Assembly: GCA_965217775.1 (NCBI GenBank)
Contig: CBDCJH010000002.1
Span: forward strand, 3,104,001-3,168,000
Direction of reading: 5' to 3'
DNA length: 64,000 nt
DNA from: Acidobacteriota bacterium
Lineage (GTDB): Bacteria > Acidobacteriota > UBA6911 > RPQK01 > JAJDTT01
This document shows positions 1 to 64,000 of the stretch, in pieces. Numbering within the stretch: the first letter of the stretch is position 1; every line of letters begins with the position of its first letter. A program made the translations under genes and the position numbers. Under the pieces are notes generated by a model. That model searched no databases and was not told where the DNA came from. It saw only the letters and a list, made by a program, of their open reading frames with translations.

Positions 1-422
1 TCAAGACCCTGCGCTGGCGGAGACTCCCCGACCTTCCCTTTCCGGTTCACGGGATGGAAGCCGTCGCCTACCGGGACCGGTTCATCATCATGGCCGGCGG
101 CATCAAGGACTATCCGGTGGACCATCCGTACCGCTACAAGGACCGGATCCCCGAGGTGCGCTCCCCCAACTTCGACGTCCTGGTGTTCGACACGGTGGAG
201 AAAACCTACCGGACCCTTCCCTCCAAAATCCTTCCCTTTCCGGTCCACCCCGAGCGGGAGCAACAGATCCGGGAAGCCACCGGCATCGACCTCTCGAACG
301 GGGTCTACCGGCTGGCGGCGGAACTGAGCCTGGTCGGAAAGAAGCTGTACCTTTGCGGCGGGGAGGTCATCAGCCCCCACAACGTCACCGAAGAGGTGGT
401 GGTCGGAACCATCGTCGAGTGA
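1..422 (+). CDS. Kelch-repeat-like beta-propeller protein, C-terminal part (truncated by window edge)
   Basis: Open frame from the window start; Kelch-like motifs (WRRLPDLP, IIMAGG, KLYLCGG); stop at 420-422. Confidence 0.6.
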   Translation, partial: KTLRWRRLPDLPFPVHGMEAVAYRDRFIIMAGGIKDYPVDHPYRYKDRIPEVRSPNFDVLVFDTVEKTYRTLPSKILPFPVHPEREQQIREATGIDLSNGVYRLAAELSLVGKKLYLCGGEVISPHNVTEEVVVGTIVE

Positions 423-455
423 GGAGCCTCCCATCGCAAAGCGATGGCATGGAGA

Positions 456-516
456 GGCGACTTTCTTGTCGCCGATTGAGAGCGGCGGCTTTCTTGCCGC
501 CCACTGGGCGACTGGA
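456..516. repeat. REP-like palindrome cluster, left part (continues at 2434-2468 beyond the intron)
   Basis: GGCGAC-tttctt-GTCGCC (456-473), GGCGGC-tttctt-GCCGCC (484-501) and half-palindrome GGGCGACTGGA (506-516). Confidence 0.75.
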
Positions 517-2433
517 GTCACGGTAGGAACGGCAGTTTCCTGCCGCCCCCCGCACAGATCCGGACGTGCCCGTTAAGGCATCCGGCTCCTACCTTGGGTG
601 TGGACGGCCAGCGGAACCGCTGCCCCGGCCACGGGTGACGGATCTTCACGGATGGCCAGAGCAATTCCGTCATCCGTCGCAACCGTCCCCAGCTGAAGCG
701 GTCGCGTTGGGACCGGCGGCGCAAGGCTCGCAGCCACCGCCGTTGCAGCAGATAGCAGAAACCTCGCAGCCAGCGCGTACTCCCCGGAACCGCAATATAG
801 TTCAGCCAGCCGTTCAGGACCCGGCTCAACCATTTCCCGACCTCCCAGTGATCCGCGTGCCGTTGTCTCCACAGCCTCTCCCCCACCCGTTGCAGGGTCC
901 GGTTCATCCGTTTCGCGCTTGGCTTCCGCCCCAGCCGGAAGCGTCCCTTCCGGGTCTTCGCACAGTAGTGCGTGAACCCCAGAAAGTCGAACGTCTCCGG
1001 TTTCCGCTCCCCGCGTCGTCGCCGATCCGCTGCCGCAAATCGTCCGAACTCCACCAGTCGCGTCTTTTCCGGGTGCAGTTCCAGCCCGAACTCGGCGCAC
1101 CGTTCCCCCAGGTCTCGGAGAAACCGTTTCGCGTCCGCCCGTCTCTGGAATCCGGCCACGAAGTCGTCCGCATATCGCACCAGGATCGCTTCGCCTTTCG
1201 GGACTCGTGGGCGCCACGTCCGATGGAACCATTGGTCCAGCACGTAGTGCAGGTACACGTTGGCCATGACCGGCGAGACGTTGGCGCCCTGAGGCGTCCC
1301 TCTCCCCGTGTCCGACCAGGTCCCTTCTTCCATCACGCCGGCGTTCAGCCACTTGCGCAGCAGCCGCAGCACCCGCCGGTCTCCGATCCGCCGTTCCACG
1401 AACTGCATCAGGCAGTCCCGGTCGATCGCATCAAAGAACGTCCGAATGTCCGCGTCCACGATCCAATTGACTTTCCGCCGTTCGATCCCGTAGGCCAGTG
1501 CATCCAGCGCGTCATGCGCCTTCCGTCCGGGCCGGAACCCGTAGCTGAGCCCGAGAAACTCCGCCTCGTAAATCGGCGTTAGGAGCTCGTCCACGACTGC
1601 CTTCTGGAGGATCTTGTCCTCCAGCGCGGCCACGCCGAGCGGTCGTGTCCTTCCATCCGGCTTGGGGATGTTCACCCGCCGGACGGGAGGCGCTCGGTAC
1701 GCGCCCCGGTGCACGCGGCGATGCAGGTCCAGCAGTCGCTCTTCCAGCTTCGCCCCGTACTCCTCCCACCGTACCCCGTCGATTCCCGGGGCAGCATCCT
1801 TCCTCAGTCCGAGGTAGGCGCGGCGCAGGGCCTCCACAGTGATATGGTGCAGCAGCGCGGTCAGTCGCTCCTTGGGGTTTCTCGCGATCGCTCGCCGTAT
1901 CCGGTCCACCGCTTGGGACACGCTCCCCCGACTCTGCGTCCGGCGCGTGCTTTGGCTCACCGAATTCCCCTTGGTTCCATCCCTTCGCTCCACCGGCTCC
2001 GCCGAGGGTCGCCCCTCTTTGTTCGCCCGCTTCATCGCTACTATGGATGAATCCGATTGCTTCGTTCCGTCCATCATGAGTTTCGGGTTACTCCTTTCTC
2101 ATGCGACCCCGGGGCGACCCCCCGGGGTGAAATGAAGCCCTCCCAGGTCCCGGAACAAGATTTGCGTACGTGCCTGGGTTCTTTGACACCGCGGAGCCCG
2201 GCCGGCCCTCACCTGGGCGGTCCAGCCGGTGTTGCCTTCGACCGCGACTACAGCCTCGGCACTTCCGATCATGGAGCTTTCGATGCTCAATAGCCTGCCC
2301 ATACGCACCGCTACCGACGCTTCGCCGACACCCTCACGGGTGCCCACGCACGGCTCGCGGAGAAACGTGGATGGTTAGTCCTTCGTTTCGGCGGACTTCC
2401 ACCGCCTATCTTGTGCCAGTTAGCCTGGCGCAC
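517..2433 (-). mobile_element. Group II intron (IIB-like), full length
   Basis: Minus strand starts GTGCG at 2433; domain V GAGCCGGATGCCTTAACGGGCACGTCCGGATCTG, a domain VI hairpin and terminal AC at 517; encodes an RT/maturase. Confidence 0.93.
518..2077 (-). CDS. ltrA: Group II intron reverse transcriptase/maturase, no endonuclease domain
   Basis: Motifs APGIDG, IPKPDGRTRPLG, SYGFRPGR, DADIRTFFD, GTPQG, RYADD, FDFLGF; domain X; no HNH. Confidence 0.96.
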   Translation of the reverse strand: MMDGTKQSDSSIVAMKRANKEGRPSAEPVERRDGTKGNSVSQSTRRTQSRGSVSQAVDRIRRAIARNPKERLTALLHHITVEALRRAYLGLRKDAAPGIDGVRWEEYGAKLEERLLDLHRRVHRGAYRAPPVRRVNIPKPDGRTRPLGVAALEDKILQKAVVDELLTPIYEAEFLGLSYGFRPGRKAHDALDALAYGIERRKVNWIVDADIRTFFDAIDRDCLMQFVERRIGDRRVLRLLRKWLNAGVMEEGTWSDTGRGTPQGANVSPVMANVYLHYVLDQWFHRTWRPRVPKGEAILVRYADDFVAGFQRRADAKRFLRDLGERCAEFGLELHPEKTRLVEFGRFAAADRRRRGERKPETFDFLGFTHYCAKTRKGRFRLGRKPSAKRMNRTLQRVGERLWRQRHADHWEVGKWLSRVLNGWLNYIAVPGSTRWLRGFCYLLQRRWLRALRRRSQRDRFSWGRLRRMTELLWPSVKIRHPWPGQRFRWPSTPKVGAGCLNGHVRICAGGGRKLPFLP

Positions 2434-2468
2434 AATCGCCCCTCCTGTGGGCGACAGGGATGTCGCCC
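2434..2468. repeat. REP-like palindrome cluster, right part
   Basis: AATCGCCC (completes the palindrome split at 516) and GGGCGACA-ggga-TGTCGCCC (2449-2468). Confidence 0.75.
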
Positions 2469-2472
2469 CTCC

Positions 2473-3966
2473 TCAAAGCAGCGCTCGGGCGCTTCGGGGC
2501 GGAATTACCCGAAATCCATAGATCGTGGCCTGCTTCAGATGCAGACGAATGCTGAAGGCCCCCTGGGCCACCACCGGCGCCAGATTCTCCCGCCCCTCCC
2601 AGACCACTTCCTGTTGATGCCCGTTGCCGGTCAAGGGCCGGCAGTTCTCGCGTGAGTAACCCGGGATGATCCTGCCCTGGGCATCCATGAGCTCGGCCCG
2701 GATCTCGCCGCCCTCGGCTTCCGCGTTCAGCAGCAGTCCCGGCTCCCGGTCCTTGGCCAGGAGGAGCCGGGTGGTCAACGTCCCCTCGGTCCCTGCCCTC
2801 CAGCCGGCGAACCCTCCCTGCTGGTACAGCGCCAGACCCACCCCTCTCGTCCCCTCCCAGTCGTGCAGGGAGTGGTCGCTGCCCGCATAGAAGACGGCCA
2901 TCCGGCCGTCGACCACGGCCTCCGCGGGGATCGGCCGAACCGAGCCGGCATCCCATGCTCCCGCGCTGGTGTCTGCAAAATAACCGTCGCGGAATCGCGT
3001 CCAATCGATTCCGTCCCGGCTCAGGCCCAACTGTCCCCGGAAGATCTCGTTCTCCGAGTCGTAGCCCTCCCCGTACATGACGTAGACGTCCCGGGCCCGG
3101 CTGTATTTGAAGATGCCGGGACCATAGATCTGCCATGCCGGAGGATCCCGTTCGTCGAGCGTGTGAACCGTGACCGGCGCCGACCAGTGAAACGCGTCCG
3201 GGCTCGTGGCACGTCCGATGGACCGTTTGCCCCGGACGTGGGTTCGAAAGTAACCGGCGTAGAGGCCGATCCGGTCGTCCCAGAAGAAGAGGTTGTGGGT
3301 GTCGAAGCCCCCCAGACGGTTGACGTACGGGGTGAATTCCCAACGGATTCCGTCGGCGGAGTAACCGATTCCCACGCCCCGGCCCCGGAAGTCCCAGCGA
3401 TTGAGCATCATCTTGTAGCGCCGGCCGGGGTCCGCTTCCGCATAGTCCTTCACCACCCAGTAGACGGGCGTTCCCCGCGGGCGCTCGTTGGGGTCCAGGA
3501 ACAGGATGTTGTTGTCCTTGGAACCCTGGAAGTCCACCAGTCCCAACTCCGGTTTCTCCCACCGGATGCCGTCGGAGGACTGGGCATAGAGGCAATGGCT
3601 GCGGTTGACCCCCTCCTCGGTCCGGCCCAGGATCTGGTACCACATCCGGTAGAGCCCCTCCTCCTCGTCGTGCAGGATGGCCACGTAGTTGAGGATCCCC
3701 TGACGCTCCCAGGGACGGTCGATGACCAGAAGGGGGTTGGCAGGGTGTTTTTCAAGCCGCGCCTGCACCAGCTCCAAGCCCTCCCGGCTCCGGACCAGCC
3801 GGTCGTCATGCAGCAACAGCACCTGCTGGCGGTTCAGCACCAGTGGCTCCGTTGCGGACGGAGGATCGGCAATGGGCCCGCAACCGGAGCCGGCTCCCAT
3901 CAGAAGTACGCCGCAGATCAAGGCGGCGGGACCGGCAGGTCCAAGCTGGAGTGGTTTTCTGGTCAT
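2473..3966 (-). CDS. Exported glycoside-hydrolase-like five-bladed beta-propeller protein
   Basis: Signal/lipobox-like N-terminus; repeated S-x-D-G-x-x-W boxes; GGFDTHN motif; C-terminal domain shared with 44954 and 50304. Confidence 0.7.
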   Translation of the reverse strand: MTRKPLQLGPAGPAALICGVLLMGAGSGCGPIADPPSATEPLVLNRQQVLLLHDDRLVRSREGLELVQARLEKHPANPLLVIDRPWERQGILNYVAILHDEEEGLYRMWYQILGRTEEGVNRSHCLYAQSSDGIRWEKPELGLVDFQGSKDNNILFLDPNERPRGTPVYWVVKDYAEADPGRRYKMMLNRWDFRGRGVGIGYSADGIRWEFTPYVNRLGGFDTHNLFFWDDRIGLYAGYFRTHVRGKRSIGRATSPDAFHWSAPVTVHTLDERDPPAWQIYGPGIFKYSRARDVYVMYGEGYDSENEIFRGQLGLSRDGIDWTRFRDGYFADTSAGAWDAGSVRPIPAEAVVDGRMAVFYAGSDHSLHDWEGTRGVGLALYQQGGFAGWRAGTEGTLTTRLLLAKDREPGLLLNAEAEGGEIRAELMDAQGRIIPGYSRENCRPLTGNGHQQEVVWEGRENLAPVVAQGAFSIRLHLKQATIYGFRVIPPRSARALL

Positions 3967-4016
3967 GCGTTTCTCCCGGGTGGCGTCACCGAAAATCGCG
4001 AACTATGATGAGGCTC

Positions 4017-4955
4017 ATGGTGCCACAGCACGAGACCGGCCAGAAGGGATTGACCAAGGAAGAGATTCGCGAAGGCCTGATCCGGATCGGATTGGGGCCG
4101 GGGAACGTGGTATTGGTCCATTCGGCCATGCGGACCTTCGGTCATATTCAGGGTGGGGCCGAAACCGTGGTGGAAGCCTTCCTGGAGATCCTGGGACCGT
4201 CGGGAACTCTGGTGGCGCCCAACTTCACTTTTGTTCACGAAGCCGAGGAGGATCCCCTCATCGATCCGGAAAACGACCCTTCAGAGATGGGAATCATCAG
4301 CGAAACGGTGCGGCGGCACGCCCGGGCGATCCGCAGCACGGGGTTTCGTCACTCCTTCTCGGCCATCGGTCCCAGGGCCGAGGTCATCACCCAGGTGGAC
4401 CCCGCCCTCTCCGTCTTCGATCTGCGCTCCTCCTTCGGCGTCATGCTGGCGCTGGACGCCCAGATCGTGCTGGCGGGAATGACCTACCACGCGTCCACCA
4501 GCCACCACTTCGCCGAATGGTTCTGCGACGTGCCCTACCGCCGCACCATACCGCTGAACGTCCGGGTCCGCCGCCCCGACGGCGCCATCGTCCGCCAGTC
4601 CATGCTCGACTACCAGCCGAAGCCGGGCGAAGCCGGCGCCTATTACGATCGCCACACCGACTTCAACCGCCTCGGCCGCATGCTCGAAGAGCAGGGGTCG
4701 GTGGGGATCACGGCCATCGGAAACGCCGTGGTCCGGCGTTTTGCCATGCGGGACCTCATCGACCTGGCCCGAGTGGAGGCGGCCGCCGACTACAACATCT
4801 TCAGGGTGGCCGATGAGACCGCCCAGGACGATTTCGCGCCCCTGGACTTCGGCCGGACCGTTCTCAGCCCGCCCTTGCCCGACGGCGCCGGCCGCATGAA
4901 CCAGTACCAGTGGTGCGTGGTGGACGAAGCCGCGCTCCAGGCGACCCTGAAGTAG
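4017..4955 (+). CDS. AAC(3)-family N-acetyltransferase
   Basis: VLVHSA, GTLVAPNFT, MGIISE, HSFSAIG, STSHHFAE motifs; start chosen after GAGG. Confidence 0.85.
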   Translation: MVPQHETGQKGLTKEEIREGLIRIGLGPGNVVLVHSAMRTFGHIQGGAETVVEAFLEILGPSGTLVAPNFTFVHEAEEDPLIDPENDPSEMGIISETVRRHARAIRSTGFRHSFSAIGPRAEVITQVDPALSVFDLRSSFGVMLALDAQIVLAGMTYHASTSHHFAEWFCDVPYRRTIPLNVRVRRPDGAIVRQSMLDYQPKPGEAGAYYDRHTDFNRLGRMLEEQGSVGITAIGNAVVRRFAMRDLIDLARVEAAADYNIFRVADETAQDDFAPLDFGRTVLSPPLPDGAGRMNQYQWCVVDEAALQATLK

Positions 4956-4958
4956 TTC

Positions 4959-5474
4959 TCAGAACTCGTCCAGACCCAGGATCCGGAAGCTGTTATCCGC
5001 CGTCTCGTAGAGTCCCAGGCTGGGCGATTTTCCCATCTCCCCCAGCAAACCCGGATTGGCCAGCAGCACCTGCCTTCCCCCGGCCTCCAGAACCTCCTGG
5101 CGGCAAGTGTGGTCATGCCCGAAAAAGACGGCGTCGTACTGCCCCGTCAATGCCAAACCCCGGGCCAGGGTGGGATAATGCTGCAACGCGATCTTCCGGC
5201 CGTCGATCTCGATCTCGCCCAGTTCGGCGCCGTGGTGGTGCAGATGGGGGAACTCGGTGGTCCGGGTGACCATCAAGAAAGGATCCCCGTCCACGTTCCC
5301 GAGCACCAAGTGGATCTGGCCCTGAAACGCCGCCGCCAACCGCCGCAGGGTCAGAGGCGCGCAGACGTCCCCGCAGTGCAGCAGCATGCGGACCCCGAGC
5401 CCGTTCAGGTAGCGGCAGGCTCGATCCAGGTTGGGCCAGTTGTCGTGAGTGTCGGAAATGACGGCGACCTTCAT
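4959..5474 (-). CDS. YfcE-type metallophosphoesterase
   Basis: ISDTHDN, HCGD, GNVD, GHDH, NPG motifs. Confidence 0.9.
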   Translation of the reverse strand: MKVAVISDTHDNWPNLDRACRYLNGLGVRMLLHCGDVCAPLTLRRLAAAFQGQIHLVLGNVDGDPFLMVTRTTEFPHLHHHGAELGEIEIDGRKIALQHYPTLARGLALTGQYDAVFFGHDHTCRQEVLEAGGRQVLLANPGLLGEMGKSPSLGLYETADNSFRILGLDEF

Positions 5475-5780
5475 TGCGTTCCAGCGTAAGAATGGCCGCT
5501 CCCAGTGTCAATCGCCGGAAAGCTCCCCCACTGGCCGTAACCCAGCGCAATCCTGCCCAAAAAAAGAGGGATTCGGGGGAGCAGGCTTTCCAGACGCCGG
5601 ATCCGGAGCACTGATGAAGAGGGGGACTGAAAGTCCCTCCTCCCAGGGTGCCCCGACGCGCCGTGGAAACCGGACCGCACGCATTCCTGATTCCCTTTGG
5701 TTCTTGACAGGAACACCTGATGGGTCCATATCTGAGAGCATGCAAATCGAATCCGACAACGGTCCGTAAGGACCACTGCC

Positions 5781-7109
5781 ATGGAGAGTTCAATGGCCCA
5801 AGCCAACCGTCGTTCGTTCCTCAAGTCGGCCGCACTTTCGAGCGCGGTACTGGCGGTCCCCGCATTCCGAAAGGATTCCCAGAGTCCCAACGAGAAGTTT
5901 CGCGTCGCCTGCATGGGTGTCCGCGGCAGGGGAAAAGGCCTGCTCTACGGATTCGCCGAGCTGAAGGATGTGGAGGTGACCCACGTTTGCGACGTGGACA
6001 CCCGGGTCTTCGAGGAACGACTCAAGAAGACCGAGGATCTGCAGGGAAAACGCCCCAAGGCCGAGACCGACTTCCGGCGCCTTCTGGACGACCCGTCCAT
6101 CGACGCCATCGTGATGGGGACTCCCACCCATTGGCACGCCATCCCTACCATCCTGGCCTGCCAGGCCGGAAAGCACGTCTACGTGGAAAAGCCCGCCTCC
6201 CACAACATGAAGGAGGGCCGGGCCATGGTGGAGGCGGCCCGAAAATACGACCGGATCGTGCAGGTGGGCATCCAGTCCCGCAACGGCCGTTTCTTCCAAC
6301 AGGCCATCGACTACATCCGTTCCGGCGTCCTGGGAAAGGTCCGCTTCGCCAAGGGTTGGGAGAGCGCCCACAACCGGAACCTGGGGTTCCCCGCCGACAC
6401 CGCCACTCCGTCCGGCGTCGACTACGACATGTGGCTGGGACCGGCTCCCAAACGCCCCTTCAATCCACTCCGCTTCCATAGCAACTGGCGTTGGTTCTTC
6501 GATTACGGTTGCGGGGACCTGGGCAACGACGGGGTCCATCGCCTCGACTACGCCCGTCGCGGGTTGGAGGCGGGTCTCGATGCCCAAGGGGAGACCCTTC
6601 CCGAGTGGCCCTCGGCGGTGAGCGCCAGCGGCGGCAAGCTGGTTCTGGATGACTGCCAGGAATGGCCCGACACCCAACTGGTCATGTATGACTACCCCAA
6701 CTGCATCCTCATGTACGAGATGCGCCTCTGGTCCCGGCCTCCCCTGGAGGGCCTGGTGGAAGGCGCCGTCATCTACGGGGAAAACGGCTATGTGATCATC
6801 GGCAACCGCAGTTGGCGAGCCTACGGCCCCAAGGCGGAATTGCTTCACGAAGCCAAGGGCTCGATGAAAGAAGACGACGTCCGGCACAAGCGCGATTTCC
6901 TGAAGTGCATCCGAGACGGCGGCAGACCCGCCTGCGACATCGAAATCGGCCATGTCGCCTCCGGAATCGTCCATCTGGGCAACATCGCCTGGCGCACGAA
7001 CAACAAGCTCAAGTTCGATGCGGCCACCGAGACTTTCACCAACGACGAGGAGGCCAACCGGTTGCTGGGCCGGACCTATCGAGAGCCCTGGACGCTCCCG
7101 AAGGTCTGA
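5781..7109 (+). CDS. Gfo/Idh/MocA oxidoreductase with Tat signal
   Basis: NRRSFLK; TPTHWH, GKHVYVEKP, DYDMWLGPAP, GNDGVH. Confidence 0.93.
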   Translation: MESSMAQANRRSFLKSAALSSAVLAVPAFRKDSQSPNEKFRVACMGVRGRGKGLLYGFAELKDVEVTHVCDVDTRVFEERLKKTEDLQGKRPKAETDFRRLLDDPSIDAIVMGTPTHWHAIPTILACQAGKHVYVEKPASHNMKEGRAMVEAARKYDRIVQVGIQSRNGRFFQQAIDYIRSGVLGKVRFAKGWESAHNRNLGFPADTATPSGVDYDMWLGPAPKRPFNPLRFHSNWRWFFDYGCGDLGNDGVHRLDYARRGLEAGLDAQGETLPEWPSAVSASGGKLVLDDCQEWPDTQLVMYDYPNCILMYEMRLWSRPPLEGLVEGAVIYGENGYVIIGNRSWRAYGPKAELLHEAKGSMKEDDVRHKRDFLKCIRDGGRPACDIEIGHVASGIVHLGNIAWRTNNKLKFDAATETFTNDEEANRLLGRTYREPWTLPKV

Positions 7110-7259
7110 GTCCGAGAGACCCGGACGGCACATGGCGAAGCCGAGGCGTGGCTCCTCACCACGGGACGGCATCCACCCACCGTTTGATCCCTGGACGTCA
7201 GGGGCGGGGCGCGGTGTACTCACCCATTCAATCCGAAAAAGCGAAACACGAGGTTGACC

Positions 7260-8507
7260 ATGGCGGACAGCAAACCGAACCGAAACATCATGAGCGTCAG
7301 TTGGGGCGACCATCTGGAAGCCTGGGACGGGGATGACGCGATGGATCAGCCGGACAAGATTCTTCGCTGCGCCGAGCGCTGGCAGTCAGAGTTCGGCGCC
7401 GGCGCCATCTACTGGCGGGAGATGCGGAGCTGGAGCAAGTTCCGGATCGGCTTCACTCCCCCCGGCGCCCCGCCCCGCAAGGTCTTCGACGACTACGAGA
7501 GGAAGGGCTACGACGAGCATGAGTTGATCACCACCCAGGTCAAGGAGATGGGCTACAAGGTCTACATGTACGCCACCATGTTCGACGAAGGGTTCCCTCT
7601 GAGCGAAGGCTGGCAGGGAGGCATCTACGGCTGGCAGAGTCAGTTCACCATGGCCAACCCGGAGTACCTGGCCCGGGACAAGGAGGGCCGGCCCCATTAC
7701 GGCATCATGGAGTACTCCTACCCGGACGTGCGCCGCTACACCATCCGGAGAATCCTGTCGGCCCTGGGAGACTATGACTTCGACGGAGTGTTCGTCTGCA
7801 CCCGCTCCCAGTCCAAGCCGGCCGTCTACGGCGACCAGTTCGGATTCAACGCGCCCGTAGTCGAGGAATACGAACGGCGCTACGGCGTGGACATGATGCG
7901 GCGCAATTTCGAACTGGAGCCTTGGCGGCGGCTGCGGGGGGAGGGCGTGACCCAGTTCCTGAGAGAGTTGCGGTCGGCCCTCAACGCCCGGGGAATGAAG
8001 TTGGGCATCGGAGTCCCCACCGGGAATTACATCGGTCCTCCCTTGGGCAACCTCTACCTGGACTGGAGGACCTGGGTCGAGGAGAAGCTCCTGGACGATC
8101 TGGTCATCAACCAGGTGGCGGTGCGCTGCCCCTCTTTCTGGCACCTCATGTGGCCCAAGAATCCGGGTTACGGATACTTGGTCAATGACGAGGACCACTA
8201 CGGAATCAAGGGGGGAGACGACTACGGCGAGAAGCGCTTCTGGTCCATCCCTCTGGTCAAGGGTTCGCCTGCTTACGAAGGGGCAATGAAGCGCCTGTAC
8301 GGAGCCATCCGGGACGACTACAGCCCCCACTGCGCCCGGCACGGATGCCGGCTTCACGTGGCCCGCATGTGGTCAGTGCACGACCCGGAGGAAGAGGCCC
8401 GGCTTCTCGACACCGAGGGCGTGTCCGGCCTGGCGATCGGCTCGTTCGGAGCCGTCGTGGACCGGCGGGCCGGCGGCGTCCGCCCCGACGTGGCCAATCC
8501 GGCCTGA
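7260..8507 (+). CDS. Putative TIM-barrel glycosyl hydrolase-like protein (GHL10-like), copy 1
   Basis: NPEYLARD...YSYPDVRRY...YDFDGV pattern; paralog of the next gene. Confidence 0.6.
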   Translation: MADSKPNRNIMSVSWGDHLEAWDGDDAMDQPDKILRCAERWQSEFGAGAIYWREMRSWSKFRIGFTPPGAPPRKVFDDYERKGYDEHELITTQVKEMGYKVYMYATMFDEGFPLSEGWQGGIYGWQSQFTMANPEYLARDKEGRPHYGIMEYSYPDVRRYTIRRILSALGDYDFDGVFVCTRSQSKPAVYGDQFGFNAPVVEEYERRYGVDMMRRNFELEPWRRLRGEGVTQFLRELRSALNARGMKLGIGVPTGNYIGPPLGNLYLDWRTWVEEKLLDDLVINQVAVRCPSFWHLMWPKNPGYGYLVNDEDHYGIKGGDDYGEKRFWSIPLVKGSPAYEGAMKRLYGAIRDDYSPHCARHGCRLHVARMWSVHDPEEEARLLDTEGVSGLAIGSFGAVVDRRAGGVRPDVANPA

Positions 8508-8562
8508 GTCCGGTTCGGATCTTTGACGTGTCAGTTTGGAAAGGGATCCTGCTAAGTTGACC

Positions 8563-9810
8563 ATGGCGGACAGCACCACGAACCGGAACATCATGAGCGT
8601 CAGTTGGGGCGACCATCTGGAAGCCTGGGACGGGGACGACGCCCTGGATCGGCCGAACAGGATTCTGCGCTGTGCCGAGCGCTGGCGGCGTGAGTTCGGC
8701 GCCGGCGCCATCTATTGGCGGGAGATGAGGAGTTGGAGCAAATTCCGAATCTGCTTCAGCGCCCCGGGCGCTCCGCCGCGAAGGCTCTTCGACGACTACG
8801 AGAGGAAAGGCTACGACGAGCACGAGCTGATCACCACCCAGCTCAAGGAGATGGGCTACAAGGTCTACATGTACACCACCATGTTCGATGAAGGACTCCC
8901 GTTGAGCGAAAGCTGGCAGGGAGGCGTCTACGGCTGGCAGAGCCAGTTCACCATGGCCAACCCCGAGTACCTGGCCCGGGACCGGGAGGGCCGGCCCCAC
9001 TACGGCGTCATGGAGTACGCCTACCCGGACGTGCGCCGCTACACCATCCGCCGAATCCTGTCGGTGCTGGGGAACTACGACTTCGACGGGGTCTTCGTCT
9101 GCACCCGCTCCCAGTCCAAGCCGGCCGTCCACGGCGACCAGTTCGGATTCAACGCGCCCGTAGTCGAGGAGTACGAGAGGCGCTACGGCGTCGATATTAT
9201 GCGGCGCAATTTCGAGCTGGAGCCCTGGCGGCGCCTGCGGGGAGAAGGAGTAACCCAGTTCCTGAGGGAACTGCGGTCGGCGCTCAATGCCCGGGGAATG
9301 CAGCTGGGGATCGGAGTTCCCACGGGAAACTACATCGGTCCCCCACTGGGCAACCTCTACCTGGACTGGAGGACCTGGGTCCAAGAGAAGCTGCTGGACG
9401 ACCTGGTCATCGACCAGGTGGCGGTGCGCTGCCCCTCTTTCTGGCTCCTCCTGTGGCCCAAGCACCAGGGTTACGGATACCGGGTCAACGACGAGGACCA
9501 TTACGGGATCAAGGGTGTCGACGACCACGGAATCCCGAGCTACTGGTCGATCCCACTGGTCAAGGGCTCGCCTGCGTACCAAGGGGCCATGGACCGCCTG
9601 TACAGTGCGATCCGCGACGACTACGGCCCCCATTGCGCGCGGCACGGTTGCCGGCTCCACGTGGCGCGCATGTGGTCGGCACACGACCCGGAGGAAAACG
9701 CCAGGCTTCTGGACACCGAGGGCGTGTCCGGTCTGGTGATTGGCTCTTTCGGAGCCGCGGTGGACCGGCGGGCCGGCGGGTCGCGTCCGGACGTGGCTAT
9801 TCCGGCCTGA
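8563..9810 (+). CDS. Putative TIM-barrel glycosyl hydrolase-like protein, tandem copy 2
   Basis: Colinear, highly similar paralog of 7260-8507. Confidence 0.6.
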   Translation: MADSTTNRNIMSVSWGDHLEAWDGDDALDRPNRILRCAERWRREFGAGAIYWREMRSWSKFRICFSAPGAPPRRLFDDYERKGYDEHELITTQLKEMGYKVYMYTTMFDEGLPLSESWQGGVYGWQSQFTMANPEYLARDREGRPHYGVMEYAYPDVRRYTIRRILSVLGNYDFDGVFVCTRSQSKPAVHGDQFGFNAPVVEEYERRYGVDIMRRNFELEPWRRLRGEGVTQFLRELRSALNARGMQLGIGVPTGNYIGPPLGNLYLDWRTWVQEKLLDDLVIDQVAVRCPSFWLLLWPKHQGYGYRVNDEDHYGIKGVDDHGIPSYWSIPLVKGSPAYQGAMDRLYSAIRDDYGPHCARHGCRLHVARMWSAHDPEENARLLDTEGVSGLVIGSFGAAVDRRAGGSRPDVAIPA

Positions 9811-9863
9811 GATCAGCCTCCCCGGAAGAGTTCGGCCACCCCTCGGCGGAATAGGAGGAATCC

Positions 9864-11846
9864 ATGTCGAACAGGGACACAGCGGTGAGAACGCCTGCAT
9901 TCGGCCTGTCGATCGATTGGGCGGCGCTTCTTTTCGTCTTTCTGTTGGGGGCGAACGCGCTGGCGCATCCCACTACGGAGATGCTGAAGGCCCGCCTGGC
10001 CGTCCACACCTGGGCCAACGGCTTCCTGAACCGGGACCTGGAGACGATGGCTTCGATCCTGGACCCGGAGTTGACCACGGACGGAGGCGAGAACCGGGAG
10101 CAGTACCTGGAGAACCTGCACCGGGGCATGCACAAGATCACCCACGTCTGGCTCCGATTCGCCCACTTCCAAGAGGTGGGCGACACGATCCGGGTCCACC
10201 CGATCCTGGTCTACCGGTCCCATGGCGTCACCAAGCCGGCCCTGACCCTGACGCTACGCCGGAGGGACTCGGGCTGGAAGATCGTCCACATCGGCGGTGA
10301 ACGCCGGCCGGACCTTCCGCCGGAACTCGCGGTGGACCACCCCGAGCAGCAACCCCGGCACCGGGTCCGGGTTCACTTGCGGGATCGGGACAGCGGGCAG
10401 GCCGTGGCGGCTCGAATCCGGGTCCTGGATCAAGCGGGGACCTACTGGCCGCCTCAGGGCCACCAGAGGCGAGTCCCCATCGGCTGGCGCGAGGACGTGG
10501 GGGGAGACGTGGTCGTGGTTGACGAAACCTACGCCTACGTCCACCCCGACTTCATCCTGCCCCTGGCTGCGGGAAGCTACGAGATGGAGATCCTCAAGGG
10601 AATCGAATACGAGCCCCGCAGCATCCGCTTCTCCGTCAAGAAGGGACAGGTCCCGGAACTGGAGGTCCAGTTGCGGCGCTGGTCCGACCTGCGGCAGGAG
10701 GGCTGGTACTCGGGCGACACCCACGTCCACTTCGTGAGCCCCCATGCGGCTCTGCTGGAGGCCAAGGCGGAGGATCTGAACGTCATCAACATCCTGGCCA
10801 CCAAGTGGGACGAACTGATCACCAACGTGGAGCACTTCACCGGCGAACCGGACCGCGTCTCCGAACCGGAGACCGTCATCTACGTGAACGAGGAGAGCCG
10901 GCACGACTTCCTGGGGCACACCGTGCTGCTGAATCTAAAGAACCTGGTCTATCCCCTGACCTGGGGCGGACCCGATGAAGGGGTCCCAGGCGGCATCGAC
11001 TACCCTCCCATGGCCCGGCAGGCGGACATGGCCCACGCCCAGGGCGGGTTCGTGAGCTGGGCCCACTTCCCCGGCGCCCGCGGCGAGCTGGCCATCGACG
11101 TGGCCTTGGGAAAGGTGGACTCCATCGACCTCATGACCTGGGGCGACCCTCTGGCTCCCCGCCGGAATCGTCCTGCGGCCGCCGAGATCTGGTACCGCTT
11201 CCTGAACTGCGGCTTCCGGCTGGCGGCGGCCGGCGGCACCGACAAGATGTCCAACATTCAGGTCGCCGGAATCCCCCGCGTCTACGTCCAGGTCCCCGGG
11301 CCTTTTTCCTATCCGGTCTGGCTGGACGGGATCCGCGCCGGACGGACCTTCGTGACCACGGGTCCCATGCTCCAGTTCACCGCCGGCGGCCGAGAGTTGG
11401 GCGAGACCGTTTCAGCCTCGGCCGACGAGGAGATCGAGGTAACCGCTTCCGTGCGATCCAGGATTCCGGTCGACCGCCTGGAAATCGTCCGGGGAGGCAA
11501 GGTCGTCGCCAAGGTGGAGAACCCGTCCGGGGATCGGGACCTGGCGCTGAAAGACCGGATCCGGGTGAAGGACAGCTCCTGGGTTGCGGCCCGGGCCTAC
11601 GGACCCGAACTGGTCTACCAGGGAGGGATCCCCCTGGTGGCCCACACCAGCCCCGTCTATCTTCAGGTGGGCGACCGGCAGCCGAGATCGCCCGAAGACG
11701 CCGCCTTCTTCCTCACCTGGATCGAAGAGTCTCTGACCTGGTTGGAGAAGACGGCCAATATCCCCGATCCGGAACAGCGCCGCGAAATGCAGGACCTCTT
11801 CGAAGAGGCCAAGGCAATCTACGAGGAGATGCGAGACGGAAGTTGA
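9864..11846 (+). CDS. CehA/McbA-family PHP metallohydrolase with N-terminal NTF2-like domain
   Basis: GWYSGDTHVH, WAH, WYRFLNCGF, GGTD, GRTFVTTGP, AHTSPVY. Confidence 0.85.
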   Translation: MSNRDTAVRTPAFGLSIDWAALLFVFLLGANALAHPTTEMLKARLAVHTWANGFLNRDLETMASILDPELTTDGGENREQYLENLHRGMHKITHVWLRFAHFQEVGDTIRVHPILVYRSHGVTKPALTLTLRRRDSGWKIVHIGGERRPDLPPELAVDHPEQQPRHRVRVHLRDRDSGQAVAARIRVLDQAGTYWPPQGHQRRVPIGWREDVGGDVVVVDETYAYVHPDFILPLAAGSYEMEILKGIEYEPRSIRFSVKKGQVPELEVQLRRWSDLRQEGWYSGDTHVHFVSPHAALLEAKAEDLNVINILATKWDELITNVEHFTGEPDRVSEPETVIYVNEESRHDFLGHTVLLNLKNLVYPLTWGGPDEGVPGGIDYPPMARQADMAHAQGGFVSWAHFPGARGELAIDVALGKVDSIDLMTWGDPLAPRRNRPAAAEIWYRFLNCGFRLAAAGGTDKMSNIQVAGIPRVYVQVPGPFSYPVWLDGIRAGRTFVTTGPMLQFTAGGRELGETVSASADEEIEVTASVRSRIPVDRLEIVRGGKVVAKVENPSGDRDLALKDRIRVKDSSWVAARAYGPELVYQGGIPLVAHTSPVYLQVGDRQPRSPEDAAFFLTWIEESLTWLEKTANIPDPEQRREMQDLFEEAKAIYEEMRDGS

Positions 11847-11856
11847 ACGGACGGTA

Positions 11857-11960
11857 CCGGAGCGGCGGTTTCCAGCCGCCGAACCGGAGCGGCGGTTTCC
11901 AGCCGCCGAACTCCTGAGTAACGGTGGGCTACAAAGGAATGGGCGACCGGAAGTCGTCCC
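11857..11960. repeat. REP-like palindromes; tandem 27-bp direct repeat
   Basis: CCGGAGCGGCGGTTTCCAGCCGCCGAA twice, then GGGCGACCGGAAGTCGTCC. Confidence 0.75.
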
Positions 11961-12002
11961 TTCAGACCACCCCCACATGTTTCCAAGGAGGAGTGATCCA
12001 GC

Positions 12003-12770
12003 GTGTCGGGTTGTCTTGAAGACAAGGTGATTCTCATCACCGGCGCCGGCTCCGGCATCGGCCGCGCCACCGCTCTGGCCTGCGCCCGGGAAGGCGCCCG
12101 GGTCGTGGTCTCGGACCTGAATCCGGAATGGAGCGCCGAGACCACGGAGCGAATCCTGGCGGCCGGTGGTTCAGCCAATTCCCTGCCCGCCGACGTGTCG
12201 GATGTGGCTCAGGTCGAAGCCCTGATCCGGGACACCGTGAAGCTGCATGGCCGTTTGGACTGCGCCCACAACAACGCCGGCATCGAGGGAGAGACGACCC
12301 CCTTTCACAACTACTCGGAGGAGATGTTTGATCGAGTGACGGCCATCAACCTGACGGGGGTCTGGTACTGCATGAAGTTCGAGATCAAGCAGATGCTGCG
12401 CCAGGAGGGCGGGGTCATCGTCAACACCTCCTCCGGATCCGGACTCTCGGGCACTGGCAACGGGGTCAGCGCCTACAACGCCAGCAAGCATGGTGTCATG
12501 GGCCTGACCCGAGCGGCCGCCATGGAATACGCCCGGGAGGGGATTCGTGTGAACGCCGTTTGTCCCGGCGCTATCGACACTCCCATGGCCGACCGGCTGC
12601 TGGGGCGGGACCCGGTGAAGATGGCCGCCACCGCAACCCGCACCCCTTCACAGCGTTGGGGAACGGCGGAAGAGGTGGCTGAGGTCGTGGTCTGGATGTG
12701 CTCCGATGCCGCCTCGTACCTCACCGGCCAGCCCGTATCCGTCGACGGCGGCTCCCAGGCCGGAAGATAA
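12003..12770 (+). CDS. SDR family oxidoreductase
   Basis: TGAGSGIG, NNAG, YNASK, VNAVCPG. Confidence 0.95.
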   Translation: MSGCLEDKVILITGAGSGIGRATALACAREGARVVVSDLNPEWSAETTERILAAGGSANSLPADVSDVAQVEALIRDTVKLHGRLDCAHNNAGIEGETTPFHNYSEEMFDRVTAINLTGVWYCMKFEIKQMLRQEGGVIVNTSSGSGLSGTGNGVSAYNASKHGVMGLTRAAAMEYAREGIRVNAVCPGAIDTPMADRLLGRDPVKMAATATRTPSQRWGTAEEVAEVVVWMCSDAASYLTGQPVSVDGGSQAGR

Positions 12771-12840
12771 AATGGCTCGACTGAAACGGCGGTAAACCTC
12801 GTCCAAGACCCCTTCGAAGCAGGTTCCGTCGCGCGGCACC

Positions 12841-13434
12841 TCAGGCATGAGGGCCACGCTCCCGGATAATTCTCAAAGCCAGCTCGGGATCGATCTGGAC
12901 GATCATCTCGGGCTCGGTCCGGACTCCCGCGGGCAGATCGAAACCCCCGACGGCACTACGCGCGTGCCAACCTGAAAGAGATTGATCCCTGCCATCTTCT
13001 GCAAACTGAGACAGCGGTCCACCGAAGACATCATGAAAGACCTTGGAGTATCCGTTGACGACCAGGTGCGAGAGGGTCAGGACCCCACCGCCGGCCGAGT
13101 TGACCATGCCGAAACCTTTGACGCAGTACCAGACATCGTTCAGCGTTCCCAGAGGATGGAGTCCCCAGTGCAGAACGCGGATGTGCTGGATGCCCGCCTC
13201 GCGACCCGCTACGGTCCCCTTCTCGACCTCGGCATCCTCGTCGGTGACCGCTCCCATGCCGGCGGTGGTGCCGGAAAGAAATACCAGGCCCGAGGGGGTA
13301 AGGGTGGCCTGGGCAAGATTCTCCGCACCTGGAGGCGGAAGTGCATCTTCCTTCTGCCCCAGATCGATTCCCAGCCGGCTGATCCTGTCGTAGACATCGA
13401 AATTTCTCTTCCAACTCGAGTTCAGTTCTACCAT
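12841..13434 (-). CDS. Divergent Rid (YjgF/YER057c/UK114) family protein
   Basis: LVFLSG, GMVNS, VNGYS..F..VFG, HARSAVG..LP motifs. Confidence 0.7.
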   Translation of the reverse strand: MVELNSSWKRNFDVYDRISRLGIDLGQKEDALPPPGAENLAQATLTPSGLVFLSGTTAGMGAVTDEDAEVEKGTVAGREAGIQHIRVLHWGLHPLGTLNDVWYCVKGFGMVNSAGGGVLTLSHLVVNGYSKVFHDVFGGPLSQFAEDGRDQSLSGWHARSAVGGFDLPAGVRTEPEMIVQIDPELALRIIRERGPHA

Positions 13435-13497
13435 CGGTTTCCTCCGTAAATGATTCTTGAAATGGATAACGAGATAGCGCTGGATCTAATGCCCGAT

Positions 13498-14772
13498 CTA
13501 AGCCCCGGCTGCCTGGTCCCAGACCCGGAGGAAGTTCTCCCCCAGGATCTTTCGGATGTCCCCATCGCTGTATCCCCGTTTCACCAGACCCTTGGTCAGG
13601 TTCGGCCACTTGGATCGGTCTTCCAGGTCCTCGACGGGCTCGTTGTCGGAGGAGACCGCCACCTGGTCGATTCCGGCCACCTTGACGGCATGGTCGATGT
13701 GGTCCAGGAAAGCATCGATGGGAGGCAGATCGATTTTCTCGACGTAGGAATGCGAATCCAGCGTATTCCTCATGGCGGCGGCAATCTCCCAGGGATCCGA
13801 GTGCTGCTGCGCGAGGCGAAGATCCCGGTCCGTGTAGTCGGGAAGGAACCGGGTTTTCATCATGTCGTTCAGGGCTTTGGTATCCAGGTAGGAGGGAACG
13901 GTGAAGATTCCCACCACGCCCCCGTTCTCGGCCAGGGCCCGCAGCATCTCGTCCGTCAGGTTGCGTTGCACCATGCACAGGGCCCGGCAACCGGAATGGG
14001 TGGCGATGATGGGTTTGGAACTGGTTTGGATCGTGTCCCAAAACGCCTGGTCCGAGGCATGGGAGATGTCCACCAGCATCCCGATCTGGTTGCACTCCCG
14101 AACCACCTCCCGGCCGAAGTCGCTCAACCCGGACTTCGGGTTCAGCTCCCCACTGGAATCGACCCAGTCGAAAGCAGCAATATGGGTCAACGCAAAGACC
14201 CGGATCCCCATGCGGTGATACATCCTCAGGACGGCCAGATCGTTGGCGATCCAGCCCGCGTTGAGCATGGGGATCACCGCAATCTTCCCCGCTCGGACGA
14301 TTCGCTTCAGGTCGGAGGACCGTAGTGCCAGCTCCACGGCATCCGGGTGCTGCCGCACGCTTCGCTCCAGTATCTCGTCGACGCGCTGCAGGACCCGCTT
14401 GACCACGTCCGGGCCGTCAAACAGGTTGTCGCAAATGTTCTTGCCCACTTCGGGAGGATCGATGATTCCTTCCCGGGCATCGCTCCGGAAGATTTCTTCG
14501 ACACCGATTCCGTGGACGATGGCGTCGACCTGGCCCTTTTGGAAGTCTTCCAGGTAAAGCGTGCCGTAGGTGTCGATGACGATGGCATCCCGGTGCAACT
14601 GGGCCGGGTCTACGGCTCCGGCAAATCCAGCTGAACGTTCTCCCCGGGTGGATCTGCCCGCCACACCCAAGGCGACGGCCGAAAGAGACTGCTTGAGAAA
14701 GCCACGTCGCTCCATAGAACCGTCATTCCTCATAGCAGCTTCGGATCCGGGTTTCTCTGAGATTCGCATCAA
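13498..14772 (-). CDS. Membrane dipeptidase (M19) family protein, Tat signal
   Basis: RRGFLK; GLSDFGREVV, VDISH, THSG, RNLTDE, ILGENFLRV. Confidence 0.85.
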   Translation of the reverse strand: MMRISEKPGSEAAMRNDGSMERRGFLKQSLSAVALGVAGRSTRGERSAGFAGAVDPAQLHRDAIVIDTYGTLYLEDFQKGQVDAIVHGIGVEEIFRSDAREGIIDPPEVGKNICDNLFDGPDVVKRVLQRVDEILERSVRQHPDAVELALRSSDLKRIVRAGKIAVIPMLNAGWIANDLAVLRMYHRMGIRVFALTHIAAFDWVDSSGELNPKSGLSDFGREVVRECNQIGMLVDISHASDQAFWDTIQTSSKPIIATHSGCRALCMVQRNLTDEMLRALAENGGVVGIFTVPSYLDTKALNDMMKTRFLPDYTDRDLRLAQQHSDPWEIAAAMRNTLDSHSYVEKIDLPPIDAFLDHIDHAVKVAGIDQVAVSSDNEPVEDLEDRSKWPNLTKGLVKRGYSDGDIRKILGENFLRVWDQAAGA

Positions 14773-14785
14773 GCTGCCCTCCCAA

Positions 14786-15637
14786 CTACTTGCTCTTTCC
14801 TTCTTGTAGCGTGTCGCGTTTCAAAGGAAGCTCTGCCACTCGTTTAAAATCGCTCCAGTGGGATTCCCTCCGGCTGTGCAGCGATTTGAACAGGATCCTC
14901 CCCTTGAGATAGAGCCGGAAGTAACTGGGGAACCAGATCCCGTCTTCGCCTTCCTTGCGATCCATCATCCCGTCAATCCGGGAGATGGAACCGAGTATTC
15001 CCCACCAGATCCGGGTCGGCCTTATGAGCTCGAACTCGACCCGGACGATCTCGTACGACTCCCGATCCAGCCAGATCCGGCCTCGGGAGTTGTTCAGGGC
15101 ACGGTCGATTCTGCGCCTGACGGGGAGCTTTCCGCTTTTGGGCTCGAAGCTCAGCCGGTAGACCTGGCGTCCGTGGAGCTCCCCGGTCCCTTCCACCCGA
15201 AAGCGATACCGGCCCACCAACTCCCGGTTGAATCTGACTTCGTTGTCGTTCGACTTGCGGGCATCCCTGTCCCTCTCAAGGCGACGCCGAAACTTCGCCT
15301 CCTTCCGGCGTTCGGCCTCCTGCTCCTTCTTGCTCAGGGGCTCTCCGTCCTTCTCCAGCAACCTCTCATAGCGCACGTTGCCGATGGGTACGACCTGGTA
15401 GAGGCGCTTTTCGACCTGGGTCGGTTGAGCCTGCTTGTTCAGCTTCTCCGAGATCCGGAGGTGTCGGAAGGAATAGGCTTGCTCCGCTCGCTGCTTATTG
15501 TTGGCCAGGCCTCGTTCCAGGGCCCGGGAGAGGATCTCTTTCTCGGAGGGCTCCGGGGCGGGATTCTGCCCCCACATCAGGTCGGGGGTTCCGGCCCAGG
15601 CCAGCAGAACGATCACTGCGCGAATAAAAAGCCTCAC
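14786..15637 (-). CDS. Exported hypothetical protein
   Basis: GTG start overlapping the ROK stop; signal peptide; GRIWLD..YEIVR beta-rich region. Confidence 0.6.
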   Translation of the reverse strand: MRLFIRAVIVLLAWAGTPDLMWGQNPAPEPSEKEILSRALERGLANNKQRAEQAYSFRHLRISEKLNKQAQPTQVEKRLYQVVPIGNVRYERLLEKDGEPLSKKEQEAERRKEAKFRRRLERDRDARKSNDNEVRFNRELVGRYRFRVEGTGELHGRQVYRLSFEPKSGKLPVRRRIDRALNNSRGRIWLDRESYEIVRVEFELIRPTRIWWGILGSISRIDGMMDRKEGEDGIWFPSYFRLYLKGRILFKSLHSRRESHWSDFKRVAELPLKRDTLQEGKSK

Positions 15638-16593
15638 GCTCGACTCCACTCGTTTCCGGCCAGGAGCAGGGCTCCTTCCACAACCACGGTCTCTCCCAGT
15701 TTGGCCGATACCACCTGATAGCACCCGACGAGGGGTGGAAAAACGTACCTCTCGATCTCTGTCCGAATCGGGGCGAAGAACAATTCCTCGCCACTCCGGC
15801 TCACACCGCCTCCGATCACGATCAACTCCGGTGACAGCAGGGTCAAGACCTGGGCGATGGCCCATCCGAGCGCCTGGGTGGCCTGGCGGAACGCGGCCCA
15901 GGCCACAGCGTCTCCGGATCGGGCCGCCTCGGCAACCAATTCCGCCGTCAGACCCGCCGGGTTCCCCTGGCATGACGCCAGGAGCCGGCGGCCGTTCCGG
16001 TCCGAATCGGCCCTCTTGCCACCCAGACTCCTGCGGGCGAAATCGGCAATGGACCATCCGCTGGCCAGGCTCTCCACCGTCCGGTCCGGATCCACCGCGT
16101 CCAGTCCCGGGCGCAGATGTCCGATCTCGGAGACTGACGGGCGGCCCTGTCCTTGAAGCCGCCCGTTCACGACATGACCGCCGCCCACGCCCGTTCCCAC
16201 CGTCACGTAGAAGACGGAGTCCTTCCCTCGACCCGCCCCGATACGGCTTTCAGCCAGCGCAGCCAAGTCGCAATCGTTTCCCAGAACGGCCGGCAGACCC
16301 GGATTTCGGCGAAACCAGTCGACCATAGGGAAGTTCTCCCAGCCGATGACATGATGGCTCTTGCGCACCCGGCCCTTCGCCCCGTCCACCGGACCGCCGA
16401 AGCCCACGCCGATTCCCCGGATGGAGTGGACTGTCTTCAGGTTGGAGGTCTCCTCCCGAATCTGCTCCAGGATGCCGGCGGCACCGGCCACGGGATCGAC
16501 GTCCCGGCGCGCCAGGCAGACCAGGGGAGTTCCGTCTCCGGCACCGACTCCCAACTGGAGTTTCGTCCCGCCGATTTCGATGCCCAGAAACAT
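15634..16593 (-). CDS. ROK family sugar kinase
   Basis: GIEIGGTK, NDCDLAALAE, GTGVGGG, EIGH, IGGGVS. Confidence 0.93.
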   Translation of the reverse strand: MFLGIEIGGTKLQLGVGAGDGTPLVCLARRDVDPVAGAAGILEQIREETSNLKTVHSIRGIGVGFGGPVDGAKGRVRKSHHVIGWENFPMVDWFRRNPGLPAVLGNDCDLAALAESRIGAGRGKDSVFYVTVGTGVGGGHVVNGRLQGQGRPSVSEIGHLRPGLDAVDPDRTVESLASGWSIADFARRSLGGKRADSDRNGRRLLASCQGNPAGLTAELVAEAARSGDAVAWAAFRQATQALGWAIAQVLTLLSPELIVIGGGVSRSGEELFFAPIRTEIERYVFPPLVGCYQVVSAKLGETVVVEGALLLAGNEWSRA

Positions 16594-16712
16594 GAGTTCA
16601 CCAACTCTCAGAATGACCCTGCAACCCGCCTGGATTCGGAAGCCGTCTTGTCTCGGAACCGCTTCCGTCGAATGATTCCGGAATTAGGAGGGAAACCTCG
16701 GAGGCTGGGCCG

Positions 16713-17753
<1,041 letters not shown>

Positions 17754-17790
17754 GTCGATCTCTCCTTGAGGGGTCATGCAGCCTGGGTCG

Positions 17791-19239
17791 TCAGCCGTCG
17801 AATTCGGCCGGACGCCTGTGAGCCCAGGGCCGGGCCTGCTCGAAAGCCGCCGAAGCGGCCAGCACCGTCTCTTCGTCTCCCCAACGGCCCACGATCTGCA
17901 GCCCGATGGGCATCCCGTCGCCGGAGAAGCCACACGGGACACTGGCGGCCGGATTCTCCGACAAGTTGAACGGGAAGGTAAAGGGGAAGAAGCGCCAAGA
18001 CGGATTGGAGAGCCGGCGGCCCGCCACCACCTCCGGTGGCCGGCCGATGGGAAACGCCGGCACCGAGGTCACGGGGGTGAGAAGGAGATCGTATCGGCCG
18101 AACAGGCGCGCCGTCTCGGCCCGATAGAATCCGATTCTGTTGAGCGCCCGGTAACAGTCCGCCGCGGACAGGCCGCGGCCGTGCTCCAGCGTGGCCCTGA
18201 AATAGTCGGTGAGTTGTTCCCGGGACCCGGGATCGTCCAGCAACTGACCGAGGCAGGCGTAGCCCTTGGCCGAGAAGTAGTCGAAGAAGAACTGGAACAT
18301 CTCATCGTTGGGTTCGGGGCCGAAGGCGACCTCCTCCACTCGGGAGCCCAACTCCTCGAAGACCCGGGCCGCTTCCGAAACCCGCTCCGTCACCTGGGGA
18401 TCCACGGCGGCTCCCCCCAGATCCAGATTGAGCGCGACCCTCAGGCCGCCGACTCCCCGGCCCAGCGCCGCCTCGAAGTCGGGAGGCTCCTCTTGGATGG
18501 TTCCGTACTCGGCGTCCGGAGCGGGCCCGGCCAATGCAGCCGCCAGGATGGCGGCGTCCCGCACCGTCCGGGTCATGGGACCGACCGACGAGTTGTTGAT
18601 GGGGTTCCAGGAGCTCATGTCCGCGTGGCGGCGCGGGATGCGGCCCTGGGTGGCCTTGAGCCCGAAGATCCCGTTCAGAGCGCAGGGGATGCGGACGCTC
18701 CCGCCCCCGTCGCTGCCCTGGGCCACGGCGGCAAGCCCGGCGGCCACCGCCGCGCCCGCGCCCCCGCTGGAGCCGCCGGACGTCCTTTCGGTGTTCCAGG
18801 GATTGCGGCAGGGACCATAGACCAGATTCTCGGTGGTCCCCGAGAAGCCGAACTCGGGGGTATTGGTCTTTCCGATGATGATCCCGCCGGCGTTCTTTAC
18901 CCGCTCCACGCAGAGGGCGTCACTGGCGGCGATTTCTTCCGCCGGGACCGAGCCGTGGGTGAAACGGACGCCCTTGACGCCTTCCAGATCCTTGATGGGC
19001 ACGGGAATACCGTGCAGCGGTCCCAGAGGGTCCCCTGCCAGGACGGCCGCCTCCGCCTGCCGCGCCTGCTCCAGAGCCAGATCGTCGGTCACGGTGATGA
19101 AGGCGCCCAGCCTGGAGTTGTAACGCTCGATCCGTTCCAGCGTGGCCTCCACCAACTCCACCGGCGACAGTTCCTTGGCCGCGATGAGTTCCCGGAGCCG
19201 ATAGAGGGGCAGATACGCCAGTTCGTGGTCCAAAGCCAT
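17791..19239 (-). CDS. Amidase-signature family protein
   Basis: GPLHGIP..IKD, GKTNTPEF, GGSSGG, GSDGGGSVRIP. Confidence 0.95.
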   Translation of the reverse strand: MALDHELAYLPLYRLRELIAAKELSPVELVEATLERIERYNSRLGAFITVTDDLALEQARQAEAAVLAGDPLGPLHGIPVPIKDLEGVKGVRFTHGSVPAEEIAASDALCVERVKNAGGIIIGKTNTPEFGFSGTTENLVYGPCRNPWNTERTSGGSSGGAGAAVAAGLAAVAQGSDGGGSVRIPCALNGIFGLKATQGRIPRRHADMSSWNPINNSSVGPMTRTVRDAAILAAALAGPAPDAEYGTIQEEPPDFEAALGRGVGGLRVALNLDLGGAAVDPQVTERVSEAARVFEELGSRVEEVAFGPEPNDEMFQFFFDYFSAKGYACLGQLLDDPGSREQLTDYFRATLEHGRGLSAADCYRALNRIGFYRAETARLFGRYDLLLTPVTSVPAFPIGRPPEVVAGRRLSNPSWRFFPFTFPFNLSENPAASVPCGFSGDGMPIGLQIVGRWGDEETVLAASAAFEQARPWAHRRPAEFDG

Positions 19240-19314
19240 GGTGCTATGTCTCCGTTCGCATTCCCGATCCCGCCGCTCCAGTAGACCCCGCCGGCTTCAG
19301 CCCGGCAACGGTCA

Positions 19315-20112
19315 TTATCCCATGGCCGCGCCGCCGTCCACGCAGATGGTCTGTCCCGTGATGTTGCGGGCGTCGTCCGAGGCCAGAAAGGCCGCCAACT
19401 GGCCGATGTCCTCCGGAGTCTGCTCCCGCTGCATGGGAATGTTGTCCTTGACATATTTTTCGAACATCGGGCGAGGCTCCAGTCCGGCGTAGTCGGAATG
19501 CGCGGCGATCATGGGAGCCAACCGGTGCCAGAAGGGGGACCAGATCATCCCCGGGCAGATCGCGTTCACGGTGACATTGTAGGGGGCCAGGTCCTTGGCC
19601 GTGACCCGGGTCAGACTCAGCACGGCGTTCTTGGCAGCCGTGTAGTCAGGAAGGATCTGGGCATCCCGCCGGGCGGCAATGGAGGAGATGTTGATGATCT
19701 TGCCGTAACGCCGCTCCATCATGTGCGGCGCCACCGCCTTGGAGAGCAGGAAGGGACCCTTGACGTTGACCCGGTAGCAGTTGTCCCAGTCCTCTTCCTC
19801 CTGATTCGTGAAGGGCAAGCCGAGCCGGCGGCCGAAGAGCCCCGCATTGTTGACCAGGACGTCGATCTTGGAGAACGCCTTCAGGCCGGCTTCCACCAGA
19901 TCGAGACAATCCTGAGCGACGGTGACGTCCGCCCGGACCGTCAGGGATCCCCGCCCCTCATCCCGCACCTGGGAGGCACAGCGTTCCGCCGCCTCCAGGT
20001 CGATGTCCGACACCACCACGTCCGCCCCTTCCCGAGCCAGAGCCAGACAGATGCCGGAGCCGATGCCACCCCCGCCGCCGGTCACCACGGCGACCCGATC
20101 CTGCAAGCGCAT
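19315..20112 (-). CDS. SDR family oxidoreductase
   Basis: TGGGGGIG, NNAG, YTAAK, VNAICPG. Confidence 0.93.
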   Translation of the reverse strand: MRLQDRVAVVTGGGGGIGSGICLALAREGADVVVSDIDLEAAERCASQVRDEGRGSLTVRADVTVAQDCLDLVEAGLKAFSKIDVLVNNAGLFGRRLGLPFTNQEEEDWDNCYRVNVKGPFLLSKAVAPHMMERRYGKIINISSIAARRDAQILPDYTAAKNAVLSLTRVTAKDLAPYNVTVNAICPGMIWSPFWHRLAPMIAAHSDYAGLEPRPMFEKYVKDNIPMQREQTPEDIGQLAAFLASDDARNITGQTICVDGGAAMG

Positions 20113-20260
20113 GATTGATCTCCTTACGGGTTCCAGTGAGTGAAAACGGCGGCAGAATACACTTGTGCCGAACTGAAAGACAATGAGTGCGGGTCCTCGG
20201 GGGCGGCGGGTCGAGCCGATTCGATCTGTTAAACTGGCCGCGCGCTTGAGCCGCGCCGCC

Positions 20261-20449
20261 ATGTCATCGACGCTTTCGGATTTTCTCTCCCAGCTTCGTT
20301 TCCCCTACCTGTTTCTCCTCACCGCCGCCGTCTTCTTCCCGGACGTCCTGGTCCCCGATCTCGTTCCGTTTGCGGACGAGATCCTGCTGGGCTTGGGAAC
20401 CCTCCTGCTGTCGAGGCTCAAGAGGAACAGAAGCGATGGGGCAGGTTAA
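20261..20449 (+). CDS. Small membrane protein (DUF6116-like), copy 1
   Basis: LRFPYLF...PD.VPFADEILLGLGTLLL; duplicated at 25424. Confidence 0.7.
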   Translation: MSSTLSDFLSQLRFPYLFLLTAAVFFPDVLVPDLVPFADEILLGLGTLLLSRLKRNRSDGAG

Positions 20450-20497
20450 GAGTATGTTGACCGAATCCTCAAGTCTCTACCGAATGGAGATGAGAGC

Positions 20498-20722
20498 ATG
20501 AATTCCGAACTCATTCAATCCGATCCCGCGGTCATGATGGGGAAGCCTGTCGTCGCGGGAACCCGCATTACCGTTGAGTTGATTCTGGAAAAGCTCTCCG
20601 CAGGTGAGACTGTGGATGAAATTCTCGATGCCCATCCTCGTTTGACCAGGGAAGGCGTTCTGGCAGCCTTGAGTTTTGCAGCTCGCGCCCTGCGCGCCGA
20701 TGTCCTTTATCCAACCGCATGA
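20498..20722 (+). CDS. DUF433 antitoxin
   Basis: DPAVMMGKPVVAGTRITVELIL...EILDAHPRL. Confidence 0.9.
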   Translation: MNSELIQSDPAVMMGKPVVAGTRITVELILEKLSAGETVDEILDAHPRLTREGVLAALSFAARALRADVLYPTA

Positions 20723-20731
20723 ACAGGGTAC

Positions 20732-21106
20732 ATGAACCTTCTGGCGGATGAAGGCGTGGACAAGCCTATCGTTGACCGTTTGCGCCGGGATGGTCACACC
20801 GTACTGTACATTGCGGAGTTGGACCCATGGTCCGAAGAGGCCCAGCGCCAAGTAGGCAGGGCGCCTGGCCTGAGTTACGTTGGCGGCTACGGAGAGGATG
20901 GGAGGATTCTTTTTGATGATCGATGTCCGATTCTCGAGGAAGGGACTGTAGTTTATCGGAAGGACGGGAAGCCTTTTCCTTCGACGGCTTCGACCATCGA
21001 AATGCCACACCGTGTGAGTGCAATAGACCAGTTTGCCGCACCGGAAGACCTCAAAGACCTCAAAGTCAGGCACGACAGCAGACGGAGTAGTTGGGACATT
21101 TCATGA
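20732..21106 (+). pseudogene. Truncated DUF5615 PIN-like toxin fused to unrelated sequence
   Basis: MNLLADEGVD..IVDRLR.DGH.V matches a PIN N-terminus for about 32 aa, then similarity is lost (no LLTxDKDF). Confidence 0.65.
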
Positions 21107-21375
21107 AGCACAAATCTGTAACGCTGACCGCACTCGTATTGTTTACGGCGTGGACAACTGCCTCAGGGCCGGCAAAGCAGGCAACCGGCGAAACGGCTTT
21201 GAATAAAAGGCTAGGAACTTGGACGTCCCAAATCGAATTCAAGCCGGCGGCATGGTCGCTCCAGGCCAGAGAATTGTCCGGAACCGTTCAAGCCGAGTGG
21301 ATTCTGAGTGACCGGTACCAGCAGATTTCCCGAAACCCGTCTTCCTGGCTGGGTCACCAGCCAGAACACCGCTAA
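21103..21375 (+). pseudogene. 3'-truncated paralog of the exported protein at 30766-32974
   Basis: Aligns with that gene up to YQQIS, then breaks off. Confidence 0.75.
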
Positions 21376-21439
21376 CAGAAAGGGAATTCGGTGATCCGGT
21401 CCTCGGTCAATGGAGGGATCGAGGCAATGTGAGGGGTAA

Positions 21440-21474
21440 CGGTGAGGGGATAGAGCGAATCTACCCCCTCACCG
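21440..21474. terminator. Hairpin downstream of the TonB receptor gene
   Basis: CGGTGAGGGGATAGA...TCTACCCCCTCACCG inverted repeat just past the stop at 21489. Confidence 0.5.
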
Positions 21475-21488
21475 AGATTGGTATCCAG

Positions 21489-24400
21489 CTAATAGTAGAA
21501 TTTCAGTCCAAACTGGAGGTCCCTGGCCTCCAGAGCCGAGCCGATCGCACCAAAGCTGCTGGACGCAAAGCTGTTCTGCGGGATCAGGAAATTGGTGTGG
21601 TTGGTGAGGTTGAAGGCCTCGAAGCGAAATTCGACCCGGGTGTTCTCGGACGTCCGGAACTGTCGGAGGATAGACAGATCCAGGTTGACGATACCCGGGC
21701 CCTCCAGGCTGCCCCTCCCGGCGTTGCCGTAGGATAAGGGAGGAGGCACCGAGTAAGCCGAGGTGTCAAACCACCTTTCAGGTCTTCTTGTTCCGGAGCC
21801 CAGGTTTGGATTCCCGCTTACCTGGGGCCGCTGGTTGCTGTTGCTGCCGACGTCGAGGCGATCCAGATCAAAGGGCGTGAACCAAAGTCCCTTCTGGAGC
21901 GTCAGCAACCCATACAAACTCCAGCCTCCCAGGATCTTTCCGGCAGCGGTATCCGACCCACGGGCCCAACCGGGACCGAAGGGAATATCGTATCCCATCA
22001 TCAGGGCCAGTCGACCGGGGATGTTCGCCTCGCCCCGTCCTCGATTGTCCCTGAGGGTCCGGTTGCGGGAGACCGTCCTGGGGTCGAAGTTGCCCACGAA
22101 ACGCCCCCCCATGGTGTCGAGACTCTTGGACCAGGTATAGGCCATCAGCGCGGTCAGGCCCTCCGGTCCCGGCCTTTTCTCGACCTTGACCTCCAGTCCG
22201 TTGTAGTTCTTGTCTCCGTTCCCTGCCAGGTAGTGATACCGCTGGATGGCCGGGTAGGGCCGGCGACTCTGGCGGTCTCCAGAGCCCGGCGCCGCGTCGT
22301 TCCACTCCATGATCTGCATCTCATGAACCGAGCGGGAACCCTGGTAACCGATTTCGAACAGAGTGTTCCCGCTGAGACGCCGCTGGACCGAAAGACCCCA
22401 GTTGATCACGTACCATTGGGGCATGGGGTCCTGGAATCCTCCGATGTTGGGCAAGCCTCCCCCGACCACTCGGTTGGCCTCGTTGAAGGGATCCGACAGG
22501 GGAAGGTTGGGCGCCGCCGGATCGGAGGTAAACTCGCGGGACCCGGCATTGGGCCGGGGAGTGCTCAAGAGCGCCCCGTAAATCAATCCTCCCGGCGCCT
22601 CGTTGCCGTAGATTCCAAAGCCACTCCGGATGACCGTGTTGTCGGTAGCCCGGTAGGACAACCCCAGACGTGGCTGAAAGCCCGCCTTGGAATGCCGATA
22701 GATGGCCTTGTTGGCCTCGAAGCGTCCGGTTTCCGGAAAAACAGGGTCGGCGATGGTCAGGGGTATGGCAAAGCAGTTGGGAAAAGGAGTGCTCAGGTTC
22801 TGATCCAGGCACTCGGGCTCGATGTTGGTCAGATAGCCTTTCTTGTCGTTGTAACCCGTGCGCAGCTCGTAGCGGAGGCCCAGATTGAGAGTGAACTTGG
22901 GACTGACTTTCCAGCTGTCCTGGAGGTAGAAGTGATGACCTGCCTCCCCGATGTCCAGAAAGCTCTCGGACCCCAACGCCGCCCTGGTCAGGTGACCCAG
23001 TTGAAAGTTGGCGAACCCGTTGCCCGTGTAGCGGTCGTTGCTGAAGCTGAAGTTGGTGCGGCGCTCGAAGCCAAAGATCAGGTACTGGTAGCGCATGTGG
23101 TAGCCGGCCTTGAAGTAGTGGGACCCCTTGGTCCAGCTGATGTTGTTCTTCACCTCCCAGTTGCCTTCCGGAACCGGGCCCTTGATCGAGTGGTCACCGA
23201 CCAGAAGCATCCCAGTGACGCTGGCCCGCGGGATGCCGTCCTGGTCGATCCCCTTCTGGGGCCAGTTGGCAATGTCAAGGGTCTTTCCGTAGCCCTCGGG
23301 GCCGGCGATGTCGAAGCCGGGATTGTAGGGGCGGCGATAGAAGTGAAAGCCGAACTCGTTGACCACGTTGGCTCCGAAGTTCCGGGTGTTGGTCAGATTC
23401 TGTCCGAAGTTGGTGAGTGTATCGGTCTTGGTGAAGAAATCGATCGGGTTCACCCGCAGGTGAGGCGCGTCGTTGTAGAAGAAACGGCCCGCCCAGCGGC
23501 TGTTCTCTCCCGTCTTGAAGTCTATCCTGGCAATGAACTCGTTTGTGTCCCGGGCCGCGTTGGAGGCGCTGATATAGTTGAAGCCTCGTCCTGGAGGCGT
23601 GTTCGCCTCGGGGTAGAAGGTCACCAGCTCCTTATAGACGGAATCGAAGCGGTTCTGGGGAATCCTGTTGTTGGGGAAGGGCTCGCCGGTCATGGGATCG
23701 ATGATCTCCGACGAGTACTGTCCGGCCTTCTCCTCGGTGGTGGGCACGTTTCCGGTCAGGGACCGAAATCGCCGGATCCGCTCTCCGCTGTAGGAAAAGA
23801 ACCACCAGGCCTTGTCCTTGCCGTTCAGCAGGCGTGGAAGCACGATCGGTCCCCCGGCCACGGCGCCGAACTGGTTGCGTTTGAACTCGGGCCTGGGGCC
23901 GGGATCGAAGAAGTTGCGCGCATCCAGGTTGTCGTTACGGTGAAACCAGAACAGGGTCCCGTGCAGATCATTGGTCCCACTCTTGGTGATCAGGCTGAAC
24001 TGGCCTCCCGGCTTGATCCCGTACTCTGCCCCGTAGAGACCGCTCTTGATCTCGAATTCCTGGACGGCGTCCGGGTTGATGCGAAACTCCAGACCGGCAT
24101 TGGTCTCGCTCACCAGCGACCCGTCGATCATGGCGGTGTTGTCCGAGTTGCGCTGCCCCTTGACCACGAAGCTGACTCTGCCCCCCAGCCCGTTTCTCAC
24201 GCCGGGTGCAACCCCGGGCGTGAGCGAGCCCAGGGTACCGAAGACATCCCGCTCGTTGAGGGGCATCTTGATGATCTTCTGGTTGTCGATGACCTGTGCC
24301 AGCTCGGGTGTCTCCGTCTTCAGGATGGGTGCGATGGCGGCGACCTCCACCGTTTCGGCCACCTCGCCCAAGCTCAGCGGGACGTCGATGCGGTAGGTCT

Positions 24401-24695
24401 GGCCCACGTCCAGCTTCAGTCCCGAGCGCACGTCGGTCTTGAAGCCCGGCATGGAGACTCTCAGCTCATACACGCCCGAGACCAGACCCCGCATGGCATA
24501 ATCGCCGGTGTCGCTGGTCAGAGTCGTGACGACCTCGTTGGTGGCCAACCGAGTCAAGTAGACCTCGGCGCCTGGGATGACGGCTCCCGTGCTATCGGAA
24601 ACGGTACCGACGACTGTCGCCTTGTCCCCTTGGCCGAGAAGAAGGCCAAAGCTGAGACCCGTGAACGCTAGGGCAATGAGTCTTTTCCTCATCAT
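21489..24695 (-). CDS. TonB-dependent receptor (Oar-like)
   Basis: GTVSDSTGAVIPGA, TKSGTN.LHG, LDARNFFD, YLQDSW, NLGLRYE, FEAFNLTNH, QFGLKFYY. Confidence 0.95.
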   Translation of the reverse strand: MMRKRLIALAFTGLSFGLLLGQGDKATVVGTVSDSTGAVIPGAEVYLTRLATNEVVTTLTSDTGDYAMRGLVSGVYELRVSMPGFKTDVRSGLKLDVGQTYRIDVPLSLGEVAETVEVAAIAPILKTETPELAQVIDNQKIIKMPLNERDVFGTLGSLTPGVAPGVRNGLGGRVSFVVKGQRNSDNTAMIDGSLVSETNAGLEFRINPDAVQEFEIKSGLYGAEYGIKPGGQFSLITKSGTNDLHGTLFWFHRNDNLDARNFFDPGPRPEFKRNQFGAVAGGPIVLPRLLNGKDKAWWFFSYSGERIRRFRSLTGNVPTTEEKAGQYSSEIIDPMTGEPFPNNRIPQNRFDSVYKELVTFYPEANTPPGRGFNYISASNAARDTNEFIARIDFKTGENSRWAGRFFYNDAPHLRVNPIDFFTKTDTLTNFGQNLTNTRNFGANVVNEFGFHFYRRPYNPGFDIAGPEGYGKTLDIANWPQKGIDQDGIPRASVTGMLLVGDHSIKGPVPEGNWEVKNNISWTKGSHYFKAGYHMRYQYLIFGFERRTNFSFSNDRYTGNGFANFQLGHLTRAALGSESFLDIGEAGHHFYLQDSWKVSPKFTLNLGLRYELRTGYNDKKGYLTNIEPECLDQNLSTPFPNCFAIPLTIADPVFPETGRFEANKAIYRHSKAGFQPRLGLSYRATDNTVIRSGFGIYGNEAPGGLIYGALLSTPRPNAGSREFTSDPAAPNLPLSDPFNEANRVVGGGLPNIGGFQDPMPQWYVINWGLSVQRRLSGNTLFEIGYQGSRSVHEMQIMEWNDAAPGSGDRQSRRPYPAIQRYHYLAGNGDKNYNGLEVKVEKRPGPEGLTALMAYTWSKSLDTMGGRFVGNFDPRTVSRNRTLRDNRGRGEANIPGRLALMMGYDIPFGPGWARGSDTAAGKILGGWSLYGLLTLQKGLWFTPFDLDRLDVGSNSNQRPQVSGNPNLGSGTRRPERWFDTSAYSVPPPLSYGNAGRGSLEGPGIVNLDLSILRQFRTSENTRVEFRFEAFNLTNHTNFLIPQNSFASSSFGAIGSALEARDLQFGLKFYY

Positions 24696-24929
24696 TGCCT
24701 CCTTTTGTAGTCTGAAGGTGGTGGGCTAACTTGTGGCAATCATATCATTTACCGAAAATGATGGCAAGCACGCGAGTCCCGAACTTTTCACATTTTTCCG
24801 GAGGTTCATTTCCGGAGGTTCAGCAGAACAGGGTAAGCAGATTCGTGCGAGGATCGCGACGAGGCGGTCCAATACCGGTGGCACGGTCGAACCAGAGCTG
24901 GTTGATCCCATCCGCAATCGCGTAGAAAC

Positions 24930-25330
24930 GGAACTCGGGTCAGAACTCGGATGGCTTCCAACCGATAGCCCTGCTTGATAGACCGGATCGTCTCTTCGAC
25001 CCGCCATATGCTCTTTCGGGACCGGGTCACCTTTCGGTTCGTGAGCAGCATCAGCGGCTTCTGACCCATTCCATCCACCACCAGGGTCAGCGTCTGGTCC
25101 GAACCGGGAAAACGCACCTTCCGAGCCCCGAACTCCAGGTCGTAGACCGTCTCCCCGAACTCGTCTCTTTGATCACCACTTCCCGGTCCCGGCGCCGGCA
25201 GGCGTCGGCCCACTTCCGGACACTCTTGCGTTGGGCACTGGAGCTCGGATGCCGGTCTCCACGAGTCGCGCACGACGAACCGACGGCCTTGATGGAGCCC
25301 GAATCGGGAACTTCCTTGGGCAAGGTCCAC
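24930..25330 (-). pseudogene. DDE (IS4-like) transposase fragment
   Basis: LTLVV..G..PLMLLTN...W.VEETIR.IKQ.Y.LE.IRV; partial and degenerate. Confidence 0.6.
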
Positions 25331-25423
25331 TTGTGAGGCAACAGGATTGGCGCAGGCGGTTGGGGACGACCGGTCGAGCCGATTCGATCTGTTAAACTGG
25401 CCGCGCTTTCGAGCCGCGACAAC

Positions 25424-25612
25424 ATGCCATCGGCAATTTCGGATTTCCTCTCCCAGCTTCGCTTTCCCTACCTTTTCCTACTCACGGCCGGAGTCTTTTT
25501 TCTGGACCTCCTGGTTCCCGATCTCGTTCCTTTTGCCGACGAAATCCTGTTGGGGTTGGGAACCCTGCTGCTGTCGCGACTCAAGAGGAACAGAAGCGAT
25601 GGGGCGGGTTAA
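25424..25612 (+). CDS. Small membrane protein (DUF6116-like), copy 2
   Basis: Near-identical to 20261-20449, including upstream DNA. Confidence 0.75.
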   Translation: MPSAISDFLSQLRFPYLFLLTAGVFFLDLLVPDLVPFADEILLGLGTLLLSRLKRNRSDGAG

Positions 25613-25763
25613 CCCGCATTTCTCACCAGGGGGCGCGATGATCGCGGTGGAATCGAGACAATGTTCCTTTCAAGAGACGCGGCCGCGCTGTCGACACGCG
25701 GACGGGGCATTTCAGATTCTTCAAGATTCTGAAGTTCGTGGGGCTTGAGACTCATCTCCGGGA

Positions 25764-26369
25764 TTGGGAATCTCAGTGAGGTTGGACAGGCGAAAGATCA
25801 TCCGAGTGCTGGCCGGGATCCTCTTTGCGCTGGCAACCATCAAGATTCACTACGAGGTCAAAGTCGAGATGGGGCGGGGTGGGTCCGGAGACACCGGCCG
25901 GCTCGAGAATGTCCAAGTCGGGAGCGAGTCATCCGATTTTTCCGCAACCGACCTCCAGGGACGACAGGTCACGCTCTCGGAATTCCGGGACCACAAGGTG
26001 GTCGTGGTCGATTTCTGGGCGACCTGGTGTGCGCCCTGCGTGATGGCGATGCCGAAGCTGCAAGAACTACACGACGAATTCAAGGGACGGGAGGTGGAAG
26101 TTCTGGCGGTGAACCTGGGCGAAGATCCCGACCTCGTGCGACGCTTTTTGGAACGGAAGAAATACACCTTTCGAGTGGTGGTGGACCGGAAACGGGTCAT
26201 CGGCAACCGGTTCGGCGTCAGGGCAATCCCCGCATTGGTGGTGATCGATACGGATGGCCGAGTCGGGTGGATCCGGGTCGGTTACAACCCGGACAGGGCG
26301 GATGAGTTGCGGCAGGTGTTGGAGCGTCTGAATCAGGAGCGGCGCTCCGACGGGTCGGGTGCAACGTAA
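25764..26369 (+). CDS. TlpA-family thiol-disulfide oxidoreductase
   Basis: DFWATWCAPC; N-terminal TM anchor. Confidence 0.9.
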   Translation: MGISVRLDRRKIIRVLAGILFALATIKIHYEVKVEMGRGGSGDTGRLENVQVGSESSDFSATDLQGRQVTLSEFRDHKVVVVDFWATWCAPCVMAMPKLQELHDEFKGREVEVLAVNLGEDPDLVRRFLERKKYTFRVVVDRKRVIGNRFGVRAIPALVVIDTDGRVGWIRVGYNPDRADELRQVLERLNQERRSDGSGAT

Positions 26370-26379
26370 GAAATTTTAG

Positions 26380-27291
26380 ATGAGCGTCATCCGGACCGAA
26401 AATCTGGGAAAGACCTACTCAGGAGGCACGGTCGCCCTGACCGGGCTCGATATCGAAGTGAACGCGGGCGAGGTGTTCGGCTTCCTCGGTCCCAATGGCG
26501 CCGGCAAGTCCACGACAATTCAGTTGCTCCTGGATTTCATCCGGCCCACCACGGGAAGGGCGTATCTGTTCGATCAACCGGTTGCCTGCACCGAGACCCG
26601 ACGGCGACTCGGTTACCTGCCCGAGTCGGTGAATCTCCACCGCTACTACAGCGGCCGGCGCTTGCTTGAATTCTACGCGGCGCTGCTTGGGGTTGAACCC
26701 GCAGAACGTTCAAAGCGGGCCGTGGATCTGCTGGAACAAGTGGGCCTATCGGACGTCGCGGAACAAGAGATCTCCCGTTACTCCAAGGGCATGCTGCAGC
26801 GGCTGGGGCTGGCGCAAGCTCTGCTCAACAATCCCGAATTGTTGATACTGGACGAACCTACGTCCAATCTCGACCCGGTCGCGCGCCGGGATTTCCGCAC
26901 TATCCTTCTGGAGTTCAAGGCGAGCGGAAAAACGGTCTTCATCTGTTCGCACATACTCTCCGAAGTCGAATCCCTGTGTGACCGAGTGGCCATTCTGCAA
27001 AAGGGACTACTCAGCCAAGTCGGCACACTGGAGGAGTTGTCCGCCGCAGAAGGTTCCCGGATCGTGGTCAGGGACCTGCCGGCGGGAGCCATCGGGGCAC
27101 TGTCCGCGACCTCTGCGCGATTGACCCTCGAAGGGGGAAAGGCTGTCATCGAGTGTGGCGACGAGAGGGTACGCCGTGAGGTGGAGCAGTTGCTGCGAAA
27201 CCGCGGGGTGGATATCGAGCGTGTCGAAACCGAAAGAGAATCTTTGGAGGAGATCTTTTTTGGCGCCATCGACGGAGAGGAGGCGTCATGA
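26380..27291 (+). CDS. ABC transporter ATP-binding protein
   Basis: GPNGAGKS, YSKGM, LILDEP. Confidence 0.95.
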   Translation: MSVIRTENLGKTYSGGTVALTGLDIEVNAGEVFGFLGPNGAGKSTTIQLLLDFIRPTTGRAYLFDQPVACTETRRRLGYLPESVNLHRYYSGRRLLEFYAALLGVEPAERSKRAVDLLEQVGLSDVAEQEISRYSKGMLQRLGLAQALLNNPELLILDEPTSNLDPVARRDFRTILLEFKASGKTVFICSHILSEVESLCDRVAILQKGLLSQVGTLEELSAAEGSRIVVRDLPAGAIGALSATSARLTLEGGKAVIECGDERVRREVEQLLRNRGVDIERVETERESLEEIFFGAIDGEEAS

Positions 27292-28091
27292 GAGTCATTT
27301 TCCTGATCGCGGCCGACAGTATTCGCGCTCTCCTGCATCAACGTCTGCTGGTGGCGCTCATGCTCTTGACGATGATCTTGACCATCCTGTTCTCGGTGTG
27401 GCTGACCGACGTGCAGGAAGAGATGCTCAAGAACGCCGAAGCCGTGGCTGAGATGAACGACAACGAATTGGATGACGCCGACTTGGAAAGTGTGCGTCAA
27501 GACATGGCCATGGCGGGCTCCATGGTCCTGGCGATTTTCTATTGGCTCGCAGGCTTGGCAGGCACAATCGTGGCGCTGTTCGTTTGCGCCAGTGCCGTCA
27601 CGGGCGATATCCGTCGCGGCACGCTCTCCATTGTCCTGGCCAAACCGGTGTCTCGCGCGCAGTTTCTGCTCGGAAAATACTGCGGTGCGGTCGCCGTCGT
27701 GTTCGGGTACTCGGCATTGATCGGCGTCGCTCTCACGATCTTCACCTACGCAAATCAGTTCGACCTGAGTCCGGCAGCCCGGTACGCGCCTTGGCTCATA
27801 TTCTGCCAAAGCATCATGGCAGGATCCGTGGTTCTCTTCCTGTCGCTGCTGATGCACCCGCTCATCGCCGCCATCCTGACCTTTTTCGCCAACGCCGGAT
27901 TCTTCTCGTCCCCCAATCCCGTCTATTTCATTCTGCCGAGCTATGACCGGTTCAACGTCTTCAGCCTGATCGTCAAAGGAAATCTGATCCCTCTGGAAGA
28001 CGTGCTCATGCTCACACTCTACGCTTTCGATGTCGCGGCGATCTTCCTGCTGTTGGCGCTGTGGCGGTTTCGTTTCAAGGAATTGCTATAA
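27288..28091 (+). CDS. ABC-2-type transporter permease
   Basis: Multiple TM helices; DIRRGTL..VLAKPVSR..FLLGK; ATGA overlap with the ATPase. Confidence 0.9.
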   Translation: MRVIFLIAADSIRALLHQRLLVALMLLTMILTILFSVWLTDVQEEMLKNAEAVAEMNDNELDDADLESVRQDMAMAGSMVLAIFYWLAGLAGTIVALFVCASAVTGDIRRGTLSIVLAKPVSRAQFLLGKYCGAVAVVFGYSALIGVALTIFTYANQFDLSPAARYAPWLIFCQSIMAGSVVLFLSLLMHPLIAAILTFFANAGFFSSPNPVYFILPSYDRFNVFSLIVKGNLIPLEDVLMLTLYAFDVAAIFLLLALWRFRFKELL

Positions 28092-28250
28092 ATCCGCACC
28101 TCCCAACAATTGAACAATCAACGGATCTTCCAGTCCCTTTCAGGACAAAGCTTGGCTGGCTGTTCAGGGCAACCTGTCTGCCGGACCCGTTGACCGTGGC
28201 GGTGTCACGCGGGACTGTCACCCCGATCAGCCGTCGGAGGTAGCGGTGGC

Positions 28251-29051
28251 CATGCATCGCTGAAACCACCATCCGATCCCGATTCGACGGTCGCCATTGA
28301 CGGCCTGACGTTCAGCTATGGCGGCAACCGGGTGCTGCACGGGCTGTCGTTCAAGCTGGGAAAAGGCGAGGTGGTGGGACTGCTGGGACCCAACGGCGCC
28401 GGCAAGAGCACGACGATCAAGGTCCTGACCGGGATCCTGCCGCCCGACGGCGGGTCGGTTCGCGTCGCCGGCTATTCCATGCCCGGCGAGGCCGTGGAGG
28501 CCAAGAAGCGGATCGGGTACGTTCCGGAAGCCGCGGCACTCTTCGAAAGCCTGTCGGGTCAGGAATTCCTGGAGCTCATGGGCCGCTTGCAGGAGGTACC
28601 GGAAGAGGTGCTTCAGTCCCGAATCGCCCGATTCCTCGAGCAATTCGACTTGGCGGGAGTCCGTCTCCGGCGTTTGGACGGCTACTCCAAGGGCATGCGC
28701 CAGAAAGTGCTCCTGAGCGCCGCCCTCCTTCACAATCCCGAGGTGTTGATGCTGGACGAGCCCCTCTCCGGGCTGGACGTCAACGCCGGACTCATGGTTC
28801 GGGACCTGATCGCCGCCCTGGCCGCGGAGGGCAAGACCGTACTCTACAGCTCGCACGTGCTGGACGTGGTGGAGCGGGTGTGCGACCGCGCCCTGATCGT
28901 CCATGAAGGCCGCCTCATCGCGGATGGGTCGCTCGAATCGCTGAAGTCTTCCACCCAAAGGGCCCGTCTCGAAGATGTCTTTCGCCAACTGACTCATGCA
29001 GAAGGGACGGTGAGCGGCGTTTCAGAAATCATCGAGGTTCTCCGGTCATGA
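28251..29051 (+). CDS. ABC transporter ATP-binding protein, start region apparently frameshifted
   Basis: GPNGAGKS, YSKGM, MLDEP; the RBS-associated ATG at 28251 is out of frame with the main ORF. Confidence 0.8.
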   Translation, partial: HASLKPPSDPDSTVAIDGLTFSYGGNRVLHGLSFKLGKGEVVGLLGPNGAGKSTTIKVLTGILPPDGGSVRVAGYSMPGEAVEAKKRIGYVPEAAALFESLSGQEFLELMGRLQEVPEEVLQSRIARFLEQFDLAGVRLRRLDGYSKGMRQKVLLSAALLHNPEVLMLDEPLSGLDVNAGLMVRDLIAALAAEGKTVLYSSHVLDVVERVCDRALIVHEGRLIADGSLESLKSSTQRARLEDVFRQLTHAEGTVSGVSEIIEVLRS

Positions 29052-30753
29052 AGGCGCTCCTCATGAAGAAGCTTCGTTTGCTGGGCAAACGGCTGTTCCA
29101 CGGCCCGGAGTTCGCCTCGCTGCTTCGACGATGCGGCATCGAGCCCCACCGATACTGGATCCTGGTCGATCTGTTCGAGACGCTTGGCAAGCGGCAGGAA
29201 GTGACTCGGATGGGTTCCGACGCCTACACCATGCGCAGCTTCACTATCTTCTGGGTCTTTCTTTCTGGCGTATTGGGCGTCGTGATGGGAGCTCTCGGCT
29301 CCACCGCCGGAGTCTACCTCCTGGTCTTTCTCGCGCTCACCGCTTTCCAACTCAGCATGCTGCTGATCCCCGAGATCGCCGAGGGACTCGTGAACCCGGT
29401 CGAGGGGCTGATTCTGGCTCATCAGCCGGTCAACGGCGCCACTTGGTTGGCCGCCAAGCTGACCCATCTCATCAGGATCGTCGTCTACGTGGTGGCAGGG
29501 GTCAACGGCCTGCCGGCGCTCGTTCCCTTCTCGGTCCCAGCGGAGAAGGTTTCCGGCCATTCGTTTACCCCATCATGCATCTTCTGACGGCTCTCGGGGT
29601 CGGGCTGGTGGTCGGGTTCCTCTGTTGCAGCCTCTTCGGATGGTTGGTTCGCTTCGTTCCCGTCCGGCGGCTCAAGGCGGCCGCGGCCATGGCCCAAGTC
29701 ATCCCCATGCTCATTGCGCCGGGTATTCAGTTCTTGAGTGCGTCGGGTGCGTTGGTGAACGAGTTGCCGTGTTGGTTCATGTCCATCGAGCCGCCCGAAG
29801 CCTGGCTCGGAATCGGCGGCGCGGTTCCCGGGGGCTTCCCGGTTCTCCTGGCTGTGGTGGCCTTTGCTCTCACGACGGTCGCCGTCGTACCAGGTCTGCG
29901 GGCACTCTCCGTGGATCATCTGATCCGGGTATCGAGTCTGATGCATTCAGGTTCCAGGGTACGCAGGCGGGTACCGAAAGGATGGTCGATCGGGCCACGG
30001 ATCGCCAGGTTCGCCGGCGGTCAGGCCGCCCGCGCCGGTTACGAGTATCTGCGCTCAATGGTTTTGAGAGACTGGCAGTTCCGGAAGAACATGGCCATAA
30101 ATGCGCCGTATCTGTTCATCGGCCTCATCGTCCTGCTCGTTGCGGGCACTGAAACCACTCCATTTGCCACCGACTTCGCCTTCACTCACTTTCTGCCTCA
30201 TCTGATCGGAACGACGATTTTCTTCACTTGCCTCTACCTGGGGTATGGCAACGACTACAAGGCGGTCTGGTCGTTTACTATCGTTCCGGACTCTTCCTTC
30301 CGGCCGTTCGTGAGGGGAATCCATGCCGGACTCTGTTTCCTGCTGGTGGCCGTTCCCAACTTCTTCTGCCTTCTCGTGCTGGCTTGGTCCTGGGGCGTCA
30401 GAGATGCGCTGTGGGTCATCGCTTTCAGCACCGCCGTCGCCTCCCTGTATTTGGCAGTCGGCCTCAGACTGATCGACGGGCTCCCCTTCGGAAAACAGAC
30501 CCCGCCCGCTCGGCAGGTAATAACGTTAGCGATGACGATGATTTACCTCGTGGTCCTAAGTGTGGCCATCGGGATCCATTACCTCGTATTCCGTTCCGTG
30601 GTGGCGGTTGCCGCTGTGACGATCATCGTAAGTGTTGGGGCCTGCTTTCTGACGAGAGCGACGCTGGCCGATTTCGAGTCCCGTATTCGGCGCAGCCTGA
30701 ATCCGGGTGCGGTACGACAGTTTCTTGCCTTCGTCGAACAGAAAACGGAGTAG
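29048..30753 (+). pseudogene. ABC exporter membrane protein split by a frameshift near 29530-29560
   Basis: Hydrophobic sequence switches from ORF 29048-29587 to ORF 29131-30753. Confidence 0.7.
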
Positions 30754-31238
30754 ATGGGAGCACACATGAGACACGCATCCGTAACGTTGACAGTATTCGT
30801 ATTGTTAACAGCCCGTGGTAAAAGTCCTCACGGCATTCGACCGTCCCTGCATCCCGGCGGACTGCGTTGCGACTCGGTCACATACTCCCGGTATGCTTGT
30901 CTGTTATTTCTTGTCTGTCTTTCTTCTTGGGGGGGTACAGATTGTGGTGTCAGCAAAAAGGGAGCACCCTGTGGGAAATCTTTGATTTTCCACAGGGGGG
31001 TTCCGGGTGACGAGGGGGCCTCGGGGCTCTCGTTTCAGGGATTTCAAGTGGGTATGTGTCTCTTTGCATCCGGGGGGTCTCAGGGGGGGCCGGCCCCCCC
31101 TGCCCCCGTCAACGCCGCCAGTGGCGACAGCAGGCGCAGGGCCGTGACCCAGCCATCGTCCAGGCTTGGCTCGGTGGCGCCGGCATGATTTCTGGTGGGT
31201 TATTCCGATACGGGTTGGGATCTTTTGGGAGGATCCAT

Positions 31239-31392
31239 CCGAGGCGCCTCTGGCCAGAGGCGCCTCGGCGGCGGTGGTCGGGCCGTTATGTATGCCGGCC
31301 GTCAAGGGCCGGGAGGGAGTGGGGCCGCCACCGTCTTTCCCAACGTCCTGAATGGATACGTGAGCGTCAAGGCTCGCACGACAAGCACAGGA
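31239..31392 (+). ncRNA. Putative IS110 bridge RNA (5' hairpin, target-binding loop, donor-binding loop); 5' end uncertain
   Basis: Two internal loops, each with a GTCAAG-capped hairpin flanked by guides matching the target (GTATGC / GGAGGGAG) and the donor (ATGGATAC / GACAAG). Confidence 0.85.
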
Positions 31393-31402
31393 GGAAGGAA
31401 AG

Positions 31403-32356
31403 ATGACTCAGGATACCTCAAAGACGGTGGGTGTGGACATCTCGAAGGCGCATTTGGACGTGCACGAGTGGCCTTCGGGACGGTCGAAGCGGTTCCCCAA
31501 CGACACGGCAGGGTTCCAGGCCCTGGCCCGCTGGATCGGACCGGAGGTCCGGTGCGTGGTGTATGAGTCCACGGGCCCCTGGCACCGGGCGATGGAGGAA
31601 GCTCTGGCCGCTCGGTTGCCGCTGGCTCGGGTCAACGCGATGCGGGCGCGGCGGTTCGCGCAGGCGCTGGGCCAGGAGGCCAAGACCGACGCGGTGGATG
31701 CCCGGATCCTGGCCCGGATGGGGGAGGCGCTCCCGTTGCGGCGTGTGGACGTGTCCTCGCCCACGCAGCGCCAGTTGGAGGAACTGATCTCGGCGCGGGA
31801 CGGGCTGGTGAAGGATCGGACGGCGGCTCGCAACCGGAGCCACCACGCGCGCCACCCGATGGTGAAGCGGCATTTGCGACAGCGGCTGGCTCAGATTGAG
31901 CGCCAGATCCGGGCCCTGGACGGCGAGTTCCGCAAGTTGCTGAAAGCCGATCCGGCGCTGGCGCGCAAAGCCGAAGTGCTGACTTCGATTCCGGGAATGG
32001 GTCCGGTCACGGTCGCGGGCCTGCTCTCTCTGATGCCGGAACTGGGACAGATCGACTCCAAGGCGGTGGCCAGCTTGGCCGGTCTGGCGCCGGTGGCTCG
32101 GGAGTCGGGGACCTGGAAGGGACGTCGCTTCATCCGCGGGGGCCGGCATCGGGTGCGGCGGATGCTGTATATGGCCGCCCTCACCGCCATTCGACACAAT
32201 CCGGACTACATCCAGAAGTATCGCCAGCTGCGTGAGCGGGGCAAGGCGCCGAAGGTGGCGCTCACGGCGATCATGCGCAAGATGGTGATTTTGGCCAACG
32301 TCCTGCTGAGCCAGGATCGGGTGTGGACACCGCGGCCAGTCAGGGCGGTCGGATGA
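31403..32356 (+). CDS. IS110 DEDD recombinase/transposase
   Basis: VGVDISK, YESTG, KTDAVDA (DEDD); SIPGMG; GLAP...SG catalytic Ser; RRFIRGGR; RBS AGGA. Confidence 0.97.
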   Translation: MTQDTSKTVGVDISKAHLDVHEWPSGRSKRFPNDTAGFQALARWIGPEVRCVVYESTGPWHRAMEEALAARLPLARVNAMRARRFAQALGQEAKTDAVDARILARMGEALPLRRVDVSSPTQRQLEELISARDGLVKDRTAARNRSHHARHPMVKRHLRQRLAQIERQIRALDGEFRKLLKADPALARKAEVLTSIPGMGPVTVAGLLSLMPELGQIDSKAVASLAGLAPVARESGTWKGRRFIRGGRHRVRRMLYMAALTAIRHNPDYIQKYRQLRERGKAPKVALTAIMRKMVILANVLLSQDRVWTPRPVRAVG

Positions 32357-33013
32357 GTCTAACCAGGGAGGAAACAATCCCTGGAAAATCGGAAGATTTG
32401 CAACATGGATACTCCCTCATCGCGCCTTGTCCGGCGGGCGCAGGAACGGTCTCGGTGCTCGCGGGACTTTCACCACGGACTGTTAACAGCGTACACGACT
32501 GCCGCGGTGCCGACGGCGGAGGCAGCCGGCGACAAGGCCCTGGACGAATGGATTGGAACTTGGACGTCCCAGGTCGTATTCAAACCGGCTGCATGGTCGC
32601 TGAAGCCCAGAAAAATATCAGGAACGTCGAAGGCCGAGTGGATTCTGCATAGCCGATACCAGCAGATCTCCAGCCGCGCCGGGGAGTATGAGACCCGCGA
32701 ACTCCAGCGCTATGAACCGAAGAGCGGCAAGTATCACAAGTGGGTCTTTTCGTCTGACGGCTCGAACAGCTTCTGGATTGGCGCCTGGGACGCAGAGTCC
32801 TCCACCATGACCTGGGAGTACGTCGACTTCGGCGCCGGCCTCAGGGGCAAGATCGTGGATCGCTTTTTCAGCGACGGGAAATACGAATCGAAACTGCTTA
32901 TGGAGGACAGCACGGGCAACGTGCTCCTGGATGTCCGGTCCATACAGACTCCCGTCCAGAAACCCGCCGGGTAGTCCCCGTTCCGCTTCCGCAGCGGCTG
33001 GCCGTCGCCGCTG

Positions 33014-34114
33014 TCAGGCCACCCGATACGGTTCCAGTACTTCCCAATTCGGCTCCATGCCCAGTCCCGGGGTCTGGGGAACGCTCACGCAACCGTCGGC
33101 GTCCAGGGTCAGAGATTCCTTGAAGATCCGGCCGTGCAACGGGTTCACAGTCTCCCGGTAGAACTCCAGAATCAGGCCGTTGGGAATAGCGGCCACCAGA
33201 TGGATATGCACCTCCTGGGCGCCGTGGGGGGCGATGTGCAAGTCGTGCGCCGCGGCCAGGGAAGCCACGTTCATGAACTCGGTGATTCCGCCCAGGATCT
33301 GGGCGTCGGCGTTGAGAATGGACGCCGAACCGTGCTGGATCAGATCCCGGAAGCCGTAGCGCGTGTATTCGTTCTCGCCCGTGGCCACGGGGATGGAGCT
33401 GGACTGGGCGACCCGGGCGTGTCCCTCGTAGTCGTCCGGCGCCACCGGCTCTTCGAACCAGAAGACGTCGTAGGGTTCCATCTTCCTGGCGATCTCCACC
33501 GCCTGGTAGGCCACATAGGCGTTGTTGGCGTCGACCATCAGCTTGACGTCGGGACCGATCGCCTCGCGCACCACGCGAACCCGCTCCACGTCCTGGTTGA
33601 TCTCCATTCCGCCGATCTTCATCTTCACCGCCCGGGCGCCCAACGCCAGGCTCTCCTCCATCTCCTGGGCCAGTTCCCGGAGGCCCTTCCCCTCCTCGTA
33701 GTAGCCGCCGGCGACATAGGTGGGGATTCGGTCCCGGAACCCTCCCAGAAGCTTGTGAACCGGCTTCCCGAGGGCCTTTCCCATCAGGTCCCAGAGGGCG
33801 ATGTCCACGGCACTGATGACCCAGGTCGTCAGCCCCCGGCGGCCCACGACCTTGGGCAGCCACATGTTCTCCCAGATCCGACGGTAATTGAACGGATCCT
33901 CTCCGATCAGGGCTTCCTTGAAATGTTCCACCAGTGCGATGGTCATGGGAGCCGACAAGCCGGGGCCTCCCGCCCAGCCGACACCGGTGAGCCCTTCATC
34001 GGTGTGCACGCGGACCAGATTCAGCCGTACCGTGGCATAGGTGTATTTGCCGTTGCTGATGGGCCGGGGACGCGGCCAGGAATAGCACTGTACGGTCACA
34101 TCGGTGATCTTCAT
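33014..34114 (-). CDS. Mandelate racemase/muconate lactonizing enzyme family protein
   Basis: SAVDIALWDL.GK, KMKIG, LMVDAN, WFEEP, TGENE. Confidence 0.93.
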   Translation of the reverse strand: MKITDVTVQCYSWPRPRPISNGKYTYATVRLNLVRVHTDEGLTGVGWAGGPGLSAPMTIALVEHFKEALIGEDPFNYRRIWENMWLPKVVGRRGLTTWVISAVDIALWDLMGKALGKPVHKLLGGFRDRIPTYVAGGYYEEGKGLRELAQEMEESLALGARAVKMKIGGMEINQDVERVRVVREAIGPDVKLMVDANNAYVAYQAVEIARKMEPYDVFWFEEPVAPDDYEGHARVAQSSSIPVATGENEYTRYGFRDLIQHGSASILNADAQILGGITEFMNVASLAAAHDLHIAPHGAQEVHIHLVAAIPNGLILEFYRETVNPLHGRIFKESLTLDADGCVSVPQTPGLGMEPNWEVLEPYRVA

Positions 34115-34352
34115 TTACGATGCTCCTTGCCCCGGCACCATAGCAGTCCGCACCGGAAGTCGCCACGGGCCGCCGACAGAGCCGGGGACTGCGGGCCATC
34201 GCCGGCTCCAGAGCTTCCATCCTCCCGGCGTGGGTATCTTTTTTCCCTGTCGGTTTCTCCCGGGGGCGGTGGTAGGATGCGTCGTTCGCCCGTGGTACGA
34301 TGATTTCCAATCGGCAAGGTAACGAAGATCTCAATATCGCACTGCCATCGAG

Positions 34353-35258
34353 ATGACCGCCCATTCGAGTCGACCCACCCGACGGCGTTTTCAGCGGGAA
34401 CTGGGAATGGCTCTGGCCGGCGGCGGTTGGATTCTTCCCCTGGCCTGCAGCGCACCGGAGAAGGAGTCCTCAACCGGTAGCGGCGGGAACGTCCCGCCGG
34501 CCTGCAACTTCCAGGTTTCCTTCATGACCTGGGACTTACCTCCCCCGGCCTACAGCGAGAAACACGACATTCCCTTCGGGAACATGGCCCGCATCCAGTT
34601 GGACGCCATGATCGACGTCATCGACGATTCCAGCGGTGGCAGCGAGCGTTTCATTCTGATCCAGCCCTGCCGGACCGAGCGTGTCTACAAGGAAGACCGT
34701 CTCTTCCAGATCCCCAGCGCCGAGTACCGCGTGATCTATTCCCTGGATCGGCGCCGGAGCGTCGGAAAGGGGATGACCTACCGGGGAGGAAGGTCGGTCG
34801 GAAGTTTGGTCAAAGACAAATTTCGGTCCCTCGTCATCGACGTGGTGACCTTTCCGAACACGCGAGTGCTCCGAACGCCCGCCGAGGTCAATGAGGCGAC
34901 CGGGGCCAACCACCCCTTGGTGGGCCGCACCGAAATCAAGGACCCTCAGCGTCCGCTGAGGTACGTCATCGAATATCCCGTCAAGACCATGAACTTCATG
35001 CCCAAGGACAACTCCTACCAGATCGATACGGGACCGCTCCTGGTCCCCGATTTCGATTTGGAAAAGGAGTCGGCCATCGATCGACTGGAGATGGCTCATG
35101 TCGCGTTCAACCACAAAGCTCCGGACCTGGCCGAGTTCATCCTTCGGCAGCCCACGCCGGTCATGGACGAAACCGGCCGGGAGCTCTGCCGGGTTCTCCA
35201 TTACTCCAAGGTCCGTGTCCACTCGGCCCGCAATACCCTGCTGGCCGGGACAGCCTAG
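34353..35258 (+). CDS. Hypothetical Tat-exported lipoprotein, copy 1
   Basis: TRRRF + LAC lipobox; paralog at 38511. Confidence 0.7.
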   Translation: MTAHSSRPTRRRFQRELGMALAGGGWILPLACSAPEKESSTGSGGNVPPACNFQVSFMTWDLPPPAYSEKHDIPFGNMARIQLDAMIDVIDDSSGGSERFILIQPCRTERVYKEDRLFQIPSAEYRVIYSLDRRRSVGKGMTYRGGRSVGSLVKDKFRSLVIDVVTFPNTRVLRTPAEVNEATGANHPLVGRTEIKDPQRPLRYVIEYPVKTMNFMPKDNSYQIDTGPLLVPDFDLEKESAIDRLEMAHVAFNHKAPDLAEFILRQPTPVMDETGRELCRVLHYSKVRVHSARNTLLAGTA

Positions 35259-35284
35259 TCGACTTCACTCGGGAGATTCGCATC

Positions 35285-38200
35285 ATGTTGAGCAAAAGTC
35301 CTTTCCCTTCCTCCTCTCTTCCCCGCTTATGTTGCACTTTGCGCCGCCTGGGTATCGCAGCGGCGGTTCTGCTGGCGGGCGCCGTCCTGCTACCCGCCCA
35401 GACCGACACCGGCACCATCCGAGGCTACGTCTACGATGAGACCCGGGCCGTCCTCCCCGGCGTCAGCGTCACCGCGACCTACCAGGGCCGGGGCGTGGCC
35501 CGGGAAGCCCTCACTTCGGATCTCGGCGAATACGTCCTGAGCCGGGTCGATCCCGGCCTCTACACGCTCCGCTTCGAGCTGCCGGGGTTCGCTCCCTACG
35601 TGGTCCAGGATCTGCGGGTTCTGGTCGGAGAGACCCAGACCTTCTCTCCGGAGATCGTGGTGGCCGCCGAGGCCATCGTCATCACCGCGGAAGCGACCCG
35701 GACGGTGATCGCCCGCGACAAGACCCAGCAGTCCAACCACATCGATTCCACCAGCATCGAGGACCTTCCCATCAACCGCCGCGACTACCTGGATCTGGCG
35801 CTTCTGACTCCTGGAGTGGTGGACTCGAACTACGTGGCGGATGACCGCGACTTCCGCATCGCCCCGACTCCGGCGTCCGGACTCGGCATCGGCGGCGGCG
35901 GCGGGCGCGGCAACACCTTCACCATCGACGGCCTGAACAACAACTACGGCACCGGCGCCGTTCGGTCCTCCATCACCCAGGAGGCGGTGCAGGAGTTTCA
36001 GATCAACCGCAATTCGTTCTCCGCCGAACTGGGCGGCGCGCCCGGTGGCGCCATCAACATCGTCACCAAGGGGGGGACCAACGAATTTCGAGGGTCCATC
36101 TTCGGAGTGCTCCGCAACCGCCACTTCCAGTCCCGCAACTACTTCGATCCGTCCGAGTCGGCCTACACCCGGGCCCAGAGCGGGGGGTCCTTCGGCGGCC
36201 CCATCCTGCGCGACAGGACGTTTTTCTTCACGGCCTACGAACGCCTCGACCGTCACGAGTCGTCGTTCGTACCCCTGCTCCAGGACAGGTCGTTTCTCTA
36301 TGAGCTGAAGCCCTCGCAGAAGGCCCTGGCCGATTTGCTCACCAGTCCCGCCGCTCCGCCCTTTCTGGTCCCGGCGGCAAAGCAACTCGTCCAAGCCTTG
36401 ATTCCGGGAAACCATCCCCACGTGGTCCAACTGTTCGAGAGCAACAGCGGAGTCTTCCCCTTCTCGGAAGAACGGCAGCAATTCATCGCCCGCGTCGACC
36501 ATGCGGTGGGGCCCGGACACAATCTCTTCTTCCGGGGAAACTGGACCGGACAGAACAGCCAGAACACCAACTTCGGTTCGCTGGTGGCCCGGAGCCGGGG
36601 ACGCGACAACGACGTGAACGATTTCACCATCGGATTGGGCAACAACTGGGTGATCAGTCCGGAATGGATCAGCGAAACCTGGTTGGGCGTCGGGTACCAC
36701 GACTTCGGCGTCTTCCCCACCGACCCGCACGGCCCCTCCATCGACATCAGCGGATACGGGAATTTCGGACGGGACTTCATCCTGCCGACCCGGAACGTCG
36801 AACGGATGGTCCAGGCACGGCAGAACTTCACCTACGTCTCCGGCGGCCATACGGTGAAGGTCGGTGCGGACGTCCATCCCTTCTACGACAGCGTCCGGTC
36901 CGAGACCTTCTTCAGCGGACGGTTCATCTTCGGCGAAGCGGTGCCCCTTTCGGTGCTGATCGACGGCGCGCTCGGGGCTCCCATTTCCCCGCTGATCAAG
37001 GGATTGCTGATTGGGGCCGGCAGGCCTCAGTTGGCGGAGGCCGTAGACGAACCCATCACCTCGCTCCAGGCCTATGCGCTGGGCCTCCCCATCGTCTACC
37101 AGCAGGGCTTCGGGAATCCCTACTGGCGCGGATGGGGGAACAACTACGGATTCTTTTTGGAGGATTCGTGGCGCGTCCACCCCAAATTCCTGCTGACTCT
37201 GGGGTTGCGCTACGAACTCTTTCGCAAGTCGGATTTCCCCCGGGACAACAACAACTTCGGACCGCGGATGGGATTTGCCTGGAGCCCTGACGCCAAGACT
37301 GTGGTGCGAGGCGGTTACGGGATCTTCCACGGCCGGATCGACGGTCAGATCACCTACATCCACGATCTGCTCTCGGACGAATCGCAGCAGATCTTTCAAG
37401 TCTTCGTCCCCCTGACCGGCATCCAGGGCTTCACCAGTGCGCTGACCGGACAGCCGCTCACCTCGGCGGAAATTTATCAGACGGCCTTGGCTCGGGGCAT
37501 CCTGGGCAAGCGGCAGATCCAGGCGGAGGATCTGGCCATCCACGGGCTCACTCCCATGCGAGACCTCCCTTTGCGCGTCGCGTTCTCGGTGGCCGACGAT
37601 TTGGTGAACCCCTACTCCCAGCAGGCAAGCCTCGAAATCCAGAGAGAGGCGAGGGGATTCTCCCTTTCGGCCGGCTACAACTTCAACCGCGGCGTTCACA
37701 TCGTCCGGCCCCTGGACATCAACATCTACCGGGCCGGAACCAATGCCGAGGGAAGGCCCATCGTCGGTTTTCGCAGGCCGGAAATCCTGCAGGACAACGT
37801 CTACGGCAGCTGGTCCAATTCCTTTTATCACGCCCTGGTCCTGCAACTGGAGAAGCGCATTTCGAACGGCTTCGTGATCTCGGCCCATCACACCTGGAGC
37901 AAGGCGATGGACGAGATGACCGACTACAACTCCTCGTTTCAACCGCATCAGCAATGGGATGCCGGGGCGGAATTGGCCCTCTCCTCCTACCACCGGGGAC
38001 ACCGATTCGTCGTCCGCACCCTGGCGAAACTCCCCTGGAAAGCCGGCCGGGGAAAGGGATTCGGACACAACGTGTTCGGCGATCTGACCCTTTCCGGCAT
38101 CCTCGCCGCGCGCTCGTTCGCCCCCTTCAACCTCAACGCTGGGCACGACAACGTGGGTGACCGTCACACCGACACCCACCGGCCTTTGGGCCTGGGACGC

Positions 38201-38476
38201 AACGTTGGGATCGGACCCAACTTTTTCAGCATCGACATGCGCGTGAAGCGCCGGATCTCCCTCATGGAGGACAAGAGCGTGGACATCGTCGTCGAGGCGT
38301 TCAACTTGCTCAACCGCACCAACTTCAAGCACGTCAACGGCGACGTGGGAACGCTTACGTTGGAAGAGCTTCCGTCCTCTTACAAGGGGCGCGTGGGCCC
38401 CGTAACGCAGCCGTTCTCGTACACCTCGGCATTCCCGCCGCGGCAAGTCCAGATCTCTCTACGTCTCAACTTCTGA
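35285..38476 (+). CDS. TonB-dependent receptor (Oar-like)
   Basis: GTIRGYVYD, LPINRRDY, TKGGTNEFRG, EDSWRV, LGLRYE, EAFNLLN, QISLRLNF. Confidence 0.95.
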   Translation: MLSKSPFPSSSLPRLCCTLRRLGIAAAVLLAGAVLLPAQTDTGTIRGYVYDETRAVLPGVSVTATYQGRGVAREALTSDLGEYVLSRVDPGLYTLRFELPGFAPYVVQDLRVLVGETQTFSPEIVVAAEAIVITAEATRTVIARDKTQQSNHIDSTSIEDLPINRRDYLDLALLTPGVVDSNYVADDRDFRIAPTPASGLGIGGGGGRGNTFTIDGLNNNYGTGAVRSSITQEAVQEFQINRNSFSAELGGAPGGAINIVTKGGTNEFRGSIFGVLRNRHFQSRNYFDPSESAYTRAQSGGSFGGPILRDRTFFFTAYERLDRHESSFVPLLQDRSFLYELKPSQKALADLLTSPAAPPFLVPAAKQLVQALIPGNHPHVVQLFESNSGVFPFSEERQQFIARVDHAVGPGHNLFFRGNWTGQNSQNTNFGSLVARSRGRDNDVNDFTIGLGNNWVISPEWISETWLGVGYHDFGVFPTDPHGPSIDISGYGNFGRDFILPTRNVERMVQARQNFTYVSGGHTVKVGADVHPFYDSVRSETFFSGRFIFGEAVPLSVLIDGALGAPISPLIKGLLIGAGRPQLAEAVDEPITSLQAYALGLPIVYQQGFGNPYWRGWGNNYGFFLEDSWRVHPKFLLTLGLRYELFRKSDFPRDNNNFGPRMGFAWSPDAKTVVRGGYGIFHGRIDGQITYIHDLLSDESQQIFQVFVPLTGIQGFTSALTGQPLTSAEIYQTALARGILGKRQIQAEDLAIHGLTPMRDLPLRVAFSVADDLVNPYSQQASLEIQREARGFSLSAGYNFNRGVHIVRPLDINIYRAGTNAEGRPIVGFRRPEILQDNVYGSWSNSFYHALVLQLEKRISNGFVISAHHTWSKAMDEMTDYNSSFQPHQQWDAGAELALSSYHRGHRFVVRTLAKLPWKAGRGKGFGHNVFGDLTLSGILAARSFAPFNLNAGHDNVGDRHTDTHRPLGLGRNVGIGPNFFSIDMRVKRRISLMEDKSVDIVVEAFNLLNRTNFKHVNGDVGTLTLEELPSSYKGRVGPVTQPFSYTSAFPPRQVQISLRLNF

Positions 38477-38510
38477 TTTGAGGAATCGCATCAATACTTA
38501 GGAAACCGAC

Positions 38511-39410
38511 ATGATGAATCGATCGACCCGCCGTCATTTTCAGGGACAGTTGGGAGCCGCCCTGGCCGGAGGCAGCTGGATTCTGCCCATAGCCTGCCAA
38601 GCGCCGGCCGAAGAGTCCGCATCGGGCTCCGACGAATCCGCCGCGAGGCCGGCTTGCGACTTCCAGGCCTCCTTCATGACCTGGGACTTCCCTAACCCCG
38701 GTTCCAACGAGAAGCACGACATTCCGCACGGAAACATGGCCCGCATCCAGGTGGACGCCATGATCGACGTGATCGACGACTCCAGCGGCGAAAGCGACCG
38801 GTTCGTCCTGATTCAACCCTGCCGGACCGAGCGGGTCTACAAGGAAGACCGGCTATTTCAGATCCCCAGCGGCGAATTTCGCGTGATCTATTCCCTGGAA
38901 GAGCATCGAAGCGTGGGCAAGGCGATGACCTACAAGGGCGGGGTCTCGAAGGGATCTGCGGTGAAGGACAACTTCCGTTCCCTGGTCATCGACGTGGTGA
39001 CCTTCCCCAAGACCCAGGCCCTGGGAACTCCCGCCGAGGTCAATGAGGCGACAGCGGCCAACCACCCGCTGGTGGGCCGCACCAAGATCGAGGACCCCGA
39101 GCTTCCATTGCGTTACGTCATCGAATACCCCATCAAGACCATGAACTTCATGCCCAAGGACAATTCCTACCAGATCGACACGGGGCCGCTCCTGGTCCCT
39201 GACTTCGATTTGGAAGCGAACTCGGCCATCGATCGCCTGGAGATGGCCCATGTCGCTTTCAATCACAAGCATCCGAACCTGGCCGAGTTCATACTGAGAA
39301 AGCCCACGCCGGTGACGGATGACTCCGGCAAGGAACTTTGCCAGATCCTCCACTACTCCAAGGTCCGGGTCGATTCGGCCCGTAATACGCTGCTGGCGGG
39401 CATGGCATAA
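38511..39410 (+). CDS. Hypothetical Tat-exported lipoprotein, copy 2
   Basis: TRRHF + IAC lipobox; colinear with 34353-35258. Confidence 0.7.
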   Translation: MMNRSTRRHFQGQLGAALAGGSWILPIACQAPAEESASGSDESAARPACDFQASFMTWDFPNPGSNEKHDIPHGNMARIQVDAMIDVIDDSSGESDRFVLIQPCRTERVYKEDRLFQIPSGEFRVIYSLEEHRSVGKAMTYKGGVSKGSAVKDNFRSLVIDVVTFPKTQALGTPAEVNEATAANHPLVGRTKIEDPELPLRYVIEYPIKTMNFMPKDNSYQIDTGPLLVPDFDLEANSAIDRLEMAHVAFNHKHPNLAEFILRKPTPVTDDSGKELCQILHYSKVRVDSARNTLLAGMA

Positions 39411-39499
39411 GATCTACAACTCCGTTGGGAATCTCGGATCAGGATTCAATACGAGGCCGCTCCCGCGCGATTCTTGCCTCGGTCAGTTCCTTTCGTCGC

Positions 39500-40317
39500 G
39501 CGGAAACCGTGCTCGTGCTAATCGCGAGTGCCGTCCTGCTGCGCGCCCAGACCGACACCGGAACCATCCGCGGCCACGTCTACGACCAGACCCGGGAGTC
39601 TGCGCGGTAGAAATGATCGTAGCGAGAAAGTGGGGAATCGAGGCCAGATTTTCTCGATTTGGAGGTGCATAGTTGTTCTATTCGCCGACAAATCGGGGAA
39701 ATATGGACCGATTCTACCGCTTTCGCAGTAGATCAATTTCTGCCGCGCAGGCTCCTAGCAGCCCGTGGCAAAAGTCGTCACGGCATTCGACCGTCCCTGC
39801 ATCCCGGCGGACTGCGTTGCTATCGGCTCACATACTCCCGGTATGCTCCCTCCGTTGCGCCTTGTCCGGCGGGCGCAGGAACGGTCTCGGTGCTCGCGAG
39901 ACTTTCACCACGGGCTGCTAGGCCGTCCTCCCCGGGGTGACCGTCACCGCGCGTTCCTTCGCCCCTTTCAATCTCAATGCCGGCTACGACAACGTGGGCG
40001 ACCGCCACACCAACACCCATCGTCCCTGGGGCGTGGGCCGAAACGTCGGCCTCGGACCCGACTACTTTACCGTGGACATGCGTGTGAAGCGCCGATTCTC
40101 CCTGGTTGAGGACAAGACCTTGGATGTCGTCGTAGAAGGCTTCAACCTGCTCAGCCGCACCAATTTGAGGAAGGTCAACGGCACCGTCGGCACGCTCACC
40201 CTGGAAGAATTCCCGTCCTCATACGAGGGACGCCGCGGACCGGTGACGAAACCGTTCTCAAATACCTCGAGATTCCTGGGGAGGCAGTTCCAGGTTTCTC
40301 TCCGCATCAATTTCTGA
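39500..40317 (+). pseudogene. Internally deleted paralog of the TonB receptor at 35285
   Basis: N-terminal remnant AQTDTGTIRGHVYDQTR (about 39530-39597) and C-terminal remnant ARSFAPFNLNAG...QVSLRINF (39937-40317). Confidence 0.85.
39759..39917. mobile_element. MITE copy 2 (159 bp)
   Basis: Same TIRs; CTAG duplication at 39755-39758 and 39918-39921. Confidence 0.92.
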
Positions 40318-40504
40318 TCGCGGGGCCACGATCAAGCCCCAAATACCTGCTTTTCGGCATCGCCCCGGCGACCCGACGTCCGGGCTCGAGTTTGGTGGGC
40401 GCAAACTGAAACTCGGCGTGGCGTCGATCGTCGACCGGCCCCCCGACCGGACCGAATCACGAACTTGCCTAGTACATGCGGACCAACTTGGTTATTGTAT
40501 AGAG

Positions 40505-41356
40505 GTGACATCCAACCTGACCGTCGGTGACCGCGTCCGACATCCGACAAAAACTGAGTGGGGGATCGGTCAGGTCCTCTACACCGAGGGCTCCAAGGCG
40601 GGTGTGTTTTTCATTGAGACCGGCGCCAAGACCATGTCAATGAGCCATGTGTCCTTGACGATTCTGGATCCACCACCGAGCCACCCGTTGCTGGACGGCA
40701 TTGATCCGAAAGCGGCAGCCGGGGTTGCGTATCAGAGTGTCAACAAATCCATCGATGGATTTGTTGACCGATACCCAGGTGGTTTCCACGATGACCGGTA
40801 TCTGCATAAGGAACGCGACTACAAGGTCAAGGCCCACGAACTGGCCAAAACCATTTTGAACCGAGCTGAGTTGGACCGGCTTATGGAGACCCGGGCATTC
40901 GCAGACGTCTGCCGGTCCGCTTTGCAAGCGGTAAACAAGACGAACCTGATCTTCCCCAACGAGAAGAAGGCTCTGAGGGATGGTCTGAAACCGGCGAAAC
41001 GCGAGGAAAAATTTGCGGTGGCGCTGCACGCACTGCTTCACGGGGAGAAAGCGTTTCGGTTGCGGTTCCAGCGCTTCGCATCCGTGCTCAAAGAAGTGGG
41101 GGCTGCGAAATGGACGGTCGCCACCTACTTTCCCTTCCTGCTGTACCCCGATCGGCACCAGTTCATCAAACCCAAGTATTCGCAGAATGCCGCCCGCAAA
41201 TGCGCCTTCGACCTCAAGTACACGCCGAAGCTTACTTGGACTACTTACAGGCAGATGTTGCGGTTCTCCGACTATCTGAAGTCGGAGCTGGCAGTCCTTG
41301 AACCGCGGGACAATATCGACGTCCAGTCCTTCATGTGGGCGATCGCTCAAGGGTGA
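40505..41356 (+). CDS. DUF3553-domain (SH3-like) protein
   Basis: GDRVRHP...WGIGQV N-terminus; AKWTVATYFPF and DNIDVQSFMW in the C-terminal domain; more AT-rich than neighbours. Confidence 0.7.
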   Translation: MTSNLTVGDRVRHPTKTEWGIGQVLYTEGSKAGVFFIETGAKTMSMSHVSLTILDPPPSHPLLDGIDPKAAAGVAYQSVNKSIDGFVDRYPGGFHDDRYLHKERDYKVKAHELAKTILNRAELDRLMETRAFADVCRSALQAVNKTNLIFPNEKKALRDGLKPAKREEKFAVALHALLHGEKAFRLRFQRFASVLKEVGAAKWTVATYFPFLLYPDRHQFIKPKYSQNAARKCAFDLKYTPKLTWTTYRQMLRFSDYLKSELAVLEPRDNIDVQSFMWAIAQG

Positions 41357-41426
41357 GCAACACAGACGGCACGCGACCGTCGCCTTGGGTTGCCATTGCT
41401 CTCTGCCGTTGTGGACCGACTGCGGG

Positions 41427-42458
41427 CTATCCGGATCGCCGTTTCCTGGCCGTAATCAAACTTCGGTGACACTTCATGGAGAGGCATTCGATATCCACGA
41501 AGCCGGCCGCTGCAAGTAGATCGCTCATCTCCGATACCGAATAGCATTTCCCCTCCGTCGAGTACATGAGCAGCACCGAGTACTCGGCGACCTCCAGCGG
41601 CCCCGTCTTGGAGGCGTTGATGTGGGAATCGTGAATCGCGATCGACCCGCCGGGCATGAGCGCTTGGAAGGAGCGGGTCAGGATCCGCTCGACATTGTCC
41701 TGGTTCCAGTCGTGAAGCACGTTCGAACACAAGTGAACGTCGTATCCGAAGGGAATCTCGTCGAACATGTCGCCCGCGACGATCCCGATTCGCTCCGGCA
41801 GGCCCATCGTCTCGATGAAACTTCCCGCCACGGCATCCGCCGGCGGTTTCTCCAGAATCGACGCCTCGAGATGAGGGTATACCCGGACCAGATGGCAGGC
41901 GTAGATGCCTGAGCCGCCGCCGATGTCCAGCAACCGGGTCCGGTCGCTGCAGTTCAAGCACTGGGCCAGGAGAGGTGCAAAGTAGGCTCCCCGGCTGTCC
42001 ATAGCAGCGGTGAAGGAAGCGGCAAAGCTTTCATCTGCCATGGCAGACACCCATTCCTCCTGGCTGCTGTCGGCCCAGCTCGCCGGCTCGCCGGTGCGGA
42101 GCACGTTCAGCATCGTCCTGCAGACGGAGCGCGCCCCCAGCGAGGCGAAGTAAGGAAGGAGACTGTGCTGCGATCTCCGAGTCAGGAAGGTCCTGGAGAG
42201 CGGGGTCAATCCGTAACCTTCGTTCTGACGCTCGACCAAGCCCATAGCGGTGAAAAGGGTCATCATCACGTCCGCCGGGCGATCCTGGACTCCCAGCGTG
42301 GAACAGATTCCGCGTCGATCCATGGCCCGGTTCTCCAGCCGGGAGAACAGGTCCAGGTGAACCGCGGCGGCAAGCAGCAGGTCAGCGGAGTAGATGCTGT
42401 CCCGGGCGCGGAACAGGGATCCCGGATCCGGAAATCCAACGTCTCCGATCTCGGTCAT
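41427..42458 (-). CDS. SAM-dependent O-methyltransferase (family 2, dimerisation domain)
   Basis: LLDIGGGSG, GDMF, NVLHDW, L.PGG. Confidence 0.9.
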   Translation of the reverse strand: MTEIGDVGFPDPGSLFRARDSIYSADLLLAAAVHLDLFSRLENRAMDRRGICSTLGVQDRPADVMMTLFTAMGLVERQNEGYGLTPLSRTFLTRRSQHSLLPYFASLGARSVCRTMLNVLRTGEPASWADSSQEEWVSAMADESFAASFTAAMDSRGAYFAPLLAQCLNCSDRTRLLDIGGGSGIYACHLVRVYPHLEASILEKPPADAVAGSFIETMGLPERIGIVAGDMFDEIPFGYDVHLCSNVLHDWNQDNVERILTRSFQALMPGGSIAIHDSHINASKTGPLEVAEYSVLLMYSTEGKCYSVSEMSDLLAAAGFVDIECLSMKCHRSLITARKRRSG

Positions 42459-42497
42459 GGGTTGAGTCCTTGGGCCCGGTAACCCAGCGATCGCCGT

Positions 42498-43499
42498 CTA
42501 CCACACTTCTGCGAAGATCCGCATCCAGTTCCCACCCAGGATCTTCAACGTGTCCTCCTCCGAGTACCCCCGGTTCAACAGGGCCTCCGCCAGATTCGGA
42601 AACTCGTGCGGGCCCTCCAAACCCTTCGGCTGGAAGGAGAGCTCCTCGTAACGGAGGGACGTGTCGCTGAAGGTCGACGGGTATCGCGTTCCCTGCTGCG
42701 AGGAGATGTAACGCCAGAAGGAGAGCGGCTGATCCTGCGTATTGTCGGTTCCCACCGCCACGTGATCGATGCCGACTCGCTGCACCATGTCGTCGACGGC
42801 GTCGATGTAGTCCTCGAGAGTGGACTCGAATCGCTTCGGCAGAAAGTTGCAGAAGGGGGTCGTCCCCACGACCCCGCCCTTGGCCGCCAATCGCTTCAGC
42901 GCCTCGTCCTGCTTGTTCCTGGGATGGTCGTAAAAGGCCCGCGCGTTGGCGTGGCTGACAGTCACGGGCCGCTCGGACACCTCGATGGCCTCCAGCGTCG
43001 TCCGGTCCCCCACGTGGGAGAGGTCGATGAGGATCCCCAGGCGGTTCATCTCCCGAACCGCATCCACGCCGAAATTACTCAAGCCATCGTCGCGGCGCTC
43101 GAAGCACCCATTGCCCAGCAGATTCCGCTCGTGGTAGGTCAATTGTATGACCTTGACCCCCAACGCATGAAAGAGTCCCAGGCGATCCAGGTCGTTCTCG
43201 ATGGGCGAGGCGTTCTGGAAGCTGAGGATGACGCCGGTTTGGCCGGTCCGCTTGGCTTGCCGGATATCCTCGGTGCTCTTGACCTGGACGATGTCGTCCC
43301 GCTGCCGAAAGCGGCGAAGCCAGCCGGCGACGTAGTCCATCGTCTCCTGAAAGCCCTCCCAGGTCGCCAGCGTGGCGCTGATGGCGGTGATGCGCCCCTT
43401 TTGCAGGTTCGCGTACACCGCCGGGCTGTCCCAATTGCTCACATTCAGACCGTCGATGACGATGGCGCCATCGTAGAGTGCTCTGGCTCGCTCACTCAT
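42498..43499 (-). CDS. Membrane dipeptidase (M19) family protein
   Basis: QLTYH, GLSNFG, IDLSH, SHAN, PRN, GTD, ILGGNW. Confidence 0.9.
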   Translation of the reverse strand: MSERARALYDGAIVIDGLNVSNWDSPAVYANLQKGRITAISATLATWEGFQETMDYVAGWLRRFRQRDDIVQVKSTEDIRQAKRTGQTGVILSFQNASPIENDLDRLGLFHALGVKVIQLTYHERNLLGNGCFERRDDGLSNFGVDAVREMNRLGILIDLSHVGDRTTLEAIEVSERPVTVSHANARAFYDHPRNKQDEALKRLAAKGGVVGTTPFCNFLPKRFESTLEDYIDAVDDMVQRVGIDHVAVGTDNTQDQPLSFWRYISSQQGTRYPSTFSDTSLRYEELSFQPKGLEGPHEFPNLAEALLNRGYSEEDTLKILGGNWMRIFAEVW

Positions 43500-43560
43500 A
43501 TCATGCCCTCCCATGTCGATTTCTAAAGCGCGATCAGGGTGATCCGTTTCGAATCGACAC

Positions 43561-44691
43561 CTATCCGAAGCGGCTGCCGATCCGAAAAAGATCCCCCAGG
43601 GGATTGTGCTTTTCCTCCAATGCATCGGCGATTACGGGCCCGATGGAGCCGCCGAACTTGAAGCCGTGACCGCTGCCGCAGCCGGCGATCAGGATATTCC
43701 GGGCGCCTGGAGCCCAGTCGATCACGAAATGGTCGTCCGGAGTGTTGGTGTACAGGCAGGAGCGCCCCCCCACCATCTCGGCGCCGTGCAAGCCGGGCAT
43801 GCGCTCCCGGACGAAACGGGTGACCCGTTCGATGAAGCGTCCGGTGTTGGTGCGCTCCACCTCCGGATGGGTCTCGTCGTCCTTGAGGTCGTCGGCGACC
43901 TTGACATAGCCCTCCGCGAGCATTGGAAACCCATACCAGGCCTCTTGACCCGTGTTCACGGACCAGATGGGAAGCTTCTGCCGGCTGAAGAGCTCCCGGT
44001 CCCGGGGAATGAAAAAGACCATCTGGTTCCGGGTGAGATACAGGTGCTGGGCGAGTTCCGGCCAGAGCTGGACGATCCAGGCGCCGGCGGCCGCCACGAC
44101 GCGGTCGAAGGTCAGCACCTCCGCCCCCGAGCGGACATGTACGGTGGCACCTGTCTCCTCGAGTTCGGCGACCGGGAACTCGGGCCTGATCTCGATGCCC
44201 CGGGCTTGGGCCAGACCAGCCAGATCGGCCACCGCCTGCCCACTACGCAGGTAACCGGTCCAGGGGTCGTAGCGAACGGTGTCGTCTTCGAGATAACGGA
44301 ATTGGGGATATCGGGTGCGAGCTTCCCTTGCGGACAAATATTGGGAGCTGTCCGCGGTCAGATCCGGGCCCGACCAGGTCCGATAGTGGGACGTGTAGTG
44401 AGAAGACCCGCTGACGATCGACACCTGTCCGGTTCGGAAAAGGAATGACCCGCCGACCTGTTCCTGCCAGATCCTCCACTGGCGGTCAGCTCGCTCGACC
44501 AGCTCAACGTAGGTTTCGTGCTGATAGCCGATCCGGCGAATGACCTTGGAGACGTCGTTGGAACTGGCGCGGCTCCCGGGGATCCCCTCCCGCTCCAGAA
44601 CGGTCACCCGGTGGCCCCGGTCGACCAACTCCAGCGCGGCGGCCAGACCGAATATGCCGGCGCCCACCACCCCCACGTTCATGCGCGCCAT
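43561..44691 (-). CDS. FAD-dependent oxidoreductase, sarcosine oxidase/SolA-like
   Basis: VVGAGIFG, SSNDVSKVIR, CLYTNTPD, GSGHGFKF. Confidence 0.9.
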   Translation of the reverse strand: MARMNVGVVGAGIFGLAAALELVDRGHRVTVLEREGIPGSRASSNDVSKVIRRIGYQHETYVELVERADRQWRIWQEQVGGSFLFRTGQVSIVSGSSHYTSHYRTWSGPDLTADSSQYLSAREARTRYPQFRYLEDDTVRYDPWTGYLRSGQAVADLAGLAQARGIEIRPEFPVAELEETGATVHVRSGAEVLTFDRVVAAAGAWIVQLWPELAQHLYLTRNQMVFFIPRDRELFSRQKLPIWSVNTGQEAWYGFPMLAEGYVKVADDLKDDETHPEVERTNTGRFIERVTRFVRERMPGLHGAEMVGGRSCLYTNTPDDHFVIDWAPGARNILIAGCGSGHGFKFGGSIGPVIADALEEKHNPLGDLFRIGSRFG

Positions 44692-44757
44692 GATACTGGC
44701 GGCAATGACGAATTACGAATTGGGAATTTGGCGAATTGACCGCCGCCGGAAGTGTAC

Positions 44758-44916
44758 CAGCCCGTGGCAAAAGTCGTCACGGCATTCGACCGTCCCTGCA
44801 TCCCGGCGGACTGCGTTGCGACTCGGTCATATACTCCCGGTATGCTCCCTCCGAAGCGCCTTGTTCGGCGGGCGCAGGAACGGTCTCGGTGCTCGCGGGA
44901 CTTTCGCCACGGACTG
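44758..44916. mobile_element. MITE copy 3 (159 bp) in a divergent intergenic region
   Basis: Same TIRs; GTAC duplication at 44754-44757 and 44917-44920. Confidence 0.92.
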
Positions 44917-44953
44917 GTACGATAGGCATTTGGACCATTCGGGGAGGACCAAA

Positions 44954-46492
44954 ATGATCTCATGTAATCCAAATCGTCGACCTGCGTCCCGGGCGCTCGT
45001 GGCACCCATTGTCATCCTGCTGCTGTGGGGTCCCGCCACGGCCCAGGAGAACGCGGTCATGGACATGGGATCGAAGCGTGAGCTGTTCGTCGACGGCTAC
45101 CTGATCGAGACCCGGTCGGGGGTGCGCCTGCAACTTCACCATCCCATTCCCAAAGAGATCGTGATGCACCACGACAAGCTCTGGGAGGGCAACGGCTGCA
45201 ACTACTACTCCATCTTTCGCGATGGAGACCTCTTCCGGATGTACTACGATGCCTGGGCCCACGAGCCATCGAGCATTCCAGTCCACGACGTCTTCATCGC
45301 CTACGCCGAGAGCAAGGACGGCAAGACCTGGACCAGGCCGGAGGTGGGACGGTTCGAGTTCAACGGTTCCAAGAAGAACAACATCGTCTGGGCCAGTCCC
45401 AAGCTGGACAACTGGGGGGCGTTCAAGGACACCAATCCCGACTGCGCCCCGGAGGCTCGGTACAAGGCCTTCTACAACGGCAACGGCGGCCTCATGGCGG
45501 CCCAGTCGGCGGACGGCATCCACTGGTCCCCGATCGGAGACGAGCCGGTTCTGACCGACGGCGCATTCGACAGCCACAACCTCGCCTTCTGGGACCACCG
45601 GGAGGGTCACTACCGGGCCTACTACCGGGATTTCAGAAACGGTCTCCGGGACATCAAGACCGCGACCTCCCGGGATTACATCCATTGGACGCCCGGGGAG
45701 TGGCTCGAGTACCCGGGAGCGCCGCCCGAGCAGCTCTACACCAACAACATCATTCCCTACTACCGGGCGCCCCACATCTACCTGGGTTTTCCGGCCCGCT
45801 ATCTGGACCGCGGCTGGTCCGACGCCATGAGGGCGCTGCCGGAGCTGGAGGAACGCCTGGCCCGGTCCAATCTCAGCAGCTACACCTTGGCATCGGGCAG
45901 AAAGAAGACCTCGCAGCGGTACGGCACCGCTCTGACCGACGGGCTCCTCATGAGCAGCCGTGACGGCCAAGTGTTCCATCGCTGGGGGGAAGCCTTCATC
46001 CGGCCGGGCCTGCGTTACACCGACAATTGGGTCTACGGCGACAACTATCAGAACTGGGGACTGATCGAGACCAAGTCGGATCTGCCGGGCGCCCCGGATG
46101 AAATCTCCATCTATGCCACCGAGCACTATTGGAGAGGCGCCTATACGAATCTGCGCCGGTTGATTCTGCGAGTGGACGGCTTCGTCTCCGTCCAGGCTCC
46201 CGCCAAGGGAGGCGAGTTCACCACCCGGCCCCTCAGTTTCAGCGGGAATCGGCTGGAGATGAATTTCTCCACTTCCGTGGCCGGGAGCGTGCGGGTGGAG
46301 ATCCAGGATGCCGGCGGGAGGCCCCTTCCCGGCTACACCTTGGACGACTGTCCCGAGATTTTCGGGGATCACCTGGAACGGGTGGTCCACTGGAAGAATG
46401 GCCCTGACGTCGGCCCGCTCTCCGGCAAGCCGATTCGGCTCCGGTTCGTCATGAAGGACGCCGACCTCTACTCGATCCGCTTCCGCGACTGA
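44954..46492 (+). CDS. Exported glycoside-hydrolase-like beta-propeller protein
   Basis: GGAGG RBS; signal peptide; RELFVD, AYAESKDG, GAFDSHN, MKDADLYS. Confidence 0.7.
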   Translation: MISCNPNRRPASRALVAPIVILLLWGPATAQENAVMDMGSKRELFVDGYLIETRSGVRLQLHHPIPKEIVMHHDKLWEGNGCNYYSIFRDGDLFRMYYDAWAHEPSSIPVHDVFIAYAESKDGKTWTRPEVGRFEFNGSKKNNIVWASPKLDNWGAFKDTNPDCAPEARYKAFYNGNGGLMAAQSADGIHWSPIGDEPVLTDGAFDSHNLAFWDHREGHYRAYYRDFRNGLRDIKTATSRDYIHWTPGEWLEYPGAPPEQLYTNNIIPYYRAPHIYLGFPARYLDRGWSDAMRALPELEERLARSNLSSYTLASGRKKTSQRYGTALTDGLLMSSRDGQVFHRWGEAFIRPGLRYTDNWVYGDNYQNWGLIETKSDLPGAPDEISIYATEHYWRGAYTNLRRLILRVDGFVSVQAPAKGGEFTTRPLSFSGNRLEMNFSTSVAGSVRVEIQDAGGRPLPGYTLDDCPEIFGDHLERVVHWKNGPDVGPLSGKPIRLRFVMKDADLYSIRFRD

Positions 46493-46615
46493 AGGTCACG
46501 CTGAGTCGACCGTAGAAGCCTCCGACTCTTCTCTCTTTCCTAATTTCCTCTTTCCTCTCTCCTTGCCGGAACCCGGCTCCTGGTGTACAACCGGAGCCGG
46601 ATTGGAGATTGGATC

Positions 46616-48292
46616 ATGCGCAACTCGACACTGATTTTATTGATTTTGCCCGGAATCCTGGCGTGTCTGGTGGGAACCGGCTGGGCTTCGGGCCACATCA
46701 GTTGGAAGGCCTCGGGCAAGGGAGGCGCCGTGGCCGCCGGTCACCCCGACGCGGTCGCGGCCGGCATCCGGATGCTGGAGGCGGGTGGGAACGCCGCCGA
46801 TGCGGCTGCCGCTACCCTGCTGACGCTCTCGGTGACCGACTACGGAATGTTCGCTATCGGCGGCGAAATCCCTTTCCTGATCTACGACGCCAAGAAGGAG
46901 GAGGTGAAGGTCCTCTCCGGATTGGGGCGCGCCCCGCTGGACCAAGCGGCCATCGACTGGTACTACACCAACACCATCCCGGCCCAGGGCAGCATGAAGG
47001 CCGCGCCGACGCCGGGCGCAGTGCACCTCTGCATCACCGCCCTGGAGCTCTATGGCACCAAGTCCTTCGAGGAAGCGTCGGCACCGGTGCTGGAGGTCCT
47101 GGACGCCGGATCGGAGGAGTGGCATCCCAAGTTGGCCGCCACCTTCCGGAAACTGGTGGATGCGGAGCGGAAGGCTTCGGGGAGCCGCGAGGAGAAACTG
47201 ACGGCGGCCCGGGACCGCTTCTACAAGGGAGACGTGGCCGACGAACTCGAGGCGTGGTACATCGCCACCGGCTCTTTCCTCCGCAAGAAGGATCTGGCCG
47301 CCCATGTGACCCGCGTCGAAGATCCCGTCTCGGTAGACTATCGGGGCTACACCGTCTACAAGTGTCCGCCCTGGACTCAAGGACCGGTCCTGTGCCAGAC
47401 CCTGAGGTTGCTTGAGGGATTCGATCTGAAGCAGATGGGGCATCTCTCGTCCGGCTACATCCACACCCTCACCGAGGCGCTGAAGCTGGCCTTCGCCGAC
47501 CGGGACGAATATTACGGAGATCCCCTCTTCGCCCGGGTCCCCATGAAGGCCCTCCTGTCTCGAGAGTATGCGCGGGTCCGCCGGTCACTGATCGATCCGA
47601 GTCGAGCGTCCCTGGAGCGCCGGCCGGGAGATCCGCACCACATGAAGCCTCTCAGGGGAATGATGCGGGCCGGCAACAATCCGAACCGGATCCCCATCAG
47701 CGACACCACCACCTGCGTGGTGGCGGACAAGTGGGGCAACGTGGTGGCCGCCACGCCCAGTTGCAACCTGTCGGGCAACCTTCCGGGACCTTCAGGCGTC
47801 ACCACGGGGAACCGTCTCCGGAGCCTGAACACCACCCGGGGCCATCCCAATCGTATCCAGCCGGGAAAGCGGCCCCGGATCACTCTGACGCCGACCCTGG
47901 TCACCCGGAACGGCAAGCCGGTCATCGCCATCAGCGTGGCAGGAGGCGACCTGCAGGATCAGACCACGTTGAACGTGCTTCTGAACCACGTCGAATTCGG
48001 CATGCTTCCGGAAAAGGCGGTGACGGCGTCCCGTTTCAACACGGATCACCACCAGAATTCCTTCGACCCGAATCCGAACCGGGACGAGGCTTTCGTCAAG
48101 GCGGGAAGCCTACGGGTTCACAGTGGCGTCACCCAAGAAGTCCAAGAGGAATTGAAGAGGCAGGGCCACCGGTTGACCACCACCGACGGCTTCATCGCCC
48201 GGCCGGTGATGCTCTACATCGATCAGGAGAAGGGAGTCATCCACGCCGCTGGAGACCCGGCGGCAGCCCGGCACGCCGCCGCCATCGACTGA
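46616..48292 (+). CDS. Gamma-glutamyltransferase family protein
   Basis: GGNAADAA, FYKGDVA, PPWTQG, EALKLAFADR, DTT nucleophile, PGKRPR.TLTP. Confidence 0.93.
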   Translation: MRNSTLILLILPGILACLVGTGWASGHISWKASGKGGAVAAGHPDAVAAGIRMLEAGGNAADAAAATLLTLSVTDYGMFAIGGEIPFLIYDAKKEEVKVLSGLGRAPLDQAAIDWYYTNTIPAQGSMKAAPTPGAVHLCITALELYGTKSFEEASAPVLEVLDAGSEEWHPKLAATFRKLVDAERKASGSREEKLTAARDRFYKGDVADELEAWYIATGSFLRKKDLAAHVTRVEDPVSVDYRGYTVYKCPPWTQGPVLCQTLRLLEGFDLKQMGHLSSGYIHTLTEALKLAFADRDEYYGDPLFARVPMKALLSREYARVRRSLIDPSRASLERRPGDPHHMKPLRGMMRAGNNPNRIPISDTTTCVVADKWGNVVAATPSCNLSGNLPGPSGVTTGNRLRSLNTTRGHPNRIQPGKRPRITLTPTLVTRNGKPVIAISVAGGDLQDQTTLNVLLNHVEFGMLPEKAVTASRFNTDHHQNSFDPNPNRDEAFVKAGSLRVHSGVTQEVQEELKRQGHRLTTTDGFIARPVMLYIDQEKGVIHAAGDPAAARHAAAID

Positions 48293-48316
48293 GGAACTCC
48301 GCGGGCCGCCCGCCTC

Positions 48317-50164
48317 TCAGCGATCCCAGGGGAAGCTGAACGTTGGTTGGTTCACATAGCGCTTCATTCGAATCGAGAGGCGCGAGCCGGCGCCGGCGCC
48401 CAAGCGGACGGTGAACTTCGAGTCTCCCACCTCGATCCGTTTGCCACCGACCGTGACCGCCACCGCATCGTGCTCCGCATACGCACCGGTCTGAACCACG
48501 AGCTCGCGGCTCTCCACCGGGTTGGTGTTGACCAGGAGGAAAGTGACGCCGTCGGGGCGGATCTGTTCTACCAGCGCACCCACCCCCCGGGGCAGCCCCG
48601 GCCGCCTCTCCTCGGCATCGAAATAGCGCAGCTGCGCGTGGACCACGTTGCCGCCGCTGCCCGGGTCGTTGGCCCCGAGCATGAGGTTGTGGAGGCTGCT
48701 GATCGAGGTGACCACCGGCATGTGGGGTGCCTGTCGAGTGTCCGCCGTCCGGGAGTCCTCCCGCACCTTCCGAACCTGCCTTCGGATCATGTCCAGATCT
48801 TGTGCCATCGCCTCCATTGGAAAGTGCGGGTCTTCACCCTGCAGGTAGCGGACCCAGGGCTCTTCCGCGACCCGGGGCAGGTCGGCTTCCTCCAGGGTCC
48901 AGGAGTAGATGTCGGTCAGTTCCGGAAGGGACCAGAAATTGACGTTCCCACCGCGGCGCGCGCTGTTGTCGATGTAAGCGTACCAACCGTCGTCGCCGTA
49001 TTTGTGCGGAACCATGAGGCGGCCGTCGATGACCTTCTGCGCCGCATACATGTTGTCGATCTGCGTTCGCAGCGTGTCCGCGTACTTGCGGTCGCCGGTG
49101 AGGAGGAACGCGATCCCAAAACCGACCCGGGCACCCCGCATCACGTAGTTGTTGCCCGGATTGTCCGAACCGTCAGCGGACTTGGGACGGAAGTTCCATC
49201 CGTAGACTCCGCGCCACCATTTCCCGTCCCATTCGCCTCCGATGGACCCGTCCAGGCCGATGTTGCTGGGAAGGTTGCCTCCGTTTCGGGCAGCCCGTTC
49301 GACCCAGGCATCGACGTACTCCAGAATCCAGTCCCGGTACTTCTTCTCCCCGGTCAACATGTACGCGGTCATGGCCAGATTCGTCGCCAGCAGGTTCTGC
49401 GGGTGGTCGCCGCTCAGGTTGACCGTATAGCCCAGGCGGGTCCAGCGCTCGGTTCGCGGGGGTTGCCCCGGCCGGGGGTCGTGACGGGGACGCGGGTTCC
49501 CGCCCCAGTCATACTCCGTCGCGGGCGTCAGCAACGGTCCCCGGCTCCCGTTGAACAGGCTCCGAATGATCTTTTGCTCCGGGTCGTAGTTGGGTGCACC
49601 GGGATCCTCGTTCATATAGAACCCGGCAAAGCGCCGGGCCCGGATCAGGTATTGAGGGTCCTGCGGGCGGGCGAGACCGTACCAATACCAGGGAGCCATC
49701 CCCTCGCCCGTGTGTTCCCAGTCGAGTTGCGGGCAGAACTCCCGGTAGAGCATGCCGTCCTTGGCCGCCGCCACCAGGGGTTCCCGGGCTTCGGTGTACT
49801 GGTCCAGATGTCCTTCCCAGATCTTCTTGTACAACGCCAGGATCTCGGGCGGCCCCCCCAGCATGTAGAGGATAGGCAGGTCGCGATAGGTCTCCGTGAC
49901 GTCGTCGGCGCCGTCCATGGCGCCCCAGTTCGGGGTGATCCGCATCCAGCCGCGGTCGTCAACGTACTTCTCGGCCGCCACCAATGCCGCCTCGGAGTTG
50001 GAATCGATCAGGGTCCACTGGGCCATGGCCCAGGCGGGCGGTGGCATGGGCGTGGAGATGTCGATTGAGGGTCGCGCCAGGGTCAACGACCCGGTCACGA
50101 GCCCCAGAACGATGCAGATTTCAGCGGAGCAGCTTTTTGTCCGGCGTGACGAAAATGCGACCAT
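48317..50164 (-). CDS. Conserved hypothetical exported protein (probable alpha/alpha toroid)
   Basis: Long ORF with genome-typical codon usage; DGADD, DWEHTGEG, PSNIGLDG, RPGLP motifs. Confidence 0.6.
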   Translation of the reverse strand: MVAFSSRRTKSCSAEICIVLGLVTGSLTLARPSIDISTPMPPPAWAMAQWTLIDSNSEAALVAAEKYVDDRGWMRITPNWGAMDGADDVTETYRDLPILYMLGGPPEILALYKKIWEGHLDQYTEAREPLVAAAKDGMLYREFCPQLDWEHTGEGMAPWYWYGLARPQDPQYLIRARRFAGFYMNEDPGAPNYDPEQKIIRSLFNGSRGPLLTPATEYDWGGNPRPRHDPRPGQPPRTERWTRLGYTVNLSGDHPQNLLATNLAMTAYMLTGEKKYRDWILEYVDAWVERAARNGGNLPSNIGLDGSIGGEWDGKWWRGVYGWNFRPKSADGSDNPGNNYVMRGARVGFGIAFLLTGDRKYADTLRTQIDNMYAAQKVIDGRLMVPHKYGDDGWYAYIDNSARRGGNVNFWSLPELTDIYSWTLEEADLPRVAEEPWVRYLQGEDPHFPMEAMAQDLDMIRRQVRKVREDSRTADTRQAPHMPVVTSISSLHNLMLGANDPGSGGNVVHAQLRYFDAEERRPGLPRGVGALVEQIRPDGVTFLLVNTNPVESRELVVQTGAYAEHDAVAVTVGGKRIEVGDSKFTVRLGAGAGSRLSIRMKRYVNQPTFSFPWDR

Positions 50165-50232
50165 ATGTTTCCTCCGCGTGTCATGATAGCCCCTTAACCT
50201 CAAAATTCTTCTACAAATGGACGAAAATATTG

Positions 50233-50260
50233 GTAGGGGCGCCCCTTGTGGGCGCCCTCT
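50233..50260. repeat. GTAG-type REP-like palindrome
   Basis: GTAGGGGCGCCCCTTGTGGGCGCCCTCT; related inverted copy near 60316-60346. Confidence 0.65.
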
Positions 50261-50303
50261 TCGGTCCAAAACGGAGCAAAACATGCGAATTGAGGAGACA
50301 GGA

Positions 50304-51800
50304 ATGAAGATTGCCATGCGGAGACTGATGGTTGCGGCTGTCCTGGTGCACCTGACACTGGCACAGAGTTGGATCCTGGGGGGAAAAGAAGATGAGGATG
50401 GGCCTCTCCCGATCGGATCCCGGCTGGAACTTTTCGTGGACGACTATCTCATCGAGTCCATGGACGGAGTCCGGCTCCAGCTTCACACGCCTCAGCCGGC
50501 GGGCACGGTCCTGGAATACGACAAACCCTGGGAAGGGACGACGAGCGCCTACCATACGGTCTTCAAGGACGGCGACCTCTACAAGATGTACTACCGGGGC
50601 AGCAGCCATGCCGGATACACCGTGCCCTCGCTGATGAAACCGGGCGAGAAGGTCATCCCTCAGCACGAACAGGTGGCCTGTTACGCCGAGAGCCGCGACG
50701 GAATCCACTGGACCCGTCCCTCCCTGGGGCTGATCGAGTTCGAAGGGTCCAAGGACAACAACATCATCTGGAGCGGCAACCGTGCCGGCGCCCATAACTT
50801 CGCGCCCTTCAAGGACGGGAATCCCGATGCTCCCGCTTCACAGCGATACAAGGCCGTGGGCTCGAGCAATCTCAACGGAAAACCGGTCCTGCTGGGATTC
50901 GTTTCTCCCGACGGCATCCACTGGACCCAGATCCAAAAGGAGCCCATCATCACCGACGGCGCCTTCGATTCACTGAACGTGGCCTTCTGGGATTCGGTGC
51001 GGCAGCGGTACTCGGCCATCTACCGAATCGGTCAGGACGGCGTCCGGACCATCAAGTTTTCTCATTCCGAGAACTTCGTCGACTGGCCCCCGGGCCGGTA
51101 TGCCGACTATGGCGACACTCCCCGGGAACAGCTCTACACCAACGCCACCCGGCCCTACTTCCGGGCGCCTCAAATCTACCTGGCCTTTCCCAAACGTTAC
51201 GTTCAGTGGAGGACCTATCACGAGGACGCTCCCGGCTCGGGCGTCTCGGAGGGAGTCTTCATGACCAGCCGGGACGGCGTGCACTGGGACCGGCGCTTCA
51301 TGGAGGCCTTCGTGCGGCCGGGGCGAAACCCCAGGAGTTGGGTGCACCGCACCACCATGATCGCGGCGGGAGTGCTTCCCACGGCCGACGATGAGATATC
51401 GATCTACGTGTCCCGCCACTACACTTCTCCCAGTGCCCACTTGGAGCGGATGGTCCTCCGTACCGACGGCTTCGCGTCGGCTCAGGCCGGCTACGGGGGC
51501 GGTGAGCTGCTGACCAAGCCACTGCAGTTCCAGGGAAACAATCTGGTCCTCAACTTTGCCACCTCGGCCGCCGGAAGCATCCACGTGGAGATTCAGGATA
51601 CCGAAGGCAATCCGCTCCCGGGCTTTGCCTTGGAGGAATCCCCGTTGATCTGGGGCGATGAGATCGAGCACACCGTCCGCTGGGAGCGGTCTCATTCCAA
51701 GGCCACCACTGACGAGCCCCTGCGGCGGATCGGCGACAAACCGGTGCGGCTGCGCTTCGTGATGAAGGACGCCGATCTTTTCTCGCTGAGGTTCCGGTAA
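50304..51800 (+). CDS. Exported glycoside-hydrolase-like beta-propeller protein
   Basis: Paralog of 44954: RLELFVDD, CYAESRDG, GAFDSLN, MKDADLFS. Confidence 0.7.
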   Translation: MKIAMRRLMVAAVLVHLTLAQSWILGGKEDEDGPLPIGSRLELFVDDYLIESMDGVRLQLHTPQPAGTVLEYDKPWEGTTSAYHTVFKDGDLYKMYYRGSSHAGYTVPSLMKPGEKVIPQHEQVACYAESRDGIHWTRPSLGLIEFEGSKDNNIIWSGNRAGAHNFAPFKDGNPDAPASQRYKAVGSSNLNGKPVLLGFVSPDGIHWTQIQKEPIITDGAFDSLNVAFWDSVRQRYSAIYRIGQDGVRTIKFSHSENFVDWPPGRYADYGDTPREQLYTNATRPYFRAPQIYLAFPKRYVQWRTYHEDAPGSGVSEGVFMTSRDGVHWDRRFMEAFVRPGRNPRSWVHRTTMIAAGVLPTADDEISIYVSRHYTSPSAHLERMVLRTDGFASAQAGYGGGELLTKPLQFQGNNLVLNFATSAAGSIHVEIQDTEGNPLPGFALEESPLIWGDEIEHTVRWERSHSKATTDEPLRRIGDKPVRLRFVMKDADLFSLRFR

Positions 51801-51835
51801 ACCGAAGAGTCCGGTCGACTCGAAGGGGAAAGTTA

Positions 51836-53299
51836 GTGACCGGGACGCACTGCAAGACTGCGTTCGTCGGAAGTTCCTTTTCAGGCGTTTTGTTGGCAGC
51901 CATCCTGGCGGCATCCGGCGGCGCCTGCTCGAGTTCGGATCGAAGTGAGATGTCAGAGTCCGATTCTACGGCAGAGGAAACCAGCCTCTCGCCGAAACGA
52001 AGCGACCCGGCCAGCATTCCTGCGGACGGCGGCAACGGCTCGAAACCGATCCGGATCGCCGCCATCGTGACCACCTTCTTCCCCAACAGCCATGCGGGGG
52101 TCATCGTCGACAAATTCCTGCGCGGGTTTCCCACCGACGAGGGCCTGATTCCACCCCGGTCCGTGATCGCCTCATTGTACATCGACCAGATTCACGAGCG
52201 GGATGTGGGCCGCCAGCTCGCCCGCGAGTTCGACATCCCGCTGTACGAGAGCATCCGGGCGGCGCTGACGCTGGGCGGGAACAAGTTGGCGGTGGATGCC
52301 GTGCTGCTGATCGGGGAGCACGGGGACTACCCGCGGTCGGAGTTGGGGCAGGAGATGTTGCCGCGCCGCTATTTCTTCGAACAGATTGCCGGTGTCATCG
52401 GCGAGGCGCGACGGCCCATCCCGGTTTACAACGACAAGCACTTCTCCTATCGCTGGGAAGATGCGGCCTGGATGTACGAGACCGCCAGGACGAAGACCAT
52501 CCCGCTCTGGGCCGGTTCGGCTCTCCCTGTCGTCTGGCGCAGTCCCAACTGGGAACATCTCCTGGATCAGCCCGTGGACCGGGCGCTCGTCATCGGTTTC
52601 CACATGGTGGAGCGGTACGGCTTTCACGCCCTGGAGGTCCTGCAGTCCAACGTCGAACGGCGGCGAGGCGGCGAAACCGGAGTTCGCTCCGTGCAATGCC
52701 TGTCGGGAGACGAAGTGTGGCGGGCCGGCGAAGAGGGCCGATGGTCAATCCCGCTGGCCAATGCAGCATTGAGCCGGATCGAGGATGGACCCGGCGAGCT
52801 GGACCGGAAACAGGTCCACGAGCCCCATGTCTTCCTGGTGGAATACGTCGACGGTCTGGAAGCCGCGGTCCTGATGTTGGGAGACGGTTACGTCCGTAAG
52901 TTCGCCTACGCTCAGCAACGCGGAGCGTCCACCGATGCCCTCGAATACCACATCGCCGGCGGCCCAGCCCGAGCGGCGTTCGGTTACCTCGGCCTCAACA
53001 TCGAGGACTTCTTCGTCTCGGCCTTGGCCCCAAATCCCGTCGAACGAACCCTTCTGACCACCGGCATCCTCGAGGCGGCCATGATCTCTCGAAGCCGGGG
53101 CGGGAAGAGGGTGCAAACCCCCCACTTGTCGTCGATCCGGTACCGGCCGGGAAAAGGAGCGAGGAGGCCGTCGGGTACGCGGCCGAAGGGAGCGAGCGTC
53201 GGCGACTGGATCGTCCACGAGCCCGGCGCCACGCCCGGAGCCCGACCGATTCCCATCACGCGCGACGGCACCGTCAGACGACCCCGACCTTCGAATTGA
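51836..53299 (+). CDS. Hypothetical lipoprotein, Gfo/Idh/MocA-like Rossmann fold
   Basis: VDAVLLIGEHGDYP, YNDKH, YGFHALE. Confidence 0.6.
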   Translation: MTGTHCKTAFVGSSFSGVLLAAILAASGGACSSSDRSEMSESDSTAEETSLSPKRSDPASIPADGGNGSKPIRIAAIVTTFFPNSHAGVIVDKFLRGFPTDEGLIPPRSVIASLYIDQIHERDVGRQLAREFDIPLYESIRAALTLGGNKLAVDAVLLIGEHGDYPRSELGQEMLPRRYFFEQIAGVIGEARRPIPVYNDKHFSYRWEDAAWMYETARTKTIPLWAGSALPVVWRSPNWEHLLDQPVDRALVIGFHMVERYGFHALEVLQSNVERRRGGETGVRSVQCLSGDEVWRAGEEGRWSIPLANAALSRIEDGPGELDRKQVHEPHVFLVEYVDGLEAAVLMLGDGYVRKFAYAQQRGASTDALEYHIAGGPARAAFGYLGLNIEDFFVSALAPNPVERTLLTTGILEAAMISRSRGGKRVQTPHLSSIRYRPGKGARRPSGTRPKGASVGDWIVHEPGATPGARPIPITRDGTVRRPRPSN

Positions 53300-53304
53300 C
53301 GGAG

Positions 53305-53363
53305 AGGGGGACTCTTAGTCCCCCTCTTCATCGCCGCTCCGGAATCGGGGGTTACAAACCCCC
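53305..53363. repeat. REP-like palindrome pair
   Basis: AGGGGGACT-ctt-AGTCCCCCT and CGGGGGTT-aca-AACCCCCG; similar units near 5620-5640 and 60414-60478. Confidence 0.6.
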
Positions 53364-53388
53364 GCCCCCACGCGAAGGGCATGTTAAA

Positions 53389-55419
53389 CGGAACTTCACT
53401 TCCGAAATCCGTCTAATCGTTTGTATGTCAGGAAGATAGACGAAATCAACCTGCCCAATTACTGGCAACAAATCGGGTCGGATTGACGTCGAGCAGCTCG
53501 AAAACCTTCGCCTGCAGCGGCGTCGGCTTGGCGAACATCGGAAACGGATGCTCCGGAGCGTCCGGCAGGGTCACCTGGTTCAGGGTGAGCGTGCCGAGAT
53601 CCGCCAGCAGCGTCCGGAGGCTATGCACGGGGAGCCCCTCAGCCGTTTGCTTGCGCGCGGCCTTAGCTTTCGTGCGCGCGGACACCTTTGCCTTTTCCAC
53701 CGGTGAGGTCCGCAACGCTCGCGCCCCGGGACGATCCTCCTCCTCGAACAGCAGCGGCGCCAGACGCCGCCTCAGGTGCCATTGCAGGTAGTACGCCAGC
53801 AGGCACAGAAAGACGTGCCCGCGCACATGGTCCTCGCTGTAGACGAAGACCGGGCGCAGGGCCAGCTGCGCCGTCTTGAGCGAGCGAAACGCCCATTCGA
53901 CCTGGGAGAGGCTTTTGTACGCCTCCACCGCCTCCGCAGCCCCGATGTCGGAGGCCTCCAAGCTGGTGCGAATGATGTAGATGCCGTCCAGTTGCGCTTC
54001 CGCGTCGATCTTCTCCTGCCGCCTCGACCAGCGGATGTCCTCGTCGGTGACTTCAATCAGGAAGTGTTTGTCCACCTTCTTGCGGCTGACGTCCCGGCCC
54101 ACCCGGCGGTTGATGGCCTCCTGGCCGCGTAGCCGAGCGTGGGGGGAGCGCACGGCGCTGGCGATGGTCTCCAGGATCTTCTCGGTCGCGCACAGCAGGT
54201 CCTCGCGCTTGCGGGCCCGCTCCTGCCGCAAGCGGGGATTGAGGCAGACCAGCAGCCGTTCGCCGGGAAAATCCGGGCTCAGAATCTCCGCGACCCCGTC
54301 CGGAACCAACTCGCCCGGCTGCAACGGCGCCGGTTCCTCGCCCTTCCCGCCCGATTTTGGGGGCCGCATCAGCTTGCGGATGGCGCCCGTTCTCAAGGCC
54401 GAGATCCAGGCCAGACCGGCCGGTGAAAGGTCCTCGCGCAGCCGCGCCGTGGTGAGCATGCCGCGGTCCCCGACCAAGGCGATGGATTCGATGCCGAAGC
54501 GCCCCTGGATCTTCTTGACCTGCGCCGCCACCGTGCTCGGATCCCCGGTGTTGCCCGGGAACACCTCCACGGACAGCGGGCAACCGTCCCCGGCGCAGAG
54601 CAGGCCGAAGACGATCTGCTTCTTACCTTTCTTGCCGTCGCGGTTGTGGCCGAATGCGGCCAGGGAACAGCAGCGCCCCTCGAGATAGCTGGAGGAGACG
54701 TCATAAAGCAAAAGTGTCCGGCCCTCCAGGTGGCGCCGCGCCAAGCTCTTCTCGATCCAGACTTGGCGGCTCAGCAACCAGTCGAGCATCTGAAGCATCT
54801 CGTTGCCGCGGACCGGACCGAGGCCGAGGACGGGGCCGAGGCTGCTGGTGGCGGTCTCCGGAGACAGGCCCCGGGCGGTGGCGAGCTTGGAGGCGGGTTG
54901 GAGCACCCGGGCGACGAGGGCGGCGAGGGCAAGGTCGCGGTTGCGGCTGCGTTTGCGGTGCAGGAGGCGTTCGAGACCGAGTTGGCGGCCAAGACCGAGG
55001 AGGGCGGCGACATGACCATGGGGAAGGGCGCGGCGGATGGCGAGGTCATCGTCGAGGGGGCGATAGACTTGGCCCCCCTTGAGCAGGGCGCGGATGCCGT
55101 CGACGATCTCCGGGGGGAGCTTGGAGAGGTTGGCGAGGGTGGTGCGGCGGATGCGCTTGCCCTCGCGTTTGGCGTGGCGGAAGAGGATGGCGGGTGGGCT
55201 GTTGCGGTTGGGGATGACATCGACGTGGTAGGACATGGTGGAGAGGCCTCTTACATGGAAACAATATCAATCACTTATACTCCTATTATACAAGGAAAGA
55301 CTGACATAATATTCGAGTCCGTACATGGAAACAAATATCCAGTTGTAGGCTCGGGCTAAGGAACCGTAAACTGTGCTATTTCAATGATTTACTATGGCTT
55401 GAGGGGCAGTGAAGTTCCG
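53389..55419 (-). mobile_element. IS1634-family insertion sequence
   Basis: 12-bp TIRs CGGAACTTCACT / AGTGAAGTTCCG; GTTAAA duplicated at 53383-53388 and 55420-55425. Confidence 0.88.
53446..55236 (-). CDS. IS1634 DDE transposase
   Basis: YDVSSSYLEG, GHNRDGK, VGDRGM, YKSLSQVE.AFRSLK, LRPVF, HVFLCLLAY. Confidence 0.95.
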   Translation of the reverse strand: MSYHVDVIPNRNSPPAILFRHAKREGKRIRRTTLANLSKLPPEIVDGIRALLKGGQVYRPLDDDLAIRRALPHGHVAALLGLGRQLGLERLLHRKRSRNRDLALAALVARVLQPASKLATARGLSPETATSSLGPVLGLGPVRGNEMLQMLDWLLSRQVWIEKSLARRHLEGRTLLLYDVSSSYLEGRCCSLAAFGHNRDGKKGKKQIVFGLLCAGDGCPLSVEVFPGNTGDPSTVAAQVKKIQGRFGIESIALVGDRGMLTTARLREDLSPAGLAWISALRTGAIRKLMRPPKSGGKGEEPAPLQPGELVPDGVAEILSPDFPGERLLVCLNPRLRQERARKREDLLCATEKILETIASAVRSPHARLRGQEAINRRVGRDVSRKKVDKHFLIEVTDEDIRWSRRQEKIDAEAQLDGIYIIRTSLEASDIGAAEAVEAYKSLSQVEWAFRSLKTAQLALRPVFVYSEDHVRGHVFLCLLAYYLQWHLRRRLAPLLFEEEDRPGARALRTSPVEKAKVSARTKAKAARKQTAEGLPVHSLRTLLADLGTLTLNQVTLPDAPEHPFPMFAKPTPLQAKVFELLDVNPTRFVASNWAG

Positions 55420-55427
55420 GTTAAACG

Positions 55428-55567
55428 GCAGCCGGACGGAATTGCGGCGGCCGGCGCACGTGGATAGCCTGCTCGAAAGCGTACGCCAGTCGGATGAGAT
55501 TTCCTTCGCGCTAGGCACGCTCGAAGAAGGAGACCCCCACCGGAAGACTGTGGACGAAGCCCGCCGG
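55428..55567 (-). pseudogene. Degenerate copy of the 3' end of the amidase gene (56342-56480)
   Basis: Colinear PAGFVHSLPVGVSFF..A*REGNLIRLAYAFEQA with a TGG>TAG stop. Confidence 0.8.
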
Positions 55568-55760
55568 CAAGATGATGCCCGAGACATACACTGTCCCCTT
55601 CTTGGTTCCTTCTGGGGACCCTCCCTGACATTCCGGCGGGCAAAGAGGGGCTGCCATCCGGCGGCCTCATTTTGTTGAGTCTGCTTCAGTTGGCGAACGG
55701 AGAAATCGGCTGAAGCCCCTTCTTACCATCGTTGTCACGTTTCTGCTCCTGGCAGTCTCC

Positions 55761-56057
55761 TCATCCTGCCAAACTGAGGTCGATCGCTACGAAATCCAAA
55801 AGGACCCTATCGGGCAACCCATCTTCCTGGTCGACACACGGACCGGCGACACCTGGGCTTACGTTGACGTTCTGCTGATAAGCGAAACCCTTATCGACCG
55901 TGACGAGGGCATCGAATCCATGCTCCGCCGGGAGGCGCAGCAACTCCCCGTTCGCGCAACCCGCCCAACCCATCTGCTGCACCGTGCGTGTTTCAATCGA
56001 ACCGGGAAACGACAAGGCAAGCCGCCGTGGGGTGGATTCGTCAAGCAGCACCTTCAT
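55761..56057 (-). CDS. DUF5615-like PIN toxin, C-terminus possibly replaced
   Basis: MKVLLDE, TVQQMGW.G..NGELL, FDALVTVDK...QQN. Confidence 0.75.
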   Translation of the reverse strand: MKVLLDESTPRRLALSFPGSIETRTVQQMGWAGCANGELLRLPAEHGFDALVTVDKGFAYQQNVNVSPGVAGPCVDQEDGLPDRVLLDFVAIDLSLAG

Positions 56058-56061
56058 TGGC

Positions 56062-56265
56062 TTAACTCACCAGTATCATCGTTGCACGTTCGAGCAGTTC
56101 GACGGCCTGCTTCCTCGATACCGTGGGGTAGTCATCCAGGAACTCGTCGAGTCGGTCGCTCGCTTCGAGATGCTCCATCAGTATCCGCACCGGAACCCTC
56201 GTACCCGAGAACACGGGAGTCCCGCCCAGGATGTCCGGGTTCCTGTCGATGAGCTTGTCGGTCAT
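56062..56265 (-). CDS. DUF433 antitoxin
   Basis: PDILGGTPVFSGTRVPV...LDEFLDDYPTV. Confidence 0.9.
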   Translation of the reverse strand: MTDKLIDRNPDILGGTPVFSGTRVPVRILMEHLEASDRLDEFLDDYPTVSRKQAVELLERATMILVS

Positions 56266-56313
56266 GGTTGTCTCCGCCCGTGCATGTCGGTGTCTTGAGT
56301 CAGCGATTTTACC

Positions 56314-57987
56314 CTACCCTTTCGCGCACTGGATCGTCACCGCAGCCGGACGAAATCGGGGGGGCCGGCGCACGCGGGTGGCCTGCTCGAAGGCGTACGC
56401 CAGCCGGATGAGCTTCCCTTCGCTCCAGGCACGCCCGAAGAAGGAGATTCCCACCGGAAGGCCGTGGACGAATCCCGCTGGAACGGTGACGATGGGGTAA
56501 CCCGCCACCGCTGCGCCGCCGGAACTGCCGCCACCGTAACTGTCGCCGTTCACGAGATCCGTGACCCAGGCGGGACCGCCGGTGGGCGCCAGCAGAGCGT
56601 CCAACCGGTGCTCGTCCATCACCCGGTCGATTCCCTCTGTTCGGCTCAAGCGATGGTTCAGGGCCAGGGCATCCCGGTATCTCTTCTCGATCAACGGACC
56701 CTTCGCCTGGGCCTGAATGAAGCGCTCCTGGCCGAAGTAGAGCATCTCTCGATCCGCATTCTCTTCGTTGAATCGGATGAGATCTTTCAGCGACTTGACC
56801 CGTGGCAACCCGCCCAGCCGGGACAGATATGCGTTCAGCCCGGCCTTGAACTCGTAGAGCATGACCTCCAGTTCCGACTCACTCCACTCCCCCCAGGTGG
56901 GAACGTCCACGGGATCGACGACCACCGCTCCCAGGCTCCGCATGGCCCCGACCGCCTCTTCGACGATGCCGTCCGCGGCCGGATGAAAGCCCAGAAGCCG
57001 GCGGACCAGTCCGATTCGGGCTCCGCGGAGCCCGGACCGGTCCAGAAACCGGCTGTAGTCGGTGTGCGACCGCCCCTGGCTCGCCGCCGTGCGGGAATCG
57101 TCGGGATCGACCCCGGTCAGAGCTCCCAGGACGGCCACGGCGTCCGCCACCGTCCGGGCCATGGGTCCTGCCGTATCCTGACTGTGGGAAATGGGAATGA
57201 TCCCGGTCCGGCTGACCAGTCCCACGGTCGGCTTGATGCCCACGATCCCGTTGGCCGTCGAAGGACAGACAATGGAGCCGTCGGTCTCGGTTCCGATGGC
57301 GGCGGAACATAGATTGGCCGAGGCGGCCACCCCTGATCCGGAGCTGGACCCGCAGGGATTGCGATCCAGGGCGTAGGGATTCCGAGTGAGGCCGCCGCGG
57401 CCACTCCAGCCGCTGGTGGAGCGGGTTGAACGGAAGTTGGCCCACTCGCTGAGGTTGGTCTTCCCCAGCAGGACCGCCCCCGCTTCCCGCAGCTTTCGCG
57501 CCACGAAGGAGTCCCGTTCCGGAATCGAACCCTCAAGCGCCAACGAACCGGCAGTGGTCGTCATCCGGTCGGCCGTATCGATGTTGTCCTTGAGCAGTAT
57601 GGGGATGCCGTGCAGCGGTCCTCGCGCACCGGATTCCCGCCGCTCCCGATCCAGGGAATCGGCGCTGGAGAGAGCTTCGGGATTGACCTCGAGGATGGCA
57701 CGGAGCGCCGGACCCTGGCGATCGATCTCGTCGATGCGCCTCAGATATTTCTCGGCAATGGAGCGAGCCGTCTCCTGACCCGACTCCATCCTTCGCTGAA
57801 GCTCCAGGATGGAGATCTCGTCCAGCTCGAAGGGAAAGACGGCCGGCGGCGCCGCCTCGGTTCCGGGGGAATCCTCCGTCCCGCAGCCGGCGGATACCGT
57901 GGCGGCGGCTGTCCCCAGTGCCCCCGCGCCGATGAACTCCCGGCGACTCAGGTTCGATGAAGCGTCTGGGTCGGAGCCGCAGGACAT
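56314..57987 (-). CDS. Amidase-signature family protein, Tat signal
   Basis: SRREF; GPLHGIPILLKDN, GKTNLSEWANFR, GSSSGS, GTETDGSI. Confidence 0.95.
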   Translation of the reverse strand: MSCGSDPDASSNLSRREFIGAGALGTAAATVSAGCGTEDSPGTEAAPPAVFPFELDEISILELQRRMESGQETARSIAEKYLRRIDEIDRQGPALRAILEVNPEALSSADSLDRERRESGARGPLHGIPILLKDNIDTADRMTTTAGSLALEGSIPERDSFVARKLREAGAVLLGKTNLSEWANFRSTRSTSGWSGRGGLTRNPYALDRNPCGSSSGSGVAASANLCSAAIGTETDGSIVCPSTANGIVGIKPTVGLVSRTGIIPISHSQDTAGPMARTVADAVAVLGALTGVDPDDSRTAASQGRSHTDYSRFLDRSGLRGARIGLVRRLLGFHPAADGIVEEAVGAMRSLGAVVVDPVDVPTWGEWSESELEVMLYEFKAGLNAYLSRLGGLPRVKSLKDLIRFNEENADREMLYFGQERFIQAQAKGPLIEKRYRDALALNHRLSRTEGIDRVMDEHRLDALLAPTGGPAWVTDLVNGDSYGGGSSGGAAVAGYPIVTVPAGFVHGLPVGISFFGRAWSEGKLIRLAYAFEQATRVRRPPRFRPAAVTIQCAKG

Positions 57988-58009
57988 CGGTTTCCTCCCG
58001 AATTTAGTT

Positions 58010-60172
58010 CTAGCCGAGGTGCAACACCTTCACTTCGCCGGGCGGCACTTGGACCTTGAAACGTCCGTCCTGCACCGGCACGGTGTGTTCAGCGATCAGA
58101 TCGTGGGCCCCCGAGAAGTTCCATTTGGGTGACAGGCCAATTTCGGCGACGCGGGGCTCCAAATTGAAGAGGAACATCAGCATGCCTTCCTCTCTGGCCT
58201 GGGCCAGTTGCACGATGATCCGGTCCCCCTCCGTACTGACAGGGGAATCGACGCCCAGGGACCGTACCAGCGGAACCAGCACCTCGTCCCGAACGGGACT
58301 CTCGAGTCCTTCCCAGAGCGACAGGGTGATCCAGGTGAAGCGCCGGCCGGATGTCTGCATCCCGACCACCTCTTCTCCATACCAAGCCACCGGGCGGGCC
58401 TGACCCGACAGTTGCAGTCCGATGAAGTTGCACTCCCGGCCGATGGGGAACTCGCCCCTCTCCAGCCGCAAGCGATTGGTCTCGTTGCGGATCTCCTTGG
58501 CCGTGATCCGGCTGTGATCCAGGGTCTTGACCCCCAGCAGCTCGGACAATCCCTCGGGCGGATCGAAACTGAAGCGGCCGTTTTCGGCGTTGGTTCCGAA
58601 CGGTCCGTCGGCCACCAGGCGGGGACCCTCTGCTGCCGTGACGGTGCGCCTGATCTTCTCCACCAGGTCTTCATCGAGGACGGCCGTCCGGGGGAGGTAG
58701 ACCAGCTTGTAGCCGTCCCAATCCATGCGGGGACTGACCACGTCCACCGGTATGTTGTGCTCCCACAGTGTTCGGTAGGTGCCCCTGAGGCTCTCCCGAT
58801 ATTCGGTTCCGGCCTTGCCCAACCGGTGCAGCAGGTCGCTCTTCTCGTGGTAGACGATGGCCATCTCGGCTCTGGGCACCCGGAGCGGAAGGTGGGGCCG
58901 CACCCGTTCCATCTGCCGGATCGTCTTTTCCGCGGCGGCCAGCCGCGGCAACCGGATTCCGCCCAGAGAGACCAGGTTCAGACCCGGCGCCTCGAAGCTC
59001 ATGTACTCGGGCCGGTACTGCCAGAACAGGGCGCCGGAGCCTCCCCGCGCCAGCGCCAGCCACATGTTGGCGCTGATCTCCTCGGGGGTCGTCTGCCGTT
59101 TGTGGTGCATGCCGCCCGGGTTCATCCCGGCGTAGATCTCCTCGTACCACCAGCGGCCGCCCGTTCCGACACTGCGCGACCAGTCGGTGGCGAAGCAGGT
59201 CTCGGCGAAGCGGTAGGGATCGTCACCGCTGAGAAAGTCGTTGCTGCGGGAGGAGAACCCCCAGGAATCGAACTCCCGGGCGCTCAGTTCGTCCCAGATT
59301 CGAGGGAAATGCGCCCCGTGACCGCGAACCTCGTGACGTTCGTCCAGGCTCCGGACCACCTCCACCTGCCACCGGACCTGGTCCCGGAGGTCCTCGTTCT
59401 GGAACTCCTGCCAAAGCATCATCTCCACGATGGCCGAATCGGACCGGGCCGGCTCCACGTCGGCCCAATCCCGATAGCGGCGGTGCAGTTTCCGGTTCAG
59501 TTGATCCAGGCTGAAACGCCGCTTCAGCCAATCGCGGTAGGCAGCGATGGAGTGCTCGCAATAACAGCCCTTGGGAAATCCGTAGTGGGCGGCCGCCGTC
59601 GCCACGCCGTCCCAGACGCTCCACATGATCAGGTTTGGCGCGTCCTTGTAGCGGTCCACCACCGCTCTCAGAATGGCGCCCCCGTACTCCCTCCACTTCG
59701 GGTGGTTGTAGCAGTGCCACTGCCGGCCCTGGGGAGCGGCGTTGCCGGACCGGGGAACCGCGACCTGTCCTTCGCTCGAAACCACACGCATATCGGGATG
59801 ACGGCGCCTCATCCACTCGGGCGCGGCGCCATGGGTGGCCAGCGTCATGTCGAACCAGACCAGGAGGTCGTGCTTGTGGGCCAGCTCGAAGAGCCGGTCG
59901 AAGTCGTCCAGCTCGTATTTTCCGGGCTGAGGCTCCATCCAGTTCCAGTAGGAGAAGGTCCGAACGATGCGCATGCCGGCTCGCCGGATGTCCGCGAAGT
60001 CCTGGTCCCAGAATTCTTGTGGAGGCATGGGAGCCCGGTAGTACTCGGTTCCGAGCAGGAATTCCTTGGACAAACCCGGGCGCTGTTCCCGAGCCGCCGG
60101 AACGGAAACGACGGGCCAGGTCCCAGCGGTCATGGCAGTACTTGAGAGGGCAAGAAACTTTCTGCGATTCAT
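58010..60172 (-). CDS. GH42-like beta-galactosidase, Tat signal
   Basis: NRRKFL; G.EYY, WNWMEPQPGKY..D.FD, GCYCE, trimerisation-domain pattern IPVDVV...YKLVYLP. Confidence 0.8.
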   Translation of the reverse strand: MNRRKFLALSSTAMTAGTWPVVSVPAAREQRPGLSKEFLLGTEYYRAPMPPQEFWDQDFADIRRAGMRIVRTFSYWNWMEPQPGKYELDDFDRLFELAHKHDLLVWFDMTLATHGAAPEWMRRRHPDMRVVSSEGQVAVPRSGNAAPQGRQWHCYNHPKWREYGGAILRAVVDRYKDAPNLIMWSVWDGVATAAAHYGFPKGCYCEHSIAAYRDWLKRRFSLDQLNRKLHRRYRDWADVEPARSDSAIVEMMLWQEFQNEDLRDQVRWQVEVVRSLDERHEVRGHGAHFPRIWDELSAREFDSWGFSSRSNDFLSGDDPYRFAETCFATDWSRSVGTGGRWWYEEIYAGMNPGGMHHKRQTTPEEISANMWLALARGGSGALFWQYRPEYMSFEAPGLNLVSLGGIRLPRLAAAEKTIRQMERVRPHLPLRVPRAEMAIVYHEKSDLLHRLGKAGTEYRESLRGTYRTLWEHNIPVDVVSPRMDWDGYKLVYLPRTAVLDEDLVEKIRRTVTAAEGPRLVADGPFGTNAENGRFSFDPPEGLSELLGVKTLDHSRITAKEIRNETNRLRLERGEFPIGRECNFIGLQLSGQARPVAWYGEEVVGMQTSGRRFTWITLSLWEGLESPVRDEVLVPLVRSLGVDSPVSTEGDRIIVQLAQAREEGMLMFLFNLEPRVAEIGLSPKWNFSGAHDLIAEHTVPVQDGRFKVQVPPGEVKVLHLG

Positions 60173-60475
60173 GGGATAAGCTCCCTCAACGGCCGGCGGT
60201 CCGGCGGATTCATGGGAGGAACCAGTCTGCGATCCTACCCGGCTCGGCTGTCCTCGACGAGATTATTGTCCATTCTGCCTCCTGCCGTGCGCAAACCTGT
60301 CGGCTGAAGATGAAAGAGGGCGCCCACACACAAGGGTCGTCCCTACTTTTCTCACCAGCGCCCCACCGGCCGCGGGTCGACGAAATCCTGAGAGAAACAG
60401 GCGTGGTCCGGAAGCGGGGGTTTTCCTACCCCCGCAACGAGGAAAAGGAAGACGGGGGGACAGGAAAGTCCCCTC

Positions 60476-63400
60476 CTACTTGTTCTTCGGCAGGAACCAA
60501 CTGTAAAGGGCCGGCAACAGCAGCAGCGTCAGGATCGTCGAGCTGACCAGCCCGCCGATCACCACAGTGGCCAGCGGGCGCTGAACTTCGGCGCCGATCG
60601 AAGTTGCCACGGCCATCGGCAGGAACCCCACACTGGCCACCAACGAAGTCATCAGGACCGGGCGCAGCCGCGTCACGGCACCCTCAACGACCGCCTCGCG
60701 AATCGCGCGGCCCCGCTCCAGAAGGGAGTTGGTTGTCGAGACCATCACCAGTCCGTCCAGCACCGCCACGCCGAACACCGCGATGAAACCGATCGAGGCC
60801 GAGACATTCAGGTTCATTCCGCGCAGCCACAGCGCGGCGATTCCACCGACCGTGGCGAACGGAACGATGAGCAGCACCAGCAACGATTGCTTGGCTGACC
60901 GGAACGTGGCGTACAACAGCATGAAGATCACCAGCAGGACCGCCGGCAGGACCAACATCAGCCGCTGCATGGCCCGTTGTTGGTTCTCGAACTGGCCGCC
61001 CCAGGTAATGTAGTAGCCCGTCGGCACCTCAACGGCCGCTTGAATGCGGCGTTGCGCTTCGGCGACGAAACTGCCCATGTCGCGCCCGCGGACATTGCAC
61101 TGCACCACGATACGGCGCTGGCTGTCTTCGCGATGGACGACCTCCGGACCGCTGGCGCGGCGAATCTCTGCCACACGGCCCAACGGAACCTGCTCGCCCG
61201 CCGGCGCAGCCAGCAGAATGCTGCCGAGGGCGTCGCGATCCTTCCGGTAAGACTCGGGCAATCGAACGGCGATCTGAAATCGGCGGCGGCCGTCGATGAC
61301 TTCCGTCACCGCCTTGCCCCCCACCGCGGCCTGCACCACGTCACGCACATCGGAAACATTGAGGCCGTAACGTGCCAGTTCGTCCCGGTCCACCACAACC
61401 TGCCACTCTGCCGCGCCGGAAAAGACCTGCTTCTGGGCGTCGGCGGCGCCGCGCACCTGCCCGAGCACGCCCAGCACTTCGTTGGCCGTATGGTCGAGCA
61501 TTTTCTCGTCGGGGCCGAAGATCTTGACCGCGACGTCAGCCTCCACGCCGGAAATGGTCTCGCCCAGGCGCATCGCCATCGGTTGAGTAAAGTTGTAGAC
61601 GACCCCGGGAATCTTCGACAGTTCCGCCGCCATGGCTTCCGTCAGTCCATCCTTGGTGTCGGCCGTGGTCCACTGCTCACGCGGCTTCAGGTTCACGAAC
61701 ACGTCGCTCTCGTAGACCCCCATCGCCTCCGTGGCGAGGTCGGGCCGGCCCAAGGTACTGACGACGCCGGTCACCTCGGGGAACTCCAGCAACGTCCTTT
61801 CGACTTCGAGCCCGATGTCCACCGACTCGGACACCGAGATGCTGGGAAGCCGAAGTGCCTGAACCAGCATGGACCCCTCGTCGAGGCGCGGCATGAATTC
61901 GGTGCCGATGTAGCGTAGGGAGCCCAGGGGGACGGCGACGAGCGCCAAGCCCATGGTGAGCACAAGCACCCGGTGATCGAGCGCGTAGTTCACGACTCGC
62001 CCGTAGACCTTCCGTGCGCGGTCCATAATGGGCTCTCCGGATTTCTTCGTGCTGCGTCCCAACAACAGCCGGGACGCGGCCGGCACCATTGCCAGGGTCA
62101 GCACCAGCGAGCCCAGCAGTGCCGCGCAGACGGTCACGGCCATGGGACGATACATGCGGCCTTCGAGCCCCTGCAGACTCAAGATCGGGACGTAAACCGC
62201 GATGATGATGGCGACGCCTGTCAGGATCGGCCGGGACACCTGGTGCGCCGCCGAGCGCACCAGGCCCAGGCTCTCGTCCCGGGTCAGCGGCACATCGTGG
62301 TTTGGACGCGCACGCAGACGTCGCACATGGTTCTCGATCATGATCACCGCACCGTCGACGATCATGCCGAAGTCGATCGCTCCCAGGCTCATCAGATTGG
62401 CGGTGATGCCGAACCACCACATTCCCAGAAACGCGAAGAGCATGGACAGCGGAATCACGGCAGCGACGATCAGAGCCGCGCGAAAGTTGCCGAGAAACAA
62501 GAACAGAATCGCCACCACCAGCGCTCCGCCCAGGAGAAGATTGTCGCGCACCGTACGGATGGTCCCGTCGATCACCACCGACTGGTCGTAGAAGGGAACG
62601 ATCTTCACGCCCTCGGGAAGCGAACGGCGAATCCCTTCGAGGGCCTTCTTGACGCGCTCGATGACCGTCTTGCTGTTCTGGCCTCTGAGCATGATCACCA
62701 TACCGGAGACGGTCTCGCCCTTGCCGTCGCGCGTGACTGCCCCTTGCCGCGGCATTCGCCCAACCTTGACTTCGGCGACGTCACGCAGGTAGACCGCGGT
62801 TCCCTCGTGAGCCCTCAGGACGATCGTCTCCAAGTCCCGCTCGCTCCCGACCCGGCCCAGACCGCGGACGGTGTACTGCTCGGAGGCGTGCTCCACGAAC
62901 CCGCCGCCGAAATTGTCGTTGTTGTCCCGAACCCGCTCGAACACGTCACGGAGCGTCAGCCCGCGAGCGCGCAGCCGGTAAGGATCCACCTCGATCTCGT
63001 ACTGCCGCGTGTACCCGCCCCAGGTGTTGATGTCGGCGACGCCCGGCACGGCCCGCAGTTGGTATTTGATCTCCCAGTCGTGGAGCGTCTTCAGCTCCAT
63101 CGCGCCATAGCCTTCCCCTTCGAGCGTATACCGGTACACCTCGCCGAAGGCCGTCGCCACGGGCCCCAACGCCGGCTCGAGGCCGGCCGGAATCCGGCCG
63201 CGCGCTTCGTTCAGCCGTTCATTGACGAGCTGCCGTGCGAAATAGTTGTCTACGCTGTCAGCAAAAACAATGGTCACCAGGGAAAGGCCCAATTTGGAAA
63301 TCGAGCGGACTTCCTCGGTGTCGGGAAGGCCCATCATGGCCGATTCGATGGGGAAGGTCACCAGTTGCTCGACCTCCACCGGCGCCATGCCCGGCGCTTC

Positions 63401-63553
63401 GGTGATGACCGTGACCTGGTTGTTGGTCAGGTCGGGAAAAGCGTCGATGGGAATCTGGTAGAAAGCGTTGAGGCCGGCCGCGAGAAGCACCGCCAGGCCG
63501 AACAGGACGACCCAAGGGTGATCGAGGGTATAGTCGATGATGCGCTTGACCAT
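60476..63553 (-). CDS. czcA: CusA/CzcA heavy-metal efflux RND permease
   Basis: PIDAFPDLT, VEQLVTFPIE, NLMSLGAIDFGMIVDG, RLRPVLMT, EVQRPLATVVIGG. Confidence 0.93.
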   Translation of the reverse strand: MVKRIIDYTLDHPWVVLFGLAVLLAAGLNAFYQIPIDAFPDLTNNQVTVITEAPGMAPVEVEQLVTFPIESAMMGLPDTEEVRSISKLGLSLVTIVFADSVDNYFARQLVNERLNEARGRIPAGLEPALGPVATAFGEVYRYTLEGEGYGAMELKTLHDWEIKYQLRAVPGVADINTWGGYTRQYEIEVDPYRLRARGLTLRDVFERVRDNNDNFGGGFVEHASEQYTVRGLGRVGSERDLETIVLRAHEGTAVYLRDVAEVKVGRMPRQGAVTRDGKGETVSGMVIMLRGQNSKTVIERVKKALEGIRRSLPEGVKIVPFYDQSVVIDGTIRTVRDNLLLGGALVVAILFLFLGNFRAALIVAAVIPLSMLFAFLGMWWFGITANLMSLGAIDFGMIVDGAVIMIENHVRRLRARPNHDVPLTRDESLGLVRSAAHQVSRPILTGVAIIIAVYVPILSLQGLEGRMYRPMAVTVCAALLGSLVLTLAMVPAASRLLLGRSTKKSGEPIMDRARKVYGRVVNYALDHRVLVLTMGLALVAVPLGSLRYIGTEFMPRLDEGSMLVQALRLPSISVSESVDIGLEVERTLLEFPEVTGVVSTLGRPDLATEAMGVYESDVFVNLKPREQWTTADTKDGLTEAMAAELSKIPGVVYNFTQPMAMRLGETISGVEADVAVKIFGPDEKMLDHTANEVLGVLGQVRGAADAQKQVFSGAAEWQVVVDRDELARYGLNVSDVRDVVQAAVGGKAVTEVIDGRRRFQIAVRLPESYRKDRDALGSILLAAPAGEQVPLGRVAEIRRASGPEVVHREDSQRRIVVQCNVRGRDMGSFVAEAQRRIQAAVEVPTGYYITWGGQFENQQRAMQRLMLVLPAVLLVIFMLLYATFRSAKQSLLVLLIVPFATVGGIAALWLRGMNLNVSASIGFIAVFGVAVLDGLVMVSTTNSLLERGRAIREAVVEGAVTRLRPVLMTSLVASVGFLPMAVATSIGAEVQRPLATVVIGGLVSSTILTLLLLPALYSWFLPKNK

Positions 63554-63596
63554 GTTTCTGGTGGCGACGGGTCCCGCGACCCAACCGGAGCGGTTG

Positions 63597-64000
63597 CTAC
63601 TCTTCGACCATTCGGGCCTTGAGCAATTCGGACTTGAGGCGGAAGGCGCCATTGACCACCACCATTTCGCCCGCCCGCAACCCGCTCACGATTTCGACAA
63701 CGGAATCGGAGTGTCGGCCGACCTGGACCCGGCGTACTCGAAAGGAAGTCTCTCCCTCCGGCACGAACAGAACCTCTTCCCCATCCACGTTCTGCAGCGC
63801 AGCGAGTGGTGCGACGACGGCTTCCCTGCCGCCGCCGGCGCCAATGGTGAGCGTCGCGAACATCTCTCTCTTGAGACGCCGTCCGGGGTTGCTCAACTCG
63901 CAGCGCACCTCAACGGTTCGCGTCTCCGGATCGAGTGCGTCGCCGATGTAGGTGATGCGGGCCGGAAACGTCCTGCCAGGGTAAGCCCGCACCGACACTT
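63597..64000 (-). CDS. RND periplasmic adaptor (CzcB-like), C-terminal part
   Basis: LDPETRTV.VR, VEIVSGLRAGE.VVVNGAF.LKSEL; directly upstream of czcA. Confidence 0.88.
   Translation of the reverse strand, partial: VSVRAYPGRTFPARITYIGDALDPETRTVEVRCELSNPGRRLKREMFATLTIGAGGGREAVVAPLAALQNVDGEEVLFVPEGETSFRVRRVQVGRHSDSVVEIVSGLRAGEMVVVNGAFRLKSELLKARMVEE

Follow-up and report, generated by a model that had tools for sequence, protein, structure and literature searches.

A review of bacterial group II introns distinguishes three target specificities, namely homing sites, terminators and attC sites (PMC4424553). Among introns without an endonuclease (En) domain, RmInt1 and RmInt2 of Sinorhizobium meliloti, both of class D, home to multicopy, non-essential targets and are biased towards the lagging-strand template (PMC4615759); RmInt2 takes both inverted repeats of ISRm17 as targets, so that the usable strand offers one of them in every case (PMC4615759, PMC5894124). 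In class E, two saturated intergenic sites are described for Kl.pn.I5 (PMC3522654). Group IIC introns, IIC-attC introns included, are without EBS2, pair with an IBS1 of 3-4 bp and insert after a stem-loop, their targets being terminators and attC sites (PMC7923331, PMC4424553). REPs are also used by other mobile DNAs: all copies of ISPpu9, ISPpu10, ISPa11, ISRm19, ISRm22, ISPsy8 and IS621 lie at one REP base, and in the same account a group II intron of P. putida is REP-associated in only 2 of 9 cases (PMC1525189). In the literature covered, which was mainly open-access, we found no group II intron that homes to REPs by EBS pairing; tables and closed papers may mention one. No such case is described in the accessible text of PMC3552965, PMC3522654, PMC4853749 or a bioRxiv preprint. 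The main text of an intron-neighbourhood survey (PMC7306698) contains neither 'palindrom' nor 'repeat', and a word search of a REP survey (PMC3733652) finds neither 'GGAG' nor 'intron'.

The window analysed here, a stretch of 64,000 nucleotides, belongs to the genome of a sponge-associated bacterium that its close relatives place in the Acidobacteriota. At 517-2433 on the minus strand it carries a 1,917-nt group II intron which is very probably a mobile En-minus class E element, with RNA guides set for the commonest REP family of its host and homing by base pairing. The intron resembles S.me.I4 and Se.ma.I1/Kl.pn.I5 of class E in its intron-encoded protein (IEP), the D1D4-6 model, the missing En domain and EBS1-3, but its targets are REPs. 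With RmInt1 and RmInt2 it shares En-minus homing to a multicopy, non-essential target and the lagging-template bias; the class differs, and they home to IS elements present in tens, whereas its own target is a 22-23-nt non-coding palindrome with hundreds of copies. Like TeI3 and TeI4 of Thermosynechococcus elongatus, it forms families differing in EBS1-3 and has ORF-less forms derived by a single deletion, which in those introns are moved in trans; they, however, belong to the CL/IIB1 class, and the targets named for them are intron ORFs, a tRNA gene and intergenic sites, not REPs (PMC2882425). Palindromic, mostly intergenic insertion motifs are common to the window intron and to group IIC and IIC-attC introns, but the window intron has a 6-nt EBS1 and a covarying EBS2 and splits the palindrome. 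The REP-targeting IS elements differ in being DNA transposases, the present element being a ribozyme-RT. The mechanism looks like ordinary base-pair homing; the ecology of the target appears undescribed, and a natural series of guide changes is clear. Homing to REPs would make hundreds of sites available on the two strands, most of them intergenic, easing target saturation and host harm, and would bring retroelements into the company of the mobile DNAs that exploit REPs, one selfish element living on another.

The intron, its ends and its class

The intron runs on the minus strand from GTGCG at 2433 to AC at 517, and shows the group II hallmarks of GUGYG...AY ends and domain I, V and VI structure. 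Its domain I core (2177-2399) matches Rfam RF02005 (group-II-D1D4-6) with 166 bits. The folded element at 556-588, which we take from established group II structure to be domain V with its AGC triad, has a 4-nt loop closed by U-G in the minimum-energy fold, and a bulged G is required for a 5-nt loop. Domain VI folds at 520-553, with a bulge in which A524 is the likely branch point. Hydrolytic self-splicing in vitro is a trait of class E, for which a domain V loop of 5 nt has been described (PMC3753933). An ORF of 519 aa (518-2077, minus strand) encodes the RT/maturase, which scores 351 bits against TIGR04416 (cut-off 300). RVT_1 was its sole match in a Pfam search, which returned no endonuclease domain. 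The reading frame crosses domains V and VI and stops at the last intron bases.

The ends proposed in the preliminary description, 517 and 2433, hold on three counts. Nine other full-length copies align across exactly 1-1917; empty alleles of the copy at C2:5165874 occur in two relatives (G007 and G002), where the exons abut with no gap and no duplication; and the REP obtained by rejoining the flanks in the window belongs to a subtype found 43 times empty.

On protein and RNA comparisons we assign the intron to class E (IIE), with EBS1, EBS2 and EBS3 of the IIB type and no En domain. The IEP is 53.5% identical to that of a plasmid intron named Se.ma.I1/Kl.pn.I5 in PMC6764390. For pRmeGR4b, identity is 55% with the IEP of the disrupted intron and 33.5% with that of the intact one, and the tree agrees, with one named class E reference and one class D reference, the latter on a long branch. 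The introns of this plasmid are described as S.me.I4, of class E, and RmInt1, of class D (PMC5894124); names matched from that description, rather than from record labels, would make the disrupted one S.me.I4 and the intact one RmInt1. Rfam splits the two in the same way, and places the window intron on the D1D4-6 model. The intron had earlier been called IIB-like and not IIC. This is borne out by the class E protein, the Rfam model, the RT tree and the split hairpin, and a class C (IIC) reading was rejected on the class E protein, the covarying EBS2, the 6-nt EBS1 and the split stem.

The guides could be located in domain I, on the minus strand. EBS1, AGUCGC at 2244-2249, has exon positions -6 to -1 as its partner; this hexamer had been proposed as EBS1 from its complementarity, correctly, as it lies in the loop of the d3 stem in the fold and covaries with its targets. 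Beside it at 2250 is the delta U. EBS2, GCUCCA at 2272-2277, was recognised by covariation with GTAG and GCAT targets, and its CUCC core faces the GGAG tag of the REP (exon -12 to -9). EBS3 is the A at 2184, identified as the base whose changes track the first 3' exon base (here T at 516) and supported by counts of Watson-Crick pairing. These complementarities show that the 4-nt tag is read by EBS2, the 5' arm by EBS1 and the base that follows by EBS3, and all insertions accordingly fall 12 nt from the tag.

The REP family and its occupied and empty sites

The tag-plus-arm half-site was observed 391 times on contig C2 of the host genome, whereas a 5th-order Markov model trained with the repeats left in predicts 47.5. 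There are 342 empty REP hairpins in the genome. They agree with the definition of REPs of the GTAG-type superfamily as palindromes of 20-40 nt with stems of 6-9 bp and a terminal 4-nt tag, high in copy number and extragenic (89 of 94 tested lie outside genes as predicted by a rough gene caller). The tag is GGAG, and a GTAG family is also present. In keeping with REP identity, a Y1 transposase gene (L001), a candidate RAYT gene, stands between inverted GGAG units of related subtypes; it and a paralogue find REP_Tyr_transpos as their best family, at 70.5 and 78.2 bits, under the cut-off of 80. A family of 316-aa Y1 transposases (L003 and ten homologs) has 11 full copies in the genome, 83-100% identical.

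In the window, the intron lies between convergent host genes, one encoding 497 aa without a Pfam family (2473-3966, minus strand), which ends 39 nt before the intron in the same sense, and one of which the 3' end, with a weak Kelch match, lies at 3-422 (plus strand). As the preliminary description had it, removing 517-2433 restores a hairpin, the third of four palindromes between these genes. Its 5' half (2434-2445, minus strand) consists of the GGAG tag (2445-2442) and the 5' arm, or IBS1 (2439-2434), and its 3' half (505-516, minus strand) of the rest of the loop and the 3' arm. The other three units are empty: unit 1 (451-473, plus strand), unit 2 with a degenerate tag (478-501, plus strand) and unit 4 (2450-2472, minus strand), whose arm ends in A at -1 so that EBS1 pairing is incomplete. 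Related units reported near 11857-11960 were found as two empty REPs of the same family at 11859-11880 and 11886-11907 (plus strand) and a looser one ending at 11963 (minus strand). The insertion had been described as being in the loop. The palindrome is indeed the site, but where in it the loop begins is incidental. Counted from the first G of the tag, the cut lies at a constant distance of 12 nt, which puts it 0, 1 or 2 nt inside the loop according to the subtype. Thirteen occupied sites have the standard tag and arm; of these the window site alone shows a G-T wobble at -2, which makes it atypical. Unit 1, with a perfect match to EBS1 in the opposite orientation, which replication disfavours, is empty, and the intron occupies a weaker site whose orientation is the favoured one.

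Sixteen copies or derivatives occur on C2: 10 full, 4 ORF-less (642-755 nt), 1 internally deleted and 1 a 67-nt 5' stub. Fifteen stand in REPs at one register, of which 14 are GGAG-led (one with a changed tag) and 1 is GTAG-tagged, the stub being assigned from its 5' flank alone; the sixteenth is in a coding gene. The suggestion of homing into a multicopy intergenic repeat, which flanks unrelated to the REP would have contradicted, is thereby upheld. The full copies are 98.7-100% alike, nine of the ten without length change. The in-gene full copy (G000:C2:3931636-3929720) is in sense orientation, with the frame open across the junction; its site has no 3' arm and mismatches EBS3, and the gene is predicted to need splicing to function. 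Splicing and mobility of the intron are both likely, the latter from its copies and empty alleles.

We matched the intron in seven of eight genomes of the genus, and its 5' part in none of 52 further genomes from the same family and order. At the window locus it is absent from all six relatives in which both flanking genes were found (the left gene was not found in two relatives); five of these have plain REP arrays of 83-244 nt and the sixth a different insert. This insert, in G006 (L193), is about 640 nt long, resembles the 3' end of another group II intron and is positioned after a hairpin matching window 431-447. Three occupied sites have mismatched REP arms. Recombination between copies was rejected as the cause at the one tested, where the flanks are contiguous in G007, G002 and G003; the other two are a tandem duplicate.

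Intron sequence is present in sponge metatranscriptome runs. No exon-exon joint was found in contigs of three RNA runs and one DNA run, contig-level data that are uninformative either way. Two RNA runs gave loose contig ends at position 516, which proved to be REP 3' arms, and a 3'-to-5' joint in run X8 was rejected as the window intron, its domain VI differing, and belongs to another intron. Depth in the RNA runs was highest over domain I, and contig depth cannot rank the parts.

Elsewhere in the window, an IS110 element (30896-32485; transposase 31403-32356, plus strand) with four genome copies at 99.6-100% interrupts a multicopy repeat other than the REP, the left part of which has at least 30 further matches. 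The expectation of a second mobile element sited in a repeat was thus justified, and repeats may serve the intron as a 'safe harbour'. Tandem paralogous genes, 88% alike across 300 nt, lie at 7254-8507 and 8536-9810, and a DDE transposase gene (PF01609) at 53446-55236 on the minus strand.

Pairing, strand and hairpin in the choice of site

Site choice follows pairing strength. With C at -2, 12 of 110 sites are occupied, and with T at -2 only 1 of 227 (Fisher p 9e-6), the one being the window copy. Guide-target pairing was also tabulated across the genus, in a table of 56 rows, with 2 spurious rows set aside and one duplicate locus omitted; a decayed GTAG copy in G004, spotted by eye, stands outside it. 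Among 48 rows with a readable domain I, EBS1 is paired at all six positions in 43 and EBS2 at no fewer than 4 of the first 5 positions in 46, and EBS3 pairs Watson-Crick in 44 of 45 copies. Six EBS1 types exist, among them those of a GTAG-REP form and of a form directed at an integrase gene, and each pairs best with its own targets. The GTAG copy, with EBS1 GGGUGC for AGUCGC and EBS2 CCUACG for GCUCCA, each complementary to its own flank, departs from the other copies in precisely those loops that are predicted to read the exon. Exceptions are one G005 copy outside a REP and one G003 copy with guides that do not match its flank. EBS2 of class E is dispensable for self-splicing in vitro, and a role in homing has been proposed (PMC3753933); its role here therefore rests on covariation.

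Of 46 genus sites with both flanks, 32 have a perfect stem of at least 6 bp, 9 are mismatched REPs and the remaining 5 fall outside REPs, in three integrase genes, in another gene and at one unexplained site. Because inheritance or duplication accounts for several of the sites, these counts exceed the independent events. In G004, a full-length sister form with all three guides changed (L013-L015) occupies codon 4 of three different tyrosine-integrase genes. Their frames are open without the intron (360-368 aa), and the host has a homolog at G000:C2:820125-821228. In the domain I tree this form is nested among the GTAG forms (clade support 100, inner 66-68); in the protein tree, unlike the domain I tree, it branches as the sister of the REP forms. 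From these comparisons, sub-lineages appear to have moved to REP subtypes, to the GTAG REP family and to a multicopy integrase gene, either by point changes in EBS1 or by changes in all three guides together. Specialised lineages are reportedly the subject of Michel et al. 2007. With its six guide sets on one scaffold, the genus is a natural series in which EBS2 function in class E could be tested, and the intron could be useful as a compact En-minus retargetable element.

Orientation is also biased. In 15 of the 16 host copies the sense strand is the G-rich strand, that is, the lagging-strand template (p 2.6e-4), compared with 173 of 342 empty REPs, replication arms being drawn from skew turning points at 1.70 and 5.01 Mb. 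Skew arcs fitted on about 30 windows each give 10 of 10 in G002 and 8 of 11 in G005 (three exceptions); raw local 20-kb skew gives 23 of 35 in relatives, by a method that is 80% right in the host genome. Transcription was rejected as the cause, since the upstream gene, by the rough gene caller, is in the same sense at 11 of 16 copies and 63 of 89 empty REPs, with no enrichment. The bias agrees with that of RmInt1 and RmInt2. By analogy with class D and E introns, the spliced RNP would reverse-splice into the single-stranded lagging-strand template at the fork, and the nascent strand would serve as primer. As REPs are intergenic, number hundreds and lie on both strands, about half would always be in the usable orientation and the targets would not be exhausted.

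Recognition of structure besides pairing, be it the REP hairpin, a cruciform or a stalled fork, as in IIC and IIC-attC introns, would also draw the intron to such sites. The stems of the genus sites, 41 of 46 REP-like by eye, fit this idea, as do 3 of 56 sites of distant class E relatives that lie in hairpins where 0.76 would be expected (p ~0.04), one of the three within a pair of inverted repeat units; the other 53 lie outside hairpins. Pairing alone, however, predicts the share of hairpins: the 112 empty sites that are fully pairable, having the tag, the arm, C at -2 and T at +1, comprise 100 REP hairpins and 12 sites without a hairpin, leaving a hairpin requirement unsupported. Moreover, the register of the cut is tied to the tag and not to the loop, copies are found in non-hairpin coding sites, the integrase-targeting form uses no hairpin, and a folded stem would be expected to mask IBS1 from EBS1. 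We therefore consider structure-assisted targeting unlikely. The scarcity of fully pairable sites outside REPs bears equally on the proposal that insertion is loose, at any IBS1 match, and that selection purges all but intergenic copies. The copy in a coding gene is compatible with purging, and PMC3522654 makes a case for selection against group II insertions, but purging cannot account for the fixed register, the preference at -2 or the covariation of EBS2, which makes it improbable.

A single entry into a REP, followed by multiplication of intron-bearing units through RAYT, gene conversion or duplication, has a few observations in its favour, namely two ORF-less copies that are a tandem duplicate (711 nt common at 99.3%), mosaic SNP patterns among the full copies and a longer 5' flank common to three G005 copies. 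Yet the flanking REP halves vary among copies whose introns are almost the same, guides change along with targets, and the replication bias is seen in occupied and not in empty REPs. Empty orthologous alleles exist, and the exact ones for the copy at C2:5165874 largely refute such passive spread, which we regard as very improbable. Under guide-directed homing, selection may have favoured the guide set fitting REPs. A wider proposal is tentative and rather doubtful: that EBS-guided group II introns have repeatedly evolved REP tracking as a life style in its own right, in which the intron reads the tag thought to be used by RAYT and follows diverging REP subfamilies, the palindrome helps by refolding the spliced exons over IBS1, and the guide set has also moved to an island integrase gene. 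If the integrase islands themselves land in REPs, there would be a three-level parasite chain on one repeat.

ORF-less derivatives and distant relatives

The ORF-less derivative of 642-648 nt goes back to one deletion common to ten ORF-less copies in four genomes. In G005, one full copy is found beside ORF-less copies of two other guide types, which suggests supply of the protein in trans, and on such protein the derivative would spread. All eight matches in G006 are ORF-less or stubs, hence orphaned derivatives, and a search of this genome at E 1e-100 returned no intact intron protein. One ORF-less copy carries a 112-nt palindromic insert in domain I (G000:C2:1903927-1904038), which is present in G007 and has four further genome matches (81-88%). 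Several copies (G000:C2:3009757; L075, L078, L077, L081) end or are interrupted at about nt 55-78, in domain I. The 67-nt stub is common to three genomes, and one G002 copy has about 2 kb of extra DNA at that point.

The distant class E set comprises 56 sites out of 121 loci, mostly at 50-65% protein identity; loci without a full domain I, 3' end or flanks, and duplicates, were left out. With EBS registers anchored on delta, the first four positions of EBS1 are paired in 49 of 56, and EBS3 pairs in 45 of 48, compared with 17 in shuffles. The hairpin-sited introns are L150, L165 and L185, of which L150 stands in a GGAG-led hairpin and L185, with a perfect EBS1 match, in the pair of inverted units already mentioned. 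Two genomes of the same order contain head-to-tail tandem copies of a class E-like intron of 2,009 nt with C as EBS3 (L092, L093, L105, L106).

What the first reader, a model, noticed from the sequence alone, without database searches (positions are those of the whole stretch)
30898..32413. IS110 element whose bridge RNA appears programmed to target a resident MITE
Seen: empty MITE copies read GTATG-CT-CCCTCC, and the IS sits exactly at that CT. Joining its ends gives the donor ATGGATA-CT-TGTC. The non-coding region just upstream of the recombinase contains two parallel internal loops. Loop 1 has GTATGC (31290-31295, identical to target-left plus C), the hairpin CCGGCC-GTCAAG-GGCCGG, then GGAGGGAG (31312-31319, reverse complement of CTCCCTCC). 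Loop 2 has ATGGATAC (31352-31359, identical to donor-left plus C), the hairpin GAGC-GTCAAG-GCTC, then GACAAG (31380-31385, reverse complement of CTTGTC), closed by TCCTG/CAGGA. Known: this is the bispecific target-loop/donor-loop layout of IS621-type bridge RNAs with a CT core. Inference: this is an RNA-guided recombinase that uses another mobile element as a multicopy landing pad. Its right guides (8 and 6 nt) are longer than the roughly 4 nt described for IS621.
Basis: partly seen in the sequence, partly recalled or inferred. Interest (0 to 1): 0.95.

Follow-up and report, generated by a model that had tools for sequence, protein, structure and literature searches.

The report
IS110 element aimed at a MITE
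A small jumping gene in an acidobacterial genome carries a guide RNA whose two loops match its own joined ends and one spot at the tip of a far more abundant mini-transposon, so it lands only there; it is a clean natural example of the bridge-RNA mechanism already described for IS621, not a new mechanism.

Summary
Window 30898-32413 is a 1516-bp IS110-group element with no terminal inverted repeats and a CT core at both junctions. It encodes an intact 317-aa DEDD/Ser recombinase. Upstream lies a 5' stem-loop plus two internal-loop modules laid out like a bridge RNA. The target loop carries GUAUGC and GAGGGAG; the donor loop carries AUGGAUAC and GACAAG. These match GTATG-CT-CCCTC in the host DNA and ATGGATA-CT-TGTC at the joined IS ends.

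All 4 copies in this genome and all 3 full copies in a sister species sit at that site. The site is at the apex of a 158-bp MITE with 4-bp target duplications and an IS5-like parent. The 12-mer occurs 89 times in the genome, always inside MITE copies.

Five sister element variants keep the same donor loop and ends. Their target loops differ and match their own flanks, down to a single-base co-change between two species.

Corrections:
- Occupied sites read CCCTCA, so the right target guide is 7 nt, not 8.
- Longer right guides in IS110 orthologues are already published.
- The left guides pair with only the first core base.

IS110-family targeting of REP sequences, attC sites and Tn21 ends is known. 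This is a new member of a known kind. No RNA ends, circle junction or assay were obtained.

The parts
30805..30808 (.). 4-bp target-site duplication (TTAA) of the host MITE, left copy; the right copy is at 32483-32486
   Evidence: Across the genome, 153 of 214 MITE copies with both ends have identical 4-bp flanks.
30809..30897 (+). Left 89 nt of the interrupted 158-bp MITE, ending in GTATG-CT (left target plus core CT at 30896-30897). The left target GTATG is the 3' arm of a small hairpin, CATAC-TCCCG-GTATG.
   Evidence: target at positions 83-94 of a whole-length hairpin fold.
30898..32413 (+). IS110-group insertion sequence, 1516 bp, written TGTC...ATGGATA-CT. It has no terminal inverted repeats.
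   Evidence: Four copies in the genome differ at 1-4 of 1516 positions. The two ends share 14 of 40 bases, so there are no inverted repeats.
30918..31112 (+). Segment of the unusually long left end (IS nt 21-215). It is 77-83% identical to a multi-copy module of sister genomes that lies beside an IS3-type (rve) transposase gene. The sister element IS-B lacks it.
   Evidence: IS-B has only about 17 nt between its left end and the 5' stem-loop.
31239..31268 (+). Bridge-RNA 5' stem-loop (13 bp)
   Evidence: compensatory changes in helices 1-2.
31270..31335 (+). Target-binding loop module: outer stem, LTG GUAUGC 31290-31295, hairpin 31295-31312, RTG GAGGGAG 31313-31319, and candidate handshake dinucleotide UG 31320-31321
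   Evidence: The flanks of 7 of 7 copies match. The outer stem is 98.6% paired across 11 homologues.
31344..31394 (+). Donor-binding loop module: stem UCCUG/CAGGA, LDG AUGGAUAC 31352-31359, hairpin 31360-31377, RDG GACAAG 31380-31385, and candidate handshake dinucleotide CA 31386-31387
   Evidence: The guides match the IS ends ATGGATA-CT and CT-TGTC. They are conserved in 10 of 11 aligned homologues, which share the same ends.
31403..32356 (+). Recombinase gene, 317 aa: DEDD_Tnp_IS110 plus Transposase_20 domains, with D12, E55, D96, D99, S235 and G236
   Evidence: The protein is identical and intact in all 4 copies.
32357..32413 (+). Right end. TTGCAA at 32398-32403 could act as a -35 box that, in a circle, would sit 17 nt from TATTTC in the left end (30905-30910). 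The left donor ATGGATA is at 32405-32411 and the core CT at 32412-32413.
   Evidence: The promoter role is inferred by analogy with IS621 (passage), and the -10 match is poor.
32414..32482 (+). Right 69 nt of the interrupted MITE, starting CCCTCA (right target)
39759..39916 (+). Empty copy of the same MITE (TSD CTAG), with the target GTATGCTCCCTC at 39841-39852
44758..44915 (+). Second empty MITE copy (TSD GTAC), with the target at 44840-44851; the end coordinates assume no indel

Best explanation
Window 30898-32413 is an active or recently active IS110-group insertion sequence. Its left end encodes a bridge RNA made of a 5' stem-loop, a target-binding loop and a donor-binding loop.

Inferred mechanism, by homology with IS621:
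- The element forms a circle whose junction reads ATGGATA-CT-TGTC.
- The donor loop pairs with that junction. AUGGAUAC pairs with the bottom strand and GACAAG with the top strand.
- The target loop pairs with GTATG-CT-CCCTC. GUAUGC pairs with the bottom strand and GAGGGAG with the top strand.
- The DEDD/Ser recombinase exchanges strands at the CT core.

The target sequence exists in this genome only at the apex of a 158-bp MITE derived from an IS5-like element. About 90 of roughly 220 MITE copies carry the 12-mer. The MITE family therefore serves as a multicopy, mostly intergenic landing pad.

Shown here: the anatomy, the complementarity, the site-specificity of 7 of 7 copies, guide/target co-variation among sister elements, and conserved catalytic residues.

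Inferred, not shown: transcription of the RNA as a discrete species, circle formation, and RNA dependence of insertion.
For: Protein:
- It hits PF01548 and PF02371.
- It matches the IS621 (8wt6) and ISCro4 (9t56) transposases at E about 1e-27.
- D12/E55/D96/D99/S235/G236 align to the IS621 chain residues that correspond to D11/E60/D102/D105/S241/G242 of the paper.

RNA:
- The fold has z = -4.6.
- In 11 homologues, 94.4% of cells are paired and 8 of 31 pairs show double changes. No shuffle of 500 reached the observed percentage paired, number of pairs or cells with double changes, or covariation score; the count of further pair types was reached by 288 of 500. Shifted-register controls gave 35-54% pairing.

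Sites:
- All 4 G000 copies and all 3 full G007 copies (89% nt identity) lie at GTATG-CT|...|CCCTC[A/C] in the MITE, in one orientation.
- The 12-mer occurs 89 times, 89 of them in the MITE and none outside; 0.87 are expected from base composition.
- IS copies differ at 1-4 of 1516 positions, while their host MITE halves differ at 3-4 of 158. This indicates separate insertions into already diverged MITE copies.

Co-variation. All variants share the donor ends and donor guides.
- ACCGCCGC flanks ACCGCCG-CT in 7 of 8 copies.
- GUCGCCGCU flanks GTCGCCG-CT in 3 of 4 copies; the fourth is a wobble.
- GACGCCGCU (G003) flanks GACGCCG-CT and CACGCCGCU (G001) flanks CACGCCG-CT, a one-base co-change at 94% protein identity.
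- In G023, GGUCGCU and ACGGGAG match GGTCG-CT-CCCGT.
- The ACC and GTC variants have 98% identical proteins.

Handshake positions fit the published rule. CA after the RDG pairs with target T6-G7. UG after the RTG pairs with donor T6-A7 (G.T, U:A).

Contigs from RNA libraries cover the region with 0 differences: X11 31232-31387 and X10 31085-31571.
Against: - No experimental evidence was obtained. No circle-junction joint appeared among the contigs laid, and contigs drop rare forms.
- RNA-library contigs cannot show transcript ends or strand, and such libraries may contain DNA.
- No sigma-70-like promoter was found inside the element. The junction -10 candidate, TATTTC, is poor. About 325 nt separate the left end from the RNA.
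- The left guides do not pair with the second core base (C and G opposite A), whereas IS621 strongly prefers pairing with both core bases.
- The LTG matches only 6 nt.
- All targets are copies of one repeat, so the copies cannot show which guide positions are actually read.
- Rfam 15 returned no bridge-RNA match.
- The covariance model reached only this genus plus one other genome, 8 of 137 class genomes. The structural covariation therefore rests on close relatives.
Confidence: 0.88

Rival explanations
1. The copies spread by homologous recombination or gene conversion between MITE copies, using the 89- and 69-bp MITE arms, rather than by RNA-guided insertion. The shared site would then reflect one founding insertion.
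For: All occupied sites are homologous repeats, so conversion would also place the IS at the same position. All four occupied G000 copies belong to one MITE subtype, CCCTCATCG, which has 36 empty copies of the same type.
Against: MITE variants lie very close to the IS ends. In G007 the right flanks differ from the sixth base onward, CCCTCAGAG against CCCTCCGAAG. In G000 one copy has a substitution 18 nt left of the IS. Conversion tracts would have to end within a few bases of the IS. The rival also does not explain why the RNA loops match the site, or why sister elements' loops match their own different sites.
Confidence: 0.05
2. The site is chosen mainly by protein recognition of the DNA hairpin at the MITE apex. 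The RNA complementarity would be secondary or vestigial.
For: The left target is the 3' arm of a hairpin (CATAC-TCCCG-GTATG). The IS-B, G001 and G003 targets are also hairpin 3' arms, GGCG..CGCCG-CT. A 2026 preprint on ISPpu10 reports that a target stem-loop adds specificity (abstract read).
Against: Recombinases that are 98% and 94% identical use different left targets, and these track 1-3-nt changes in the LTG. The single G023 target shows no obvious hairpin. In ISPpu10 the structure is reported as an extra layer on top of RNA pairing, not a replacement for it.
Confidence: 0.05
3. The matches between the loops and the flanks arose by chance, or are MITE sequence captured into the IS.
For: The matches are short (6-8 nt), and GAGGGAG-like strings are common in a 62% G+C genome: CTCCCTC occurs 1577 times.
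Against: None of 200,000 shuffles gave both ordered pairs. One guide is sense and the other antisense, separated by a hairpin, so they are not collinear with the MITE. The same layout in five sister variants matches five other targets.
Confidence: 0.01

Closest known systems
IS621 (E. coli) bridge recombinase and bridge RNA (Durrant et al. 2024, PMC11208160; Hiraizumi et al. 2024, PMC11208158; passages read)
   Same: The ncRNA lies upstream of a DEDD plus Ser recombinase. The RNA has a 5' stem-loop, a target-binding loop and a donor-binding loop. The core is CT. The left guides have the sense of the top strand and the right guides are antisense to it. The dinucleotides 3' of the right guides fit the handshake rule. 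The natural target is a multicopy repeat (REP for IS621).
   Different: Protein similarity is modest (E 8e-28 over about 290 aa). The LTG matches 5 nt plus 1 core base, against 7 plus 2 in IS621. The RTG is 5 plus 2, against 2 plus 2. The left guides leave the second core base unpaired. The donor module is shorter, about 50 nt against 68. About 325 extra nt lie between the left end and the RNA. The target is a MITE with inverted repeats and target duplications, not a REP.
ISPpu10 and ISPpu9 (Pseudomonas putida IS110 elements in REP or stem-loop intergenic repeats; bioRxiv 10.64898/2026.03.19.712850 abstract read; PMC12288879 abstract and two passages read)
   Same: All insertions fall in copies of one conserved repeat. 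A stem-loop lies immediately 5' of the insertion point, as at the MITE apex here and in the IS-B targets.
   Different: Those hosts' repeats are REP-type. Here the repeat is an IS5-derived MITE with 4-bp target duplications. No functional test of the hairpin was done here.
[quoted passage not shown] 2024 passages read)
   Same: A DEDD-transposase IS with an RNA guide uses a specific site inside another mobile element as its landing pad.
   Different: Those are IS1111-type elements, with the guide RNA downstream of the gene and subterminal inverted repeats. This element is IS110-type, with the RNA upstream and no inverted repeats. The host element here is a non-autonomous MITE present in hundreds of copies.

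Membership tests
IS110 family, IS110 group (bridge-RNA type) | Recombinase with an N-terminal RuvC-like DEDD domain and a C-terminal Tnp domain carrying the catalytic Ser | tested here: met
   PF01548 scores 70.7 bits and PF02371 scores 74.6 bits. D12, E55, D96, D99, S235 and G236 align with the IS621 catalytic residues.
IS110 family, IS110 group (bridge-RNA type) | No terminal inverted repeats; a short core (CT) is present at both junctions instead of a generated target duplication | tested here: met
   The ends share 14 of 40 bases and the best local match is 5 nt. CT flanks both ends, and empty sites carry a single CT.
IS110 family, IS110 group (bridge-RNA type) | The long non-coding region is upstream of the recombinase gene (downstream in IS1111 types) | tested here: met
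   There are 505 nt upstream and 57 nt downstream of the ORF. The criterion comes from Siddiquee et al..
Bridge RNA | A 5' stem-loop plus two stem/internal-loop/hairpin modules (TBL, DBL), conserved among relatives | tested here: met
   Fold. Consensus structure and pair counts on 11 homologues. The relatives are close: the effective sequence number of the model is 1.61.
Bridge RNA | LTG and RTG are complementary to the two strands of the target, LDG and RDG to the joined IS ends, and each includes the core | tested here: inconclusive
   The RTG (7 nt) and RDG (6 nt) include both core bases. The LTG (6 nt) and LDG (8 nt) include only the first core base. Complementarity itself is met. Full core pairing of the left guides is not met.
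Bridge RNA | Target guides co-vary with target sites across orthologues while the scaffold is kept | tested here: met
   There are six target-loop variants and six matching flank types. One is a single-base co-change between G001 and G003.
Bridge RNA | Handshake dinucleotides 3' of the RTG and RDG pair with positions 6-7 of the non-cognate DNA | tested here: met
   CA at 31386-31387 pairs with target T6-G7. UG at 31320-31321 pairs with donor T6-A7, one of the two pairs being a G.T wobble. The rule is and the sequence.
Bridge RNA | The RNA is expressed, a circular intermediate forms with a junction promoter, and recombination depends on the RNA | not testable with these tools
   Only contigs were served. 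They cover 31232-31387 and 31085-31571 in RNA libraries but show no ends. No circle joint was listed. A junction -35 TTGCAA and a weak -10 were found.
MITE (the landing pad) | Short, non-coding, high copy number, with terminal inverted repeats, target-site duplications, and an autonomous relative sharing the inverted repeats | tested here: met
   The element is 158 bp (149 of 214 copies have exactly that length). There are 223 copies spanning the site. Identical 4-bp flanks occur in 153 of 214 copies. Three elements of about 1475 bp carry the same inverted repeats and a DUF772 DDE-type transposase (DDE_Tnp_1 domains in the one of two scanned).

The most novel reading that the evidence does not exclude
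Within one acidobacterial genus, an IS110 lineage whose relatives target REP-like hairpins (..CGCCG-CT-CC..) was naturally re-aimed at the apical hairpin of an IS5-derived MITE. The change involved only about 5 nt of the left guide and 3 nt of the right guide. This would set up a two-tier parasitism. Every MITE transposition would create a new landing pad, and the MITE::IS110 composite, which keeps both MITE inverted repeats, could be moved in trans by the IS5-type transposase. The RNA-guided element would then have a second route of mobility that needs no guide. The family would also show that pairing of the left guides with the second core base is dispensable.
Probability: 0.15. Interest if true: 0.55.

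Novelty: new member of a known kind. Interest (0 to 1): 0.36.

Why it matters
This locus is a compact, internally controlled natural data set for bridge-RNA rules. One genus holds six target-loop variants on a constant donor loop, including a single-base guide/target co-change.

The element studied here shifts specificity from the left guide (5 nt) to the right guide (5 nt beyond the core). It also tolerates left guides that leave the second core base unpaired. About 89 empty and 4 filled copies of its site sit in one genome.

That makes it a convenient system for three questions:
- how guide length is distributed between the two sides;
- whether a target hairpin helps insertion;
- how RNA-guided elements avoid damaging their host by nesting in another selfish element.

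It does not change the known mechanism.

Tried and rejected
Rfam 15 scan of 30700-32700 at E up to 1. It returned only chance-level hits (Xoo5, miRNA models) and no bridge-RNA family.

Covariance model R1 searched over 137 class genomes. It reached only the genus and G023, so it added no distant homologues.

The search for related loci with the protein. Of 8 loci, 3 were from the sister MAG and the rest were 33-52% identical. I did not analyse the distant ones beyond a look at their upstream DNA.

Sigma-70 scan of 30780-32520. It found 0 promoter-like sites and one terminator-like site, at 31166-31183, which is within shuffle expectation.

Sequencing runs.
- No joint that goes back (a circle junction) was listed.
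- The 'skips 1516' joints are simply other, empty MITE copies, not evidence of excision.
- The two RNA-library runs have no contig over 30933-31054, while the DNA runs do. Both RNA runs belong to one study, and contigs cannot show absence, so I draw nothing from this.
- The 156-nt X11 contig at 31232-31387 coincides with the predicted RNA, but contig ends are not RNA ends.

Hitch-hiking of the MITE::IS composite. All pairs of occupied MITEs differ at 3-4 of 158 positions, so there is no sign that a composite was copied.

Subtype preference. All 4 occupied sites are of the CCCTCA-TCG type and none of the CCCTCC types. With about half of the sites in each class this is not significant, and G007 has one CCCTCC insertion.

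The 72-nt left-end duplication as a guided event. The inner site GCACC-CT-GTGGG matches none of the four guides, so neither full-match nor half-match recombination (abstract read) explains it.

Other IS110 types in the genome. None of the 11 other PF01548 hits lies within 3 kb of the MITE.

Supplements were closed. Durrant et al. Supplementary Data 2 (target motifs per guide pair) may already list this element or its relatives, and I could not check.

Claim of no direct precedent. Two searches listed no paper describing an IS110-family element aimed at a MITE. I read passages of only one of the two papers. The library lacks most subscription journals and ISfinder.
Full report
**What is at the locus.**

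Window 30898-32413 is bounded by GTATG-CT|TGTC on the left and ATGGATA-CT|CCCTCA on the right. It contains one long ORF, 31403-32356, of 317 aa.
- The protein hits DEDD_Tnp_IS110 (PF01548, 70.7 bits) and Transposase_20 (PF02371, 74.6 bits).
- Among solved structures it matches the ISCro4 (9t56) and IS621 (8wt6) transposases at E about 1e-27 over residues 8-301.
- In the IS621 alignment, D12, E55, D96, D99, S235 and G236 fall on the chain residues that correspond to D11, E60, D102, D105, S241 and G242. The structure paper names these as the composite active site.
- The two IS ends are not inverted repeats: they share 14 of 40 bases.
- The non-coding DNA is 505 nt upstream of the gene and 57 nt downstream. 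That is the IS110-type arrangement rather than the IS1111-type (criterion from Siddiquee et al., passages).

**The RNA.**

Folding 31225-31402 gives the following (-93.7 kcal/mol, z = -4.6, 0 of 200 shuffles as stable):
- a 13-bp 5' stem-loop at 31239-31268;
- a long stem enclosing an internal loop with the hairpin CCGGCC-GUCAAG-GGCCGG, spanning 31270-31335;
- a second module closed by UCCUG/CAGGA, with the hairpin GUGAGC-GUCAAG-GCUCGC, spanning 31344-31394.

The one exception is ATGGATAC, which also occurs at the right end itself.

In the sense of Durrant et al. (passages):
- GUAUGC (31290) has the sense of the target's top strand, so it would pair with the bottom strand.
- GAGGGAG (31313) is antisense to CT-CCCTC.
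- AUGGAUAC (31352) has the sense of the right IS end.
- GACAAG (31380) is antisense to CT-TGTC at the left end.

In 200,000 shuffles of the 505-nt left end, an ordered target-type pair arose 128 times, a donor-type pair twice, and both together never.

**Corrections to the observation.**
- The four occupied sites read CCCTCA. In the sister species the base 5' of GAGGGAG is A, not G. The eighth pair is therefore unsupported, and the right target guide is 7 nt including the core.
- The left guides match only the first core base. The RNA has C after GUAUGC and G after AUGGAUAC where the DNA has T. IS621 prefers pairing to both core bases.
- In the 9-nt window that relatives use as their left guide, this element matches 6 of 9 positions.

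In IS621 the two bases 3' of the RTG and RDG pair with positions 6-7 of the non-cognate DNA after strand exchange (passages). Here CA (31386-31387) follows the RDG and pairs with T6-G7 of the target. UG (31320-31321) follows the RTG and pairs with T6-A7 of the donor, one pair being a G.T wobble.

**The host repeat is a real MITE.**
- The IS splits a 158-bp element with 25-nt inverted ends (30803-30827 and 32464-32488 on the reverse strand) and a TTAA duplication.
- BLAST with the reconstructed empty element gives 265 hits. Of these, 223 span the insertion point.
- 214 copies have both ends. Of those, 153 have identical 4-bp flanks (TTAA, CTAG, TCAA, ATAT and others) and 149 are exactly 158 bp.
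- Three elements of about 1475 bp carry the same inverted ends and 4-bp duplications; the two scanned encode a transposase with DUF772, and one also has DDE_Tnp_1 and DDE_Tnp_1_6 domains, an IS5-like make-up.
- The MITE folds as one long hairpin, with the IS target at positions 83-94 next to the apex. The left target GTATG is the 3' arm of a small hairpin, CATAC-TCCCG-GTATG.
- The MITE is multi-copy in all 8 other genomes of the genus searched. It was not found in the 6 genomes of the sister genus. A weak match in the unpublished genome G016 is not used.

**Site specificity.**
- The genome holds 4 full IS copies, all encoding the identical intact protein.
- All 4 lie at the same position and orientation in 4 different MITE copies with different surroundings.
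- The sister genome G007 is an Acidobacteriota MAG by its record title. It has 3 full copies at 89% identity, again at GTATG-CT, with right flanks CCCTCA (2 copies) and CCCTCC (1 copy).
- The 12-mer GTATGCTCCCTC occurs 89 times in the genome. All 89 are inside MITE copies, against 0.87 expected from composition.
- Of the 223 MITE copies, 87 read GTATG-CA-CCCGAA and lack the CT core, and 20 read CT-CCCGAA.
- IS copies differ at 1-4 of 1516 positions, while their MITE halves differ at 3-4 of 158. The IS therefore entered already diverged MITE copies separately. The MITE::IS composite was not copied as a unit.
- Variants a few bases from the IS ends argue against spread by gene conversion.

**Co-variation in relatives.**

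The same genome has a second element, IS-B: 4 copies, 57% protein identity, and the same ends ATGGATA-CT-TGTC. Relatives occur in G001, G003, G004, G006 and G023. All share the donor guides AUGGAUAC and GACAAG (10 of 11 aligned RNAs; the exception is a remnant without a gene). Their target loops differ and match their own flanks:

| Left guide | Source | Left flank | Match |
|---|---|---|---|
| ACCGCCGC | G000 and G006 | ACCGCCG-CT | 7 of 8 copies examined |
| GUCGCCGCU | G000 and G004 | GTCGCCG-CT | 3 of 4; the fourth gives a U.G wobble |
| GACGCCGCU | G003 | GACGCCG-CT | perfect |
| CACGCCGCU | G001 | CACGCCG-CT | perfect |
| GGUCGCU (with ACGGGAG on the right) | G023 | GGTCG-CT-CCCGT | matches on both sides |

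- In G003 the right flank CT-CCAGA also matches the right guide UCUGGAG.
- In IS-B proper, the right guides match only CT-CC, or up to CT-CCCA.
- The ACC and GTC variants have 98% identical proteins, and G001 and G003 have 94%. The change of site therefore tracks the RNA, not the protein.
- On the 11-sequence alignment the scaffold is 94.4% paired. Eight of 31 pairs keep pairing through double changes. No shuffle of 500 reached the observed percentage paired, the number of pairs or cells with double changes, or the covariation score, although the count of further pair types was reached by 288 of 500. Sliding the partners drops pairing to 35-54%.
- These relatives are close. The model's effective sequence number is 1.61, and it found nothing outside the genus and G023 among 137 genomes.

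**Expression and activity.**
- No internal sigma-70-type promoter was found.
- In a circle, TTGCAA (32398-32403) would lie 17 nt from TATTTC (30905-30910), a weak -10. In IS-B the same spacing gives TTAAAT directly upstream of the RNA (read by eye).
- This element has about 325 extra nt between the left end and the RNA.
- Public runs hold the sequence. In two RNA libraries of one study, contigs with 0 differences cover 31232-31387 (X11) and 31085-31571 (X10). This shows presence in those libraries. It says nothing about ends, strand or abundance.
- No circle-junction joint was listed.

**Comparison with what is known.**
- The layout, the CT core, the guide senses and the handshake rule are those of IS621.
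- Longer right target guides in orthologues, and the benefit of a 7-bp RTG, are already published.
- Landing in multicopy repeats or in other mobile elements is known for the family: REP for IS621, ISPa11, ISPpu9 and ISPpu10; attC for ISKpn4 and ISPst6; Tn21 inverted repeats for IS4321 and IS5075. Some of these I saw only as citations.
- A target-side stem-loop as an extra determinant is reported for ISPpu10 (abstract).
- Two literature searches listed no paper on an IS110-family element aimed at a MITE. Given the above, that is a small extension.

I therefore file this element as a new member of a known kind. The mechanism is well supported but inferred by homology, not tested, and it does not merit the 0.95 interest first assigned.

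Noticed in passing
G000:C2:5761732-5761803 and 6041127-6041198 (outside the window; loci L009, L010): Two of the four IS copies carry a 72-nt tandem duplication of their own left end, with junction ...GCACC-CT|TGTC. Both copies share one silent G>A change at the seventh codon of the recombinase gene, so the 1588-bp form appears to have transposed as such using the outer end. The inner site matches none of the four guides.
   Followed up: partly
window 30918-31112 (IS nt 21-215); L026, L034, L043 (G002), L028, L037, L045 (G005): This part of the IS left end is 77-83% identical to a module present in many copies in sister genomes. In L034 the module lies beside an ORF with rve and HTH_21 domains, an IS3-type transposase. 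The long left end of this IS therefore seems to contain a piece of another IS. Its role (promoter, insulator or none) is unknown.
   Followed up: partly
G000:C2:4662258, 2744757, 1161588, 2679078 (loci L005-L008): A second IS110 element (IS-B) has the same donor ends and two target-loop variants. It is inserted at the 3' foot of REP-like hairpins, GGCGNC..GAAA..CGCCG-CT-CC. Two of its four copies are 3.4 kb long, with an uncharacterised insert of about 1.85 kb near the right end.
   Followed up: partly
G001:C1:3983217-3984818 and 1399388-1400919; G003:C1:4517817-4519411 (loci L021, L022, L031): These are composite elements. Each has a left end like that of the IS studied here, followed by a decayed bridge-RNA and recombinase remnant whose donor guide (AUGGAGAC) matches its own remnant right end (..TGGAGA-CT). 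Then comes a second, intact bridge RNA and a recombinase. The outer flanks match the second RNA's guides.
   Followed up: partly
G000:C2:2325897-2327373, 310454-311929, 316891-318366 (L100, L101): These are the probable autonomous parents of the MITE. They are about 1475 bp long and have the same inverted ends and 4-bp duplications (TCAA, CTAG). The two scanned (L100, L101) encode a 451-452-aa transposase with a DUF772 domain; L100 also has DDE_Tnp_1 and DDE_Tnp_1_6.
   Followed up: yes
genome-wide: 87 of the 223 MITE copies that span the site read GTATG-CA-CCCGAA, with no CT core. This largest MITE subfamily should be refractory to the IS. Whether that reflects selection against insertion is open.
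   Followed up: no
G000:C2:923933, 2465894, 4640613, 322598, 1094571, 2210531, 2287427: Seven further PF01548 hits, of about three other IS110-family types, bring the genome total to 15. None lies within 3 kb of the MITE, and their guide RNAs and targets were not examined. A bridge-RNA-like remnant without a gene lies at C2:4368226-4368392.
   Followed up: no
window 31301-31306 and 31366-31371: Both hairpins of the RNA have the same hexaloop, GUCAAG. The donor-loop hairpin of the relatives has AUCAAG (one variant AUCAUG, one AUCGAG), so the loop sequence may be a protein contact.
   Followed up: no

What the first reader, a model, noticed from the sequence alone, without database searches (positions are those of the whole stretch)
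31312..31387. Handshake positions match the recombined products rather than the substrates
Seen: the donor-loop right guide extends to GACAAGCA (31380-31387), the exact reverse complement of the left junction TGCTTGTC (30894-30901). The target-loop guide is followed by TG, which pairs with the donor-derived TA of the right junction (one Watson-Crick pair, one wobble) and not with the target's TG. Known: handshake pairing was described structurally for IS621 as favouring strand exchange. Inference: independent support for the RNA assignment and a bias toward integration.
Basis: partly seen in the sequence, partly recalled or inferred. Interest (0 to 1): 0.7.

Follow-up and report, generated by a model that had tools for sequence, protein, structure and literature searches.

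The report
Bridge RNA handshake guides, IS110 element
This is an ordinary IS110-family jumping gene whose guide ("bridge") RNA carries the already described "handshake" bases that favour insertion, and only one base of each claimed pair of bases is supported by relatives.

Summary
GACAAGCA (31380-31387) is the reverse complement of the left junction TGCTTGTC (30894-30901), and GAGGGAG (31313-31319) is followed by TG.

The setting is a 1516-bp IS110-family insertion sequence (30898-32413). It sits at a CT core in the middle of a ~165-bp genomic repeat. An IS621-type bridge RNA lies in its left end, and all four guides match the real target and donor.

The two dinucleotides are the handshake guides published for IS621 (PMC11208158, PMC13626964).

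I curated 57 distinct related bridge RNAs.
- **First handshake base, supported.** It pairs Watson-Crick with position 7 of the non-cognate DNA in 50/57 (donor loop) and 55/57 (target loop). It pairs with its own substrate in only 6/57 each.
- **Second base, not supported.** Pairing with position 6 is at chance level (12/57 and 10/57).

So C31386-G and U31320-A are the supported handshake. A31387-T and the G31321·T wobble look incidental. Position 6 is T in both substrates and cannot discriminate.

Watson-Crick pairs rise from 1 before exchange to 3 after, as in IS621. The insertion bias is inferred by analogy, not tested. Verdict: a new member of a known kind.

The parts
30804..30895 (+). Left half of the ~165-bp host repeat. 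Its last 7 bases, 30889-30895 CGGTATG, are the left target (positions 1-7).
   Evidence: Many genomic matches to query 5-98 of window:30800-32500. Uninterrupted repeat copies.
30896..30897 (+). Left copy of the CT core
   Evidence: Empty sites read ..GGTATG CT CCCTC... Joints skip 1516 bases with 2 shared letters.
30898..32413 (+). IS110-family insertion sequence, 1516 bp, counted with the right CT core
   Evidence: Four copies at 100% identity with the same ends.
30898..31402 (+). Left non-coding end (505 nt). It begins with the right donor TGTCTG.
31239..31268 (+). 5' stem-loop of the bridge RNA (perfect 13-bp hairpin)
   Evidence: Fold of 31225-31402: -93.7 kcal/mol, z -4.59.
31270..31333 (+). 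Target-binding loop module. Outer stems are 31272-31284 with 31323-31333. The inner hairpin is 31296-31311.
   Evidence: Stems covary in 54 distinct homologs.
31290..31295 (+). Left target guide GUAUGC. It has the same sense as target positions 3-8, so it would pair with the bottom strand.
   Evidence: Read against the empty site.
31313..31319 (+). Right target guide GAGGGAG, complementary to core + right target CTCCCTC
31320..31321 (+). Target-loop handshake dinucleotide UG. U31320 pairs with donor A7 (32411). G31321 can only wobble with T6.
31347..31391 (+). Donor-binding loop module. The outer stem is CCUG 31347-31350 with CAGG 31388-31391. The inner hairpin is 31360-31377.
31352..31359 (+). 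Left donor guide AUGGAUAC. It has the same sense as the right-end terminus ATGGATA + C.
   Evidence: exact match to the real right end
31380..31385 (+). Right donor guide + core pairing, GACAAG. It is complementary to CTTGTC (30896-30901).
31386..31387 (+). Donor-loop handshake dinucleotide CA. C31386 pairs with target G7 (30895). A31387 pairs with T6 of either substrate.
31403..32356 (+). Recombinase gene, 317 aa, with a DEDD RuvC-like domain and a Tnp domain
   Evidence: Pfam PF01548 (E 1.5e-19) and PF02371 (E 8.1e-21). IS621 transposase 8wt6 E 8e-28 and ISCro4 transposase 9t56 E 6.2e-28.
32357..32413 (+). Right non-coding end (57 nt). The left donor ATGGATA is 32405-32411 and the right CT core is 32412-32413.
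32414..32486 (+). Right half of the host repeat. It begins with the right target CCCTCAT.

Best explanation
The window holds an IS110-group insertion sequence whose left end encodes a bridge RNA of the IS621 type.

**What pairs with what.** The target-binding loop pairs with the middle of a high-copy genomic repeat (CGGTATG-CT-CCCTC). The donor-binding loop pairs with the joined ends of the element (ATGGATA-CT-TGTC).

**Where the dinucleotides sit.** Each dinucleotide directly follows the core-pairing AG on the 3' side of its loop. These are UG at 31320-31321 and CA at 31386-31387, and they are handshake guides.

**What happens at exchange.** After the recombinase cuts and swaps the top strands, the incoming strand brings positions 6-7 of the other DNA. 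U31320 then pairs with donor A7, and C31386 pairs with target G7.

**Pair counts for insertion.**
- Before exchange: U.G wobble, G.T wobble, C/A mismatch and A-T. That is 1 Watson-Crick pair and 2 wobbles.
- After exchange: 3 Watson-Crick pairs and 1 wobble.

**Consequence.** Exchange gains pairs in the insertion direction and loses them in the excision direction. This should bias the element toward staying inserted.

**Which positions matter.** Only the position-7 pairs appear to be selected. The position-6 contacts (A31387-T, G31321.T) cannot discriminate, because both substrates have T6, and they are not conserved in relatives.

**Shown versus inferred.** Shown: the anatomy, the boundaries, the complementarities, and the conservation and co-variation of the position-7 rule. 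Inferred from IS621 experiments: the strand-exchange mechanism and the directional bias.
For: Family and boundaries:
- Recombinase domains and similarity to solved IS621 and ISCro4 transposases.
- The alignment of 13 relatives has invariant D12, E55, D96, D99 and S235.
- Four copies at 100% identity, all in the same repeat at CT. Empty repeat copies. Joints that skip 1516 bases.

The RNA:
- All four guides match the real target and donor.
- The fold has z -4.59, and 0 of 200 shuffles fold as well.
- Stems in 54 distinct homologs are 92.6% paired against 65.2% in shuffles. All 23 pairs show compensatory changes. The alignment was fitted to the model.

Handshake rule in 57 distinct curated homologs:
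- Donor-loop first base with target position 7: Watson-Crick in 50, wobble in 4, mismatch in 3. The shuffle mean is 20.2, and 0 of 10000 shuffles reach 50.
- Target-loop first base with donor position 7: Watson-Crick in 55 and mismatch in 2. The shuffle mean is 29.8, and 0 of 10000 shuffles reach 55.
- Subsets with real junction DNA only: 35 of 37 and 46 of 46. The pair types seen are C:G, G:C, A:T and T:A.
- Cognate (pre-exchange) pairing is depleted: 6/57 and 6/57, against shuffle means of 15.8 and 15.1, and 0 of 10000 shuffles are as low. The six cases are the elements in which target and donor share the same position-7 base.
- Watson-Crick pairs after exchange exceed those before in 41 of 57 elements, equal them in 14 and are fewer in 2.

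Literature, as passages read:
- Handshake guides were named for IS621.
- Covariation at position 7 was reported across IS110 orthologues.
- Pre- and post-exchange variants change insertion and excision efficiency in opposite ways.
Against: - No experiment was done on this element.
- The homolog table was curated by hand. For 20 of the 57, target positions 6-7 were read from the left target guide and not from junction DNA.
- Of 123 loci, 32 could not be parsed and 29 parsed loci were left out.
- Relatives are not independent. On the recombinase tree, donor position 7 and its handshake base each change only 3 times.
- The independent-pair tests have 2 to 6 pairs each. They are never in the wrong direction, but none can reach p 0.05.
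- In this element the target loop's U can still wobble with target G7 before exchange, so the gain is smaller than a pure mismatch-to-pair switch.
- Seven of 57 (donor loop) and 2 of 57 (target loop) relatives break the rule.
Confidence: 0.85

Rival explanations
1. The full two-base handshake is functional on both loops. On this reading the 8-nt match GACAAGCA/TGCTTGTC and the U-A plus G.T pairs are both selected. This element would then have a stronger product-directed clamp than its relatives.
For: - In IS621, adding a second handshake pair (U167 changed to pair with target position 6) improved recombination in vitro and about 1.2-fold in cells (PMC11208158 passage). A position-6 pair can therefore help.
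- In this element both donor-loop bases pair with the left junction.
- Where relatives have C as the second donor-loop base, target position 6 is G in several: L074, L077, L047 and L098.
Against: - Position-6 Watson-Crick pairing is 12/57 (shuffle mean 8.8; 1005 of 10000 shuffles reach it) and 10/57 (shuffle mean 13.2).
- With real junctions it is 9/37 and 9/46.
- The donor loop keeps CA in 17 of 20 close relatives, while target position 6 is T in 3 of those 20.
- The sibling element in the same genome has CA with target C6.
- Here T6 is shared by target and donor. A31387 pairs equally before and after exchange, and G31321 wobbles equally.
Confidence: 0.15
2. The dinucleotides are kept for reasons of RNA architecture or protein contact, as linker bases next to the outer stems. 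Their complementarity to the products would then be a by-product.
For: - They lie directly beside the closing stems (31322-31333 and 31388-31391).
- The donor loop and the donor ends are both highly conserved in the clade, so shared ancestry alone explains much of the 55/57 (3 changes on the tree).
Against: - Target position 7 changes at least 15 times on the tree and the donor-loop handshake base at least 10 times, yet 50/57 stay Watson-Crick with four pair types.
- Pairing with the cognate substrate is specifically avoided.
- IS621 structures show these bases paired to the exchanged strand (PMC11208158 passage).
Confidence: 0.06
3. Chance: two extra complementary bases next to a true guide, with no meaning in this element.
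For: - At this locus alone the odds are only about 1/16 (donor loop) and 1/8 (target loop).
- The 8-mer itself occurs 3 times in the window against 1.31 expected.
Against: The same register holds in relatives with different targets and donors.
Confidence: 0.04

Closest known systems
IS621 of Escherichia coli and its bridge RNA (PMC11208160, PMC11208158, PMC13626964)
   Same: - Recombinase with the same two Pfam domains, and direct sequence similarity (8wt6, E 8e-28).
- CT core at both ends, and insertion into a repeated genomic element.
- Bridge RNA in the long left end with a 5' stem-loop, a target loop and a donor loop.
- Left guides have the sense of the top strand and right guides are antisense to it.
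- Two-base handshake guides directly 3' of the core-pairing AG.
- 1 Watson-Crick handshake pair before exchange and 3 after.
   Different: - Other target, a ~165-bp repeat of this genome (14-mer CGGTATGCTCCCTC, 83 exact copies), and other donor ends.
- The left end is 505 nt, with about 340 nt ahead of the RNA.
- The target-loop handshake base U can wobble with the cognate target G7.
- No biochemical data.
ISCro4 / IS622-type bridge recombinases used for genome engineering (PDB 9t56; bioRxiv 10.1101/2025.05.14.653916, search listing and abstract only)
   Same: Best sequence match among solved structures (E 6.2e-28). The printed alignment lines up D12, E55, D96, D99 and S235 with the same residues.
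   Different: Only the protein was compared. I did not examine that system's RNA.
IS1111-group elements and seekRNA systems (PMC11208160 passage; PMC13604230 abstract in the listing)
   Same: Same recombinase family and the same RNA-guided choice of target and donor.
   Different: Those carry the RNA in a long right end and have longer subterminal inverted repeats. Here the right end is 57 nt and the RNA lies in the left end.
ISPpu9 of Pseudomonas putida (PMC12288879, abstract in the listing only)
   Same: An IS110-family element present in several copies, each inserted in a repetitive extragenic sequence.
   Different: Its small RNA gene is described downstream of the transposase gene. It was not compared here.

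Membership tests
IS110 family, IS110 group (bridge recombinase elements) | Recombinase with an N-terminal DEDD RuvC-like domain (PF01548) and a C-terminal Tnp domain (PF02371) | tested here: met
   Both domains are above Pfam's cut-offs: 70.7 bits against 29, and 74.6 bits against 21.3. phmmer hits to IS621 and ISCro4 transposases.
IS110 family, IS110 group (bridge recombinase elements) | Catalytic D-E-D-D and conserved serine | tested here: met
   D12, E55, D96, D99 and S235 are invariant in 13 relatives and are aligned to identical residues of ISCro4 transposase. Their correspondence to IS621 D11/E60/D102/D105/S241 (named in the passage) is inferred.
IS110 family, IS110 group (bridge recombinase elements) | Scarless insertion at a short core (CT) present at both ends, with no terminal inverted repeats | tested here: met
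   Occupied and empty sites differ by 1516 bp with CT shared.
IS110 family, IS110 group (bridge recombinase elements) | Long left end and short right end, with the RNA in the left end | tested here: met
   Left end 505 nt and right end 57 nt. The group criterion is quoted from PMC11208160.
Bridge RNA (IS621 type) | Two internal loops whose 5' and 3' strands match left/right target and left/right donor around the core | tested here: met
   GUAUGC, GAGGGAG, AUGGAUAC and GACAAG match the real flanks and ends.
Bridge RNA (IS621 type) | Conserved secondary structure with compensatory changes | tested here: met
   23 of 23 pairs have changes on both sides, with 92.6% of cells paired. The alignment was fitted to the model. 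The unfitted seed alignment showed 3 of 23.
Bridge RNA (IS621 type) | Handshake base pairs with position 7 of the non-cognate DNA and not with the cognate | tested here: met
   U31320 with donor A7 and C31386 with target G7. Relatives: 55/57 and 50/57, and cognate 6/57 each.
Bridge RNA (IS621 type) | The RNA is transcribed and bound by the recombinase | tested here: inconclusive
   Contigs from RNA libraries of one study cover 31232-31387 (depth 31.4 and 24.8) more deeply than the gene (2.6-12.7). Contigs cannot show ends or exclude DNA carry-over. Binding was not testable.
Bridge RNA (IS621 type) | Membership in a curated RNA family | tested here: not met
   No Rfam 15 family reached its gathering score on 30500-32800. 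The 5 weak hits are unrelated families. This speaks to the library, not to the RNA.
Bridge RNA (IS621 type) | RNA-guided recombination activity and directional bias | not testable with these tools
   Only indirect evidence: four copies at 100% identity in cognate sites.

The most novel reading that the evidence does not exclude
The handshake base limits natural retargeting. This genome holds two sibling elements (57% identical recombinases). They share one donor module and the donor-loop handshake base C, but their target loops aim at two different high-copy repeats. Both targets, and most targets in the clade, keep G at position 7. Where relatives moved to targets with T or C at position 7, the donor-loop base changed with them. 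Acquiring a new target would then need a three-way match (left guide, right guide and the handshake base in the other loop), which couples the two supposedly independent loops.
Probability: 0.4. Interest if true: 0.35.

Novelty: new member of a known kind. Interest (0 to 1): 0.2.

Why it matters
The finding adds a natural, apparently recently active bridge-RNA element from an uncultured lineage. Its closest outside relative is in an Acidobacteriota metagenome-assembled genome (record title). Target, donor and all guide segments are fully resolved.

It independently reproduces, in a different clade, the published rule that position 7 carries the handshake and position 6 does not. That is useful for annotating such RNAs and for choosing handshake bases when these systems are reprogrammed.

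It does not open a new question. Both the mechanism and its role in direction were published in 2024 and 2026.

Tried and rejected
- **Rfam.** No bridge RNA family matched. The hits to Xoo5, mir-255, mascRNA, mir-7640 and Archaea_SRP are all far below their gathering scores and were set aside.
- **Genome-collection scan with the single protein.** It gave only 8 loci. I widened the sample with a phylum search and a metagenome scan.
- **Guide columns from MAFFT or the covariance-model alignment.** Loop lengths differ between relatives, so the left-guide columns were out of register. I replaced this with anchors on real junction DNA.
- **First regular-expression parsers.** They picked wrong AG sites in several loci: the sibling group, L070, L072, L082/83, L045 and L093. 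These were corrected by a stem rule, by junction matching and by four hand overrides.
- **The 'GCUAG' subgroup and other unreadable loci.** L054, L095, L109, L111, L139, L144 and L145 form the subgroup. L053, L055, L062, L093, L103, L110, L114, L132 and L138 had an unreadable left guide or target loop. All were left out of the counts. Where their target-loop handshake base could be read, it mostly agrees with the rule.
- **Sigma-70-type promoter scan of 30850-31450.** None found.
- **Uncovered stretches in the RNA-library contigs.** They do not cover 30933-31054 or the stretch just after 31387. Absence of cover in contigs proves nothing and is not used.
- **Tree-aware independent pairs.** There are too few pairs (2-9 per coding) for any test to reach significance.
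- **Earlier notes of this scan.** None near this place.
- **Supplementary files.** The supplementary tables of the IS621 papers, which hold the covariation data and orthologue lists, could not be read. This element or its clade may already be in them.

Full report
**What is at the coordinates.** From, 31380-31387 is GACAAGCA and 30894-30901 is TGCTTGTC, which are exact reverse complements. 31313-31319 is GAGGGAG and is followed by TG (31320-31321). The right junction reads ..ATGGATA CT CCCTCAT.. (32405-32420). The guide starts at 31313, because G31312 would face A at target position 15.

**The element.**
- The ORF 31403-32356 (317 aa) has the two Pfam domains of IS110 recombinases.
- It matches the solved IS621 and ISCro4 transposases at E about 1e-27.
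- D12, E55, D96, D99 and S235 are invariant in an alignment of 13 relatives.
- The window's genome has four copies at 100% identity. All lie at the same point of a ~165-bp repeat, which gave 272 BLAST rows in the genome.
- Uninterrupted repeat copies read ..CGGTATG CT CCCTCAT...
- The element is therefore 1516 bp (30898-32413) and is flanked by CT on both sides.
- Contigs of three RNA-library runs and one other run join 30895 to 32412 with two shared letters. These are most simply the empty repeat copies.
- The exact 14-mer target occurs 83 times in the genome.

**The RNA.** The left end is 505 nt. Bases 31225-31402 fold with z -4.59 into a 5' hairpin (31239-31268) and two stem-enclosed internal loops.

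| Loop | 5' strand | 3' strand |
|---|---|---|
| First (target) | GUAUGC (31290-31295), same sense as target positions 3-8 | GAGGGAG (31313-31319), antisense to core + right target |
| Second (donor) | AUGGAUAC (31352-31359), same sense as the right-end terminus + C | GACAAG (31380-31385), antisense to core + left-end terminus |

This is the arrangement described for IS621. There the left guides pair with the bottom strand and the right guides with the top strand (PMC11208158 passages). The RNA lies in the long left end of IS110-group elements (PMC11208160 passage).

A covariance model built from 10 close relatives found 55 matches at E up to 1 in 94 homolog loci, nearly all just upstream of the recombinase gene. 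On that model-fitted alignment the stems are 92.6% paired against 65.2% in shuffles, and all 23 pairs show compensatory changes. Rfam holds no matching family.

**What the dinucleotides are.** In IS621 the two bases after the core-pairing bases of the right target guide and right donor guide are the handshake guides. After top-strand exchange they pair with positions 6-7 of the other DNA. Covariation across orthologues was reported for position 7. Variants that pair before exchange block recombination, and variants that pair after exchange promote it (PMC11208158 passages). The 2026 paper shows that the same bases act inversely on excision. It also states that wild-type IS621 has one Watson-Crick handshake pair before exchange and three after, and that this suppresses excision (PMC13626964 passages).

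Here target positions 6-7 are TG and donor positions 6-7 are TA.

| State (insertion) | Target loop UG | Donor loop CA | Total |
|---|---|---|---|
| Before exchange | U.G and G.T wobbles with the target | C/A mismatch and A-T with the donor | 1 Watson-Crick pair, 2 wobbles |
| After exchange | U-A and G.T with the donor strand | C-G and A-T with the target strand | 3 Watson-Crick pairs, 1 wobble |

Only position 7 differs between the substrates. The whole discrimination therefore rests on U31320 and C31386.

**Test in homologs: sampling.**
- I gathered 123 loci: the window, the sibling element of the same genome, 8 loci from genome contigs, 30 loci from a search of 401 genomes of the phylum, of which 18 had a match at E 1e-40, and 80 loci from metagenome contigs.
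- 91 of the 123 could be parsed. 32 failed: 13 without the left-donor-guide motif, 8 with too little upstream DNA, 6 truncated at the 5' end and 5 without a right donor guide.
- Donor positions 6-7 came from the real right junction wherever the downstream DNA held left-donor-guide + CT + a right target matching the right target guide.
- Target positions 6-7 came from the real left junction where it was found. Otherwise I read them by eye from the left target guide.
- I curated 62 loci and merged them to 57 distinct elements. The 29 parsed loci left out are further copies of the same elements, a subgroup with GCUAG in place of CAAG, and loci whose left guide or target loop I could not read.

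**Test in homologs: results.**

| Contact | Watson-Crick | Other | Shuffle control |
|---|---|---|---|
| Donor-loop first base with target position 7 | 50/57 | 4 wobble, 3 mismatch | mean 20.2; 0 of 10000 reach 50 |
| Target-loop first base with donor position 7 | 55/57 | 2 mismatch | mean 29.8; 0 of 10000 reach 55 |
| Donor-loop second base with target position 6 | 12/57 | 45 mismatch | mean 8.8; 1005 of 10000 reach 12 |
| Target-loop second base with donor position 6 | 10/57 | 15 wobble, 32 mismatch | mean 13.2 |

- With real junctions only, the first-base counts are 35/37 and 46/46. Four pair types are seen for the donor loop: C:G 20, G:C 11, A:T 3 and T:A 1.
- With real junctions only, the second-base counts are 9/37 and 9/46.
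- Pairing of the first base with its own substrate is depleted, at 6/57 in each loop. No shuffle is as low. The six cases are elements whose target and donor share the position-7 base.

Among the 20 relatives that share this element's donor end (..TA), the target-loop dinucleotide is UG in 9, UU in 6, UC in 2, UA in 2 and AG in 1. The donor-loop dinucleotide is CA in 17. Target positions 6-7 are CG in 11 and TG in only 3. The sibling element in the same genome has CA opposite a target with C6. The eighth base of the GACAAGCA match and the G.T wobble are therefore most likely incidental.

**Limits.**
- The table is hand-curated.
- Relatives share ancestry, and shuffles ignore that.
- On a quick recombinase tree of the 57 elements, target position 7 changes at least 15 times and the donor-loop base at least 10 times. 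Donor position 7 and the target-loop base change only 3 times each.
- Independent-pair tests give 2-6 pairs per coding for position 7. They are never in the wrong direction, but there are too few of them to be significant.
- The published analysis of thousands of orthologues (passage) is the stronger evidence for the rule. My sample shows that this clade follows it.

**Expression.** In two RNA libraries of one study, contigs span 31232-31387 and 31232-31386 at depths of 31.4 and 24.8. Contigs over the gene have depths of 2.6-12.7. A third library has a contig over 31085-31571. This is a weak hint of an abundant RNA that covers the bridge RNA. Contigs show neither ends nor strand, and DNA can be present in such libraries.

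**Verdict.**
- The mechanism, including the insertion bias, is already published for IS621.
- This element is a new, well-resolved member of that kind.
- The directional bias here is inferred and has not been measured.

Noticed in passing
G000:C2:5760144-5761895 and G000:C2:6039542-6041287 (loci L003/L006, L004/L005); corresponds to window 30896-30969: Two of the four copies carry a direct tandem duplication of the first ~72 nt of the left end. Each unit starts at CT + TGTCTG. The inner left-end terminus is preceded by CC, so it would not pair with the donor-loop CA. No solitary 72-nt remnant was seen in the list. The origin is unexplained (slippage, or insertion at an internal CT followed by deletion).
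   Followed up: partly
G000:C2:4662258-4663237, 2744757-2745735, 1161588-1162566, 2679078-2680057 (L007-L010): There is a sibling IS110 element (recombinase 57% identical) in four copies. It has the same donor ends and donor loop but another target..CCGCCG CT.., inside a different short repeat. It has two versions of the target loop within one genome. L007 and L010 diverge from the others before the right end and share more than 1 kb of identical downstream sequence.
   Followed up: partly
window 30804-30895 + 32414-32486, and more than 200 other places in the genome: A ~165-bp repeat with terminal inverted repeats (TTAACAGCCCGTGG .. CCACGGACTGTTAA) gave 272 BLAST rows. Variants of the insertion site exist, such as ..GCTCCCGA and ..GCACCCGA. 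The nature of the repeat (MITE-like or REP-like) was not studied.
   Followed up: no
window 30898-31238: About 340 nt of the left end lie ahead of the bridge RNA. In the sibling element and in the metagenome clade the RNA core starts about 50-75 nt from the terminus. This extra part holds a perfect hairpin (30971-30995) and long G and C runs (31073-31108). Its function is unknown. It is conserved in the 88%-identical relative L031/L032.
   Followed up: no
window 32398-32403 with 30905-30910: The right end finishes with TTGCAA. Across the joined ends, 17 nt further on, lies TATTTC, a weak sigma-70-like promoter of the kind that IS110 circles are reported to rebuild. The sibling element has TTAAAT at that place. 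This was read by eye, and no scan of the joined form was made.
   Followed up: no
window 31232-31387: RNA-library contigs from two runs of one study begin at 31232 and stop at 31386 or 31387, the last base of the donor-loop handshake dinucleotide. The next contigs start at 31400 and 31411. If these were real ends, the RNA would lack the 3' strand of the donor-loop outer stem. More likely this is an assembly break at a fall in depth.
   Followed up: no
L073, L078, L079, L069, L070 (metagenome loci): In several single metagenome insertions the real left flank matches the left target guide at only about 4 of 7 positions, while the right flank matches the right target guide well. These may be off-target or half-matched insertions, or the left guide may tolerate mismatches.
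   Followed up: no
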